NCBI GenBank assembly: GCA_035438225.1
Contig: DAORHY010000002.1
Span: 1 to 40,186 of the forward strand
Source: Bacteroidia bacterium
GTDB taxonomy: Bacteria > Bacteroidota > Bacteroidia > AKYH767-A > 2013-40CM-41-45
Direction: 5' to 3'
Length of the DNA: 40,186 nucleotides
Shown: positions 1 through 40,186 of the stretch, one piece after another
Position numbering within the stretch: position 1 is the stretch's first letter
Layout: the number at the start of each line of letters is the position of its first letter
Notes under the pieces: generated by a model
What the model was told of the DNA's origin: nothing
The model's input: the letters and a program-made list of their open reading frames with translations, nothing else
Databases searched by the model: none
Position numbers and translations under genes: made by a program

Positions 1-144
1 AATGATGGCGCCATCGGAGCGGGCGATCGGGTAAAAATCGGGAAGGAATATAAAGTTGGAGTGATTGTTATTGTTTCCAAAGACAACCTCAGAAAAGATC
101 TTGAAGCTGCAGGCATTTTGAAATCACTGAATTCCGGATTTTAA
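1..144 (+). CDS. 3' end of a hypothetical envelope protein (gene starts left of the window)
   Basis: The frame is open from the window edge to TAA at 142-144. The C-terminal peptide YKVGVIVIVSKDNLRKDLEAAGIL resembles the C-terminus of the next ORF (FGVVVRVLRTALIKRMTDDNIL). There is a 10-bp gap to the next gene on the same strand. Confidence 0.5.
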   Translation, partial: NDGAIGAGDRVKIGKEYKVGVIVIVSKDNLRKDLEAAGILKSLNSGF

Positions 145-154
145 TTCTTAAACC

Positions 155-649
155 ATGTACAGATACTTCTCCTTCACACTGCTGTTTGCAGCAGGATTAA
201 GTTTTTTTTCCTGTGACCCGCAAAAGAAAATTGCAGGCAATTACTCTTATGAAACTGAATGTCTTGGCGTTGAAATGGATGGCACGCAAACATTAAAAGC
301 ATTCGGAACAGGAAGTAATAACGATGATGCTATCGAACAAGCCAAAAAGAATGCGGTCCGCGATGTTTTATTCAAGGGGATCCGCAAAGGCAAACCTGAG
401 TGTGAATTGCGTCCGGTATTAAACGAAGTGAATGTTCAGGAAAAGCATGCAGACTATTTCAACACCTTCTTTGCCGATGGAGGTCCTTATAAAAATTATG
501 TCAATACAAAAGACGGAACCGGAACACAGGAACTGATGCGCGACGGCAATACAAAAGGAGCCGGAGTGGAATTCGGTGTTGTGGTGCGTGTTCTGCGTAC
601 TGCGCTCATCAAAAGAATGACTGACGACAATATTCTTAACATCAAATAA
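155..649 (+). CDS. Hypothetical lipoprotein (164 aa)
   Basis: ATG at 155. The N-terminus MYRYFSFTLLFAAGLSFFSC looks like a lipoprotein signal peptide with a lipobox-like Cys. It is the second gene of a tightly spaced same-strand cluster. No family was recognised with certainty. Confidence 0.7.
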   Translation: MYRYFSFTLLFAAGLSFFSCDPQKKIAGNYSYETECLGVEMDGTQTLKAFGTGSNNDDAIEQAKKNAVRDVLFKGIRKGKPECELRPVLNEVNVQEKHADYFNTFFADGGPYKNYVNTKDGTGTQELMRDGNTKGAGVEFGVVVRVLRTALIKRMTDDNILNIK

Positions 650-657
650 TACCAACT

Positions 658-1608
658 ATGAAACGTATCTTAATTTTAGTATTCAGTTTTTTTATTGGAA
701 TTTCAAACAGTTTCGGCCAGGCAAAAAAACCAACATTAATGGTGCTTCCCAGCGATGTCTGGTGCAATGAAAATGGTTTTATGATGGAATTCGACAATCA
801 GGGAACCAAAGAGAAAATTCCGGATTACAAACGTGCTTTCCAGGAGAATTCTGATTTAATCAATGTGATTAGTAAAATAAATGGACTGATGGCCGATCGA
901 GGTTTTCCGCTGAAAAATGCAGAATCCGCCTTGAAAACGCTTGCTTCGGAAGCAGCAGAAGAAAACATGATTGCCGGTAAAAACAAAGGCGGAGGCGTTG
1001 CAGAAAGTCCGGTTGATAAACTCAAGAAGACTGCCAAGGCAGACATCATTCTTCAACTGACCTGGAAATTGAATTCAACCGGACCGAAGAAATCCATCAC
1101 TTTTAATTTACAAGGTTTAGATTCCTATACTGATAAACAGGTTGCGACTGCACAAGGTACGGGGGCTCCTTCTTTTGCAGCTGAAATTCCGGTTTTACTT
1201 GAAGAGGCTGTGCTTTCCCACATGGACAATTTCACAGCTTCACTTCAAAAACATTTCGATGACATGTTTGAGAACGGCCGTGAAATGGTGATCCGAATTA
1301 AAAAATTTGAATCCTGGAACGATGACCTGGAAACAGAATTCAACGGCAAACAGCTGGGCGAAATCATTGAAGAATGGGTGCATACAAATACAGTTAAGAA
1401 CAGGTTCAACAGAACTGAGTTTACAGCCAACATGATGTTGTTTGAACAAGTTCGCATGCCGCTTTACGACGCTTCAAACAAAGCACTTGATGCCCGTAAT
1501 TTTGTAAGAAACCTGCAAAAACTAATCGAAGCACCGCCGTATTCAATACCGTGCAAATTAATGATGAAAGGCTTGGGACAAGCTACGCTGTATATAGGTG
1601 ATAAATAA
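658..1608 (+). CDS. Secreted hypothetical protein, DUF6175-like (316 aa)
   Basis: It has a signal peptide (MKRILILVFSFFIGISNSFGQ). The motif KPTLMVLPSDVWC right after the cleavage site matches my memory of DUF6175-family Bacteroidota proteins. It starts 8 bp after the previous stop codon. Confidence 0.7.
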   Translation: MKRILILVFSFFIGISNSFGQAKKPTLMVLPSDVWCNENGFMMEFDNQGTKEKIPDYKRAFQENSDLINVISKINGLMADRGFPLKNAESALKTLASEAAEENMIAGKNKGGGVAESPVDKLKKTAKADIILQLTWKLNSTGPKKSITFNLQGLDSYTDKQVATAQGTGAPSFAAEIPVLLEEAVLSHMDNFTASLQKHFDDMFENGREMVIRIKKFESWNDDLETEFNGKQLGEIIEEWVHTNTVKNRFNRTEFTANMMLFEQVRMPLYDASNKALDARNFVRNLQKLIEAPPYSIPCKLMMKGLGQATLYIGDK

Positions 1609-1626
1609 TTTTAAATATTGAAAAAA

Positions 1627-2604
1627 ATGAAAACTAAATTCAGACAGATCAATTATCTCCTCAGTATATCCTTCCTGTTCATCCTCCATACACACACCAT
1701 TGCAGGTGTTTCTGAAGAACGCTCAGGAATTTCCATGAGCGGTTACGTATCTGAACAAATCGAAGGACTTCCTCCGATTTCAAAAGATCTCCTGCAAAAC
1801 AAACTGAACCAGATCGTCACACAAAACGGTATTACCAACGGCCCACTCGGCTCACGCTTCATCATCACTCCGAATATCAACGTGATGACGAAAGACATTT
1901 TACCGGGCCCTCCACCCATGCACGCCCTGACACTTTCAATCACATTTTATATTGGCGATGGCATCGAAGGCAGAAAATTTGCCAGCCGGTCGATTACCGT
2001 GAAAGGGGTTGGCACGAATGAAACGAAAGCCTACAACGAAGGCATTAAACAAATCAATCCTTCCGATCCTCAGCTGGCTGCACTTTTAGAGGAAGGAAAG
2101 AAAAAGATTATCGAATACTATACAAACCATTGCGATGCCGTCATTAAAAATGCCCAATCGGCTGCTTCCCTTGGTAATTATGAGGACGCACTATCGCAAC
2201 TCACCACAATTCCCGATGCCTGTAAAGCGTGTTACGACCGCGGCATGACTGCCGCTGAACCGATGTATAAAAAATACATTGATCAGCAGTGCCAGATAAA
2301 ATTAACGGAAGCCCGGGCTGCATGGAACGCGCAGCAAAATTCCGAAGGCGCAGCAAAAGCCGGTGCTGCACTGGCGTCCATCGAGCCGACTGCTGCCTGC
2401 TACCCGGAAGCAGCTGCACTCAACAAAGAAATCAGCGGGCGTATGACAGAACTCGGTAACAAAGAGTGGGAATACAAAATGAAAATCGTCGATGCCGCCA
2501 CTGAAGTTGCCAAAGCGCGGATTGAAGCCTATCGGGCAATCAGTGTCAGTTATTATCTGAGCAGAAGAAGTGTGATCGTTTACAACATAAGGGGGTGGTG
2601 GTAA
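1627..2604 (+). CDS. Hypothetical secreted or membrane-anchored protein (325 aa from ATG 1627; the ORF track starts at TTG 1618)
   Basis: It has a hydrophobic N-terminus (INYLLSISFLFILHTHTIAG) and a helical Ala-rich C-terminal half. It is the last gene of the cluster and is followed by an intrinsic terminator. Confidence 0.65.
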   Translation: MKTKFRQINYLLSISFLFILHTHTIAGVSEERSGISMSGYVSEQIEGLPPISKDLLQNKLNQIVTQNGITNGPLGSRFIITPNINVMTKDILPGPPPMHALTLSITFYIGDGIEGRKFASRSITVKGVGTNETKAYNEGIKQINPSDPQLAALLEEGKKKIIEYYTNHCDAVIKNAQSAASLGNYEDALSQLTTIPDACKACYDRGMTAAEPMYKKYIDQQCQIKLTEARAAWNAQQNSEGAAKAGAALASIEPTAACYPEAAALNKEISGRMTELGNKEWEYKMKIVDAATEVAKARIEAYRAISVSYYLSRRSVIVYNIRGWW

Positions 2605-2650
2605 TTCGTCAAACGCCATTCCCTTTCACCGGATGATTCCAAATCCTTTT

Positions 2651-2686
2651 AAAAAAACCCCCACCAATAGTCGGGGTTTTTTTTTC
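2651..2686 (+). terminator. Rho-independent terminator of the lipoprotein operon
   Basis: The sequence is aaaaaaaccccc-accaatagtc-ggggttttttttt: a C/G stem flanked by an A-run and a T-run. Confidence 0.6.
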
Positions 2687-3107
2687 TCACAAAGAAATTC
2701 AATGTAAACATCAAAACCGGCCGACTTCAATTCAAACATTCCTCCTCCTACCGTTCCTTTTCATCCACGTACTATCACTATCGTTTTTCCTTAGCTTCAT
2801 CCATCCTTATCGTATTCACAAAATATGCCCGCTTCAAAAAACTGATTTACCCGGCAGATGTTTTTCTCAAAACAGTTTAACTCTGAAAAAACTTAATCGC
2901 TGCTATTACTTTCACGATACCCCTGAATTCTGACACACTCTCCCCGGGAGTTAATGCAACAAACCACGTGACTGTTGAACTGCCGAACTTAAAATTAGGG
3001 CACTTCCAAACAGTAAATTTACTACCTGAGGAAAAATAGCTTTGCCGGGATTTAAACCGTAAGAATCTGAACGCTTACAGGAACGAATAGTCCCGCATCC
3101 ACAGATT

Positions 3108-3872
3108 TTAATACTGAATGATTCCCAGATTGGTCTGTGCATTTGTAGTGACCACAACATTGCTGATGCATGTATCCTGAAAAACAGCTGCCGGATAAAT
3201 ACAAACAGTATACGTTCCGGCCGGCACACCCCGTATCAGAAAATTGCCGGTGGAAGGATCCACAATTGTAGAAAAGGAGTCCGTCCCTGCAATTGCATAC
3301 GCCAGTGCGGTCATCGGAGGTGCGATACGGCCGGCAATGGCCCCATCAATACCTGTCGTGATGGTGCGAATCACCGGTTTCAGGTGGAAGCTTCCGTTTC
3401 CCTGTTCAACAATGGATCTGGATGCATCAAAATCAAGGAGCACAACAGTTGTAACTCCCTGAACGATGGTTGTATGGATTTGCAACTTCAATCCCGATTC
3501 GGATCCGCTTGGAATAATCAAAGGATATGTTTGTCCGTTTTTCGTCACCGAATTCCGGGCTCCCAGTATCAGGCGGATCTGAGAAACATTGCCTGCAGGA
3601 ATATCTGTTGTAGCGATCAAGGTATCCAGGCCATTGCGATAGCGTAACAGATCATAAATGCCGGGAGCCGGAAGCGCCATGCTTACCCAACCTCCCGTTT
3701 GATCAGAATGCACTTCCACACCGGTGATGTCAATGTTTACTGAATCATAAATTGCCGGGGCATCTGTTAAACGGACATGCAAAGTTCCTGTTCCGCTTTC
3801 GGTGGGATTCTGATCCTTACTGCATGCAAAGATTACCACGAAAAACATGATATAAAAGACTGTTTGCTTCAT
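3108..3872 (-). CDS. DUF4382-like lipoprotein with a carboxypeptidase-regulatory-like C-terminal domain (254 aa)
   Basis: It has a lipoprotein signal (MKQTVFYIMFFVVIFACSKD). The segment GTLHVRLTDAP...VNIDITGVEVH is typical of DUF4382. The C-terminal GRIAP...FLIRGVPAGTYTV resembles a CarboxypepD_reg fold. Confidence 0.7.
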   Translation of the reverse strand: MKQTVFYIMFFVVIFACSKDQNPTESGTGTLHVRLTDAPAIYDSVNIDITGVEVHSDQTGGWVSMALPAPGIYDLLRYRNGLDTLIATTDIPAGNVSQIRLILGARNSVTKNGQTYPLIIPSGSESGLKLQIHTTIVQGVTTVVLLDFDASRSIVEQGNGSFHLKPVIRTITTGIDGAIAGRIAPPMTALAYAIAGTDSFSTIVDPSTGNFLIRGVPAGTYTVCIYPAAVFQDTCISNVVVTTNAQTNLGIIQY

Positions 3873-4270
3873 CGGTTATTCGTTTAATTTTATCTGTAAA
3901 GATGTGCAAACAGTTGGGGAATAGAATGAAATTGACAAATTCTGCCTTTATTAAAGGAAAATACGAGGTTTCTGCAGTTTAATAACCGAACAAATCAGAG
4001 ATCCGAGAAAGCCGGACAACGATGCACGTAAAAAAATCTCCGTACAGATCACCCAAAACAGGACTTTTGAAAAGCTCTTGAATGAACACGCACGAAGGAG
4101 TTTATCCGGTCTGCTCCGGATCCAATTTACGGTTTTAAACCAAGCTAAATTTGCATTTTTCCATGTCCCGTAAAAATATCTTTCCGGAGTCTTTGCTTTG
4201 TTCATTTAACTTTGCAATTTGGCTTCAGGATTTGTTCCCTCATCCCGCTTCCACAATCAACCAAAAACAA

Positions 4271-6319
4271 ATGAAAAAAAACCTACGCTGCATTGTTAGT
4301 GCATTCTTCCTGCTTCTCCTTGGCTCTGGTATTTCCCATGCACAGGTAGCAGCTCTTCCGTTTACAGCATCGCTGGATACGTTCAACGTAATCACCGGCA
4401 CCACACTCGATGCTCCGGGTGTTGACGATGTGGTATATCAGGGGATTCCCATCGGCTTTACTTTTAATCATGCAGGAACACCGCATGATTACATGTCGGT
4501 GAACACCAACGGTTATGTTGAACTGGACTCAACAGGTACGAATGCATTTTATACAATCCTTAGTGGTGCAAGAAACAACATCGTTGCTCCTTTCGGCGCT
4601 GACCTGAAAAATTCAAATGCGAACGCAAGCCTGCAGTACGTCACCATCGGTACGGCCCCGAACCGTATTACAATTGTTCAATGGCTGCACTACTCCTACT
4701 TCGTCGGGAACGGCGATGTAAATATCCAGCTGTGGCTATTTGAGACTTCCAATTGTATTAAGTTTATCTATGGGAATAATTCGCTCGTGAACAATCCCCT
4801 CAACACACAAATCGGAATGCGTGGCACCACCAATGCCGACTTCATTGCACTTGGTGACACTGTTTGTAACTGGGCGAATGCTTACCCATATCCAAGCATC
4901 ACGACAATGTTTCCTGTGAGCCTGTCTTGCAATATGCCTTCCGGTTTTGCTTTTCATTTTGGGCCTTGCGTCGGAACAGGAAGTGTGAACTTCTCCTACC
5001 TTACCGGAACCGTGTTCAATGATGTCAATGGTAACGGTTCCAGGGATACGTTGGAACCGGGAATACCCAATCGTGTGGTGAACCTGCTCCCCGGGAACTA
5101 TTTTGTGTCTACGGATGCCGGCGGGAATTACGCCTTCTTCTATCTTGATTCGACGCTCACCTATACCCTTTCAACTGGTGGAATTTTATACTGGGTCCAA
5201 ACGACTACACCGGCCGTGTTATCCTGTAACCCTCAGACCCAATCTGGTTCCGGACTGAATTTTGGATTTCAGCAAATCCCGAATGTGCATGAAGTTTCCG
5301 TGACCTGTCCGAACTGGGGCGCTAAACCCGGACAACCCGAGCCGATGCCCATATCTTTCCAGAACAACGGCACGGCAACAGAAAGTGACACCATTACTTT
5401 TGTAATGGATTCGCTTTACACCTTTATCAGTTCAAACCCTGCTCCGGCTGCCCAAAACGGACAAACAATACAATGGGCGTATTCAAACCTCGCTCCCGGA
5501 CAACACAACTCAATCATGCTCTACCTGTTGCCGGATTCATCAGCAGTACTCGGGAATTATCTCAACTCCACGCTATCCATCGGGCCTTCGAATGACACGG
5601 TTCCTGCCAACAATGTGGTGAATCTGCATCAGCTCATCACTCTGGCCTGGGATCCCAACGAAAAACTTGCTGAACCATCCGGAGAAATCGATGCTGGTAC
5701 TGAAATTAATTACACCATACATTTCCAAAATACAGGGAACGCAACGGCCGACAATGTAACTGTGTACGATACACTCGATGCCGGGCTGGATCTTCTTTCC
5801 TTCCGGCTGACCGGTTCTTCGCATACTGTTAACTTTACCATGGAAGGAAATGGTGTGGCACGATTCACATTCTACAACATTCAACTTCCTGACAGCGGTG
5901 CTGATCTGGTGCGCAGCAACGGGTATGTGAGCTTCGCCATCCGGACGCTTCCCAACCTTCCGCAAAGCACATCCATCACTAACCGTGCAGGTATTGTGTT
6001 CGACTGGAATCCCCCGGTAATGACCAACACAACACAGAATAGTATCAGGATCAGTACAGGACTGAATGCATCTGCTGTCCAGACCTTTTTGATTAAGGCA
6101 TCGCCAAACCCCGCCTTGGCAAACGTTGTGTTTGAGTTCCCTCAGAAATCACATGAACCGGCTACGCTGAATATTCATAGCATTGATGGCAAAACTGTGA
6201 TGATCCGCAACATCTTCAGCGGAGAAAGTACCGACCTTGGGTTCCTTCCTTCCGGAATTTATCTCTGTACCATCACAACGGCTAACAGCTCTTCGCTTGT
6301 AAAACTGATAAAAGAGTAG
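4271..6319 (+). CDS. T9SS-secreted surface protein with DUF11/DUF7619-like repeat domains (683 aa from ATG 4271)
   Basis: An internal ATG at 4271 gives the signal peptide MKKNLRCIVSAFFLLLLGSGISHAQ, whereas the ORF-track start at 4151 has none. It carries a LAWDPNEK motif. The C-terminus (ASPNPA...LNIHSIDGKTV...GIYLCTITT...VKLIKE) is a T9SS type-A sorting domain. Confidence 0.8.
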   Translation: MKKNLRCIVSAFFLLLLGSGISHAQVAALPFTASLDTFNVITGTTLDAPGVDDVVYQGIPIGFTFNHAGTPHDYMSVNTNGYVELDSTGTNAFYTILSGARNNIVAPFGADLKNSNANASLQYVTIGTAPNRITIVQWLHYSYFVGNGDVNIQLWLFETSNCIKFIYGNNSLVNNPLNTQIGMRGTTNADFIALGDTVCNWANAYPYPSITTMFPVSLSCNMPSGFAFHFGPCVGTGSVNFSYLTGTVFNDVNGNGSRDTLEPGIPNRVVNLLPGNYFVSTDAGGNYAFFYLDSTLTYTLSTGGILYWVQTTTPAVLSCNPQTQSGSGLNFGFQQIPNVHEVSVTCPNWGAKPGQPEPMPISFQNNGTATESDTITFVMDSLYTFISSNPAPAAQNGQTIQWAYSNLAPGQHNSIMLYLLPDSSAVLGNYLNSTLSIGPSNDTVPANNVVNLHQLITLAWDPNEKLAEPSGEIDAGTEINYTIHFQNTGNATADNVTVYDTLDAGLDLLSFRLTGSSHTVNFTMEGNGVARFTFYNIQLPDSGADLVRSNGYVSFAIRTLPNLPQSTSITNRAGIVFDWNPPVMTNTTQNSIRISTGLNASAVQTFLIKASPNPALANVVFEFPQKSHEPATLNIHSIDGKTVMIRNIFSGESTDLGFLPSGIYLCTITTANSSSLVKLIKE

Positions 6320-6343
6320 GCCCCCGTTTCATTCGCATTTTTC

Positions 6344-6389
6344 AGAACCTTCCTCCGTATACAATATGCAGAGGAAGGTTCTTCCTTTT
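6344..6389 (+). terminator. Rho-independent terminator
   Basis: A 12-bp perfect stem pairs agaaccttcctc (6344-6355) with gaggaaggttct (6371-6382). The loop is 15 nt and the stem is followed by tcctttt. Confidence 0.65.
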
Positions 6390-6487
6390 GTAGGTTTCCA
6401 CCGAAGGCTCCTGCTCCTTGTGCAATTTTGTCTTCCTTTGTACATTCGTCAGATTAATTTCTTATTTCCGCAGCTTTCTCCTTCTTT

Positions 6488-8404
6488 ATGTCAAAACATA
6501 AAAAACAAAATAAGCCGGTTGCACCTCCCCCGCTCCCAAAACCTGCGCCCGGATATTTTTTTACTCACAAACTTCAAATCCAGGGTTTGTTTATTTTCCT
6601 GCTTGGGTTTCTATTGTATGCCAACACGATTCAAAATGAATATGCGCTTGACGACGGCCTCATCATCAAGGAAAATAAATGGGTGCAACAAGGTACTGCC
6701 GGAATAAGTAAAATATTTTCACATGGAGAGCTGGATTATTTTTACGAAACCCACGGCGGCTCTGAACAGTTTTCCGGTGGCCGGTACCGTCCTTTATCCA
6801 TAGTTACATTTGCAATTGAACAGAGTATTTTCGGAGACAATCCGCATGTCAGACATTTTTTCAATGCCTTGATTTATGCGATTACCCTGGCCCTCATGTT
6901 GTATTTCCTGCGGAAGTATGTCTTCCCGAAAAATCCGGATACCGCATTTCTCGCCGTATTTTTATTTGCCATCCATCCTATCCACACAGAAGTTGTTGCG
7001 AACATTAAAAGCCGCAATGAATTGTTCCCGCTGCTTTTCTATTTGCTGACATTCATTTTTTGTGCCCGGTATATCGATACCAAAAAAGTAACGAATGTAG
7101 TATGGGGTTGTCTTGCCTTATTTCTCTCCCTCCTGTCTAAAGAATACGGTGTTCTGTTTGTTGTGTTATTGCCTCTCTTTCTGCTGCTGGTCATGCAAGT
7201 TCCACTGAAACGAACCCTGCTGATTTCTCTGCCCTATTATGCCGTAACGGGAATCTATCTGCTGATCAGGATTTCCATAACCCGGGTCACAGATCTTTCC
7301 CAAAAAGCAACCGAAGAGGTGCTGAACAACCAGTATATTCTGGGTACAGTGCCCGAAAAAATTGCAACAAAAGTTTACCTGCTTGGTAAATACCTGTGGA
7401 TGCTCATTTATCCGCATCCTTTGTCTGTGGATTATTCCTACAATCAAATTCCGTTCATTCAACCCGGAAATCTTCTCTACATCGGCTCCCTGGTTCTGCA
7501 TGCGGCATTGATCGGGCTGATGATTTTTCTTTTCATCCGGAAGAAAAACATTGCCGTCTTTTTCATGCTTTTCTATTTTGCCCATCTCTTCCTGATCTCC
7601 AATCTGGCTGTTGAAATCGGAACTACATTCAGTGAACGTCTGACCTATATTATTTCATTTGCGTTTTGCGTTTTGCTTGCCATGGCCATTATTTATGGAT
7701 TAGAAAGCATTCGTTCAAATTCAAAAAAAACCGGGCAGATGATAGTGCTTGGCTTTCTTGGCGTTCTCACTTTAATATGCACAACTCAGGTGATCGCACG
7801 AAATGCGCAATGGAAGGACGACTTCTCCTTGTTCACACACGATGTAAATGTTTCAACAAACAGTGTCCTGGTGAATGCAAATGCCGCTAAAAGCTTTATC
7901 AACGAAAGCGTACAACCGCAATACAAAGATTCCCCTGTGCGCAGAGAATACCTGGAGAAAGGCGTTACTTATCTGTTAAAAGCAATTGACATCTACCCTC
8001 GTTTTGCGAACGGCTACCTGAACCTCGGTGTCGCTTATTTTCATCAGGAAAAATATGAAGATGCCTTCAATGCATGGATGAAAGTGAAAGAATTACACCA
8101 CTCAGAACCCAAGTTGAAAGAGTATGCAATAATCTTAAAAAACAACGCACTCCTTTTTGGCGAAAAAAAGGAATTTCAAACCGCCATCCGGTTCCTGGAA
8201 TGGGGAAACAAACTGGACGAGACAAATGAAGATATCCTCTACAATCTTGGTGGTGCATACTATTCGACCGGCAACTTCGAAATGGCAAAGAAAACATGGG
8301 AGTATTTACTCACCAACATAAACCCCAACAACCAGCAGGCGAGGAACGGGTACAATGCAGTATTGGGCATTCTGAACACCCCTGCAACCGGTATGAAAAA
8401 ATAA
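6488..8404 (+). CDS. Polytopic membrane protein with C-terminal TPR repeats (TMTC/PMT-like, DUF1736-type putative glycosyltransferase)
   Basis: The 638-aa protein has many hydrophobic segments. The motif GGRYRPLSIVTFAIE resembles TMTC/DUF1736. The C-terminal third has TPR-like repeats (GYLNLGVAYFHQEKYEDAFNAW; LYNLGGAYYSTGNFEMAKKTWE). Confidence 0.75.
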   Translation: MSKHKKQNKPVAPPPLPKPAPGYFFTHKLQIQGLFIFLLGFLLYANTIQNEYALDDGLIIKENKWVQQGTAGISKIFSHGELDYFYETHGGSEQFSGGRYRPLSIVTFAIEQSIFGDNPHVRHFFNALIYAITLALMLYFLRKYVFPKNPDTAFLAVFLFAIHPIHTEVVANIKSRNELFPLLFYLLTFIFCARYIDTKKVTNVVWGCLALFLSLLSKEYGVLFVVLLPLFLLLVMQVPLKRTLLISLPYYAVTGIYLLIRISITRVTDLSQKATEEVLNNQYILGTVPEKIATKVYLLGKYLWMLIYPHPLSVDYSYNQIPFIQPGNLLYIGSLVLHAALIGLMIFLFIRKKNIAVFFMLFYFAHLFLISNLAVEIGTTFSERLTYIISFAFCVLLAMAIIYGLESIRSNSKKTGQMIVLGFLGVLTLICTTQVIARNAQWKDDFSLFTHDVNVSTNSVLVNANAAKSFINESVQPQYKDSPVRREYLEKGVTYLLKAIDIYPRFANGYLNLGVAYFHQEKYEDAFNAWMKVKELHHSEPKLKEYAIILKNNALLFGEKKEFQTAIRFLEWGNKLDETNEDILYNLGGAYYSTGNFEMAKKTWEYLLTNINPNNQQARNGYNAVLGILNTPATGMKK

Positions 8405-8435
8405 TACGCAAGACAGAAATCTTCCGTCTTGCGTA
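8405..8435. terminator. Hairpin between convergent genes (possible bidirectional terminator)
   Basis: A 9-bp stem pairs acgcaagac (8406-8414) with gtcttgcgt (8426-8434), and the loop is 11 nt. It lies between the TPR gene stop and the cytochrome c gene stop. The U-tracts are weak. Confidence 0.45.
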
Positions 8436-8453
8436 GTAAATGATTATTCAGAA

Positions 8454-9413
8454 TCAGATTCCTCTGTTCACTGCATGTTTTATTTTCGGCACTGTTCTGA
8501 GATAAGCGAATATTGCTTTTGCTTCTTCGTCTGTCAGCTGAACATAGGGAATCATTGGATTCCGCAATGCAGGTCCATTCGGAACGATTCCAAACTTCAG
8601 TGCTTTCACAAATTCCGCTTCCGACCATTTTCCAATTCCCGTTTCTTCGTCCGGTGTCAGATTCATCGTGGTAACCATGGTTCCGTCCTGGCTCTTCAAT
8701 ACATTGCCGCCGCCAAAAAAACCCAGTGATTTTTCCGGTTCAAAAACATCCATCTTTGTAAAATCAGCGGAATGACAGGCAAAACATTCCAATTGATAAA
8801 GAGTAAGGTACTTCCCCCATGCCAACTGATTGGTCGTATCCGGGCCGGGAATTGGCTTTTCCGGAAACGGATAGGGTTTGAAAGCAACCATACATAAAAA
8901 CTTTGTCAGGAAAGACGGCTCAGTCATCGGGCCTTCCGTTTTATCCGGCTGAACCAGGGGATCATCGGAACGCAGAAAAGCGATGATTGAATTGAGATCC
9001 TCATCTGAAATATGCATTAGCTTGGGCATATAGGGAGGAGAATATTTCCCGGTGAGCGGATGAATGCCTGTCCGGATAAAATAGATCAGTTGAGCATCTG
9101 ACCAGTTTCCGATTCCAATCTCAGGATCATGCGTAATGTTTCGCGAAACAATTTTGCCAAACTGTGTTACTTCAGTCATGCTGCGGCCGGTGAACTTTCC
9201 GGTTGCTGGATTAAAATGACAACTGTTACACAACATTCCTGCAATCTTTTTTCCCTGGGCAACACGCTCAGGGGTTATTTCGACCTTCGGAATATCCGGG
9301 ACTTTAACTTCATACGAAGGAATTCCCCGGAGGGAAATGAATGCTGCAAAACCGCCGATGACCAGGGCAACCAGCAATATCAGCACTCCAATGACTTTTA
9401 GTACCTTTTTCAT
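8454..9413 (-). CDS. Membrane-anchored di-heme c-type cytochrome (319 aa)
   Basis: It has an N-terminal TM anchor (VIGVLILLVALVIGGFAAFISL) and two CXXCH heme-binding motifs (CNSCH and CFACH). Confidence 0.85.
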   Translation of the reverse strand: MKKVLKVIGVLILLVALVIGGFAAFISLRGIPSYEVKVPDIPKVEITPERVAQGKKIAGMLCNSCHFNPATGKFTGRSMTEVTQFGKIVSRNITHDPEIGIGNWSDAQLIYFIRTGIHPLTGKYSPPYMPKLMHISDEDLNSIIAFLRSDDPLVQPDKTEGPMTEPSFLTKFLCMVAFKPYPFPEKPIPGPDTTNQLAWGKYLTLYQLECFACHSADFTKMDVFEPEKSLGFFGGGNVLKSQDGTMVTTMNLTPDEETGIGKWSEAEFVKALKFGIVPNGPALRNPMIPYVQLTDEEAKAIFAYLRTVPKIKHAVNRGI

Positions 9414-9563
9414 GTAGTGTAGGGGTTTTGTGTTCGGGCTGAAATTAATAATTTTTTGAAGACGTGTAAAGGGGAAAAATTTGTATTGAAATTTGTTAAA
9501 ACAACTTCAGTGGTCAAGGGGGCCGGGGGACCAACTGCAAAATAACTGACCGACTCCGTTGCC

Positions 9564-9595
9564 CTTCACTCTTCACTCATTTACTCTCACCAATC
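9564..9595. repeat. Short heptamer-periodic tract (cttcact cttcact catttact ctcacc aatc) spanning the DinB stop codon
   Basis: The 14-mer ttcactcttcactc (9565-9578) is the exact reverse complement of 29292-29305. The segment atttactctcaccaatc (9579-9595) matches 29407-29423 apart from one indel. Confidence 0.45.
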
Positions 9596-10099
9596 CCCTG
9601 CATACTTCAGGTTCTCTCCACTCATCGTTCCGAGAAAAGAATGACGCGTAAAAATAATCTGCCGCATGTGCAGGTAATCATGCGCCAGCCAGTTGCTCAA
9701 AAACAACTTCCCGCTCATGGGTCCGAATTTCGGATGAGAATAGAATTGGTTCCAGTCGGGATGCGGCAACGATTGCAACCAGTCGAGCGATTTTTTTCTC
9801 TCGTCCAGGAAATTTTCGAATGCAATTTTGAAGTCCCTGTTTTTGTATTTTCCCGATGCCGCCCAACCTTGCGGGTCGATTGACGGCAAGGGCTGGTCGG
9901 GTGTGGTTAAAACGTGTTTCAGCCGTGCACGAAAGTCTTCCCTTTCTTCGTCGTAAAGATGACAGACAATTTCCAGCAGGCACCATTTGCCCGGAGCAGG
10001 TTGAAAATAAATTTGTTCATCATCCGTATCGGACAAGAGACTCTGAAAAACATTCCGGTTTTTATCCAGCCGGCTGATGATGCGTTCAGGATTAAACAT
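9587..10099 (-). CDS. DinB-family (DinB_2) protein, 170 aa from ATG 10099
   Basis: It has the His-containing four-helix-bundle signature (HLYDEE..., WLAHDYLHMRQI). The ATG at 10097-10099 (MFNPERI) is preferred over the longer ORF-track start. Confidence 0.8.
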   Translation of the reverse strand: MFNPERIISRLDKNRNVFQSLLSDTDDEQIYFQPAPGKWCLLEIVCHLYDEEREDFRARLKHVLTTPDQPLPSIDPQGWAASGKYKNRDFKIAFENFLDERKKSLDWLQSLPHPDWNQFYSHPKFGPMSGKLFLSNWLAHDYLHMRQIIFTRHSFLGTMSGENLKYAGDW

Positions 10100-10516
10100 G
10101 ATGAACTTTTTCGCGAATTGAACCGAAAAAATATTTTTGAAAAATAACAAAAATTGCGACCGTCCCACTTCTCCGATGTGTTAATGCCGTGAAAAAAATC
10201 AGAAACAGGTAGTGAGCAGGAAGTAAAAACAACAGGGGTGTCAGGAATTCATGGCAGTATCCAAACCAATTCACAAATCCTGCCTAACCAGTACTGTATT
10301 ATGTAAGTAAATAATTTCGTTTTCAATCAACCGCTTCACAGACTGACCACACAACACTTCCGTTTACAGGTTCAAATCCGCAACATCACCCAAACTAAAC
10401 CAACCCGTCCCCATTCATTTTTATTAGAAACCAATTGTCAGGTTTTAGACATGCCTCTCTTCGAAGAAAATTATCCGGTCATTCCGCTGCCTTCGCGGTT
10501 CCTGTTGTTCAAATGA

Positions 10517-11215
10517 TTACAGTGTTTCCAGCGCAACCTCAATCATGTGACTTAATCCAAGCTGGCGTTCTTCGGAAGTCATGGCTTCTCCGGTGCGGAT
10601 ATGATCGCTGATGGTAAGAATCGCCAGTGCATTTGCCCCATACTCGGCGGCGACACCGAACAACCCGGCGGCTTCCATTTCAATGCAAAGAATATTCATC
10701 TTTTCCATCTGATCGACCAGGTTTGCAACCGGATGATAGAAAAAATCCGAGGAGAAACAGGAGCCGACCAGGGCGGGATATTTTTTTCGTTCCGCTGCTT
10801 CCACCGCTTTCCTTGCAAGCGTAAAACTTGCTGCAGGAGCGAAATCAAACCCGAGCAAACGTGCACGGTTTACATTTGAATCGGTGGAAGCTGAAATCGC
10901 AATCACCATGTCTTTCAGTTGTGTGCCCTTCAATCCACCGGCAGTACCGATTCGGATTATATTTTTCACGCCGTAGTCCGTAATGAGTTCTTTCGCATAC
11001 AAACTGCAGCTCGGAATCCCCATTCCGGAGCCCATGACGGACACTTTCTTTCCTTTGTAGGTTCCGGTGAACCCCAGCATATTTCGGACATTGGTCACCT
11101 CTTTGGCGCCTTCGATAAAATTTTCAGCGATAAATTTCGCACGTAACGGATCACCGGGAAATAAAACTGTTTCTGCAAAAGCACCGGGTGCTGCATTAAT
11201 GTGAATTGTTGCCAT
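10517..11215 (-). CDS. deoD: Purine nucleoside phosphorylase, DeoD type
   Basis: [33 protein letters not shown]...GMGIPS...EMEAAGL is a full-length match to the hexameric PNP family (232 aa). Confidence 0.95.
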
Positions 11216-11495
11216 TGTAATTTGATTTAAAAAGCAATGCGGATACGGCTTTCACCGGGGATGCAATATTCGGTTATTTTCCCGAAACAACGATTGTACA
11301 ATTTAAAAAAATTGCATTCCTCCTCCTGTCTTGTAGCTTTCCTGCAGGATTCCAGTGAACACTGTTCTCCTGTGTTTTTTCTTCTTTTTCCCTCTTTCAA
11401 AAAGAAGCATTGTTAAAGAGACTGACTGATTTGCCTGAATGGAAAAAAAAGCCTTAATTTATTTACGTTTAACCAACAAACAAATCCCAATTCTT

Positions 11496-14096
11496 ATGAA
11501 AAAAATTCTACTCGTTGCTCTTCTGGCATTGAATCTAACCAGCGTATGTGCACAATGGGTACAACAGACTTCCAACATCACTCCCGGTTACTTTGTACAG
11601 TTCATTGATGCAGTGAATACAAATGTATGCTGGGGGCTTGTGGCAGATCCCCTGAACCAGTCCACAGCAGTACAGGAATTTACCCGCACCATTGATGGTG
11701 GCGCCAATTGGCTCGGTGGCGGAATTTCGAATGCCGCAGGGCTCGCTCCATCCTGCATTTGCGCAGTCGGAGAAGACACGGCATGGGTTGCCATGTTCAA
11801 CCCTTCCGGCGGCGCCGGAGCAATTCTAAAAACAGAGGATGGCGGATTTACCTGGGTAACACAACCGACAGCTGCATTCTCCGCTTCCGGAAACTTTCCG
11901 AACATGGTTTATTTCAAAGATGTAAACAACGGGTTTTGCATGGGTGACCCTACCGGCGGGTATTTTGAAATTTACACAACGACGGACGGTGGAACAAACT
12001 GGGTTCGTGTTCCTTCCGGAAGTATCCCTACCATGTTGGCGGGTGAATTCGGAATCACAGATGTTTTCACAGTAAAGGGAAATACAATCTGGTTTGGAAC
12101 GAATCTGGGAAGAATATACAAATCCACCGACCTCGGATTGACCTGGACCGTTGCTTCCACTCCGCTCACAGGCAGTTACATTGGCGCCATTGCATTCCGT
12201 GACGAGATGAATGGCATTGCTTCCAGCGGAAGTGTCGGCGGAAGCGCAGATATCATCCGCACCACAGACGGAGGAACAACCTGGACGCTGGCCGGCAGCA
12301 ATACCGGTGGCTTCACAACCGTTCTCAGCGCCTGCTATGTTCCGGGAACAGATTCCACTTATTTTTTATCCAATCCTGCCGCCAATTCTCAAAACGGAAC
12401 AGCTTACAGCCCAAATGACGGCAACACCTGGATTGTCGCCGACGCTTTGATACACACGGACATTGATTTTGTAGATGATTCCACCGGTTGGACAGGCTCC
12501 AATGAACTGGACGCCCCGATGTTCAAATGGGAAACTCCAATCCGTGTTCCGTTGACAGAAGTTGCGTCCAGCTCCATCGATGTTTCCGCAAACACCGGAT
12601 TGGTGCAGCAAACGCCAAAGGCAACCGTAGTAAACAACAGTCTTGGCGTGCATACCTTTGATGTAACCATGACCATCACCGGCGGCTATTCATCCACCAA
12701 AACCGTGAATGCACTTAGCTTCGGAACTTCTGCCCAGGTAAGTTTCGACCCCTGGACTCCGGCGACAACCGGTGCATATTCTATCGCCGTTTATACTTCC
12801 CTCGCAGGCGACACTGACAACAGCAACGATACGCTCACCAAAGACGTCACCGTTTACGAAGCATTCGAAAATTACGGATGGGTGAGCAAAGCCGAACTTG
12901 CAGTTCCAGCATTCGGACTTGCAGGTGCTTTTCACCTGGACGGTGTCACTTCCACATCACCCGGAACACTTTATTCACTCGGAGGCGGTGGTACTGCTGC
13001 TATCCAAGCCAGTGTGAATTCCTTCAATGATGCTTTCGGTGTATGGAATGCTTCGAACCCGATGCCTTCACCAAAATATCAGTTCTCCGCTCACACCGTG
13101 CGCGGAAAAATATACTGCATCGGCGGTTATTCAACCGGATTTGCCCCCGATGAAAACAATTATGTCTACGACATCGCAGCGGGAACCTGGAGCACTCACG
13201 CTCCCATGCCAATTGCCGTAGGTGATTATGCTTCCGGAGTATATCATGATTCCATCATTTATTATATCGGCGGATACGACGGCGGCGGTGATCAGAACAT
13301 CGTACAGATCTACGACACTTACAATGACACCTGGACCAATGGCACTTCTACCATCGGCACTCCTGCTTCCGGCCTGCGCGGCGGAATGAATGGAAATCAG
13401 ATCATCATCGCAGGAGGATACTCCCAGATCAATGGCGGACCAGTTGATGAAGCCTACCAGGGCTTGGTTGATCCTGCTAACCCGGCAACCATTACCTGGA
13501 CCTCTATTCCGGCTTACCCCGGAGGACGAGTGTCACGTCTCGGAGCTGGCACCGTTTACAAAAACCTGAAACCAATGATTATTTTTGCAGGTGGTGATCC
13601 GACAGGACAGGGAACTGAAGCACTTGGAGATTGCTGGGGGTGGGATCTCACGCTGAACCAATGGTTGATCGGTACGGAAAAAACAACGCATGTCAGCAAT
13701 ATCAGCGACCTGGTTGGGTTGGTTTACAATGACAGTCTGTACATGGCTGCCGTCGGAGGTTATGACGGAACAGGAATACGCGGCGTGAATGAATGGCTGA
13801 ATCTCGGGTATATGCTCATCGACGGGATTCAAAGTACCGGAGCTGTAAATTCGGGATTCACTTTGTATCCGAATCCCGCTACCGATTATGTTTCACTTCG
13901 ATTTGATAACCAACACCCGGACCTGCAGATCTCCTTCATGGATGTAACCGGCAGAATTGTAAACCGTGACTTTGCAGGCAAACAAACGGAATCCATCCGT
14001 TTATCAACCAAACAACTTGCACAGGGGATGTATACCGTACAGGTTACCGGAACTGACGGAGAATTCTTTGGCCGGACACAATTTATTGTTGAATAG
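11496..14096 (+). CDS. T9SS-secreted protein with an N-terminal BNR/Ycf48-like beta-propeller and a Kelch-like propeller (866 aa from ATG 11496)
   Basis: It has a signal peptide (MKKILLVALLALNLTSVCAQ) and BNR-type motifs (TIDGGANW, TEDGGFTW, TTDGGTNW, STDLGLTW, TTDGGTTW). Kelch-like repeats follow (IYCIGGY, IIYYIGGYDG, IIIAGGY, AAVGGYDG). The C-terminal LYPNPATDYVSL...GMYTVQV...FIVE is a T9SS sorting domain. Confidence 0.8.
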   Translation: MKKILLVALLALNLTSVCAQWVQQTSNITPGYFVQFIDAVNTNVCWGLVADPLNQSTAVQEFTRTIDGGANWLGGGISNAAGLAPSCICAVGEDTAWVAMFNPSGGAGAILKTEDGGFTWVTQPTAAFSASGNFPNMVYFKDVNNGFCMGDPTGGYFEIYTTTDGGTNWVRVPSGSIPTMLAGEFGITDVFTVKGNTIWFGTNLGRIYKSTDLGLTWTVASTPLTGSYIGAIAFRDEMNGIASSGSVGGSADIIRTTDGGTTWTLAGSNTGGFTTVLSACYVPGTDSTYFLSNPAANSQNGTAYSPNDGNTWIVADALIHTDIDFVDDSTGWTGSNELDAPMFKWETPIRVPLTEVASSSIDVSANTGLVQQTPKATVVNNSLGVHTFDVTMTITGGYSSTKTVNALSFGTSAQVSFDPWTPATTGAYSIAVYTSLAGDTDNSNDTLTKDVTVYEAFENYGWVSKAELAVPAFGLAGAFHLDGVTSTSPGTLYSLGGGGTAAIQASVNSFNDAFGVWNASNPMPSPKYQFSAHTVRGKIYCIGGYSTGFAPDENNYVYDIAAGTWSTHAPMPIAVGDYASGVYHDSIIYYIGGYDGGGDQNIVQIYDTYNDTWTNGTSTIGTPASGLRGGMNGNQIIIAGGYSQINGGPVDEAYQGLVDPANPATITWTSIPAYPGGRVSRLGAGTVYKNLKPMIIFAGGDPTGQGTEALGDCWGWDLTLNQWLIGTEKTTHVSNISDLVGLVYNDSLYMAAVGGYDGTGIRGVNEWLNLGYMLIDGIQSTGAVNSGFTLYPNPATDYVSLRFDNQHPDLQISFMDVTGRIVNRDFAGKQTESIRLSTKQLAQGMYTVQVTGTDGEFFGRTQFIVE

Positions 14097-14123
14097 GTCC
14101 GCTTACTGATTGTACTCAGTACA

Positions 14124-14170
14124 AAACACCGTTCCGGCACAAGGTTGTGAAGGAACGGTGTTTTTCTTTT
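14124..14170. terminator. Bidirectional rho-independent terminator between convergent genes
   Basis: A 12-bp stem pairs aaacaccgttcc (14124-14135) with ggaacggtgttt (14152-14163). It is followed by ttctttt on the + strand and has an A/T-rich 5' flank for the - strand. Confidence 0.65.
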
Positions 14171-14228
14171 GAAGGACCGCTGTTGAGCATCCTGCGTGAA
14201 GCTGTGGCGATTCAGCGCAAATTAAAAT

Positions 14229-14564
14229 CTATATTTTCTCCAACTTCACGGCTGTACCATACGCCAGGACCTCCGTCACACCATTCATGACCTCATTTGC
14301 ATCGTAGCGCATGCTTACAATTCCGTTGGCTCCCAGTTGTTCCGCATGCTGTATCATTTCCTCGAAAGCTTCCAGCCTGGTTTGTTCGCAAAGTTCCTTG
14401 TAGATACTGATATTGCCTCCGAAAATTGTCTGGATACCTCCTGCGAGATTTCCCAATATGCTGCGGCTACGAACTGTAATTCCGCGAATGACTCCCAGTG
14501 ATTCTGCAATTCTGTAGCCATCCACAGTAAGGGCGGTTGTTATCAATCGTTTGTCCATGATCAT
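14229..14564 (-). CDS. ybjQ: YbjQ/UPF0145 family protein
   Basis: The family-typical sequence is LITTALTVDGYRIAESLGVIRGITVRSRSILGNLAGGIQTIFGGNISIYKELCEQTRLEAFEEM...ANGIVSMRYD. The start may instead be the second ATG at 14558. Confidence 0.85.
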   Translation of the reverse strand: MIMDKRLITTALTVDGYRIAESLGVIRGITVRSRSILGNLAGGIQTIFGGNISIYKELCEQTRLEAFEEMIQHAEQLGANGIVSMRYDANEVMNGVTEVLAYGTAVKLEKI

Positions 14565-14663
14565 TATTTTTAAAAAGCTGAAGGTAATTATTTCGTGTGA
14601 TTATAACCGGACTGTTCCTGCAGCTGCCCGGATGATATTTGTAAATTTGCCTGCCGCAACGAT

Positions 14664-15195
14664 ATGCCACCAATGGAAACTACGCAACTGCTGAAAAGCA
14701 TCCTGCTGCAGTACGACTTCAACTTCGTCTATGCGGCGGAACTTGTCAGCGACCTGAATGAAAAACAAATGACCAGTGTACCATCGAGTGGATTGATCAA
14801 TCATCCTGCATTTACACTGGGACACCTGGTTTCCGGAAGTGCTTTGATGGTGGAGGACCTGGGTAGAACTTTTGAAATGCTTCCCGGCTGGGCGGAACTT
14901 TTTCTTCGTCAGGGTCCCGGCGACTCCCGAAAACCTGAGGAGGACACAATGAAATCCCTTCGAAAAAAGAACTTCTGAAAGAGCTGGAACTTCAACACAA
15001 CAAAGTAAAGAGTTTATTGCTTAAAAAAATCCGGAAGAATTGACTGCTCCTTTCAAATGGAGGTTTCAATCCCTGATACCAACATTGCCGGACCTCGCGT
15101 TATTCATGTGTATCAATCATGAGTCCATGCACCTTGGCCAGTTGGCAGCATGGAGGCGGGCCATGCAGCTTCCATCTGCGCTGGAAAGGATTTAA
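14664..15195 (+). pseudogene. DinB-family gene interrupted by two -1 frameshifts (or two homopolymer sequencing errors)
   Basis: Frame 0 (14664-14978) encodes the DinB N-terminal half (HPAFTLGHLV). Frame 2 continues with PSKKELLKELELQHNKVKSLLLKK up to TGA at 15041-15043. Frame 1 then continues with PEELTAPFKW...INHESMHLGQLAAWRRAMQLP up to TAA at 15193-15195. Adding one A to the A7 run at 15023-15029 restores LKKNPEELT. Adding one base in the AAA/CCC runs at 14952-14958 restores the first junction. Confidence 0.75.
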
Positions 15196-15203
15196 ACCGC
15201 ATC

Positions 15204-15224
15204 CCCGAATTTATTTCGGGCTTT
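15204..15224 (+). terminator. Weak hairpin downstream of the frameshifted DinB gene
   Basis: cccgaa-tttat-ttcggg forms a 6-bp stem followed by cttta. The U-tract is poor. Confidence 0.3.
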
Positions 15225-15455
15225 ATCCGCAGATAAAAATATTTCTTTCGGTTATTAAATGTCGTATCTGCTTTTGAAATACTTCTTAATTCGTCTTCCG
15301 TTGCAGCGTTCAACAATCCATGTTCTTCCTTTCAACCATTAAAATTGGGCAGTGCATTCCCCAAACAGGTTTTTAAAATGTCCTGAATATTTCCGGTTAA
15401 ACACAGTGATAAGTCCACCACACTTCCTAAATTGCATTCGAATAAGTATCCCCGG

Positions 15456-16442
15456 ATGACCACAGCCAGGCAAAACTTCGCCTTTCAAAAAATTGTCGCT
15501 ACCGTGAGTGTGGCATTGTTTGCCGTTAAACTTGGCGCCTGGTACATTACCAACTCCGTTTCCATTCTCACCGATGCACTGGAAAGCACAATCAATGTTG
15601 TGAGTGGATTTATTGGCTTGTACAGCCTTTATCTTTCTGCAAGGCCAAAGGATGAAAACCATCCGTATGGGCATGGTAAGGTTGAATTTGTTTCTGCCGC
15701 CATCGAAGGAACACTGATTTCCGTTGCCGGGTTGATCATCATTTATGAAGCCATCAACAATCTTCAGCACCCGCATGTAATCGGAAAACTTGATTATGGG
15801 ATTTACCTGGTGAGTTTTACTGCCCTGATAAATTTTACAGTCGGTTTTTATGCGATCCGGAAGGGCCGGCAAAACAATTCCCTTGCTCTTATTGCCAGTG
15901 GGAAACACCTTCAGTCGGATACGTATTCAACTGTAGGCATCATCATCGGTTTGATCCTGATCTATTTTACCCGGCTATCCTGGCTGGACAGTGCAGTGGC
16001 TTTGTTGTTTGCGTTCTTCATTATTTTTACCGGCTACAAGATCATACGTACTTCTCTTGCCGGTATCATGGACGAAGCAGATACCGAGTTGCTCAAAAAG
16101 GTAGTGATTACCTTTCAACAGAACCGCCGGGAAAACTGGATTGATCTGCACAATCTCCGGATCATAAAGTACGGAGGTATGTTGCATCTCGATTGCCACA
16201 TGACCGTTCCCTGGTTTCTGAATGTACACGAAGCCCACGATGAAATTGACCGGCTCGAGAAACTGGTGAGGGAGCATTTTGGAGAAAGTGTAGAATTATT
16301 TGTACATACCGACGGCTGCCTGGAATTTTCCTGCAAAATCTGCATGAAGCAGGATTGCAGTGTGAGAAAACACCCCTTCGTAAAGCCGGTTGAATGGACA
16401 GTAGAAAATATTTCCACAAACAGCAAACACAGGATCGATTAA
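15456..16442 (+). CDS. Cation diffusion facilitator (CDF) family metal efflux transporter
   Basis: It shows the six-TM CDF pattern (FAVKLGAWYITNSVSILTDALES..., HPYGHGKVEF, LQSDTYS) and a cytoplasmic C-terminal domain. ATG 15456 (MTTARQNF) is preferred over the TTG at 15432. It carries an extra Cys-rich tail. Confidence 0.9.
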   Translation: MTTARQNFAFQKIVATVSVALFAVKLGAWYITNSVSILTDALESTINVVSGFIGLYSLYLSARPKDENHPYGHGKVEFVSAAIEGTLISVAGLIIIYEAINNLQHPHVIGKLDYGIYLVSFTALINFTVGFYAIRKGRQNNSLALIASGKHLQSDTYSTVGIIIGLILIYFTRLSWLDSAVALLFAFFIIFTGYKIIRTSLAGIMDEADTELLKKVVITFQQNRRENWIDLHNLRIIKYGGMLHLDCHMTVPWFLNVHEAHDEIDRLEKLVREHFGESVELFVHTDGCLEFSCKICMKQDCSVRKHPFVKPVEWTVENISTNSKHRID

Positions 16443-16491
16443 TTGAATCCTGCTAATGCCTGCTATTTTTTCTACCTCCTGTTGTTCCCGG

Positions 16492-17427
16492 TTAAAAAGC
16501 GTCCATTATCCTGGCATTCCTTTTTTTCTTTTCCAACGGAACAATGGTAATGATCTCTTCTTTAATTGCTTTTAAAAATTTTTTCCTTGGAAAATTCCGC
16601 ATCACAACAAGACTAATCTCCCGTACCGGTTTTGGATTGGCGAACTCCCGTACTTTTTTATTTTGAGCGGAGCTAAGTTGTGCAGCGGCAAGTTCCGGAA
16701 TAATTGTAATTCCCTGATACCGGTCCACCAGGTTGACAAGGGTTTCTATGCTACCGGCTTCGTAACAGATATGTTCTCCATCCAAATCCTTTTTTTTCAA
16801 TTCGCACAAATTAAAAACCTGGTTCCGCAGGCAATGCCCCTCTTCGAGCAACCACAGGTGATGAATGTCGATTTCTTTCGGTAAAAGAAATTTCTTCGCC
16901 GGAAGCTTTTCGCTACGGGATGCATAGGCATAAAACTCTTCATCGAAAAGCGGATGTTCTTCCAGTTGTTCTTCATTGAGTGGAGTCGCGGCCAGGCCTG
17001 CATCCATTTCACCGTTTTTCAGCTGACGGATGATATCATTTGTTACTGCTTCACGGATGATCAGTTTCATGGACGGAAATTTCTGACTGAACGGCCGGAT
17101 GAATAAGGGTAAAAGATAGGGCGCCAGAGTTGGGATAATTCCAAGCCGAAATTCTCCGGTAATTCCTTCTTTTGTTTCGATGGCAAATTCACGCATGCGG
17201 TTGACTTCCGCGAGGATGTGTGTTGCCCGCCGGATAATTTCCTCACCCTCCCGGGTAGGTACCAGGGGCTGATGACTGCGGTCAAAAATGACAATACCCA
17301 ACTCATCCTCCAGCTTCCGTACCATCATGCTCAAGGTCGGTTGTGTGACGAAACTATGTTCAGCAGCCCGGGCAAAATGCCGGTGCCGGTCCAGAGCAAG
17401 GATGTATTCCAGTTGTTGTAAATTCAT
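16492..17427 (-). CDS. oxyR: LysR-family peroxide sensor and regulator OxyR
   Basis: It has an N-terminal LysR HTH (MNLQQLEYILALDRHRHFARAAEHSFVTQPTLSMMVRKLEDELG). The redox Cys pair has OxyR spacing: GHCLRNQVFNLC, with the two Cys 9 residues apart as in C199/C208. It is divergent from dps. Confidence 0.9.
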   Translation of the reverse strand: MNLQQLEYILALDRHRHFARAAEHSFVTQPTLSMMVRKLEDELGIVIFDRSHQPLVPTREGEEIIRRATHILAEVNRMREFAIETKEGITGEFRLGIIPTLAPYLLPLFIRPFSQKFPSMKLIIREAVTNDIIRQLKNGEMDAGLAATPLNEEQLEEHPLFDEEFYAYASRSEKLPAKKFLLPKEIDIHHLWLLEEGHCLRNQVFNLCELKKKDLDGEHICYEAGSIETLVNLVDRYQGITIIPELAAAQLSSAQNKKVREFANPKPVREISLVVMRNFPRKKFLKAIKEEIITIVPLEKKKRNARIMDAF

Positions 17428-17431
17428 ATAT

Positions 17432-17467
17432 ATAGACTATATCTATACGAAGATAAAATATATCTGT
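17432..17467. promoter_or_regulatory. Putative OxyR operator in the oxyR-dps intergenic region
   Basis: The sequence is ATAGactatatCTAT-acgaag-ATAAaatatatCTGT. The first half fits ATAG-N7-CTAT perfectly. The second half is degenerate, with 6-nt rather than 7-nt spacing from the first. It sits just upstream of, and overlapping, a TTTG -33-like box. Confidence 0.45.
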
Positions 17468-17498
17468 TTGATTTATATCATCCGGAGTCCGAATTTTG
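17467..17498 (+). promoter_or_regulatory. Putative Bacteroidota-type dps promoter (-33 TTTG, -7 gAatTTTG)
   Basis: TTTG lies at 17467-17470 and gaatTTTG at 17491-17498 (7 of 8 matches to TAnnTTTG). The spacer is 20 nt and the -7 box ends about 19 nt before the dps ATG. Confidence 0.35.
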
Positions 17499-17516
17499 CA
17501 GCACCAAGAACACAGT

Positions 17517-17993
17517 ATGAGCAAATTCAACAGTATAGGAATTGACAAGAAAAAGGCAAAATCTTTGTCGGAAAATCTGAATGTCCTCCTGGCAAATTAC
17601 CAGCTCTTTTACATGAACACCCGTGGTCTTCACTGGAACATCCGCGGTGAAAAGTTTTTTGAGCTTCACCTCAAATTTGAGGAACTCTACAATAACCTCG
17701 TGCTCAAAGTGGATGAAATCGCCGAACGAATCCTCACACTCGGTCATACACCAAAACACACCTTCAACGATTACCTCCACATCAGTGAAGTGAAAGAAGT
17801 GAAAAACGTCACTAGCGGAAGAGCGGCCGTTGAAAGTGTTGTGAATGCATTTCAGAAAATTATCATCCGCCAACGTGAAATCCTGACCATGGCTGCTGAA
17901 GCCGGTGATGAAGGAACAAACGCCCTGATGAGCGACTACATCCGGGAACAGGAAAAACTGGTTTGGATGTACGAAGCGTATCTGGACAAATGA
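17517..17993 (+). CDS. dps: Dps-family DNA-protection/ferritin-like protein
   Basis: The Dps ferroxidase signature LHWNIRGEKFFELHLKFEELY...DEIAERI is present. The protein is 158 aa from ATG 17517; the ORF-track start at 17496 is a TTG. Confidence 0.9.
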   Translation: MSKFNSIGIDKKKAKSLSENLNVLLANYQLFYMNTRGLHWNIRGEKFFELHLKFEELYNNLVLKVDEIAERILTLGHTPKHTFNDYLHISEVKEVKNVTSGRAAVESVVNAFQKIIIRQREILTMAAEAGDEGTNALMSDYIREQEKLVWMYEAYLDK

Positions 17994-18145
17994 GTTTCGG
18001 GATACCGGTTCAGGGGTTGGGAATACGGAGAATAGAATGTTAAATTTCTATTGTTCAGTAATTCATTTATTTCAACTGAATTCAATAGCCATTTAGAAAA
18101 TTCACAAGAGAATTTGGATAAAAATAGTGTTGTAATGTGATGATT

Positions 18146-18181
18146 GAGGGAGAGTAACTGCGCTACTCTCCCTTTTTTTTT
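18146..18181 (+). terminator. Rho-independent terminator of dps
   Basis: The stem pairs gagggagagta (18146-18156) with tactctccc (18164-18172). The loop is 7 nt and a T9 run follows. Confidence 0.75.
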
Positions 18182-18194
18182 ATTTCTTTGCAGG

Positions 18195-18329
18195 ATGACC
18201 GGCCCGGAAAAAAAACAGCTGTTTTCCAGCTCAAAAAATTTCTTTAAAAAAGCAGGACTGATCGGATTTTTATTCTTTCTGGTCAAAGGTTTGCTCTGGC
18301 TGGCCTTTGGATATTTCCTTTTGAAATAA
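18195..18329 (+). CDS. Possible 44-aa single-TM small protein
   Basis: ATG at 18195 gives MTGPEKKQLFSSSKNFFKKAGLIGFLFFLVKGLLWLAFGYFLLK, which has a clean hydrophobic helix. It begins directly after the dps terminator and I could not identify a promoter, so the call is weak. Confidence 0.3.
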   Translation: MTGPEKKQLFSSSKNFFKKAGLIGFLFFLVKGLLWLAFGYFLLK

Positions 18330-18585
18330 ACTTTTTCTCCCGAAACCATGCTCGAGAGACACCCTTTGCGCAGGTCTACGAAATTAAATCCGGGGCACAC
18401 CCAGACTCCGGACCAGGTTTCATGCATGTCAACCGGCATGCTGAGTTGATCAGAGATAACGCTGCCTTTTGTACTGTGGAACCGACCTGTCCTGGACAAC
18501 CTTAGCATGGGAGGCCGGAAAATGTAAAACATTTACTGTTGCTCCCGGTCATTCTTCCGGAAAAAATCTAACATTGCAGTTCCTT

Positions 18586-18942
18586 ATGAAAAAAATTTAT
18601 CACCTCAGCACCTGTTCTACCTGTCAGCGCATCCTCAAGGAAATCAAGCCCGGGAAAGAGGTTGTATTGCAGGACATCAAGACTGAAAAAATCACGGCTG
18701 TGCAGCTTGACGAGATGATCCGGCTTGCAGGTTCCGCCGAAGCGCTGTTCAGCCGCGTCGCCCTGAAATACAGGAGCCTCGGACTCAACAAACTCTCTCT
18801 GACTGAAAAAGATTACCGGAAATACATTCTCGAAGAATACACTTTCCTCAAACGTCCGGTAGTGATCATCGGGAAAGAAATATTTATCGGGAACTCGAAG
18901 CAGGTGGTGTCCCTTGCAAAAACAGCATTGAAAAACACGTAA
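18586..18942 (+). CDS. ArsC/Spx/YffB-family thioredoxin-fold protein (118 aa)
   Basis: MKKIYHLSTCSTCQRI...LKRPVVIIGKEIFIG carries the N-terminal CxxC-like motif and has the length typical of arsenate-reductase-family proteins. ATG 18586 is preferred over the ORF-track start at 18469. Confidence 0.8.
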   Translation: MKKIYHLSTCSTCQRILKEIKPGKEVVLQDIKTEKITAVQLDEMIRLAGSAEALFSRVALKYRSLGLNKLSLTEKDYRKYILEEYTFLKRPVVIIGKEIFIGNSKQVVSLAKTALKNT

Positions 18943-18949
18943 TTAAAAA

Positions 18950-19846
18950 ATGCCGGAACACCGAAAGGCGCACGTATCCATCTTCCTTGCTAACCTGATC
19001 TATGGCGCGAACTTCAGTATTGCTAAAATTGCGATGCCACAGTACATTTCTCCGTCAGCATTTATTTTACTGCGTGTATTGTGTGCAACCGGACTTTTCT
19101 TCCTGCTCGACCGCGGCCACACGGACAGGAAGCCGGTAGAGCGCAAAGACTATCTGCGTTTTTTTGAGTTGGGCTTGTTTGGTGTTGCGATCAACCAACT
19201 TTTATTTTTTGAAGGACTGTCCCGCACATCCAACATCAATGCCGCTTTGATCATGACATCAACACCCATCCTGGTCACACTGATGGCATTTTTATTCCTG
19301 AAAGAACACCTGAAATGGATACAATCGGGCGGGATCGCGCTGGGACTTGCCGGTGCAGTGACCCTGATCCTGCACTATCAGACCAGCACAGGAAAGGCAA
19401 CGGCTATCGGCGACCTGATGATTTTTATCAACGCTGCTTCCTATGCACTTTACATGGTACGGGCAAAAAGGATGATGAAAAAATACGACACCTGGCAGGT
19501 CATCAAATGGACCTTTGTGTTTGGGTTACTGTTGGTCATCCCCTTCGGTGCTCCGGGCCTGACAAAGGTTGAATGGCAGACGTTTACACCTGCAGTATGG
19601 TCAGCAGTGGCATTCGTACTGATCTTTACGACATTTTTTGCTTACCTGTTCAATACCTATGGCCTGAAACACCTTTCTCCATCAGTCGTTAGTTTTTACA
19701 TTTATCTCCAGCCGCTCTTTGCCACCCTCATTTCGCTTTTGATCACACATGAAAGTATTGGTCCGGTGCAGGTCCTGGCGTGTATACTTATCTTTGCAGG
19801 AGTTTATCTCGTGAATGCCCCTGCACTTGGTAAAGCCAAATCTTAA
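18950..19846 (+). CDS. DMT-superfamily (EamA-like) transporter
   Basis: The 298-aa protein has about 10 predicted TM segments in the duplicated EamA architecture. It starts 7 bp after the preceding gene. Confidence 0.85.
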   Translation: MPEHRKAHVSIFLANLIYGANFSIAKIAMPQYISPSAFILLRVLCATGLFFLLDRGHTDRKPVERKDYLRFFELGLFGVAINQLLFFEGLSRTSNINAALIMTSTPILVTLMAFLFLKEHLKWIQSGGIALGLAGAVTLILHYQTSTGKATAIGDLMIFINAASYALYMVRAKRMMKKYDTWQVIKWTFVFGLLLVIPFGAPGLTKVEWQTFTPAVWSAVAFVLIFTTFFAYLFNTYGLKHLSPSVVSFYIYLQPLFATLISLLITHESIGPVQVLACILIFAGVYLVNAPALGKAKS

Positions 19847-19879
19847 CGTATTTTTGTTCGCTCGTTTAACCCCACACCC

Positions 19880-20752
19880 ATGATTCGCTCCATGACCGGG
19901 TTCGGTAATGCAACTATCGAACACAGGAACAAGACCATTTCCGTCGAAATCAAATCGGTCAACAGCAAATTTTTTGATCTGACCCTGCGTTTGCCTTCCC
20001 TTTACCGTGAAAAAGAATTTGAAATTCGCGGCGATCTCAGCAGGCAGCTGGAACGCGGGAAAGTCGAGTGCACCATTTCGGTCGAATCACAGGAAGCACC
20101 AAAGAAAAGCAGCATCAATGCTTTTTTGGTAAAAGCCTATTACGAAGAATTAAAATCAATTTCTGACGACCTGAAATTGCCGCCGGCAAATTTCCTGAAA
20201 ATAATTCTCGGTCTGCCGGATGTTTTGAATACGGAAAAAAATCAGCTCGATGAAGAAGAATGGAATGCCGTGAAACTCACGATCGGGAAGGCCGTTGCCG
20301 CTTTTCAGGAGTTTCGAAAAATGGAAGGCCAGAGCCTTACAAAAGACCTGGAAGAACGTATTGAGGCAATTGAAAAAGGGTTGACGGAGCTGGAACCATT
20401 TGAAGCAGGACGCATAGAGCTGGTCAGAAAACGGCTGGAGATGAATCTTGAAGAATTCATCCAGGTAAACAACATTGACAGGAACCGCCTCGAACAGGAA
20501 CTGATATTTTACATTGAGAAATATGATATTTCTGAAGAAAAAGTGCGGCTGAAAAGTCACCTGAATTATTTTCTGAAAACCATGAAAGACGACCCGTCCG
20601 GCGGGAAAAAACTTTCCTTCATCGGACAGGAAATCGGACGTGAAGTGAATACCATCGGATCCAAAGCGAATGATGCAAATATGCAAAAAGCCGTTGTGGG
20701 GATGAAAGACGAACTGGAAAGGATCAAAGAACAGGTGCTGAATATTCTCTGA
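19880..20752 (+). CDS. yicC: YicC/YloC-family stress-induced protein (endoribonuclease family)
   Basis: The MIRSMTGFG N-terminus and the C-terminal GQEIGREVNTIGSKAN...MKDELERIKEQVLNI are hallmarks of TIGR00255/YicC. Confidence 0.9.
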   Translation: MIRSMTGFGNATIEHRNKTISVEIKSVNSKFFDLTLRLPSLYREKEFEIRGDLSRQLERGKVECTISVESQEAPKKSSINAFLVKAYYEELKSISDDLKLPPANFLKIILGLPDVLNTEKNQLDEEEWNAVKLTIGKAVAAFQEFRKMEGQSLTKDLEERIEAIEKGLTELEPFEAGRIELVRKRLEMNLEEFIQVNNIDRNRLEQELIFYIEKYDISEEKVRLKSHLNYFLKTMKDDPSGGKKLSFIGQEIGREVNTIGSKANDANMQKAVVGMKDELERIKEQVLNIL

Positions 20753-20754
20753 GG

Positions 20755-21321
20755 ATGATGCAAGGGAAATTGTTATTGTTTTGTGGGCCATCCGGCAGTG
20801 GTAAGACAACTATTGTGCATCATCTCCTGCAACAAAATCCAAAGATTGAATTCTCCGTATCCGCAACAACACGCCCCCAAAGAACCAATGAAATTGACGG
20901 AAAAGATTATCATTTCATCAGCGTGGAAGAGTTTAAAAAGCGAATCGCCAACGATGAATTTGTAGAATGGGAGGAAGTCTATACCGACCGTTTTTACGGA
21001 ACCTTAAAATCCGAAATCGACAGAATCTGGAGCGAACAAAAGGTTGCAATTTTTGATGTGGATGTTGAAGGAGGTTTAAAAATAAAAAAGATATTCGGAC
21101 AAATGTTGCTGGCGGTTTTTGTCATGCCGCCTTCGGTAGAAGCCCTGCATCAGCGACTCAAAACAAGAAATTCTGAAACGGCAGAATCCTTCAAAGCCCG
21201 CATCGCGAAATCTGAACATGAAATCACATATGCATTCCGCTTTGACAAAGTAATCATTAATGATGACCTCCCGAATGCACTCGCGGAAGCGGAACGACTG
21301 GTTGAAGAGTTTTTAAAGTAA
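20755..21321 (+). CDS. gmk: Guanylate kinase
   Basis: It has the P-loop GPSGSGKTT followed by SATTRPQRTNEIDGKDYHF. The protein is 188 aa and starts 2 bp after the yicC stop. Confidence 0.95.
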   Translation: MMQGKLLLFCGPSGSGKTTIVHHLLQQNPKIEFSVSATTRPQRTNEIDGKDYHFISVEEFKKRIANDEFVEWEEVYTDRFYGTLKSEIDRIWSEQKVAIFDVDVEGGLKIKKIFGQMLLAVFVMPPSVEALHQRLKTRNSETAESFKARIAKSEHEITYAFRFDKVIINDDLPNALAEAERLVEEFLK

Positions 21322-21398
21322 GTTTCCGGTGGTTGGCAGAGAACAAAAATGCACAACTTTAATCTTTGAAACCCGAACAATTAACCCGAAACCAAAAT

Positions 21399-21971
21399 AT
21401 GAAAATCGGTCTCTATTTCGGCTCCTTCAACCCGGTTCATAATGGACACATGGTGATTGCAGGATACATGGCCGAATTCACGGATCTTGACCAGGTCTGG
21501 TTCATTGTTTCACCCCACAATCCGCTGAAAGCAAAACACAGCCTGCTTCAGGATTACCACAGGCTTGCCCTGGTAAAACTTGCCATCGGCGACAACCGGA
21601 AACTGAAAGCTTCAGATATAGAATTCAAATTGCCGCGTCCGAGTTATACGATTCACACACTGGCTTACTTGCAGGAAAAACATCCCGAACATCAGTTCGT
21701 ACTGCTCTTGGGCAGCGATAATATTGAAACTTTTCACAAGTGGAAAAATTACGTGCAGATTCTTGATGGTTACGAGTTGTATGTTTACCCGAGAGACGGG
21801 AACCGAAGCAGTGAATTGTTTTCCCATCCAAAAGTAAAACTCGTCGATGCCCCGCGCATGGAGCTTTCCTCCACTTTTATCCGCGATGCCATAAAAAACA
21901 AGAAAGACGTCCGCTACATGATGCCCGAATCCGTTTGGGCATATGTGGAGGAGATGGGGTTTTACAAATAA
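21399..21971 (+). CDS. nadD: Nicotinate-nucleotide adenylyltransferase
   Basis: MKIGLYFGSFNPVHNGH contains the HxGH nucleotidyltransferase motif, and ISSTFIR-like SSTFIRDAI lies near the C-terminus. ATG 21399 is preferred over the TTG at 21366. Confidence 0.9.
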   Translation: MKIGLYFGSFNPVHNGHMVIAGYMAEFTDLDQVWFIVSPHNPLKAKHSLLQDYHRLALVKLAIGDNRKLKASDIEFKLPRPSYTIHTLAYLQEKHPEHQFVLLLGSDNIETFHKWKNYVQILDGYELYVYPRDGNRSSELFSHPKVKLVDAPRMELSSTFIRDAIKNKKDVRYMMPESVWAYVEEMGFYK

Positions 21972-22208
21972 GATCCGGGGTTCAGGGTAAAAAACCTGCT
22001 TTTAAAGATACAAGGACTTTGGGATAATCCATCTTTCATCGAATTGTCATGGTTTGTAAAATAAATGACTGGATATGTTGGTTTTAAAAAACTCAAAAAA
22101 GGTGCGAAATTTTTAAACAACAAAAACTCCAAAACCAAATCTCGTTCGCATTGAAATCCCGGTTTCGAATCGTTTGTACTTCGGGAATAAAACGCCTACG
22201 TTTGCGGC

Positions 22209-23360
22209 ATGGAAAAAGAATATTCATTCGGCACCCGAGCGATACATGCAGGGCAGGAGCCTGATCCGACGACGGGCGCAATCATGACTCCGATTTACCA
22301 GACCTCCACCTATGTACAGGAGCGTCCGGGGAAACACAAAGGTTATGCGTATGCACGCGGGAAAAACCCGACACGTGTAGCACTGGAAAAATGCATCGCG
22401 TCGCTGGAAAACGCCAAACACGGTTTATGCTTTTCCAGTGGACAAGGCGCAGAGGATGCCATCATTAAATTGTGCCGCCCCGGAGATGAAGTGATTGCCA
22501 CCGATGACCTGTATGGCGGTTCTTACCGGATGTTTACCAAAGTCTTTGCTCATTTTGGTATTGTTTTCCATTTCGTGAACATGCATGATGCTTCGGAAAT
22601 CCGCAAACACATCAATGCGAAAACGAAGATGATCTGGGTGGAAACACCGACGAATCCGATCATGAAGATAATTGACATCAAGGCCTGCGCTGCCATTGCC
22701 AAAGAGAAAAACCTGCTCCTGGTTGTTGACAATACTTTTGCCTCTCCGTATCTCCAGAATCCCCTTGATTTGGGTGCATCCATTGTTGTCCATTCTGCTA
22801 CAAAATATCTTGGCGGACACAGCGATGTCGTGATGGGCGCCTTGTGTACAAATGATGATAAAACATACGAAGAGCTGGCTTTCATTGCGAATTCCTGCGG
22901 AGCTACTCCGGGGCCAATGGACAGTTTTCTTGTCCTCCGCGGACTGAAAACCCTGCATGTCCGCATGGACCGTCATTGCAGCAACGGCAAAGCCATTGCC
23001 GGTTTCCTGAAAGAGCACCCGAAAGTGGACAAAATTTACTGGCCCGGCTTCCCCGACCATCCCAACCATGCTATTGCGAAAACACAAATGAAGGATTTTG
23101 GAGGAATGATCTCCTTCACTTTGAAAGGAAATTCGATGGAAGAAGCGTTTGATATGGCATCCAGAACCAAAGTGTTTTCCCTTGCTGAATCACTCGGAGG
23201 TGTTGAGTCTCTCATTGGCCATCCGGCTTCAATGACCCATGCTTCGATTCCCAGGGAAGTTCGGGAAAAATCCGGTGTACTGGATTCCCTGTTACGTCTC
23301 AGTGTCGGCATCGAAGACGTAAACGACCTGATTGAAGACCTGCGGCAGGCCATTGGCTGA
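22209..23360 (+). CDS. Cys/Met-metabolism PLP-dependent enzyme (cystathionine gamma-synthase / beta- or gamma-lyase family)
   Basis: The 383-aa protein has TRAIHAGQEPDPTTGAIMTPIYQTSTY, the PLP-lysine motif SATKYLGGHSD, and a C-terminal LRLSVGIEDVNDLIEDL. Confidence 0.9.
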   Translation: MEKEYSFGTRAIHAGQEPDPTTGAIMTPIYQTSTYVQERPGKHKGYAYARGKNPTRVALEKCIASLENAKHGLCFSSGQGAEDAIIKLCRPGDEVIATDDLYGGSYRMFTKVFAHFGIVFHFVNMHDASEIRKHINAKTKMIWVETPTNPIMKIIDIKACAAIAKEKNLLLVVDNTFASPYLQNPLDLGASIVVHSATKYLGGHSDVVMGALCTNDDKTYEELAFIANSCGATPGPMDSFLVLRGLKTLHVRMDRHCSNGKAIAGFLKEHPKVDKIYWPGFPDHPNHAIAKTQMKDFGGMISFTLKGNSMEEAFDMASRTKVFSLAESLGGVESLIGHPASMTHASIPREVREKSGVLDSLLRLSVGIEDVNDLIEDLRQAIG

Positions 23361-23555
23361 TTTTTTAGTCAAAAACAAAGGAATCACGCTATAAAATACA
23401 AGCTAACAGGTTCGTAAAACGCCTTGTAAAATTGGTCAGAAAAGTGTCATAAGCACTGAAGATCAGAGCCGGAAAGTGATTTTTTCGCTACCTTTGAATT
23501 CTTCGGTTTTTACTCCAGAGATTCCCAAAAATCATTCTAAAATTTATACCCAATC

Positions 23556-25625
23556 ATGAAAAAATCACTACTTGCTCTCGCATTGTCCCTCACCATTGGC
23601 TGGACAGCAAATGGGCAAGAACGAAAAACCTGTGTAACGGACGAAGTGTACCGGGAAACAATCCAAAAGCATCCGGAACTCCTGTTGCAGCAACAGGAAC
23701 TGGAACAATTTACGTCCCGCTTTGTGCAGGAAAACAAAACTCAGCGGACAGCAGGCGGAGGTATCGCATATGTCATTCCCGTTGTATTCCACATCATTCA
23801 TAATTATGGCCCGGAAAATATTTCCGATGCACAGGTGATCGATGCTGTCAGGGTGATGAACCTCGACTACAGTAAACTGAATGCGGACACCACCGCAATT
23901 GTTCCTTCTTTTCAAGGCATCGCTGCGAATTGTCAGATTGAATTCCGCCTCGCCAACATAGATCCCCAGGGAAATTGCACCAATGGCATCGACCGCGTGG
24001 TTTCTTCGCTCACCATGAATGCCGACGATAATGCAAAATTAAATCCATGGCCCTATCAGAATTACCTGAATATCTGGGTCATCAATACCTTCTCTTCTTC
24101 TCATTCCGGCGCTGCGGCGTATGCGTATTACCCCGGTGCGGCTTTCCCTGCAAATAAAGACGGCGTTATCGCCCGCTATGATTATGTGGGCAGTATCGGC
24201 GCCAGCAGTCCGAACAACTCACGCACACTCACGCACGAAGCCGGACATTGCCTGAATCTTGCTCATCCCTGGGGAAGCACCAATCAACCGGGTGTTGCCT
24301 GCGGCGGAACAGATAACGTTTCCGATACACCGGAAACACAAGGCTGGACATCCTGCAACCTTAGCGGCTCAGTGTGTAATCCTCCTGTGATTGAAAACGT
24401 TCAAAACTTTATGGAGTATTCTTACTGTGATGTAATGTTCACAGAAGGCCAGAAGGCACGTATGCATGCTGCACTCAACTCTTCCGTTGGCTCCCGCAAT
24501 AACCTGTGGTCACTTGGAAACCTCACTGCAACAGGAACGGATGGCTCCCCAACACAAGTGTGTATTCCAAATACCGACTTTGAAGCTGACGAGATCACTG
24601 TCTGTGCTGGTGCCACTGTTAACTTCCACGATCTGTGCTGGAACGGTGATCCTACGTCCTGGTCCTGGGATTTTCCGGGAGGAACACCGTCCACATCCAC
24701 GGATTCTTTTCCTGCTGTCGTTTACAACACGGCAGGTACGTATGATGTCACCCTCACCGCTTCCAATTCTGCAGGCTCCAGTTCTTTCACACGGACTGCT
24801 TACGTTCGTGTTTCCGGGCCGCCTTCTCAGGTGATTCCGTTTACCGAAAGCTTTGAAGTGCCCGCATCCTTCCCGGGGACAGATGGTTATGTCATCAATC
24901 CCGACAACGGGACAACCTGGACGCGCGTGACAACCGCCGCCAGTTCCGGCACGGCTTCCATCCGAATTAACAATTACACCAATACCAGCGGACAAGTGGA
25001 CCAGTGGATCACACCTGCTTTTGATTTTTCGAATGTGACCTTGCCTACGATGCATTTCACCGTGGCAAATGCTCAGCGAAACAGCGGCTCTGCCGACGAA
25101 CTCCGTGTTGCAGGATCCAATAACTGCGGACGCACCTGGAATTACCGGTACACCAAGTCCGGCGCCACACTGGCAACAGCCGGGATTGTCAGTACTTCCT
25201 TCACCCCGAATGCTAGTCAGTGGAGACAGGAAACTGCGAACCTGAATCCCTTTGCCCTGAAACCAAATGTCCGTTTCATGTTCGAAAACACCAGCGACAG
25301 GGGAAACAACACCTACATTGATTCCATCTTCATCACCGGAACATTTGTCGGCCTGGATGAGGTGGATGAAATCGAACTTGGTTTTGCATTGTACCCGAAT
25401 CCCAGTGCAGGAAAAACCACCGTTCAGTTCCTGCTCAATCAGGCACAAAAAGTTCAACTGGATGTCGTAGACATTACCGGACGTCTCGTTTCCTCTCTGG
25501 CAAACGACGACCTGAATGCCGGTCTGCACGAATACACGATTTCCATTCAGAATCCCGGAATTTATTTCGTGGACCTTGTTTCCGGCGGAAAACGCCACGT
25601 AAGGAAACTAATCATCTCCGAATAA
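23556..25625 (+). CDS. T9SS-secreted M43 (pappalysin-like) zinc metalloprotease with PKD and MAM-like domains, copy 1
   Basis: It has a signal peptide and the zinc motif HEAGHCLNLAH. A PKD-like segment follows (GATVNFHDLCWNGDPTSWSWDFPGGTPSTS...GTYDVTLTASN). The C-terminal LYPNPSAGKTTVQF...GIYFVDLVSGGKRHVRKLIISE is a T9SS sorting domain. Confidence 0.85.
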   Translation: MKKSLLALALSLTIGWTANGQERKTCVTDEVYRETIQKHPELLLQQQELEQFTSRFVQENKTQRTAGGGIAYVIPVVFHIIHNYGPENISDAQVIDAVRVMNLDYSKLNADTTAIVPSFQGIAANCQIEFRLANIDPQGNCTNGIDRVVSSLTMNADDNAKLNPWPYQNYLNIWVINTFSSSHSGAAAYAYYPGAAFPANKDGVIARYDYVGSIGASSPNNSRTLTHEAGHCLNLAHPWGSTNQPGVACGGTDNVSDTPETQGWTSCNLSGSVCNPPVIENVQNFMEYSYCDVMFTEGQKARMHAALNSSVGSRNNLWSLGNLTATGTDGSPTQVCIPNTDFEADEITVCAGATVNFHDLCWNGDPTSWSWDFPGGTPSTSTDSFPAVVYNTAGTYDVTLTASNSAGSSSFTRTAYVRVSGPPSQVIPFTESFEVPASFPGTDGYVINPDNGTTWTRVTTAASSGTASIRINNYTNTSGQVDQWITPAFDFSNVTLPTMHFTVANAQRNSGSADELRVAGSNNCGRTWNYRYTKSGATLATAGIVSTSFTPNASQWRQETANLNPFALKPNVRFMFENTSDRGNNTYIDSIFITGTFVGLDEVDEIELGFALYPNPSAGKTTVQFLLNQAQKVQLDVVDITGRLVSSLANDDLNAGLHEYTISIQNPGIYFVDLVSGGKRHVRKLIISE

Positions 25626-25645
25626 TAATCCAGTCTTCATTAATG

Positions 25646-25678
25646 AAAAAGCCCTCCCTGATTCGGAGGGCTTTTTTG
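25646..25678 (+). terminator. Rho-independent terminator between the two M43 paralogs
   Basis: The sequence is aaaaa-gccctcc-ctgattc-ggagggc-tttttt. Confidence 0.7.
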
Positions 25679-25833
25679 TTTAGAAACGGCGATTCCTGTC
25701 CACCAATAGCGTTTAAAGAATACGAAAATACACCCGATTGCTCCGGGGAGAAATTCAAAATATCTCTATCTTTGAAATCCCTGGTTTCTGCCCGGAAACA
25801 CCTGTCATTGATTCCCAAAATTTAGTATCAATC

Positions 25834-27897
25834 ATGAATGTATTAAGGCTTGCTCTTGTATTGTTTCTTTTGCTAAATTATACGACAAGAGGCCAGGAGC
25901 TGAAAACCTGTGCTACCACTGAAGTGTATAAGGAAGCTGTTAAAAAGCATCCGGAGATTTTAATGCAGCAGCAGGAACTGGAACAATTCACTGCACGGTA
26001 TGAACAGGAACACCGGAATCAACGTTCCGGCGGCGGCATTGCTTATGTCATACCGGTTGTGTTTCACATAGTACACAATTATGGACCTGAAAATATTTCC
26101 GATGAACAGGTATACGATGCCATCCGCGTGCTGAATGAAGATTACAGCAAACAAAATGCGGATACTACCATGATCGTTCCCTCTTTCCTGGGAATTGCAG
26201 GAAACAGCCAGATAGAATTCCGCCTGGCCAACAAGGATCCGCAGGGAAATTGTACAAATGGCATTGACCGCGTTGTATCCCCGCTCACCATGAGTGCAGA
26301 TGATGGTGCAAAATTAAATCCATGGCCCTACCAGAATTACCTGAATATCTGGGTCATCAATTCATTTGCCGGACCCATGGCGGGTGCAGCTGCATATGCT
26401 TATTATCCGGGCACAGCTTTTCCAACAAACGTAGACGGCATAATTTCGCTCTATAGTTATGTCGGTAGTATCGGCGCAAGTACCCTCAACAGATCCCGCG
26501 TCCTTACACACGAAGTCGGACATTATCTGAATCTTGCGCACGTCTGGGGAAGCACCAATCAACCGGGAGTTGCCTGCGGTGACGACGGCGTTTCCGATAC
26601 GCCCGAGACGAAGGGTTGGGTCAGTTGCAGCCTCAATGGCGCGGTCTGCAATCCTCCGATCGTTGAGAATGTTCAGAATTACATGGAATATTCCTATTGC
26701 GGCGTGATGTTCACTCAGGGACAGAAAACCCGCATGCATGCCGCTCTGAATTCATCCGCCGGTTCCCGATCCAGCTTGTGGACACAGGGCAACCTGACTG
26801 CAACAGGTACAGATGGTTTTTCTGCCCAGGTGTGCATTCCGAACACAGACTTTACTGCCGATGAAAATACCATCTGCACAGGAGCTACTGTTAACTTCCA
26901 CGATCTGTGCTGGAACGGCGACCCTACGGCCTGGTCCTGGGATTTTCCGGGAGGAACACCATCCACATCCACGGATTCTTTTCCAGCTGTTGTTTACAAC
27001 ACGGCAGGTACGTATGATGTCACCCTCACCGCTTCCAATTCTACAGGCTCCAGTTCTTTCACACGGACTGCTTATGTTCGTGTTTCGGGTACGCCATCGC
27101 AGAGTATTCCTTTCTCTGAAAGTTTTGAAGTACCTGCATCCTTCCCGGGGACGGACGGATATATTCTTAACCCGGACAACGGAGCAACCTGGACCCGTGT
27201 CACAACTGCCGCCAGTTCCGGTACTTCATCCATTCGCATGAACAACTATTCGAATAGCAGCGGACAGATTGACAAATGGTTCATGCCGCCAATGGATTTT
27301 TCAAATGTCACACAGCCAACCATGACTTTCAAAGTGGCGAATGCCCAACGCAACAGTTCTTCCGGTGATGAATTGCGGATCGCAGGTTCAATGAATTGCG
27401 GGCATACCTGGAATTATCGTTTCAGCAAATCCGGCGCTGTTCTGTCCACGGCGGGGATTGTGAGTACTGCTTTCACTCCGAATTCAAGTCAATGGCGACT
27501 GGAGCCTGTCACTCTGAATCCCTTTGCACTGAAACCCAACGTCCGTCTGATGTTTGAAAATATCAGCGACGGTGGTAACAATACGTATATTGATGAAATC
27601 AACATCAACGGCACACTCGTTGGTGTTGATGAAGTAGAAGATATCCAACTTGGATTTGCGTTGTACCCAAATCCGGCTGCTGGGCACACAACCGTTCAGT
27701 TCCTGCTCACAAAGAATCAGCATGTCCAAGTGGATGTAACCGATATCACCGGCCACCTCGTCTCCAGTGTGCTGAACGGAGATTTAAACAGCGGATTACA
27801 TGAGTACAAAATTTCAATTAACAGTCCGGGGATTTATTTCGTGGACCTTGTTTCCGGTGGCCGGCGTCATGTACGCAAATTGATCATCTCCGGGTGA
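25834..27897 (+). CDS. T9SS-secreted M43 zinc metalloprotease with PKD and MAM-like domains, copy 2 (tandem paralog)
   Basis: ATG 25834 gives the signal peptide MNVLRLALVLFLLLNYTTRGQ. The zinc motif is HEVGHYLNLAH. The protein is colinear with copy 1 over its whole length and has the same T9SS C-terminus (GIYFVDLVSGGRRHVRKLIISG). Confidence 0.85.
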   Translation: MNVLRLALVLFLLLNYTTRGQELKTCATTEVYKEAVKKHPEILMQQQELEQFTARYEQEHRNQRSGGGIAYVIPVVFHIVHNYGPENISDEQVYDAIRVLNEDYSKQNADTTMIVPSFLGIAGNSQIEFRLANKDPQGNCTNGIDRVVSPLTMSADDGAKLNPWPYQNYLNIWVINSFAGPMAGAAAYAYYPGTAFPTNVDGIISLYSYVGSIGASTLNRSRVLTHEVGHYLNLAHVWGSTNQPGVACGDDGVSDTPETKGWVSCSLNGAVCNPPIVENVQNYMEYSYCGVMFTQGQKTRMHAALNSSAGSRSSLWTQGNLTATGTDGFSAQVCIPNTDFTADENTICTGATVNFHDLCWNGDPTAWSWDFPGGTPSTSTDSFPAVVYNTAGTYDVTLTASNSTGSSSFTRTAYVRVSGTPSQSIPFSESFEVPASFPGTDGYILNPDNGATWTRVTTAASSGTSSIRMNNYSNSSGQIDKWFMPPMDFSNVTQPTMTFKVANAQRNSSSGDELRIAGSMNCGHTWNYRFSKSGAVLSTAGIVSTAFTPNSSQWRLEPVTLNPFALKPNVRLMFENISDGGNNTYIDEININGTLVGVDEVEDIQLGFALYPNPAAGHTTVQFLLTKNQHVQVDVTDITGHLVSSVLNGDLNSGLHEYKISINSPGIYFVDLVSGGRRHVRKLIISG

Positions 27898-28126
27898 TAC
27901 TGCCGTACTCAATTTTGAAAAGCCCCTTCATATCGGGAGGTTATTATTAGCAATCCACCAGATGTGCTGTTCTCACATTGTTACTGCTGACCCGGACAGG
28001 TGAAAACAACTATAAATCAGTCCAAAAGAAACATTTCATGAAATCTGTCCGTATTCTGCAATAAAATTTGATTCAAAATTGGGCATCTCCTTTTTTTTTT
28101 GAAGATTTGCCCGTTCTTTGTCCGAT

Positions 28127-28807
28127 ATGAATCGCTTCCTCCGTATTTTCCTGTTTTTAACAGCATTCCTTCCGTTCAGTCAACTGAGCGGTCAGGAAGC
28201 GCCTGAATACAAGAAGAATGCGCTGGCTCTTGACCTTACCCAATACGGAATCAATGAAATAAATCTGAATTACGAACACTTTTTCAGCATCAGGCGCAGC
28301 ATTGAATTCACCGCCAGTTTAGTATATGTCAACGATCCACTGGCTGAATTCGGACGCAGTTTTACGAATTCCCATTATTTTGAAGAACACGGTTTCGGTG
28401 CCCGAATTGCTTATAAACTTTACAAGCCTCAGGTCGAAGATTCCAGGTGGAGGGATTACATCGCTCCCGGACTCATTTACAAATACCTTTACTACAATAA
28501 CCAGTGGTTCGAAAACGAAACCACGAATGCCAAAGGCGATAAATATACGGAAGCAATTTACCAGCATCGTTTTCGTCACAAATTCGGACTGGAATTTGTT
28601 TGGGGAAAAGTTTACGACATGAATAAATCTTTCGCCTTTGAACTTTACTATGGTGTTGGATTGCGCGGTACCCTTTCTTCACGCACAGATATTCAGAAAC
28701 AGGATACCGTTGGTGTTTCAAAAATCTACGATGTAAATTTTCAGGACGACAACTTTTATATTCGACCGACGCTACGTGGAGGTGTTAAGTTCCGGTTCTC
28801 CTTTTAA
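28127..28807 (+). CDS. Hypothetical outer-membrane beta-barrel-like protein (226 aa)
   Basis: It has a signal peptide (MNRFLRIFLFLTAFLPFSQLSGQ). The sequence is rich in alternating aromatic and polar residues and ends ...GGVKFRFSF, the aromatic terminus typical of OMPs. Confidence 0.6.
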   Translation: MNRFLRIFLFLTAFLPFSQLSGQEAPEYKKNALALDLTQYGINEINLNYEHFFSIRRSIEFTASLVYVNDPLAEFGRSFTNSHYFEEHGFGARIAYKLYKPQVEDSRWRDYIAPGLIYKYLYYNNQWFENETTNAKGDKYTEAIYQHRFRHKFGLEFVWGKVYDMNKSFAFELYYGVGLRGTLSSRTDIQKQDTVGVSKIYDVNFQDDNFYIRPTLRGGVKFRFSF

Positions 28808-28889
28808 GTTTGTACTTTTATTTTAATGCGGTGTCGCTGGCACGGAAATTTCATTTTAGCCGTGTATTCAATTTTAAAAACCGTCTCTG

Positions 28890-29291
28890 ATGGAAACACC
28901 CGATATTCTACACATTGCAAGAAAATTATTAGCAGATTTAGCAGACGGTAAATCCGGCGCTGAACTTGCAAACTACTTCAGTCCGGCAGTTCGGCAAATT
29001 GAATACCCGAATATGCTCAATGTGCATGGCGGGATCAGCGATATCAAAACGATCATGGATCGCGCAGACAAAGGAAAACAAATTGTTGCCAGCCAGAGTT
29101 ATGATATCCAACGTGAATTCGTATCCGGAAATACAGTAATCTTTGAAGTGGTATGGAGAGGTGTTTTTACTTTACCGGTCGGAAAAACTCCCGCCGGCGA
29201 AGAAATAAAAGCCTTCTTCGCCCTGTTTATGGAATTCGAAAACGGGAAAATTGTTGTTCAACGGAATTATGATTGTTTCGCGGAATTTTGA
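28890..29291 (+). CDS. NTF2-like / SnoaL-like fold protein (133 aa)
   Basis: The size and pattern (GNTVIFEVVWRGVFTLP...FALFMEFENGKIVVQRNYDCF) are typical of the SnoaL/ester-cyclase-like NTF2 superfamily. Confidence 0.65.
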   Translation: METPDILHIARKLLADLADGKSGAELANYFSPAVRQIEYPNMLNVHGGISDIKTIMDRADKGKQIVASQSYDIQREFVSGNTVIFEVVWRGVFTLPVGKTPAGEEIKAFFALFMEFENGKIVVQRNYDCFAEF

Positions 29292-29438
29292 GAGTGAAGA
29301 GTGAATGGTGAAGAGTAGATAGCATTGATTTTAGCATTACAAATTACTATTACATATTACAATTCATTTCATCCCTGTCTGTCAGATGAAATCTTTTTAA
29401 TAACTATTTACTCTTCACCAATCACTATTCACTATTCA
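29292..29438. repeat. 147-bp heptamer-periodic element with imperfect ~28-bp inverted termini, filling the whole gap between convergent genes
   Basis: The left end is gagtgaa gagtgaa tggtgaa gagtaga. The right end is atttact cttcacc aatcact attcact attc, which is the reverse complement with about 4 mismatches. The interior also has 7-bp periodicity (gcattac aaattac tattaca tattaca). The right end abuts the polA stop codon. Confidence 0.55.
29365..29397 (+). terminator. Hairpin plus T-run inside the repeat element (candidate terminator for the NTF2-like gene)
   Basis: An 8-bp stem pairs atttcatc (29365-29372) with gatgaaat (29385-29392), followed by cttttt. Confidence 0.45.
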
Positions 29439-32288
29439 TCAATGTGCTTCGAGCCAGTTCTCGCCGGAGCCTACGCCCACTTCAACAGGGACGTTCAGCG
29501 TTAACGCATGTTTCATGTGATTCCCAACCAACTCTTTTAATTCATTGAGTTCCGATTTGTACGCATCAAAGACCAATTCATCATGCACCTGCAGCAGCAT
29601 TTTTGATTTCATGTTTCGCTTTTTCATTTCCTGGTGAATCCGGATCATTGCAATTTTAATCATGTCGGCAGCGCTGCCTTGTATCGGTGCATTGATGGCG
29701 TTACGTTCAGCGAAACCTCTTACTGTTGCATTCGCAGAATTGATGTCGCGTAAATAGCGGCGGCGCCCGAGAATTGTTTCTACAAATCCCTTCTTGCGGG
29801 CATTTTCAATACTCATATCCATGTATTCTTTAATGGCAGGATATTGCATGAAATAGTTATCGATAATTCCCTTTGCTTCTGTCCTCGAAATATTCAGGCG
29901 ATCGGCCAGTCCGAAAGCAGAAATACCGTAGATGATGCCGAAGTTCACCATCTTGGCGTTGCGGCGCATGTCACCGGTAACTTCATGGATCGGAACATTG
30001 TAAACTTTGGATGCGGTTGCAGCATGGATATCTTCCCCGCTGCGGAATGCTTCCAGCATACCGGGATCACCGCTCAATTCGGCGATGATGCGCAATTCGA
30101 TCTGTGAATAATCGGCAGAAAGTAAAGTGTACGCGCTGTTCCGCGGAATGAAGGCTTTACGAATTTCTCTTCCCCGCTCTGTCCGGATAGGAATATTCTG
30201 AAGATTGGGGTTGTCGGAACTCAACCGTCCGGTGACGGCGACCACCTGGTTATACGAAGTATGAATCCTTCCAGTCGCAGGATTGACAAGATCCGGCAAG
30301 ACATCCACATACGTATTTTTCAGCTTCACCAGCTCACGGTAATCCAGAATTCGGCGAACCATCGGATGTTTGTTTTCGAGTTTACTCAACACGTCTTCCG
30401 CTGTGGAATATTGTCCGGTCTTGGTTTTCGTGGGTTTCTCGACAATTTTCAATTCTTCAAAAAGCACTTCGCCAACCTGCTTTGGAGAAGAAACATTAAA
30501 TTTCTTCCCGGCCATGTCCTGAATTTCCTTTTCAATTTTATTGATGTCAGTTTCAAGGACCGAGGAAAAGTCCCGCAGCGCTTTGATGTCGATGTTTATT
30601 CCCTCCGCTTCCATGTCCGCAAGTACGGGCACCAATGGCATTTCAACTTCTTCAAACAATTTTGTAGTTCCGGTAGATTGTAATTTGGGAGCGAACACGG
30701 TGTACAACTGGTAGGTAACATCTGCATCTTCCGCGGCGTACTCGGCCACCTGTTCAACAGGGACATCACGCATGTTTTTTTGCTCTTTTCCTCTTTTACC
30801 GATAAGGCTCTCAATTGAAACCGGGGCATAATTCAAATACGTTTCCGCGAGTACGTCCATACTGTGGCGCATTTCGGGGCGAATGAGAAAATGGGCAATC
30901 ATCGTATCGAACAATACTCCCTTTAATTCCACACCGTAGCGTTTCAAAACCGACAAATCGTATTTCAGATTTTGTGCAATTTTCACAATTGACTCGTTGG
31001 CGAAAACAGTTTTGAATTCATCCACGATGGCCTGTGCTTCCAGGTGATTAACAGGAACAGGAACATAGTAGCCCTCGTGTGAAGCCCAGGAGAATGACAT
31101 CCCAACCAGTTCCGCTTTGTATGCATCCAGTCCTGTTGTTTCGGTATCAAAACAAATATTTTTCTGACCGATCAATTTGTTTACAAGCTCTTCCCGTTTC
31201 GCCTTAGTATCACAGAGATGATACACGTGTTGTACATCCGCGATGGTCTGATGAATCGCATCTTCCGGATGAGACGGCTCGGGCTCAGTGATCACTTCCG
31301 GTTCTGTATCAAACAAATTTCCCTGTGAAGTAGCAGCTGATTTCTTCTTTGGTATTTGCAAAGGTGCTGTTGTCGCTACGCCCGCCTTTGTTTCTTCGTG
31401 TACCGGATTACCGGTAAGCCCCATTTGTTCCGCAAGCCGGCGAAATTCCAGTTCGGTAAATAATTCCCTCAGTGCTTCACGGTTGGGTTCAACTGCTATA
31501 AGATCATCGGGCTTTTCCCTGACCGGCACATCGGTGATGATCGTAGCGAGACGCTTTGATTGAATCGCTTTATCCTTATTGTTCTCAACCTTTTCTTTTA
31601 ATTTTCCTTTCAGTTGATCCGTATTCTGCAGCAGGTTTTCGATAGATCCGAATTGCTTTACCAATTGCATCGCCGTCTTTTCGCCCACTCCAGGAATCCC
31701 GGGGATATTGTCAACGCTGTCGCCCATCAGACCCAGAATATCTTTCACCTGATCCACACGCTCAATTTCCCAGCGCTGACAAATCTCCGCCACACCCAGC
31801 ACTTCTGCGCCATTTCCGGCCCGCGCCGGTTTATAAATGAATGTGTGTTCATCCACCAGCTGTCCGTAATCTTTATCCGGTGTCATCATGTACGTATCGA
31901 ACCCCTCCTTTTCCGCTTGCATTGCCAACGTTCCAATTACGTCATCCGCCTCAAAACCATCCATTGCGATCACAGGAATGTTAAACGCTTCGCATAATTT
32001 TACAACAACAGGAATGGAGGCCGCCAGATCTTCAGGAATCTCCTGACGGTGTGCTTTGTATTCGGCAAATTCTTCGTGACGCGAGGTCGGGGCGGCCGTA
32101 TCAAAAACTACTGCGATGTGCGTGGGCTTTTCTTTCTTCAACACATCCAGCAGGGTATTGGTAAAACCAAAAATGGCCGATGTATTCTGGCCTTTACTGT
32201 TGATCCGGTGATTGTTGCTGAATGCGAAATAAGCGCGATAAATGAGCGCCATGGCATCGAGAAGAAATAATTTTTTAGGAGCTGGCAT
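29439..32288 (-). CDS. polA: DNA polymerase I
   Basis: The 949-aa protein has an N-terminal 5'-3' exonuclease (LLDAMALIYRAYFA), a 3'-5' exonuclease domain (CFDTETTGLD), and polymerase motifs (DYSQIELR, RRNAKMVNFGIIYG, QVHDELVF). Confidence 0.97.
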   Translation of the reverse strand: MPAPKKLFLLDAMALIYRAYFAFSNNHRINSKGQNTSAIFGFTNTLLDVLKKEKPTHIAVVFDTAAPTSRHEEFAEYKAHRQEIPEDLAASIPVVVKLCEAFNIPVIAMDGFEADDVIGTLAMQAEKEGFDTYMMTPDKDYGQLVDEHTFIYKPARAGNGAEVLGVAEICQRWEIERVDQVKDILGLMGDSVDNIPGIPGVGEKTAMQLVKQFGSIENLLQNTDQLKGKLKEKVENNKDKAIQSKRLATIITDVPVREKPDDLIAVEPNREALRELFTELEFRRLAEQMGLTGNPVHEETKAGVATTAPLQIPKKKSAATSQGNLFDTEPEVITEPEPSHPEDAIHQTIADVQHVYHLCDTKAKREELVNKLIGQKNICFDTETTGLDAYKAELVGMSFSWASHEGYYVPVPVNHLEAQAIVDEFKTVFANESIVKIAQNLKYDLSVLKRYGVELKGVLFDTMIAHFLIRPEMRHSMDVLAETYLNYAPVSIESLIGKRGKEQKNMRDVPVEQVAEYAAEDADVTYQLYTVFAPKLQSTGTTKLFEEVEMPLVPVLADMEAEGINIDIKALRDFSSVLETDINKIEKEIQDMAGKKFNVSSPKQVGEVLFEELKIVEKPTKTKTGQYSTAEDVLSKLENKHPMVRRILDYRELVKLKNTYVDVLPDLVNPATGRIHTSYNQVVAVTGRLSSDNPNLQNIPIRTERGREIRKAFIPRNSAYTLLSADYSQIELRIIAELSGDPGMLEAFRSGEDIHAATASKVYNVPIHEVTGDMRRNAKMVNFGIIYGISAFGLADRLNISRTEAKGIIDNYFMQYPAIKEYMDMSIENARKKGFVETILGRRRYLRDINSANATVRGFAERNAINAPIQGSAADMIKIAMIRIHQEMKKRNMKSKMLLQVHDELVFDAYKSELNELKELVGNHMKHALTLNVPVEVGVGSGENWLEAH

Positions 32289-32376
32289 AACCTTTAAATA
32301 GGCTATGAAGATAGTAAAATTGGAAACGTCAAAGGATGCAGGGGTGCTGAAAAAGGAATTGTTAAACGAGGTTTAT

Positions 32377-34863
32377 TTATTTCCCCCCATTCATCATCCC
32401 GCCATTCTGATCGGAATTATCGTCCTTCATGTCATCATTTTTAATGCCTTTCTTTTTCTTCTTCTGACTGAATTCCATTTTGCCAAAGCGGTAATCAAAG
32501 CTGATTCTGGCGCCGAGGAAGAATACTTTGTTATCACTGTCGTATGAAAATCCGTCTCCGGTATAATTGTTTTTAAAATGCATGTACCAGGTAGCAAAAT
32601 TATCAAGGCCGACCGCAATACCTCCTTTTTCATTTTTAAATTCCTTCCTTGCACTGAGATTGTAATACCAAAATGAAGTCGAGCTTCCCTGGACCGTGTA
32701 CTTGGGGCCATTGAAATTACCATACGCCTGTAACCCCCAGGTCTTGGAAAACTTATAGGAGCCGTACAAACTAACATTGTAGTTGATTCCGTCGTTCTGT
32801 AAATTCTGTGTCAGTCCGGTACTTTTCACCTTGTAGTAATAAATATTAAAATTACTACCCATGTAAATTTTCGACTTCCACATAACATTCAATCCGATGC
32901 TGGCTCCCGTGCTGTAATTCTTTCCAATGTTGTCATACGTGGAAACGTATACGTCATTCGTATCCACGAAACGGATGCCCTCAATCGCGTTGTTCGTGAA
33001 CCGGTGGTAGATGGAAGTAGTGATCGAACCGAATTTCCGGAAGGAGTTCCATCCGAATTCAAAAGACTGGCTTTTTTCTGCGCTAAGACCGGGATTCCCG
33101 TAAGAAATATTTTTGATATCGCTTTGATTCACGTAAGGATTCAGATACGTGAGGCCCGGTCGCTGAATGCGCTGGGTGTAACTGAACTTCAGCGTGTATT
33201 TCGTCGGACGCGTGTACGATACAGTTGCCGTAGGGATATAATTTTCGTATTCATTGCTCACCTTCGAAGACGTCTGGTCAAAATCACTGTCGAGTTTCGT
33301 GTGTTCATAGCGCAGTCCGCTTTTAAAACCCCACCGCTTTACAGTTGCGGATAGTTGCATGTAACCTGCATAAATGTGCTGATTGTAGTCAAAGACATTG
33401 CTCCGTGCATCATCCGTCAGAAAAGCATCTGCAACGTAGCTATAGATTTTGTAATTGTAATCACTCTTTACTTTGCGCAAAATATTCTTCCCGCCGGCTT
33501 CCAGGGTGAGTTCTTTGGTCAATGGATGAGTGTAATCCAGCTGCAGGGTAAATTCCCGGTTGCCGCTTTTGTTCAGGCTGTTTTCTTTGTATGGAAACAT
33601 CGGTAAACTGTCAATCATTCTGATGACCTCATATTCTGTATTCCGGTTGCTGTTTGTGAGTTGCCCGGAGAGGGTTAATTCCTGATCCGGTTTTTTAAAG
33701 GATTGTTTCAGATCGAGACTGGCATCGTAATTCAGGCCTTCCGTTTTTGTATCGTAATCGGAAGAAAATAATTTCTGGTAGGAATTTCCATTGAAAGAAA
33801 AATAATTATCTGTTATTCCCTTTGATGTATTCGCAAAATCATTCACACGGAGCGAACCGTTCACGTTGAACCTGCTTGTAAAATCGTAATCAAGAGTCAA
33901 CTGCCCGTAGGGACCAAAGCCGGTGTTTTTATTGTCCCCTTCCTGTCTTAAAGACGAATACGGTGTCGTCCGGGTTGCCAGCAGATCGCCTTTCCCTGTA
34001 TACCCAAAGCCGCCGAAGTTTAAACCGGTTCCCAGGCGGCCTGTGCGGTAACTCACATTTCCAAAAAGATTACTGGACCGTGTACCGGCTCCTGCATTCA
34101 CCATCCCGCTGAAGCCATGAATATTTTTCTTTTTTGTGATAATGTTGATGATTCCGCCCGTCCCTTCCGCATCGTACTTCGCGCTCGGGCTGGTGATCAC
34201 TTCCACTTTTTCGATTTCATCTGCCGGAATCATTTTCATTGCATCCGCCACACTTCCCGCCGTAAGGGAGGAAGGTTTGTTGTTGATCAGCACTTTTACA
34301 TTTTGTGTTCCCTGCAACATGACATTGCCGTCCAGGTCCACCTGTACCATTGGAACTTTTCTCAACACATCCGTTGCATTTCCGCCCTTCGAGGTAATGT
34401 CTTTTTCCGCATTGTAAACAAGTTTGTCAATTTTGGTTTCAATCAGCGACTTCTCTGCTTCGATTGTTGTTTCTTTCAATAAATTTACCGACGGAGCCAA
34501 ATGTACTTTCGAAATATTCAAAGCGCTTTTCTTCTCTGAAATACGCAGGGAGTCGATGTTTTTCGTTCCGTAACCGACGAACGTAATACTCAGGTGATAA
34601 ATTCCATTCCTGAGATTTTTCAATTTAAAATCCCCTTGCCCGTCAGTCAGCACGCCATCGATGGGTTTTTCGCTGCCCTGCTCATACAAGCCGACGCTGG
34701 CAAACTCAACCGGTTTTTTTGTCAGCGAATCGAGCACGGTACCGGTGATTTTTCCTTCAAATATTCGCTGGGGACCTGCACCAGAACCAATGCCCGGGAA
34801 CTGGGCAAAGAGTGAGCCACCGGTAATCACAAAAGCAAGAAGGATGTATAAAGAATGTCGCAT
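32377..34863 (-). CDS. Outer-membrane beta-barrel receptor (CarboxypepD_reg + TonB-dependent plug + OMP_b-brl_3-type barrel)
   Basis: It has a signal peptide and a CarboxypepD_reg-like N-terminus (GKITGTVLDSLTKKPVEFASVGLY...GIYHLSITFVGY). Plug motifs follow (DVLRKVPMVQVD, GGIINIITKK), then a long beta-strand-rich barrel. A Lys/Asp/Gly low-complexity tail follows the terminal ...FGKMEF. Confidence 0.85.
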   Translation of the reverse strand: MRHSLYILLAFVITGGSLFAQFPGIGSGAGPQRIFEGKITGTVLDSLTKKPVEFASVGLYEQGSEKPIDGVLTDGQGDFKLKNLRNGIYHLSITFVGYGTKNIDSLRISEKKSALNISKVHLAPSVNLLKETTIEAEKSLIETKIDKLVYNAEKDITSKGGNATDVLRKVPMVQVDLDGNVMLQGTQNVKVLINNKPSSLTAGSVADAMKMIPADEIEKVEVITSPSAKYDAEGTGGIINIITKKKNIHGFSGMVNAGAGTRSSNLFGNVSYRTGRLGTGLNFGGFGYTGKGDLLATRTTPYSSLRQEGDNKNTGFGPYGQLTLDYDFTSRFNVNGSLRVNDFANTSKGITDNYFSFNGNSYQKLFSSDYDTKTEGLNYDASLDLKQSFKKPDQELTLSGQLTNSNRNTEYEVIRMIDSLPMFPYKENSLNKSGNREFTLQLDYTHPLTKELTLEAGGKNILRKVKSDYNYKIYSYVADAFLTDDARSNVFDYNQHIYAGYMQLSATVKRWGFKSGLRYEHTKLDSDFDQTSSKVSNEYENYIPTATVSYTRPTKYTLKFSYTQRIQRPGLTYLNPYVNQSDIKNISYGNPGLSAEKSQSFEFGWNSFRKFGSITTSIYHRFTNNAIEGIRFVDTNDVYVSTYDNIGKNYSTGASIGLNVMWKSKIYMGSNFNIYYYKVKSTGLTQNLQNDGINYNVSLYGSYKFSKTWGLQAYGNFNGPKYTVQGSSTSFWYYNLSARKEFKNEKGGIAVGLDNFATWYMHFKNNYTGDGFSYDSDNKVFFLGARISFDYRFGKMEFSQKKKKKGIKNDDMKDDNSDQNGGMMNGGK

Positions 34864-35041
34864 AAAATATATTGGGAGAGCCTAAAGGTAAGGAGTGTGA
34901 AGTAAGGGAAAAAATAAATTCGCAGCTGGACAGACGTTCAATTTTCCGGTGTTTTACCGGTATTCTCGTGTTTCACCACCCGCAACCTGTCTCTTCCTGA
35001 AAAATTCTTACCGGTTTTTCAGGACAAGACACCGTTTTATA

Positions 35042-35248
35042 TTAAGGGCACTTCTAATAACCTATTCTGGGTGATGTGCTTTGATGTTTTTTTGCAAGAC
35101 GAGGCCTGAGGAAGGATGATACTGAAGCTAAGTATCAGACTGACGAACAACGAAGTATTGTAAAAAAAGATCAAGCACCGAAAGCTGATGATAGAAATTG
35201 TGACCTAAATTAACAGCACCCGGAAGAGGTTATTAGAGGTGCCCTTAA
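35042..35248. repeat. 207-bp imperfect palindrome with 22-bp terminal inverted repeats (a MITE-like element or a long structured RNA)
   Basis: Positions 35042-35063 (ttaagggcacttctaataacct) pair with 35227-35248 (aggttattagaggtgcccttaa) at 21 Watson-Crick pairs plus one T-G pair. Further inner helices are 35065-35073/35217-35225, 35076-35097/35158-35178 and the apical 35117-35123/35131-35137. Confidence 0.7.
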
Positions 35249-35688
35249 ATGTTTCGCGGATTAATTTGTCTGAAATTCCCCGGTAAAGCAAATGCCCTTC
35301 GGTCAATTCCTGCTGCATCAACAAGGTTGAACTTCTTCATTCTTTGAACGCCGATATACTGTGCCATCTGATCTTTACCTGCCGTAAGACAGGCGTTCAA
35401 AATTGCCTCCGCCTGCAGTTTCTGTTCGTCAGTACCCATCTCTGCAATCTTGTTTACTGCAGTACATCCCTCACGGCAAACTTCCTTGCGGCTTGATAAA
35501 CTATGAAGCCTTAACTCCGCTTTCCCGGGACTTTCACCATTGGGTTTCTTATTTGAAAGAACTATATTTACCAGTCGGGGGACACACAGTACATCTGCAT
35601 TAAGTAGGATTTCGTACTCCGTAGACGGTTTTATGATAGCAGAAAGTTTTTGCTCCGTATAAACAATACTGATAATAATTCCGCCCAT
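35245..35688 (-). CDS. Hypothetical protein, no family recognised (147 aa from ATG 35688; the ORF track extends to TTG 35727)
   Basis: It is a long ORF in an otherwise gene-free region, so it is not a shadow of another gene. It is divergent from mrr with about 56 bp between start codons. Its stop codon (35245-35247) lies inside the right arm of the palindrome. Confidence 0.5.
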   Translation of the reverse strand: MGGIIISIVYTEQKLSAIIKPSTEYEILLNADVLCVPRLVNIVLSNKKPNGESPGKAELRLHSLSSRKEVCREGCTAVNKIAEMGTDEQKLQAEAILNACLTAGKDQMAQYIGVQRMKKFNLVDAAGIDRRAFALPGNFRQINPRNI

Positions 35689-35744
35689 CGCATATCTGCA
35701 TAACGTTATTTGTAACCTTTGAAGCAAACAACAAAGAAAAAAAT

Positions 35745-36656
35745 ATGATTCCGGACTATCAATCCATAATGTTGCCTTTGCTTGAACACATTTCGGACGG
35801 CAAAGAGCATAAAATGCGTAAAATTACTGACGACCTTGCTATTAAGTTTGGTGTTACCGAAGAAGAACTAAAAGAAATGTTACCAAGCGGGGCAGCACCT
35901 GTATTTTACAATAGGACCGCTTGGGCAAAAACATATTTAAAAAAGGCAGGTTTAATCGATAGCCCAAAACAAGGAATTGTAATTATTTCAAAACGGGGGC
36001 TTGAAGTTTTAAGGAAAAAACCAAGTTCAATTAATGTGAAGTTTCTAAAACAATTTTCTGAATTCTTAGAGTTTCAATCCACCAAACGAGACAATGAAAA
36101 TGATTCAGAAACTACCGAAGAACAATCATTTCAAACACCTGAGGAGCTATTAGAAACAGCTTATCAAAAAATTAGAAAATCGCTAGCATCTGAACTCGTA
36201 AACAAAGTGGTTAACTTGTCGCCAGCATTTTTTGAAAAACTAGTTGTCGAACTTTTGGTGAAAATGGGTTACGGCGGTTCAATTAAAGATGCCGGGAAAG
36301 CAATGGGTAAAAGCGGTGACGAAGGAATTGACGGCACAATAAAAGAAGACAAACTTGGGCTTGATATTATTTATATCCAAGCTAAGCGTTGGAAACCAGG
36401 AAATGTTGTTGGCAGACCAGAACTTCAAAAATTTGTTGGTGCATTAGCTGGACAAGGTGCTAAAAAAGGCATTTTCATCACTACGTCAAATTTCACAAAG
36501 GAAGCAATCGAATATACACCACGAAACGAAACAAAAATTGTATTAATTGATGGAGATCAATTAGCTCAACTTATGATTGACTACAATCTTGGTTGCACTC
36601 CACAGCAGACATATGAAGTTAAAAAAATCGACAGCGACTATTTTGGAGAAGAATAA
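35745..36656 (+). CDS. mrr: Mrr-type restriction endonuclease (Mrr_N winged-helix + Mrr_cat nuclease)
   Basis: The N-terminus MIPDYQSIMLPLLEHISDGKEHKMRKITDDLAIKFGVTEEELKEMLPSG...FYNRTAWAKTYLKKAGLI is typical of Mrr_N. The C-terminal PD-(D/E)xK-like core is GDEGIDG...DIIYIQAKRW...GIFITTS. Confidence 0.85.
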   Translation: MIPDYQSIMLPLLEHISDGKEHKMRKITDDLAIKFGVTEEELKEMLPSGAAPVFYNRTAWAKTYLKKAGLIDSPKQGIVIISKRGLEVLRKKPSSINVKFLKQFSEFLEFQSTKRDNENDSETTEEQSFQTPEELLETAYQKIRKSLASELVNKVVNLSPAFFEKLVVELLVKMGYGGSIKDAGKAMGKSGDEGIDGTIKEDKLGLDIIYIQAKRWKPGNVVGRPELQKFVGALAGQGAKKGIFITTSNFTKEAIEYTPRNETKIVLIDGDQLAQLMIDYNLGCTPQQTYEVKKIDSDYFGEE

Positions 36657-37002
36657 ATGAATTTGGAACTGAAAGACTTATAAATTATATCAATTGGCCT
36701 GCTCGGTTGGACAAGGAGAGTTATTCCGTTTATTCTAACTCGAAAAAAAACGCTGTACCTTATCCGCTTCCATTCACTAATTAACTTATTGCACGCTTCG
36801 ATGAATATTCGTCGAAGCATGAGCTACCGCCCATTCGACTCCAAATCCACCCGTTCTCCTGGCCGGAAGAGATTCCCAACCCGATCAGATTTTTTCGTTT
36901 CCGTTCCGTCGTTTACCGGCTGCCGGTTCCTTTGACTTGCATGTGCACGATCTTAATAGTAGCGTTGTATTATTGCCAACTTCTCCTTCAAAAAACAACG
37001 CA

Positions 37003-37052
37003 GACCGGCGGGCATTGGAATGGATGTTGAAGTCCATGTAGGACCGGCGGGC
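37003..37052 (+). repeat. Two copies of the 11-mer GACCGGCGGGC, 39 nt apart, in the sugE leader
   Basis: The copies lie at 37003-37013 and 37042-37052. The nucleotides following the two copies include complementary pentamers (ttgga / tccaa context: attGGAAtgg vs gTTCCAtt). A T6 run follows at 37059-37064, about 72 nt upstream of the sugE ATG. Confidence 0.4.
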
Positions 37053-37135
37053 GTTCCATTTTTTACATAATCTTTTTGATTGCCCCGATTCATTCATCCA
37101 CAAATAATTCCCATCTTCCCGAAAAAATCAGCGCA

Positions 37136-37462
37136 ATGAATTGGACACTCCTCATCATCGCCGGGCTTTTCGAAACCGGTTTTGCTACCTGCCTCGGTAA
37201 AGCAAAAGAAACAAGCGGTGCTGCCGCAGGCTGGTGGTGGAGCGGGTTTTTCCTGTGCCTGGGTGTAAGTATGTTTCTGCTTTACAAAGCAACGCAAACA
37301 TTACCCATCGGAACGGCGTATGCGGTATGGACAGGTATCGGCGCTGTTGGCACCGTATTGGTCGGGATTTTTTTATTCAAAGAACCGGTAGATTTCTGGC
37401 GAATGTTTTTTCTGTCAACATTAATCGCTTCAATTCTCGGATTAAAAATCGTTTCCGCTTAA
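37136..37462 (+). CDS. sugE: SMR-family exporter, SugE/Gdx subtype (guanidinium / quaternary ammonium efflux)
   Basis: The 108-aa protein has 4 TM segments and the conserved membrane Glu in MNWTLLIIAGLFETGFA. The motif LPIGTAYAVWTGIGAVGTVLVGIFLFKEP is typical of SugE. ATG 37136 is preferred over the ORF-track start. Confidence 0.9.
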   Translation: MNWTLLIIAGLFETGFATCLGKAKETSGAAAGWWWSGFFLCLGVSMFLLYKATQTLPIGTAYAVWTGIGAVGTVLVGIFLFKEPVDFWRMFFLSTLIASILGLKIVSA

Positions 37463-37527
37463 TCGTGCCAAGGGGTGGATGAAAAATATACTCCGGTCAG
37501 TGCTTACAAAAAAAAATGCAGGCGCTA

Positions 37528-40186
37528 TCAGTGATTCTGGATCAGCATGCGCTGGAGATAGCTGTCATTCCCATCGCTCAGATGAACAGTGTACACGCCC
37601 GCACTGAGTTCAGGCAGATAAAAAGAGGAACTTGTTTCTGCACTCACGGACGACGCATAGACACAGGCGCCCAATGCATTGAAGATCTGCAAACGATAGC
37701 TGCTGTCATCGTCGCCCGTAAAGGCAAGAGTAAAGGTTCCGTGATTCGGATTCGGATACACGACAAACAATCCTTTTGATTCCGCGGAACGGATGGCGAT
37801 TGTATTGGAATAGGTAAACATTCCGTCAAAATCGGTTTGCTTCAGCCGGTAATAGACGATTCCCGGTTTGGAGGTCCGGTCGAGATAAGCATATGCATGA
37901 GTCTCTGTACTGTTACCGGCGCCCTCCACACGTGCAATTGCTTCGAATTCCTGGGCATCGTAACTTCTTTCCAGCGTGAAATAGGAATTGTTGATTTCAG
38001 AAGCCGTTTTCCAGTCCAGCTGATTTCCTCTCCAAGTATTTTTTCCCGTGAAACTCAGCAATTCAATGGGAAGCGGAGACGTAATTTTAGTGTACCAGAT
38101 CGGAGAGCTCCAGGCTACATGGCCGTCGGCTTGTGTGATTTCCGCGTAATAGTAATAGGTGCCTGTGGTAAACGAATGAGTAAACGTGAGTGAACCTGAA
38201 TTCGTATTCGATGTAAGCACTGTCGGTGTTACATTGCTCCCGGGAACACCGTACCACAATCGAATTTGCGTTGTAGATTCACCATCCGGATCGCTGGTTG
38301 TAACGGTGAACGTTGGATTGACTGTTTGCACCACAATACTTCCCATCGGAAGATTTCCATTTGCAGTGAAGGTCACCTGGAAATTATAATCCTCCGTTGC
38401 ATAAAATCGCATGTTCAGAATGCCATCGAGCATCGCCGCTTTCGTACGTGCCGAAGCAAGGATTACGGTACGTCCCTGGTTGGCTTTCCCCATGGTGGCG
38501 GAATAATGATTGTCCATATCTGCCAATGGCCCCAGGTGATATCCTTTGGCCAGCATGTCTTTGAAATAGGAAACAGTATTCGTGGCAGCGGGATCTGTAT
38601 AACTGGTGTTGGTGGAAAACGCCGGTCCGTTTTTTACAGCAACCCCGACGATTGCGTTATCATACGTTGCATTGTACGGACTGTTTTTAATATTTCCGAA
38701 ATCCGTGGCATTCGGGTGACAAAGTGTTGCGAAGGCATCCGGTGTTGAAGCAACTGTATTAAATACCGTGTTGTAATCGCCTTTGGCTACATAGGTATTG
38801 TAGTTGCCTGCATTCCATCCGAGCAGTTGATTGATCCCGTAAACATTGACATGTCCACCGGTAGAAATAGTTCCCCATTCCATTCCATAGAATGCAACGA
38901 AGCTTGGATTTGAAACCATGTAGGCAGAAGCTTCCGCCAGGCCGCTGGCATATTTTGCAGGAGTCATCACCGGTCCTTCGTTGTGATTGTGATCGGAAAT
39001 CCCCATGTAATCAAAATAAAGTGCGGTGCTTGCGTCTGAATAGCAGCACGTCGGACTGTTTGCGCCATTGCATACATTGTCAACATCGCCATCCGAATAA
39101 TCGGAGTGCGCATGCAGATTGCCAAAATAATTAGTGTAAGAAGGTACAGATACTGTTGTCGCGGACGCTGAAGGCATCGGAGTGCTGAGGTAATTCGAAT
39201 TGCATCCGGTACCATTCAATTCAAAGACTGCAAAATAATATTTGAAACCCGGAAGCAGGCCGGTGACTGTCGTTGAATTCCCTGTTCCCAGATATACGAC
39301 GTATTCACCGGGGGCAGTAGAGGACCCCAATCCGTAGGCTGCATTTGCTGTATAGACAATTCCATCCACAGGAGGCGTAGTGATGGCGCTGATTCCTTTA
39401 CACAGGACAATACAATTCGCTCCGTTTCCCCGTATCCAGTTCAGCTGAACAGAATTGGAAAGCGCAGTGGTGGCAATGAGCGATGAACTTTGAACGGAAG
39501 GTTCCGAAGCCAAAACACATCCGATCGTCGTTGCGGATCCGCCGGCAGGGGCAGCGGTAAGAAAATTTGTAGTACAGCCTGTTCCGTTGAATTCAAAAAT
39601 CCGGTAACTATAAGAAGTATTCGGATTGAGTCCGCTTACCGTGCAGGATGTTCCGCTTCCCATGTACACTACATATTCATTCGCAGCCATCATCGTTCCG
39701 CTGCCGAATGTTGTGCTGGCGATGTACGCACTGCCGTCGGCAGGTGTGGTGGCGACTGCGCCATTCTCATGCATGATGACGATGCATTCGCTGCCATTGC
39801 CGCGTGTCCAGTTCAGCGTCATTGCATTGGCGCCAATGGCCGTCACAGATTGTGCAACTGTCTGCGTTGTGGGTTCCGGATTGATTGTACAGGCATTGGG
39901 GATATAAATATTATCGAAAAGGCCGAAGTCTGAACCGCCGATAGAATGATTCCATAAACAGCCAATGAACATCAGATCGGCACCCGTATACGTGCCGTCC
40001 GTTCCTGTCGTTGGGGCGCCCCAGGTTACAAGATTGGGATCAATGAATGGACCTGCTGAGGTGTTGTTTGTAACGTACAAGCTCCAGGAATTACCAACCG
40101 GATTGTAGGTCATCTTGATCGCGTGGTATTCATTTGCATAATCGGTTGGTGGTGCAATGATCTGAGTGATGTTTGCAACGGGAGAA
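37528..40186 (-). CDS. T9SS-secreted multidomain protein with two FN3-like modules and a PHP-family metal-dependent phosphoesterase domain (N-terminus beyond the window)
   Basis: The frame stays open upstream of M40113 to the window edge. There are two about 120-aa repeats (LNWTRGNGSECIVIM... and LNWIRGNGANCIVLC...). PHP motifs are FGNLHAHSDYSDGD and GISDHNH. The module IELLSFTGK...YYRLKQTDFDG follows. The C-terminal FVVYPNPNHGTFTLAF...GVYTVHLSDG...LIQNH is a T9SS sorting domain. Confidence 0.8.
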   Translation of the reverse strand, partial: SPVANITQIIAPPTDYANEYHAIKMTYNPVGNSWSLYVTNNTSAGPFIDPNLVTWGAPTTGTDGTYTGADLMFIGCLWNHSIGGSDFGLFDNIYIPNACTINPEPTTQTVAQSVTAIGANAMTLNWTRGNGSECIVIMHENGAVATTPADGSAYIASTTFGSGTMMAANEYVVYMGSGTSCTVSGLNPNTSYSYRIFEFNGTGCTTNFLTAAPAGGSATTIGCVLASEPSVQSSSLIATTALSNSVQLNWIRGNGANCIVLCKGISAITTPPVDGIVYTANAAYGLGSSTAPGEYVVYLGTGNSTTVTGLLPGFKYYFAVFELNGTGCNSNYLSTPMPSASATTVSVPSYTNYFGNLHAHSDYSDGDVDNVCNGANSPTCCYSDASTALYFDYMGISDHNHNEGPVMTPAKYASGLAEASAYMVSNPSFVAFYGMEWGTISTGGHVNVYGINQLLGWNAGNYNTYVAKGDYNTVFNTVASTPDAFATLCHPNATDFGNIKNSPYNATYDNAIVGVAVKNGPAFSTNTSYTDPAATNTVSYFKDMLAKGYHLGPLADMDNHYSATMGKANQGRTVILASARTKAAMLDGILNMRFYATEDYNFQVTFTANGNLPMGSIVVQTVNPTFTVTTSDPDGESTTQIRLWYGVPGSNVTPTVLTSNTNSGSLTFTHSFTTGTYYYYAEITQADGHVAWSSPIWYTKITSPLPIELLSFTGKNTWRGNQLDWKTASEINNSYFTLERSYDAQEFEAIARVEGAGNSTETHAYAYLDRTSKPGIVYYRLKQTDFDGMFTYSNTIAIRSAESKGLFVVYPNPNHGTFTLAFTGDDDSSYRLQIFNALGACVYASSVSAETSSSFYLPELSAGVYTVHLSDGNDSYLQRMLIQNH

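Follow-up and report, generated by a model that had tools for sequence, protein, structure and literature searches.

A 207-bp hairpin beside mrr in a Bacteroidia contig, read as a probable MITE with the ends of an IS5-family clade of insertion sequences

A long hairpin of 207 bp lies at positions 35042-35248 of the window (the whole stretch of Bacteroidia DNA that was analysed, 40,186 nucleotides in length), between the gene for a TonB-dependent receptor and mrr. The locus raises the question of what kind of object this hairpin is, and of whether its fold serves the genes beside it or the DNA element that carries it. A reading of the sequence alone had offered several options, among them a MITE, a cis-antisense or terminator RNA, and an RNA component of whatever the neighbouring genes do. 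Of these the MITE is the option that the analysis bears out, as the hairpin has IS5-type termini, a TTAA duplication and scattered copies. We put the probability that the hairpin is one copy of a non-autonomous MITE with the ends of an IS5-family IS clade at roughly 0.9. The MITE family is apparently uncatalogued, and the MITE itself is an ordinary kind of object, set apart from the routine by a terminus that is identical across at least six phyla and by a conserved hairpin module of fixed orientation.

The geometry that had been described from the sequence alone was recovered in every part. The 22-nt termini (35042-35063 and 35227-35248) are inverted repeats that form 21 Watson-Crick pairs and one T.G pair, and the terminal 22-mer has two sites in the whole window, both at the hairpin ends (chance expectation 0.00). 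The pairing continues inward with a second helix (35065-35073 with 35217-35225; eight Watson-Crick pairs and one T.G), a third helix (35076-35097 with 35158-35178; 19 Watson-Crick pairs, one G.T pair, a G.G mismatch and a bulged T) and an apical stem of seven Watson-Crick pairs (35117-35123 with 35131-35137) that is closed by a 7-nt loop. Additionally, the 3' arm has the 38-nt extra segment that had been noticed in it, both strands of the purine-rich internal loop begin with GAC, and the right terminus contains the stop codon of the ORF at 35245-35727 on the - strand. When folded as RNA the + strand reached -87.5 kcal/mol (z = -12.7) and the - strand -67.3 kcal/mol (z = -8.7), so that the + strand folds better by about 20 kcal/mol. 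The stability of the hairpin far exceeds chance.

Boundaries and dispersal of the element

The tetranucleotide TTAA abuts GGGCAC on the left and GTGCCC on the right, and the element proper is therefore the 199 bp between the two copies of TTAA. The core terminal repeat is 17 nt long and becomes 22 nt, with one T.G position, when the TTAA and one further pair are counted. The features of the element and of its surroundings are collected in Table 1. Among the matches listed, a perfect 4-bp direct repeat flanks 23 of 48 elements of the family, compared with 6.9 expected from permutation of the flanks, and none of the 5000 permutations gave more than 16. The duplications seen in the family were TTAA, TAAA, TTTA, TTAT and ATAA, and a perfect duplication is kept by only about half of its elements.

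Table 1. Features of the element and its surroundings, in coordinates of the window, with the further copies of its subfamily
Feature	Position or loci	Strand	Remarks
Target-site duplication TTAA, left copy	35042-35045		directly outside GGGCAC
MITE body, 199 bp, non-coding	35046-35244		no internal ORF of 50 aa or more
Left terminal inverted repeat, GGGCACTTCTAATAACC	35046-35062	+	same as the IS end beside the transposase stop in L044/L104, save C->T at 35052
Outer stem, left strand past the terminal repeat	35063-35079	+	partner at about 35211-35227
Conserved hairpin module, 94 nt	35080-35173	+	stem, asymmetric internal loop, stem, second loop, apical stem-loop
Internal loop, 5' strand, AGACGAGG	35097-35104	+	invariant in 12 seed sequences from three phyla
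Internal loop, 3' strand, AACGAAGTAT	35149-35158	+	invariant, opposite AGACGAGG
Variable 38-nt segment	35179-35216	+	columns 133-170 of subfamily alignment A2; called an insertion in the sequence-only reading
Right terminal inverted repeat, GGGCACCTCTAATAACC as read on the - strand	35228-35244	-	inverted copy of the left repeat
Target-site duplication TTAA, right copy	35245-35248		directly outside GTGCCC; gives the - strand ORF its stop codon
Orphan ORF, 160 aa (147 aa from ATG)	35245-35727	-	overlies the intron remnant
Group II intron remnant, domains I-III	35288-35480	-	outside the MITE; Rfam RF02001 (group-II-D1D4-3)
Further copies of the subfamily	L115, L060, L069, L028, L127, L137, L194, L195, L205, L210, L234		unrelated flanks

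A genome collection was scanned with a 19-nt probe for the terminus, AAGGGCACYTCTAATAACC, the matches of which are a lower bound. The scan recovered the terminus in more than 118 contigs, which represent six phyla or more. Outside it the DNA is unrelated between loci and inside it the DNA is conserved within each clade, and the terminus is therefore the boundary of a mobile element. Further copies of the subfamily to which the window element belongs number at least 11, with lengths of 181-199 bp (198-199 bp in nine of them) and flanks that are unrelated. The nearest of these to the window element is L115. A single activated-sludge MAG, JADKKE01, has two of the copies on separate contigs, each with about 97% identity to the element in the window. 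The contig of the window is itself present in activated-sludge samples (SRR1168486, SRR8643117/8 and SRR30350718). A scan of metagenomes with a 16-mer gave 118 matches, most of them due to chance, and termini were present in nine. A string by which further copies of the element can be sought is GGGCACYTCTAATAACC.

The sequence-only reading had held that many copies scattered with no gene association would count against an RNA specific to this locus, and a search for copies found exactly such a distribution. With the terminus in more than 118 contigs and at least 11 further copies of the subfamily at unrelated loci, the idea of a locus-specific RNA therefore fails by the reasoning of those who proposed it. 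The association with mrr or the 147-aa ORF that had been considered was absent at every other element-bearing locus found. Contigs encoding an identical Mrr or an identical TonB-receptor protein either contain the element or end 31-32 nt inside its right or left end, as is usual for k-mer assemblers at repeats. MITEs with this IS5-clade terminus are spread over six or more phyla, and metagenome assemblies break at them. An empty site was also sought: the predicted 24-mer (left flank, TTAA and right flank) had 0 exact matches in the metagenome contigs, and the nearest relatives of the locus, in which the receptor is 75-85% identical, have unrelated DNA upstream of the receptor and are too diverged there for a comparison.

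Cognate insertion sequences and the proposed transposition

Full-length insertion sequences that share the terminus were found by pairing each end with a partner in which a few mismatches were allowed. Among the matches listed, about 48 pairs span 34-270 bp and two span the full length of an IS, namely 1303 bp in Nitrospira (L044) and 1331 bp in a Bacteroidetes MAG (L104). The ORFs of these two elements (355 aa in L044 and 346 aa in L104) carry Pfam DUF772 and DDE_Tnp_1 and match NCBIfam NF033581 (IS5_4) with 245 and 285 bits, respectively, at a cutoff of 140. The two ends of the IS5-family ISs differ slightly, with IRL (…CTAAAAACTC) located upstream of the transposase gene and IRR (…CTAATAACC) after it, and the terminal 17-19 nt of the window MITE are the end that stands beside the transposase stop codon in L104 and L044. 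Additionally, transposase fragments from Ruminococcus (L006) and from Chryseobacterium (L082) adjoin the terminus.

The closest named relatives of the transposase are those of IS1168 and IS1169, at about 53% amino-acid identity. The left end of IS1168, GGGGACTTCTATAAATT, is apparently of the same type as the terminus of the window MITE and agrees with it at 12 of 17 positions, and the IS1168/IS1169-type ISs, along with the relatives L104, L044 and L006, make 4-bp AT-rich duplications as the window MITE does. With high confidence the MITE can be placed in an IS5-family clade whose nearest named members are IS1168 and IS1169 of Bacteroides. The terminus stays constant over 17-19 nt while the transposases of the clade drop to 54-57% identity. 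Within the 40-kb window there is no transposase gene of the IS5 clade, and the cognate ISs come from other genomes.

The window MITE differs from the IS5-family ISs in three respects. It is 199 bp long and codes for nothing, it has an end of the IRR type on both sides where the cognate ISs have one IRL and one IRR end, and it contains a hairpin module that is absent from all of the full-length ISs examined. A second kind of relative (L107, L076, L020, L050 and L090) has one IRL-type and one IRR-type end, and these elements look like internal-deletion derivatives of an IS.

The following scheme is drawn from what is generally known of IS5-family DDE transposases. A transposase of this family, supplied in trans, would bind both termini of the MITE, excise it and insert it at AT-rich tetranucleotides of the TWWA type with a 4-bp staggered cut, the repair of which would give rise to the 4-bp duplication. 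In the window the insertion would have landed beside a truncated remnant of a group II intron, in the interval between the TonB-dependent receptor gene and mrr. The hairpin would owe its length to the make-up of the element, two inverted ends and an internal hairpin module, and not to any need of the locus for an RNA. We infer transposition from the termini, the duplication, the multiple copies and the cognate ISs.

In eukaryotes, Tourist-type MITEs depend for their movement on PIF/Harbinger transposases, enzymes related to IS5, and insert at TTA/TAA. The window MITE resembles them in being non-autonomous, in its length of a few hundred bp, in its presumed mobilisation in trans by an IS5-like DDE transposase and in its TA-rich targets. 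Unlike the window MITE, the Tourist elements make 3-bp duplications and live in eukaryotic hosts, and the two have no sequence similarity. To our knowledge the Tourist MITEs have no counterpart of the conserved hairpin module.

The inner hairpin module

Conservation along the subfamily alignment is higher in the inner region than in the outer stems, and it is lowest in the 38-nt segment of the 3' arm. The pairs of the outer stem in alignment columns 21-30 and 172-181 are preserved through double substitutions in L069, L028 and L127. Across the family the strands of the internal loop read AGACGAG(G) opposite (C)AACGAAG(T)AT and the stems differ, and the module is common to MITEs of Flavobacteriales, Saprospiraceae, Spirochaetota and Campylobacterota. 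A covariance model, R1, was built from 12 seeds. The window module scores 97 bits with R1, and 30 modules were found at E<1e-5 in MITEs of Bacteroidota, Spirochaetota and Campylobacterota, with weaker matches in further Sulfurovum elements and in one Pseudomonadales element (from a MAG).

The sequence-only reading had asked whether homologs of the hairpin covary, and in the module they do. Across 28 distinct sequences 92.7% of the module cells are paired, compared with 30-46% when the partners are slid, and the cells with double changes number 146, compared with 12-28 in the slid controls. The covariation score of the module is 0.70 versus 0.04-0.12 in the controls, a value that was reached by 0 of 500 shuffles. 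Covariation does not tell RNA and folded DNA apart. In the same 28 sequences the loop-1 region is 91% identical versus 58-62% for the paired columns. It had been claimed that the structure is not a plain palindrome, and this stands, though in an unexpected way, in that the internal loop is the best-conserved part across phyla and the stems covary.

We consider it a little more likely than not that selection acts on the module in the form of a folded single strand. There is a weak lean, of about the same degree, toward a co-transcribed RNA over DNA as the form in which it acts, and a similarly slight preference for the persistence of the element, rather than the neighbouring genes, as what benefits from it. 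A more specific proposal is tentative and is probably wrong in some part: the module may be an undescribed structured nucleic-acid motif, made of RNA or of folded single-stranded DNA, that is carried on IS5-clade MITEs of Bacteroidota, Spirochaetota and Campylobacterota and that could bind a conserved host or transposon factor. The core of such a motif might be the invariant loop, in which AGACGAGG opposite AACGAAGTAT would form C-G / tandem G.A / G-C, a proposal that we regard as doubtful enough to be offered as a suggestion. Processing of a transcript, control of its stability and modulation of transposition are conceivable roles, though we would not count on any of them. If the motif is real, selection would act on the cargo of the MITE as well as on its ends, and if the module is functional, this would be a MITE that carries a selected structured cargo across phyla.

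The alternative that survives best is a plain MITE in which only the termini are selected, so that the inner hairpin is a historical accident and its covariation comes from independent births or from conversion of one arm by the other. We regard this as rather unlikely, although several observations agree with it. Long-hairpin MITEs are common, both termini of the window MITE are of the IRR type, as the fold-back of one end would give, and several sister MITEs have no module. Additionally, G.U and A.C are balanced in a strand-neutral count and there is no orientation bias with respect to flanking genes (both results are given in the next section). The loop strands weigh on the other side. AGACGAGG and AACGAAGTAT are not complementary to each other, and fold-back of one IS end therefore cannot have given rise to them. 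Their conservation is nevertheless 91%, against 58-62% in the paired columns, where the changes are compensatory. A plain MITE also does not account for a module that is common to the MITEs of three phyla with differing stems, that always reads the same way from the nearer terminus, 50-90 nt inward of it, and that the Saprospiraceae element L114 has in amplified form, with a repeat unit of 148 bp.

The module has no family in Rfam 15, a result that includes 14 sister loci. It is missing from the MITEs of Nitrospirales, of a deltaproteobacterial MAG and of Kapaibacterium and from the epsilonproteobacterial L050, and a Francisella MITE scored a non-significant 14.5 bits with R1. A canonical k-turn and a loop-E motif were compared with the loop by eye, and their registers do not fit. 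In viral contigs there were 22 matches to the loop signature, which is about the estimated chance number, and an association with viruses was dropped; the one match that passed the covariance model did so weakly, has no terminus nearby and is apparently coding.

Bacterial MITEs with a conserved predicted RNA fold include bcr1 of the Bacillus cereus group and the Correia elements of Neisseria. The window family is like them in that its members are short, non-coding, intergenic and multi-copy, end in inverted repeats and have a short AT-rich duplication beside them, and in that the whole element forms one long hairpin with compensatory changes in the stems. It is unlike them in that the sequences are unrelated, the transposase family of bcr1 and Correia being different or unknown, in that it spans at least six phyla with identical termini and in that its conserved part is an asymmetric internal loop and not the stems. 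Transcription and processing are documented for bcr1 and Correia.

Strand preference, neighbouring features and readings tied to the locus

The remnant of the group II intron scores 48.9 bits with RF02001, for which the gathering score is 32, and the match stops 40 nt short of the hairpin. On a plasmid of Chondrinema litorale the remnant has a homologous segment, which lies about 290 nt upstream of ltrA. No domain V/VI and no RT gene follow the remnant in the window, where the intron is truncated; RF00029 was absent even at E<=10, and the 182 nt downstream fold no better than shuffles (z = -1.0). The orphan ORF that overlies the remnant is most likely not a gene, because it has no Pfam or NCBIfam match and no homologue but itself among 5.8 billion proteins, overlaps the intron and takes its stop codon from the duplication made by the MITE.

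A + strand RNA specific to the locus, whether an sRNA, an antisense transcript in cis to the 147-aa ORF or a partner of mrr, with a fold maintained by selection in which G-U pairs are tolerated, is very improbable. The better fold of the + strand, by 20 kcal/mol, speaks for it, and the five members of the subfamily that come from the genome collection all share this preference of orientation. The case had been built on mismatches said to be compatible with G-U on the + strand only. This is so for the three wobbles within helices; it does not hold for three purine.purine mismatches, which break the pairing on either strand. At 35052/35238 the wobble comes from a C->T that is private to the window copy, as the pair is C-G in 8 of 12 aligned copies, L115 included. 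Counts restricted to the helices lean to G.U, with 19 G.U cells versus 4 A.C cells in the module (8 sites versus 3) and about 10 wobble sites versus 3 A.C sites in the subfamily alignment, and in both of these the helices were chosen on that strand. When each module-bearing element was instead aligned to its own reverse complement, which makes the count strand-neutral, there were 51 G.T versus 47 A.C. The orientation of the elements to flanking genes has no significant bias (17 versus 8 upstream and 13 versus 11 downstream).

With a private wobble, a balanced count of 51 to 47 and no orientation bias, selection on an RNA strand is therefore unproven, and the claim of a selected + strand RNA fold tied to the neighbours, which came from three positions, is not upheld in the form in which it was argued. 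The Rfam scan that had been suggested gave no match for the hairpin at the gathering threshold, and its matches to microRNAs and snoRNAs (E of 0.3-6) are meaningless. The element also occurs at 11 or more unrelated loci without mrr or the orphan ORF and is bounded by transposon termini and a TTAA duplication, and the ORF proposed as the antisense target lacks homologues and lies over the intron remnant.

That the hairpin serves the divergent receptor gene and mrr as an intrinsic, possibly bidirectional terminator, or as an insulator between them, deserves hardly any weight. It is intergenic and very stable, and MITEs are sometimes co-opted as terminators or insulators, but no terminator-like site was called at the hairpin and neither arm is followed by a U-tract. 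The hairpin is located upstream of both divergent flanking genes and downstream of none, and the other copies lie in every orientation to their neighbours. A search for sigma-70 promoters gave nothing relevant.

We also rejected, as extremely improbable, a reading in which an ORF-less group II intron on the - strand has the hairpin as its domain IV, in place of the RT ORF between domains III and V: the group-II-D1D4-3 match does run from 35480 to 35288 (-) and stop 40 nt short of the hairpin, and the RT gene in Chondrinema starts about 290 nt past the shared segment, in the place that the hairpin occupies here, but domain V/VI is missing by the searches above, the hairpin folds worse on the - strand, there is no group II signal near L115, L069 or 12 other loci, so that copies of the element stand at loci without an intron, and the intact TTAA duplication marks a simple insertion.

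With the hairpin read as a MITE, one candidate regulatory RNA and one candidate gene (the 147-aa ORF) drop out of the annotation of the window. Relatives of the receptor have other genes upstream, either DUF3089 with DinB or DUF1361, and the interval between the receptor gene and mrr is therefore a variable islet, one that collects mobile DNA.

The islet upstream of the TonB-dependent receptor

The window at 34864-37500 was compared with four related loci (L266-L269), in which the TonB-dependent receptor is 75-85% identical and polA is syntenic. The genes upstream of the receptor differ among these relatives, being either DUF3089 together with DinB_2 or DUF1361, and the window carries at the corresponding place the MITE, an intron remnant, mrr, and an SMR transporter. 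Judged from this comparison, the region is a small variable islet adjoining the gene of the T9SS-tailed fn3 protein. The intron remnant is a truncated group II intron that probably reaches to ~35588. It shares homology with the DNA preceding ltrA on a Chondrinema litorale plasmid and with repeated segments in Persicobacter replicons, and in the window it is followed by neither an RT gene nor a domain V/VI. The 160-aa ORF (147 aa when counted from the ATG) overlaps this remnant and terminates within the TTAA of the MITE, and is therefore unlikely to be a genuine gene. Searches of Pfam and NCBIfam returned no match, and a search among 5.8 billion proteins returned the ORF itself alone.

Features in the window and in Francisella loci of the MITE family
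Feature	Locus	Positions	Strand	Remark
Second long hairpin	window	29285-29440		directly downstream of polA
160-aa ORF	window	35245-35727	-	
Truncated group II intron remnant	window	35288-35480	-	Rfam RF02001, 48.9 bits
Francisella MITE, 161 bp	L076	2686-2846		
Francisella MITE, 161 bp	L107	2133-2293		
Francisella MITE, 161 bp	L107	5160-5320		

Members of the MITE family elsewhere

The 161-bp Francisella MITEs have one end of the IRL type and the other of the IRR type, the two slightly different ends of related full-length IS5-family elements. The strand read from IRL to IRR folds better by 19-30 kcal/mol, and in the second L107 copy this strand has 6 G.T vs 0 A.C pairs, a strand asymmetry much stronger than that of the window element. 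A Saprospiraceae MAG carries a composite MITE of 690 bp (L114, 4133-4822) with TTAA at both sides, the interior of which includes 5.4 tandem copies of a 41-bp unit and 2.8 copies of a 148-bp unit that holds the hairpin module. In Campylobacterota loci (L019, L071, L102, L105, L108, L109, L113, and others), many matches comprise the terminus and ~14 conserved bases (…ACC CTAGATGCTCATAA), beyond which the sequence is unrelated and no partner end was found inside the 8 kb examined. Such matches might represent solo ends, copies that have been truncated, or the ends of much larger elements. At L004 (3926-5417) of a deltaproteobacterial MAG, a degenerate terminus-like site and a 174-bp MITE of the window family flank a gene for a 326-aa Y1 (IS200-like) transposase that has a DnaA-C-like helix-turn-helix. 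The arrangement probably reflects mobile DNA that happens to be adjacent.

Motif resemblances and other repeats in the window

The second loop of the module (35098-35145) contains GGAUGAUAC … CUGA, a box C/D-like arrangement that accounts for a marginal snoRNA match (E = 5.7), and also AAGGAUGA, which is similar to the CsrA-type GGA motif. Both resemblances are taken to be coincidences. The second long hairpin has 30-nt arms (29293-29322 and 29404-29433) that are 90% complementary, and its RNA fold has an energy of -49.9 kcal/mol (z = -7.1). Its termini have no relation to the IS5-type termini; it could be a further MITE or a terminator. Additionally, two neighbouring stretches of ~2.27 kb at 23754-26888 (direct repeats D1-D3) are 69-78% identical, which points to two paralogous genes in tandem.

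Follow-up and report, generated by a model that had tools for sequence, protein, structure and literature searches.

The block between a TonB-dependent receptor gene and sugE on this Bacteroidota chromosome is very probably an ordinary, horizontally acquired mrr nuclease gene that stands beside two dead mobile-element relics—a MITE and the 5' fragment of a group II intron—and not a new defence module. The window (the whole stretch analysed here, 40,186 nt of contig DAORHY010000002.1) comes from activated sludge, and a first-pass annotation had proposed that the block joins an Mrr nuclease, an unrecognisable 147-aa orphan gene and a structured palindrome in a fixed partnership. Our sequence comparisons do not support such a three-part defence or toxin-immunity module. 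A fixed arrangement is disfavoured because the 147-codon ORF has no protein homologues other than ORFs lying on group II intron RNA, because none of 11 Mrr loci carries the ORF, the intron or the palindrome, and because the palindrome is a dispersed MITE that recurs in unrelated contexts.

Genomic context and base composition of the mrr locus

The block belongs to a variable slot (34864..37527) bounded by the TonB-dependent receptor gene and an fn3/T9SS-tail gene, and filled in the window genome by the MITE, the intron relic, mrr and sugE. Comparison with relatives, as the first-pass annotation had recommended, found other genes or DNA at this position and no mrr: DinB_2 and DUF3089 occupy the slot in the syntenic relatives L075 and L076, in which both flanks match, DUF1361 lies there in L074, and L073 has unrelated DNA. 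A search of 34800-37600 for remnants of the relatives' neighbour genes (DinB, DUF3089, DUF1361, HNH, NOV_C-like and others) returned none, and the exact locus is known from the contigs of one organism only (five contigs), among which no pre-insertion allele was seen. In all likelihood, the block is a small variable slot in which a single working gene sits beside the debris of two mobile elements, and the case illustrates how single defence genes and mobile-element scars gather in such slots. Among the window ORFs of at least 200 aa, we detected no methyltransferase, integrase or transposase, nor any methyltransferase domain, in agreement with the earlier observation that mrr has no methyltransferase nearby. 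The companion claim, that nothing at the borders points to mobility, stood for integrases and transposases of this size, and neither an integrase nor a tRNA was seen flanking mrr, but at the DNA level it is wrong: the MITE and the intron relic lie directly beside the gene.

At 36.6% GC, mrr is the lowest-GC 912-nt stretch of the 40 kb, whereas the window as a whole has 45.3% and its flanking genes have 44-49%. The compositional contrast described in the first pass is therefore real and significant, although the flanking genes fall short of the figure of about 58% counted in one line of a flanking core gene. Computed properly, the difference is clearest at third codon positions, with a GC3 of 0.276 in mrr versus 0.489±0.033 in 19 other long ORFs of the window (z = -6.4). 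The region 3' of mrr (36657-37135), previously described as AT-rich, has a GC content of 43.8%; the isolated hairpin reported there was recovered by an inverted-repeat search at 36792..36821, 135 nt past the mrr stop, with 15-nt arms that are 87% complementary. This hairpin is not a canonical intrinsic terminator: a terminator scan returned nothing at its position, and no T-run follows it on either strand. Promoter and terminator scans gave counts not above those of shuffled sequence, an Rfam search upstream of sugE for a guanidine or other riboswitch yielded no match, and folding of 36960-37140 gave a z-score of +0.5. On the other side of the gene, a 157-bp spacer of 34% GC (35588..35744) extends from the intron 5' end to the mrr start and presumably holds the mrr promoter.

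Domain architecture and predicted function of Mrr

The mrr gene (35745..36656, plus strand) encodes, as first reported, a full-length protein of 303 aa with Mrr_N and Mrr_cat domains, which Pfam, PADLOC and alignment to EcoKMrr place among the EcoKMrr-type type IV (modification-dependent) restriction endonucleases. Pfam locates the winged-helix domain Mrr_N (PF14338) at residues 5-90 (nt 35757-36014; E 3e-31, above cut-off) and Mrr_cat (PF04471), a PD-(D/E)XK variant, at residues 157-277 (nt 36213-36575; E 4e-36), while the PADLOC model mREase_IV matches the full-length protein (1.9e-87); a PDB sequence search gave no match. The E. coli K-12 enzyme EcoKMrr (mrr, b4351; 304 aa) has the same two domains and aligns colinearly with the window protein (E 9e-55), N-terminus to N-terminal domain region, and the two have in common the catalytic motif GDxGIDG...(V/I)QAKRW—read as GDEGIDG...IYIQAKRW in the window and GDGGIDG...VYVQAKRW in EcoKMrr. 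In the latter enzyme, Mrr-N is presumed to bind DNA, Mrr-cat carries the (D/E)..(D/E/Q)xK motif, and activity depends on m6A or m5C (PMC3874153). By analogy, recognition of methylated DNA (m6A and/or m5C) would fall to the N-terminal winged-helix domain of the window protein and subsequent cleavage to the PD-(D/E)XK-variant domain at its C-terminus, and the enzymatic specificity would be directed to methylated DNA. Mrr would work as a single chain in need of neither a cognate methyltransferase nor a partner protein, and both the window mrr and its E. coli counterpart are single genes without a cognate methyltransferase. The proteins are nevertheless just 36% identical, and whereas the E. coli gene is part of the immigration-control region, beside hsdRMS and mcrBC, the window gene stands alone between the receptor gene and sugE.

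The description of the nuclease as divergent did not survive comparison, as the protein falls in a very tightly conserved clade with more than 100 homologues at 87-94% identity. Close homologues have 91-94% amino acid identity versus 83-85% nucleotide identity, a pattern that points to strong purifying selection on the protein.

Origin of mrr

Horizontal acquisition of mrr, already suspected in the first pass, is supported by several sequence features: its GC3 lies 6 standard deviations below that of host genes, its close homologues sit in genomes of 33-35% GC with a GC3 that matches those hosts, and in syntenic relatives the interval from the TonB-dependent receptor gene to the fn3/T9SS gene is filled by other genes. 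The mrr gene probably came from a lower-GC Bacteroidota donor. Eleven loci encoding Mrr proteins 91-94% identical to that of the window were fetched, representing four to five distinct neighbourhoods, and DNA similarity among mrr loci ends at the mrr ORF plus 10 nt (35735-35744). It is quite unlikely, by comparison, that mrr is an old, vertically inherited resident whose low GC merely reflects a protein rich in Lys, Glu and Ile. The strong purifying selection noted above and the lack of an integrase or tRNA at the flanks would fit such a history; however, GC3 is nearly free of amino-acid constraint and is still far below that of host genes, the closest syntenic relatives lack mrr at the slot, and many neighbourhoods with no relation to one another harbour a near-identical protein.

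A group II intron fragment upstream of mrr

Directly upstream of mrr, on the opposite strand, Rfam model RF02001 and intron homology delimit a 5' fragment of a group II intron of about 320 nt, mostly domain I (35270..35587, minus strand). The RF02001 match runs from 35480 to 35288 with 48.9 bits (gathering score 32; E 1e-8), covers the full model (positions 1-170) and was obtained in three separate scans. At their 5' ends, the reverse transcriptase-encoding introns L060 and L061 match the fragment with 74% identity, and in these two and in L079 RVT_1/ltrA follows directly after the 5' RNA. The fragment also aligns to the PGAP-annotated ltrA intron on a plasmid of Chondrinema litorale (NZ_CP111070; about 1.84 kb, with an ltrA-type reverse transcriptase), in which the same method detects domains V-VI. 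The fragment and this intron have in common the sequence and structure of domain I (RF02001), the 5' end as aligned, and conserved blocks, among them GUGAAAGUCCC and ACUGACGAACAG. By contrast, only about 18% of the element is kept in the window, where the RF01998 segment, the reverse transcriptase/maturase ORF and domains V-VI are gone; the window copy further differs from bacterial ltrA introns by a private 20-nt insertion and by a change in the fifth base of the 5' motif. At this end (GUGUG/GUGUC at 35587/35585), the window reads GUGUC in register with L060 (GUGCG) and L079 (GUGUG), against a canonical GUGYG, with GUGUG lying 2 nt upstream.

Judged by what it retains, the fragment is predicted to be dead, able neither to splice nor to move, because the reverse transcriptase and the catalytic domains V-VI have been lost. 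No RF00029 match (domains V-VI) was obtained in 34850-35800 at E up to 10, with a similar scan finding RF00029 in L079 and L078; RF01998 was not matched at the fragment, and no reverse transcriptase ORF lies between 34864 and 35745. Could the segment instead work as an RNA, whether as a group II intron that lacks an ORF and has the palindrome for an enlarged domain IV, or as one of two intron halves that splice in trans? Relatives without an ORF do exist in this intron class—L078 is a 694-nt unit with RF02001, RF01998 and RF00029—and the 5' end is kept in the window. We nonetheless consider this exceedingly improbable given the missing RF01998 and domain V-VI matches, the independent copies of the palindrome elsewhere and the lack of an interrupted host gene at the flanks. 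Moreover, the 178 nt past the MITE have no similarity to L060 or L061, a comparison in which those contigs stop short of the intron 3' end. As a dead relic, the segment would represent the first 320 nt or so (domain I) of an intron left beside mrr. The order of the intron and MITE events is one that we infer: the MITE, at the broken end of the relic, may have inserted there or may mark a rearrangement that removed the remaining intron. It may not be the direct cause of the truncation, because intron homology fades near 35270, about 22 nt short of the MITE.

The palindrome as a putative IS5-family MITE

The palindromic element noted in the first pass was recovered at 35042..35248, with 36-nt arms (35042-35077 and 35213-35248) that are 89% complementary and TTAA at either end, and we interpret it as a 207-bp MITE, a non-autonomous derivative of the IS5 family. 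It folds very stably on both strands (-94 kcal/mol, z = -10.4) and contains no ORF of its own except one of 45 codons. Copies with 83-93% identity occur at three other sites (L032 and L080-L083), where similarity ends at the TIRs and the flanks are unrelated, and in four Logan contigs the sequence breaks off 29 nt inside the element. A 21-mer of the TIR was found at 54 loci in at least seven phyla, mostly in short TIR-bounded elements; across phyla, these conserve their 20-36-nt termini around unrelated interiors. The same TIRs bound a 1.3-kb element in Nitrospira (L026) that encodes DUF772 and DDE_Tnp_1, and in L085 an annotated IS5-family transposase is flanked by ATGGG(T/A)ACCTCTAAAAAC. The window element, the Nitrospira element and an IS5-family IS on pAFAEC of Aliarcobacter faecis belong to one TIR family, GGG(C/T/A)ACCTCTAA(A/T)AAC. 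TTAA, which may be either a target-site duplication or part of the repeat, stands on both sides of the window MITE and of most other copies, with TAAA, TTTA or TCAA at some, counts to be read with the fact that the search pattern itself demanded TTAA on one side; the flanks of the L026 IS differ from each other (TTAA versus TCAA).

These features identify the palindrome as a dispersed MITE of the IS5 family residing in unrelated contexts. Like other IS5-family MITEs it is short, non-coding, strongly palindromic and dispersed, with similarity confined to the element, while unlike parent-type IS5 elements it lacks a transposase and has an interior unrelated to that of the parent IS. Two other attributions were set aside: the TIR 21-mer is not part of the intron, since 15 TIR-bearing loci have no intron match, and a RAYT/Y1 transposase (L006), at a locus with a nested duplication, was not adopted as the MITE parent because in two genomes the IS5-type elements have TIRs as clean borders. 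The stable fold on both strands, together with a position 179 bp upstream of the TonB-dependent receptor gene, might suggest a cis-regulatory structured RNA or a terminator serving neighbouring genes in place of a transposon relic. This appears very unlikely, as no Rfam family matched at a meaningful score, neither a T-run nor a terminator call was found, copies in unrelated contexts and phyla keep just the 20-36-nt termini, and the same termini bound IS5-family transposase genes. An inserted MITE could still exert a secondary regulatory effect. More broadly, an IS5-clade terminal repeat conserved in at least seven phyla has repeatedly given rise to MITEs.

The 147-codon reading frame and the question of a defence module

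The small ORF described as the partner of mrr is present as reported, an ATG ORF of 147 codons (35245..35688, minus strand) that starts 56 bp from mrr; we judge that it is no gene. Far from being unrecognisable, it coincides with the group II intron fragment (RF02001): codons 35-147 are intron RNA sequence, the first 34 codons lie outside the intron and match nothing, and the TAA stop falls inside the terminal TTAA of the MITE. The ORF would therefore be a chance reading frame that begins in the spacer, continues across intron RNA sequence and ends at the stop supplied by the MITE terminus, and it is probably spurious and not expressed as a protein. Its GC3 is 0.39, versus about 0.49 for host genes, and its mismatches against three introns are spread evenly over codon positions. 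Searches of Pfam, NCBIfam and PADLOC gave no family, with sub-threshold TraM matches rejected as chance. Across libraries of 5.8 billion and 1.8 billion sequences covered overall, the word-indexed protein search returned only the ORF itself, and an exhaustive HMMER search of 1.8 billion proteins returned three weak matches of 61-170 aa. Contigs were retrieved for two of these three, and both matches sit on the domain I RNA of introns, which makes the relatives of the ORF incidental frames within the corresponding RNA segment of real introns, a short way before their reverse transcriptases.

There is only the slimmest chance that the ORF is a real small protein forming a two-gene defence or toxin-immunity module with Mrr, to which the palindrome would add a structured third element. 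The head-to-head layout, with 56 bp between the starts, is compatible with such a module, and the five contigs that carry the locus all have the ORF called as a gene whose product is the same in each; they represent, however, a single organism and a single locus. Protein homologues are absent from the searched libraries save for ORFs on intron RNA, no defence family matches the ORF, substitutions lack codon-position bias, and the palindrome is dispersed on its own as a MITE. The proposed fixed partnership also fails at the level of gene neighbourhoods, the check that the first-pass annotation had itself put forward: elsewhere no Mrr-like gene has a homologue of the ORF beside it, and in none of the 11 fetched loci with a 91-94% identical Mrr do the 147-aa ORF, the intron or the palindrome appear.

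We regard as extremely unlikely, too, a scenario in which the ORF is a very young de novo gene—assembled from spacer, intron domain I and a MITE-derived stop, and divergent from the mrr promoter region—that modulates Mrr, for example through immunity or anti-toxicity, or its weaker form, in which the relic and the MITE now serve mrr or the TonB-dependent receptor gene as a co-opted regulatory 5' region. The preferred reading remains that of a chance frame, in which what looked like the orphan partner of a defence nuclease is a frame that runs over the remains of a ribozyme and the "structured palindrome" a MITE. Both are cases of annotation traps common in metagenome-derived protein catalogues, and the spurious 147-aa protein is already among the deposited gene calls, on five contigs.

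Organization of the mrr block

The window has a GC content of ~45% and the appearance of a Bacteroidota chromosome, with several genes carrying T9SS sorting tails alongside genes for PolA and a TonB-dependent receptor (32377–34863, minus strand). All the features that the first-pass annotation had listed between the receptor gene and sugE (ATG at 37136, end at 37462, plus strand) are present at the sequence level: a palindrome (35042–35248) with 36-nt arms, 89% complementary, and TTAA at either end; a 147-codon ATG ORF (35245–35688, minus strand); a 303-aa ORF with Mrr_N and Mrr_cat domains, predicted to be mrr (35745–36656, plus strand); and a hairpin (36792–36821). The identical locus occurs on five metagenome contigs (two or more derived from activated-sludge data), all of which represent one organism. 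The best-supported reading is that mrr would be a type IV restriction gene, acquired horizontally and standing alone, that adjoins the dead 5' fragment of a group II intron; a putative IS5-derived MITE sits where this fragment is broken off. We also observed a direct repeat, GACCGGCGGGC(A/G)TT x2 with a spacing of 39 nt, ~80–130 nt upstream of sugE (37003–37055); an Rfam search of this region gave no guanidine riboswitch or other family, and its fold is no better than that of shuffled sequence.

A putative group II intron relic beneath the 147-codon ORF

The ORF, previously regarded as an unrecognizable gene, overlies a minus-strand match (35480→35288) to the whole Rfam model RF02001 (group II intron D1-D4-3), which scores 48.9 bits (E ~1e-8; gathering score, 32) and is the sole above-threshold Rfam match in the 40 kb. 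As a protein, it matched no Pfam, NCBIfam or PADLOC family and had no relative in a word-indexed library of 5.8 billion proteins, and an exhaustive HMMER search of 1.84 billion representatives returned three weak matches (61, 78 and 170 aa). The 170-aa match lies on contigs where RF02001 (111 bits) is followed by RF01998 and where the next ORF, 12 nt on, is a reverse transcriptase; the 78-aa match sits on an ORF-less group II intron (L078). From 35588 downwards, the window DNA is 74% identical to the introns bearing the 170-aa match, and it can also be aligned with an ltrA intron annotated by PGAP on a plasmid of Chondrinema litorale; the plasmid record lists no CDS over the equivalent RNA region. 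Mismatches with three introns are evenly spread over the codon positions of the ORF (26/23/31, 31/36/40 and 29/27/32), a distribution that would fit RNA or neutral constraint, not coding constraint. Moreover, codons 1–34 are spacer outside the intron, and the TAA stop is part of the terminal TTAA of the palindrome. Judged from its sequence, the 147-aa "protein" is most probably an annotation artefact.

Intron homology starts at the 5' boundary, where GUGUC in the window is in register with GUGCG and GUGUG in the relatives (a GUGUG also occurs 2 nt upstream in the window), and fades near 35270. The relic has no RF01998 match, reverse transcriptase ORF or domains V–VI, and no RF00029 was found in 34850–35800 by a small-region scan that does detect this family in the Chondrinema intron and in L078. 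Since only ~18% of a roughly 1.84-kb element is left, catalytic activity would be impossible, and the segment appears to be a dead 5' fragment. Compared with the three related introns, the relic has a 20-nt insertion of its own, CCTGTCTTACGGCAGGTAAA, which falls within a variable loop of the RF02001 region (35392–35411). L078 itself (ENA ERZ28668866, a 749-nt contig with 1.7x coverage only) has an exact 55-nt terminal overlap that yields a 694-nt unit—a complete ORF-less group II intron with RF02001 (114 bits), RF01998 and RF00029—whose 3' end adjoins its own 5' GUGCG, implying a circle or a tandem array.

The palindrome as a putative IS5-derived MITE

The palindrome folds at −94 kcal/mol (z = −10.4), and Rfam and terminator scans gave neither a fitting family nor a terminator signature. 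Its terminal 21-mer, TTAAGGGCACYTCTAATAACC, occurs within the window at the two palindrome arms only and was found in 54 loci of species-representative genomes, often several per genome, with hosts including Campylobacterota, Spirochaetota, Bacteroidota, Nitrospirota, Bacillota, Burkholderiales and a deltaproteobacterium. When these loci are aligned in register, most prove to be short elements (35–270 bp) with common inverted termini and unrelated interiors. Copies 83–93% identical to the window element occupy three other insertion sites (a sludge Bacteroidetes MAG and JGI metagenome contigs), with similarity ending exactly at the termini. A 1.3-kb Nitrospira element with the same termini encodes a DUF772 and DDE_Tnp_1 transposase, and repeats of this family also flank an annotated IS5-family transposase on the Aliarcobacter faecis plasmid pAFAEC. 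At the window's own locus, four Logan contigs end 29 nt inside the palindrome, as expected at a repeat. These features mark the palindrome as a probable IS5-derived MITE. The earlier claim that the borders are free of mobile features stands for genes, none having been found among the window's ORFs of 200 aa or more, and falls for DNA, given the MITE and the intron relic.

Across these loci (L006–L059), the terminal repeat is conserved nearly base for base over at least seven phyla while the interiors of bounded short elements are unrelated, which suggests that many MITE families arose independently from a single widespread IS5 clade. One locus (L006, 3926–5417) holds a RAYT-like gene (Y1_Tnp and DnaA_C-like) between two repeat-terminus copies, together with a ~250-bp duplication of the 3' end of the upstream gene, in a nested or rearranged arrangement. 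In the window, a 17-bp hairpin (34988–35031; 88% complementary, 10-nt loop) sits a short distance outside the MITE, in the upstream region of the receptor gene.

Composition and synteny of the mrr locus

The GC content of mrr is 36.6%, against 45.3% for the window and 44–49% for flanking genes (not the ~58% first estimated), making it the lowest-GC 912-nt stretch in the window; the DNA downstream, described earlier as AT-rich, measures 43.8% GC. Its GC3 is 0.276, compared with 0.489±0.033 (minimum, 0.404) for 19 other long ORFs (z = −6.4). Homologues on contigs of 33–35% GC have a GC3 near 0.25 and so match their own hosts. Relatives with a receptor protein 75–85% identical are syntenic over PolA and the receptor, and in one (L075) synteny also takes in the fn3/T9SS gene at the opposite end. 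Between these flanks they carry DinB_2 with DUF3089, or DUF1361, or two-component genes, or unrelated DNA, so the interval 34864–37527 is variable in the lineage and neither mrr nor sugE is ancestral to it. The interval acts like a small hot spot for integration, though it has no recognizable recombinase. Horizontal acquisition, as originally proposed, holds for mrr on both its GC3 and the different cargo of syntenic relatives.

The Mrr protein and its neighbours elsewhere

Window Mrr matches the PADLOC mREase_IV model end to end (1.9e-87) and is colinear with EcoKMrr of E. coli (36% identity, E 9e-55), for which domain roles and m6A/m5C dependence have been described (PMC3874153); the GDxGIDG...QAKRW catalytic motif is kept. 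Far from being divergent, as first described, it is 87–94% identical to all 120 homologues listed, and would represent a canonical, conserved, solitary type IV restriction enzyme. At 11 loci with 91–94% identical Mrr, DNA similarity (83–85%) is limited to 35735–36656, i.e., the ORF plus 10 nt, and neighbours vary: DinB, a protein kinase or a Y1 transposase upstream, and a NOV_C-like with a small HNH protein, 300- and 139-aa proteins, a type ISP enzyme or a SIR2-TPR protein downstream. A search of 34800–37600 in the window found no remnants of these genes. The 147-aa ORF, intron and MITE occur at none of the 11 loci, and the proposed fixed three-part module, or toxin–immunity pair, fails because the ORF has no homologues beside Mrr genes elsewhere.

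Finally, Mrr proteins 92–94% identical to that of the window are repeatedly followed by a conserved 103–120-aa HNH nuclease with weak PtuB-like PADLOC matches (L062, 6923–7234; L063–L068, e.g., L063, 6944–7747, and L064, 6944–7798), which is absent from the window. Most of these loci have a 162-aa NOV_C-like protein between the two, and they adjoin a type ISP restriction enzyme or a SIR2-TPR protein. The HNH nuclease is a better candidate than the 147-aa ORF for a recurrent Mrr partner.
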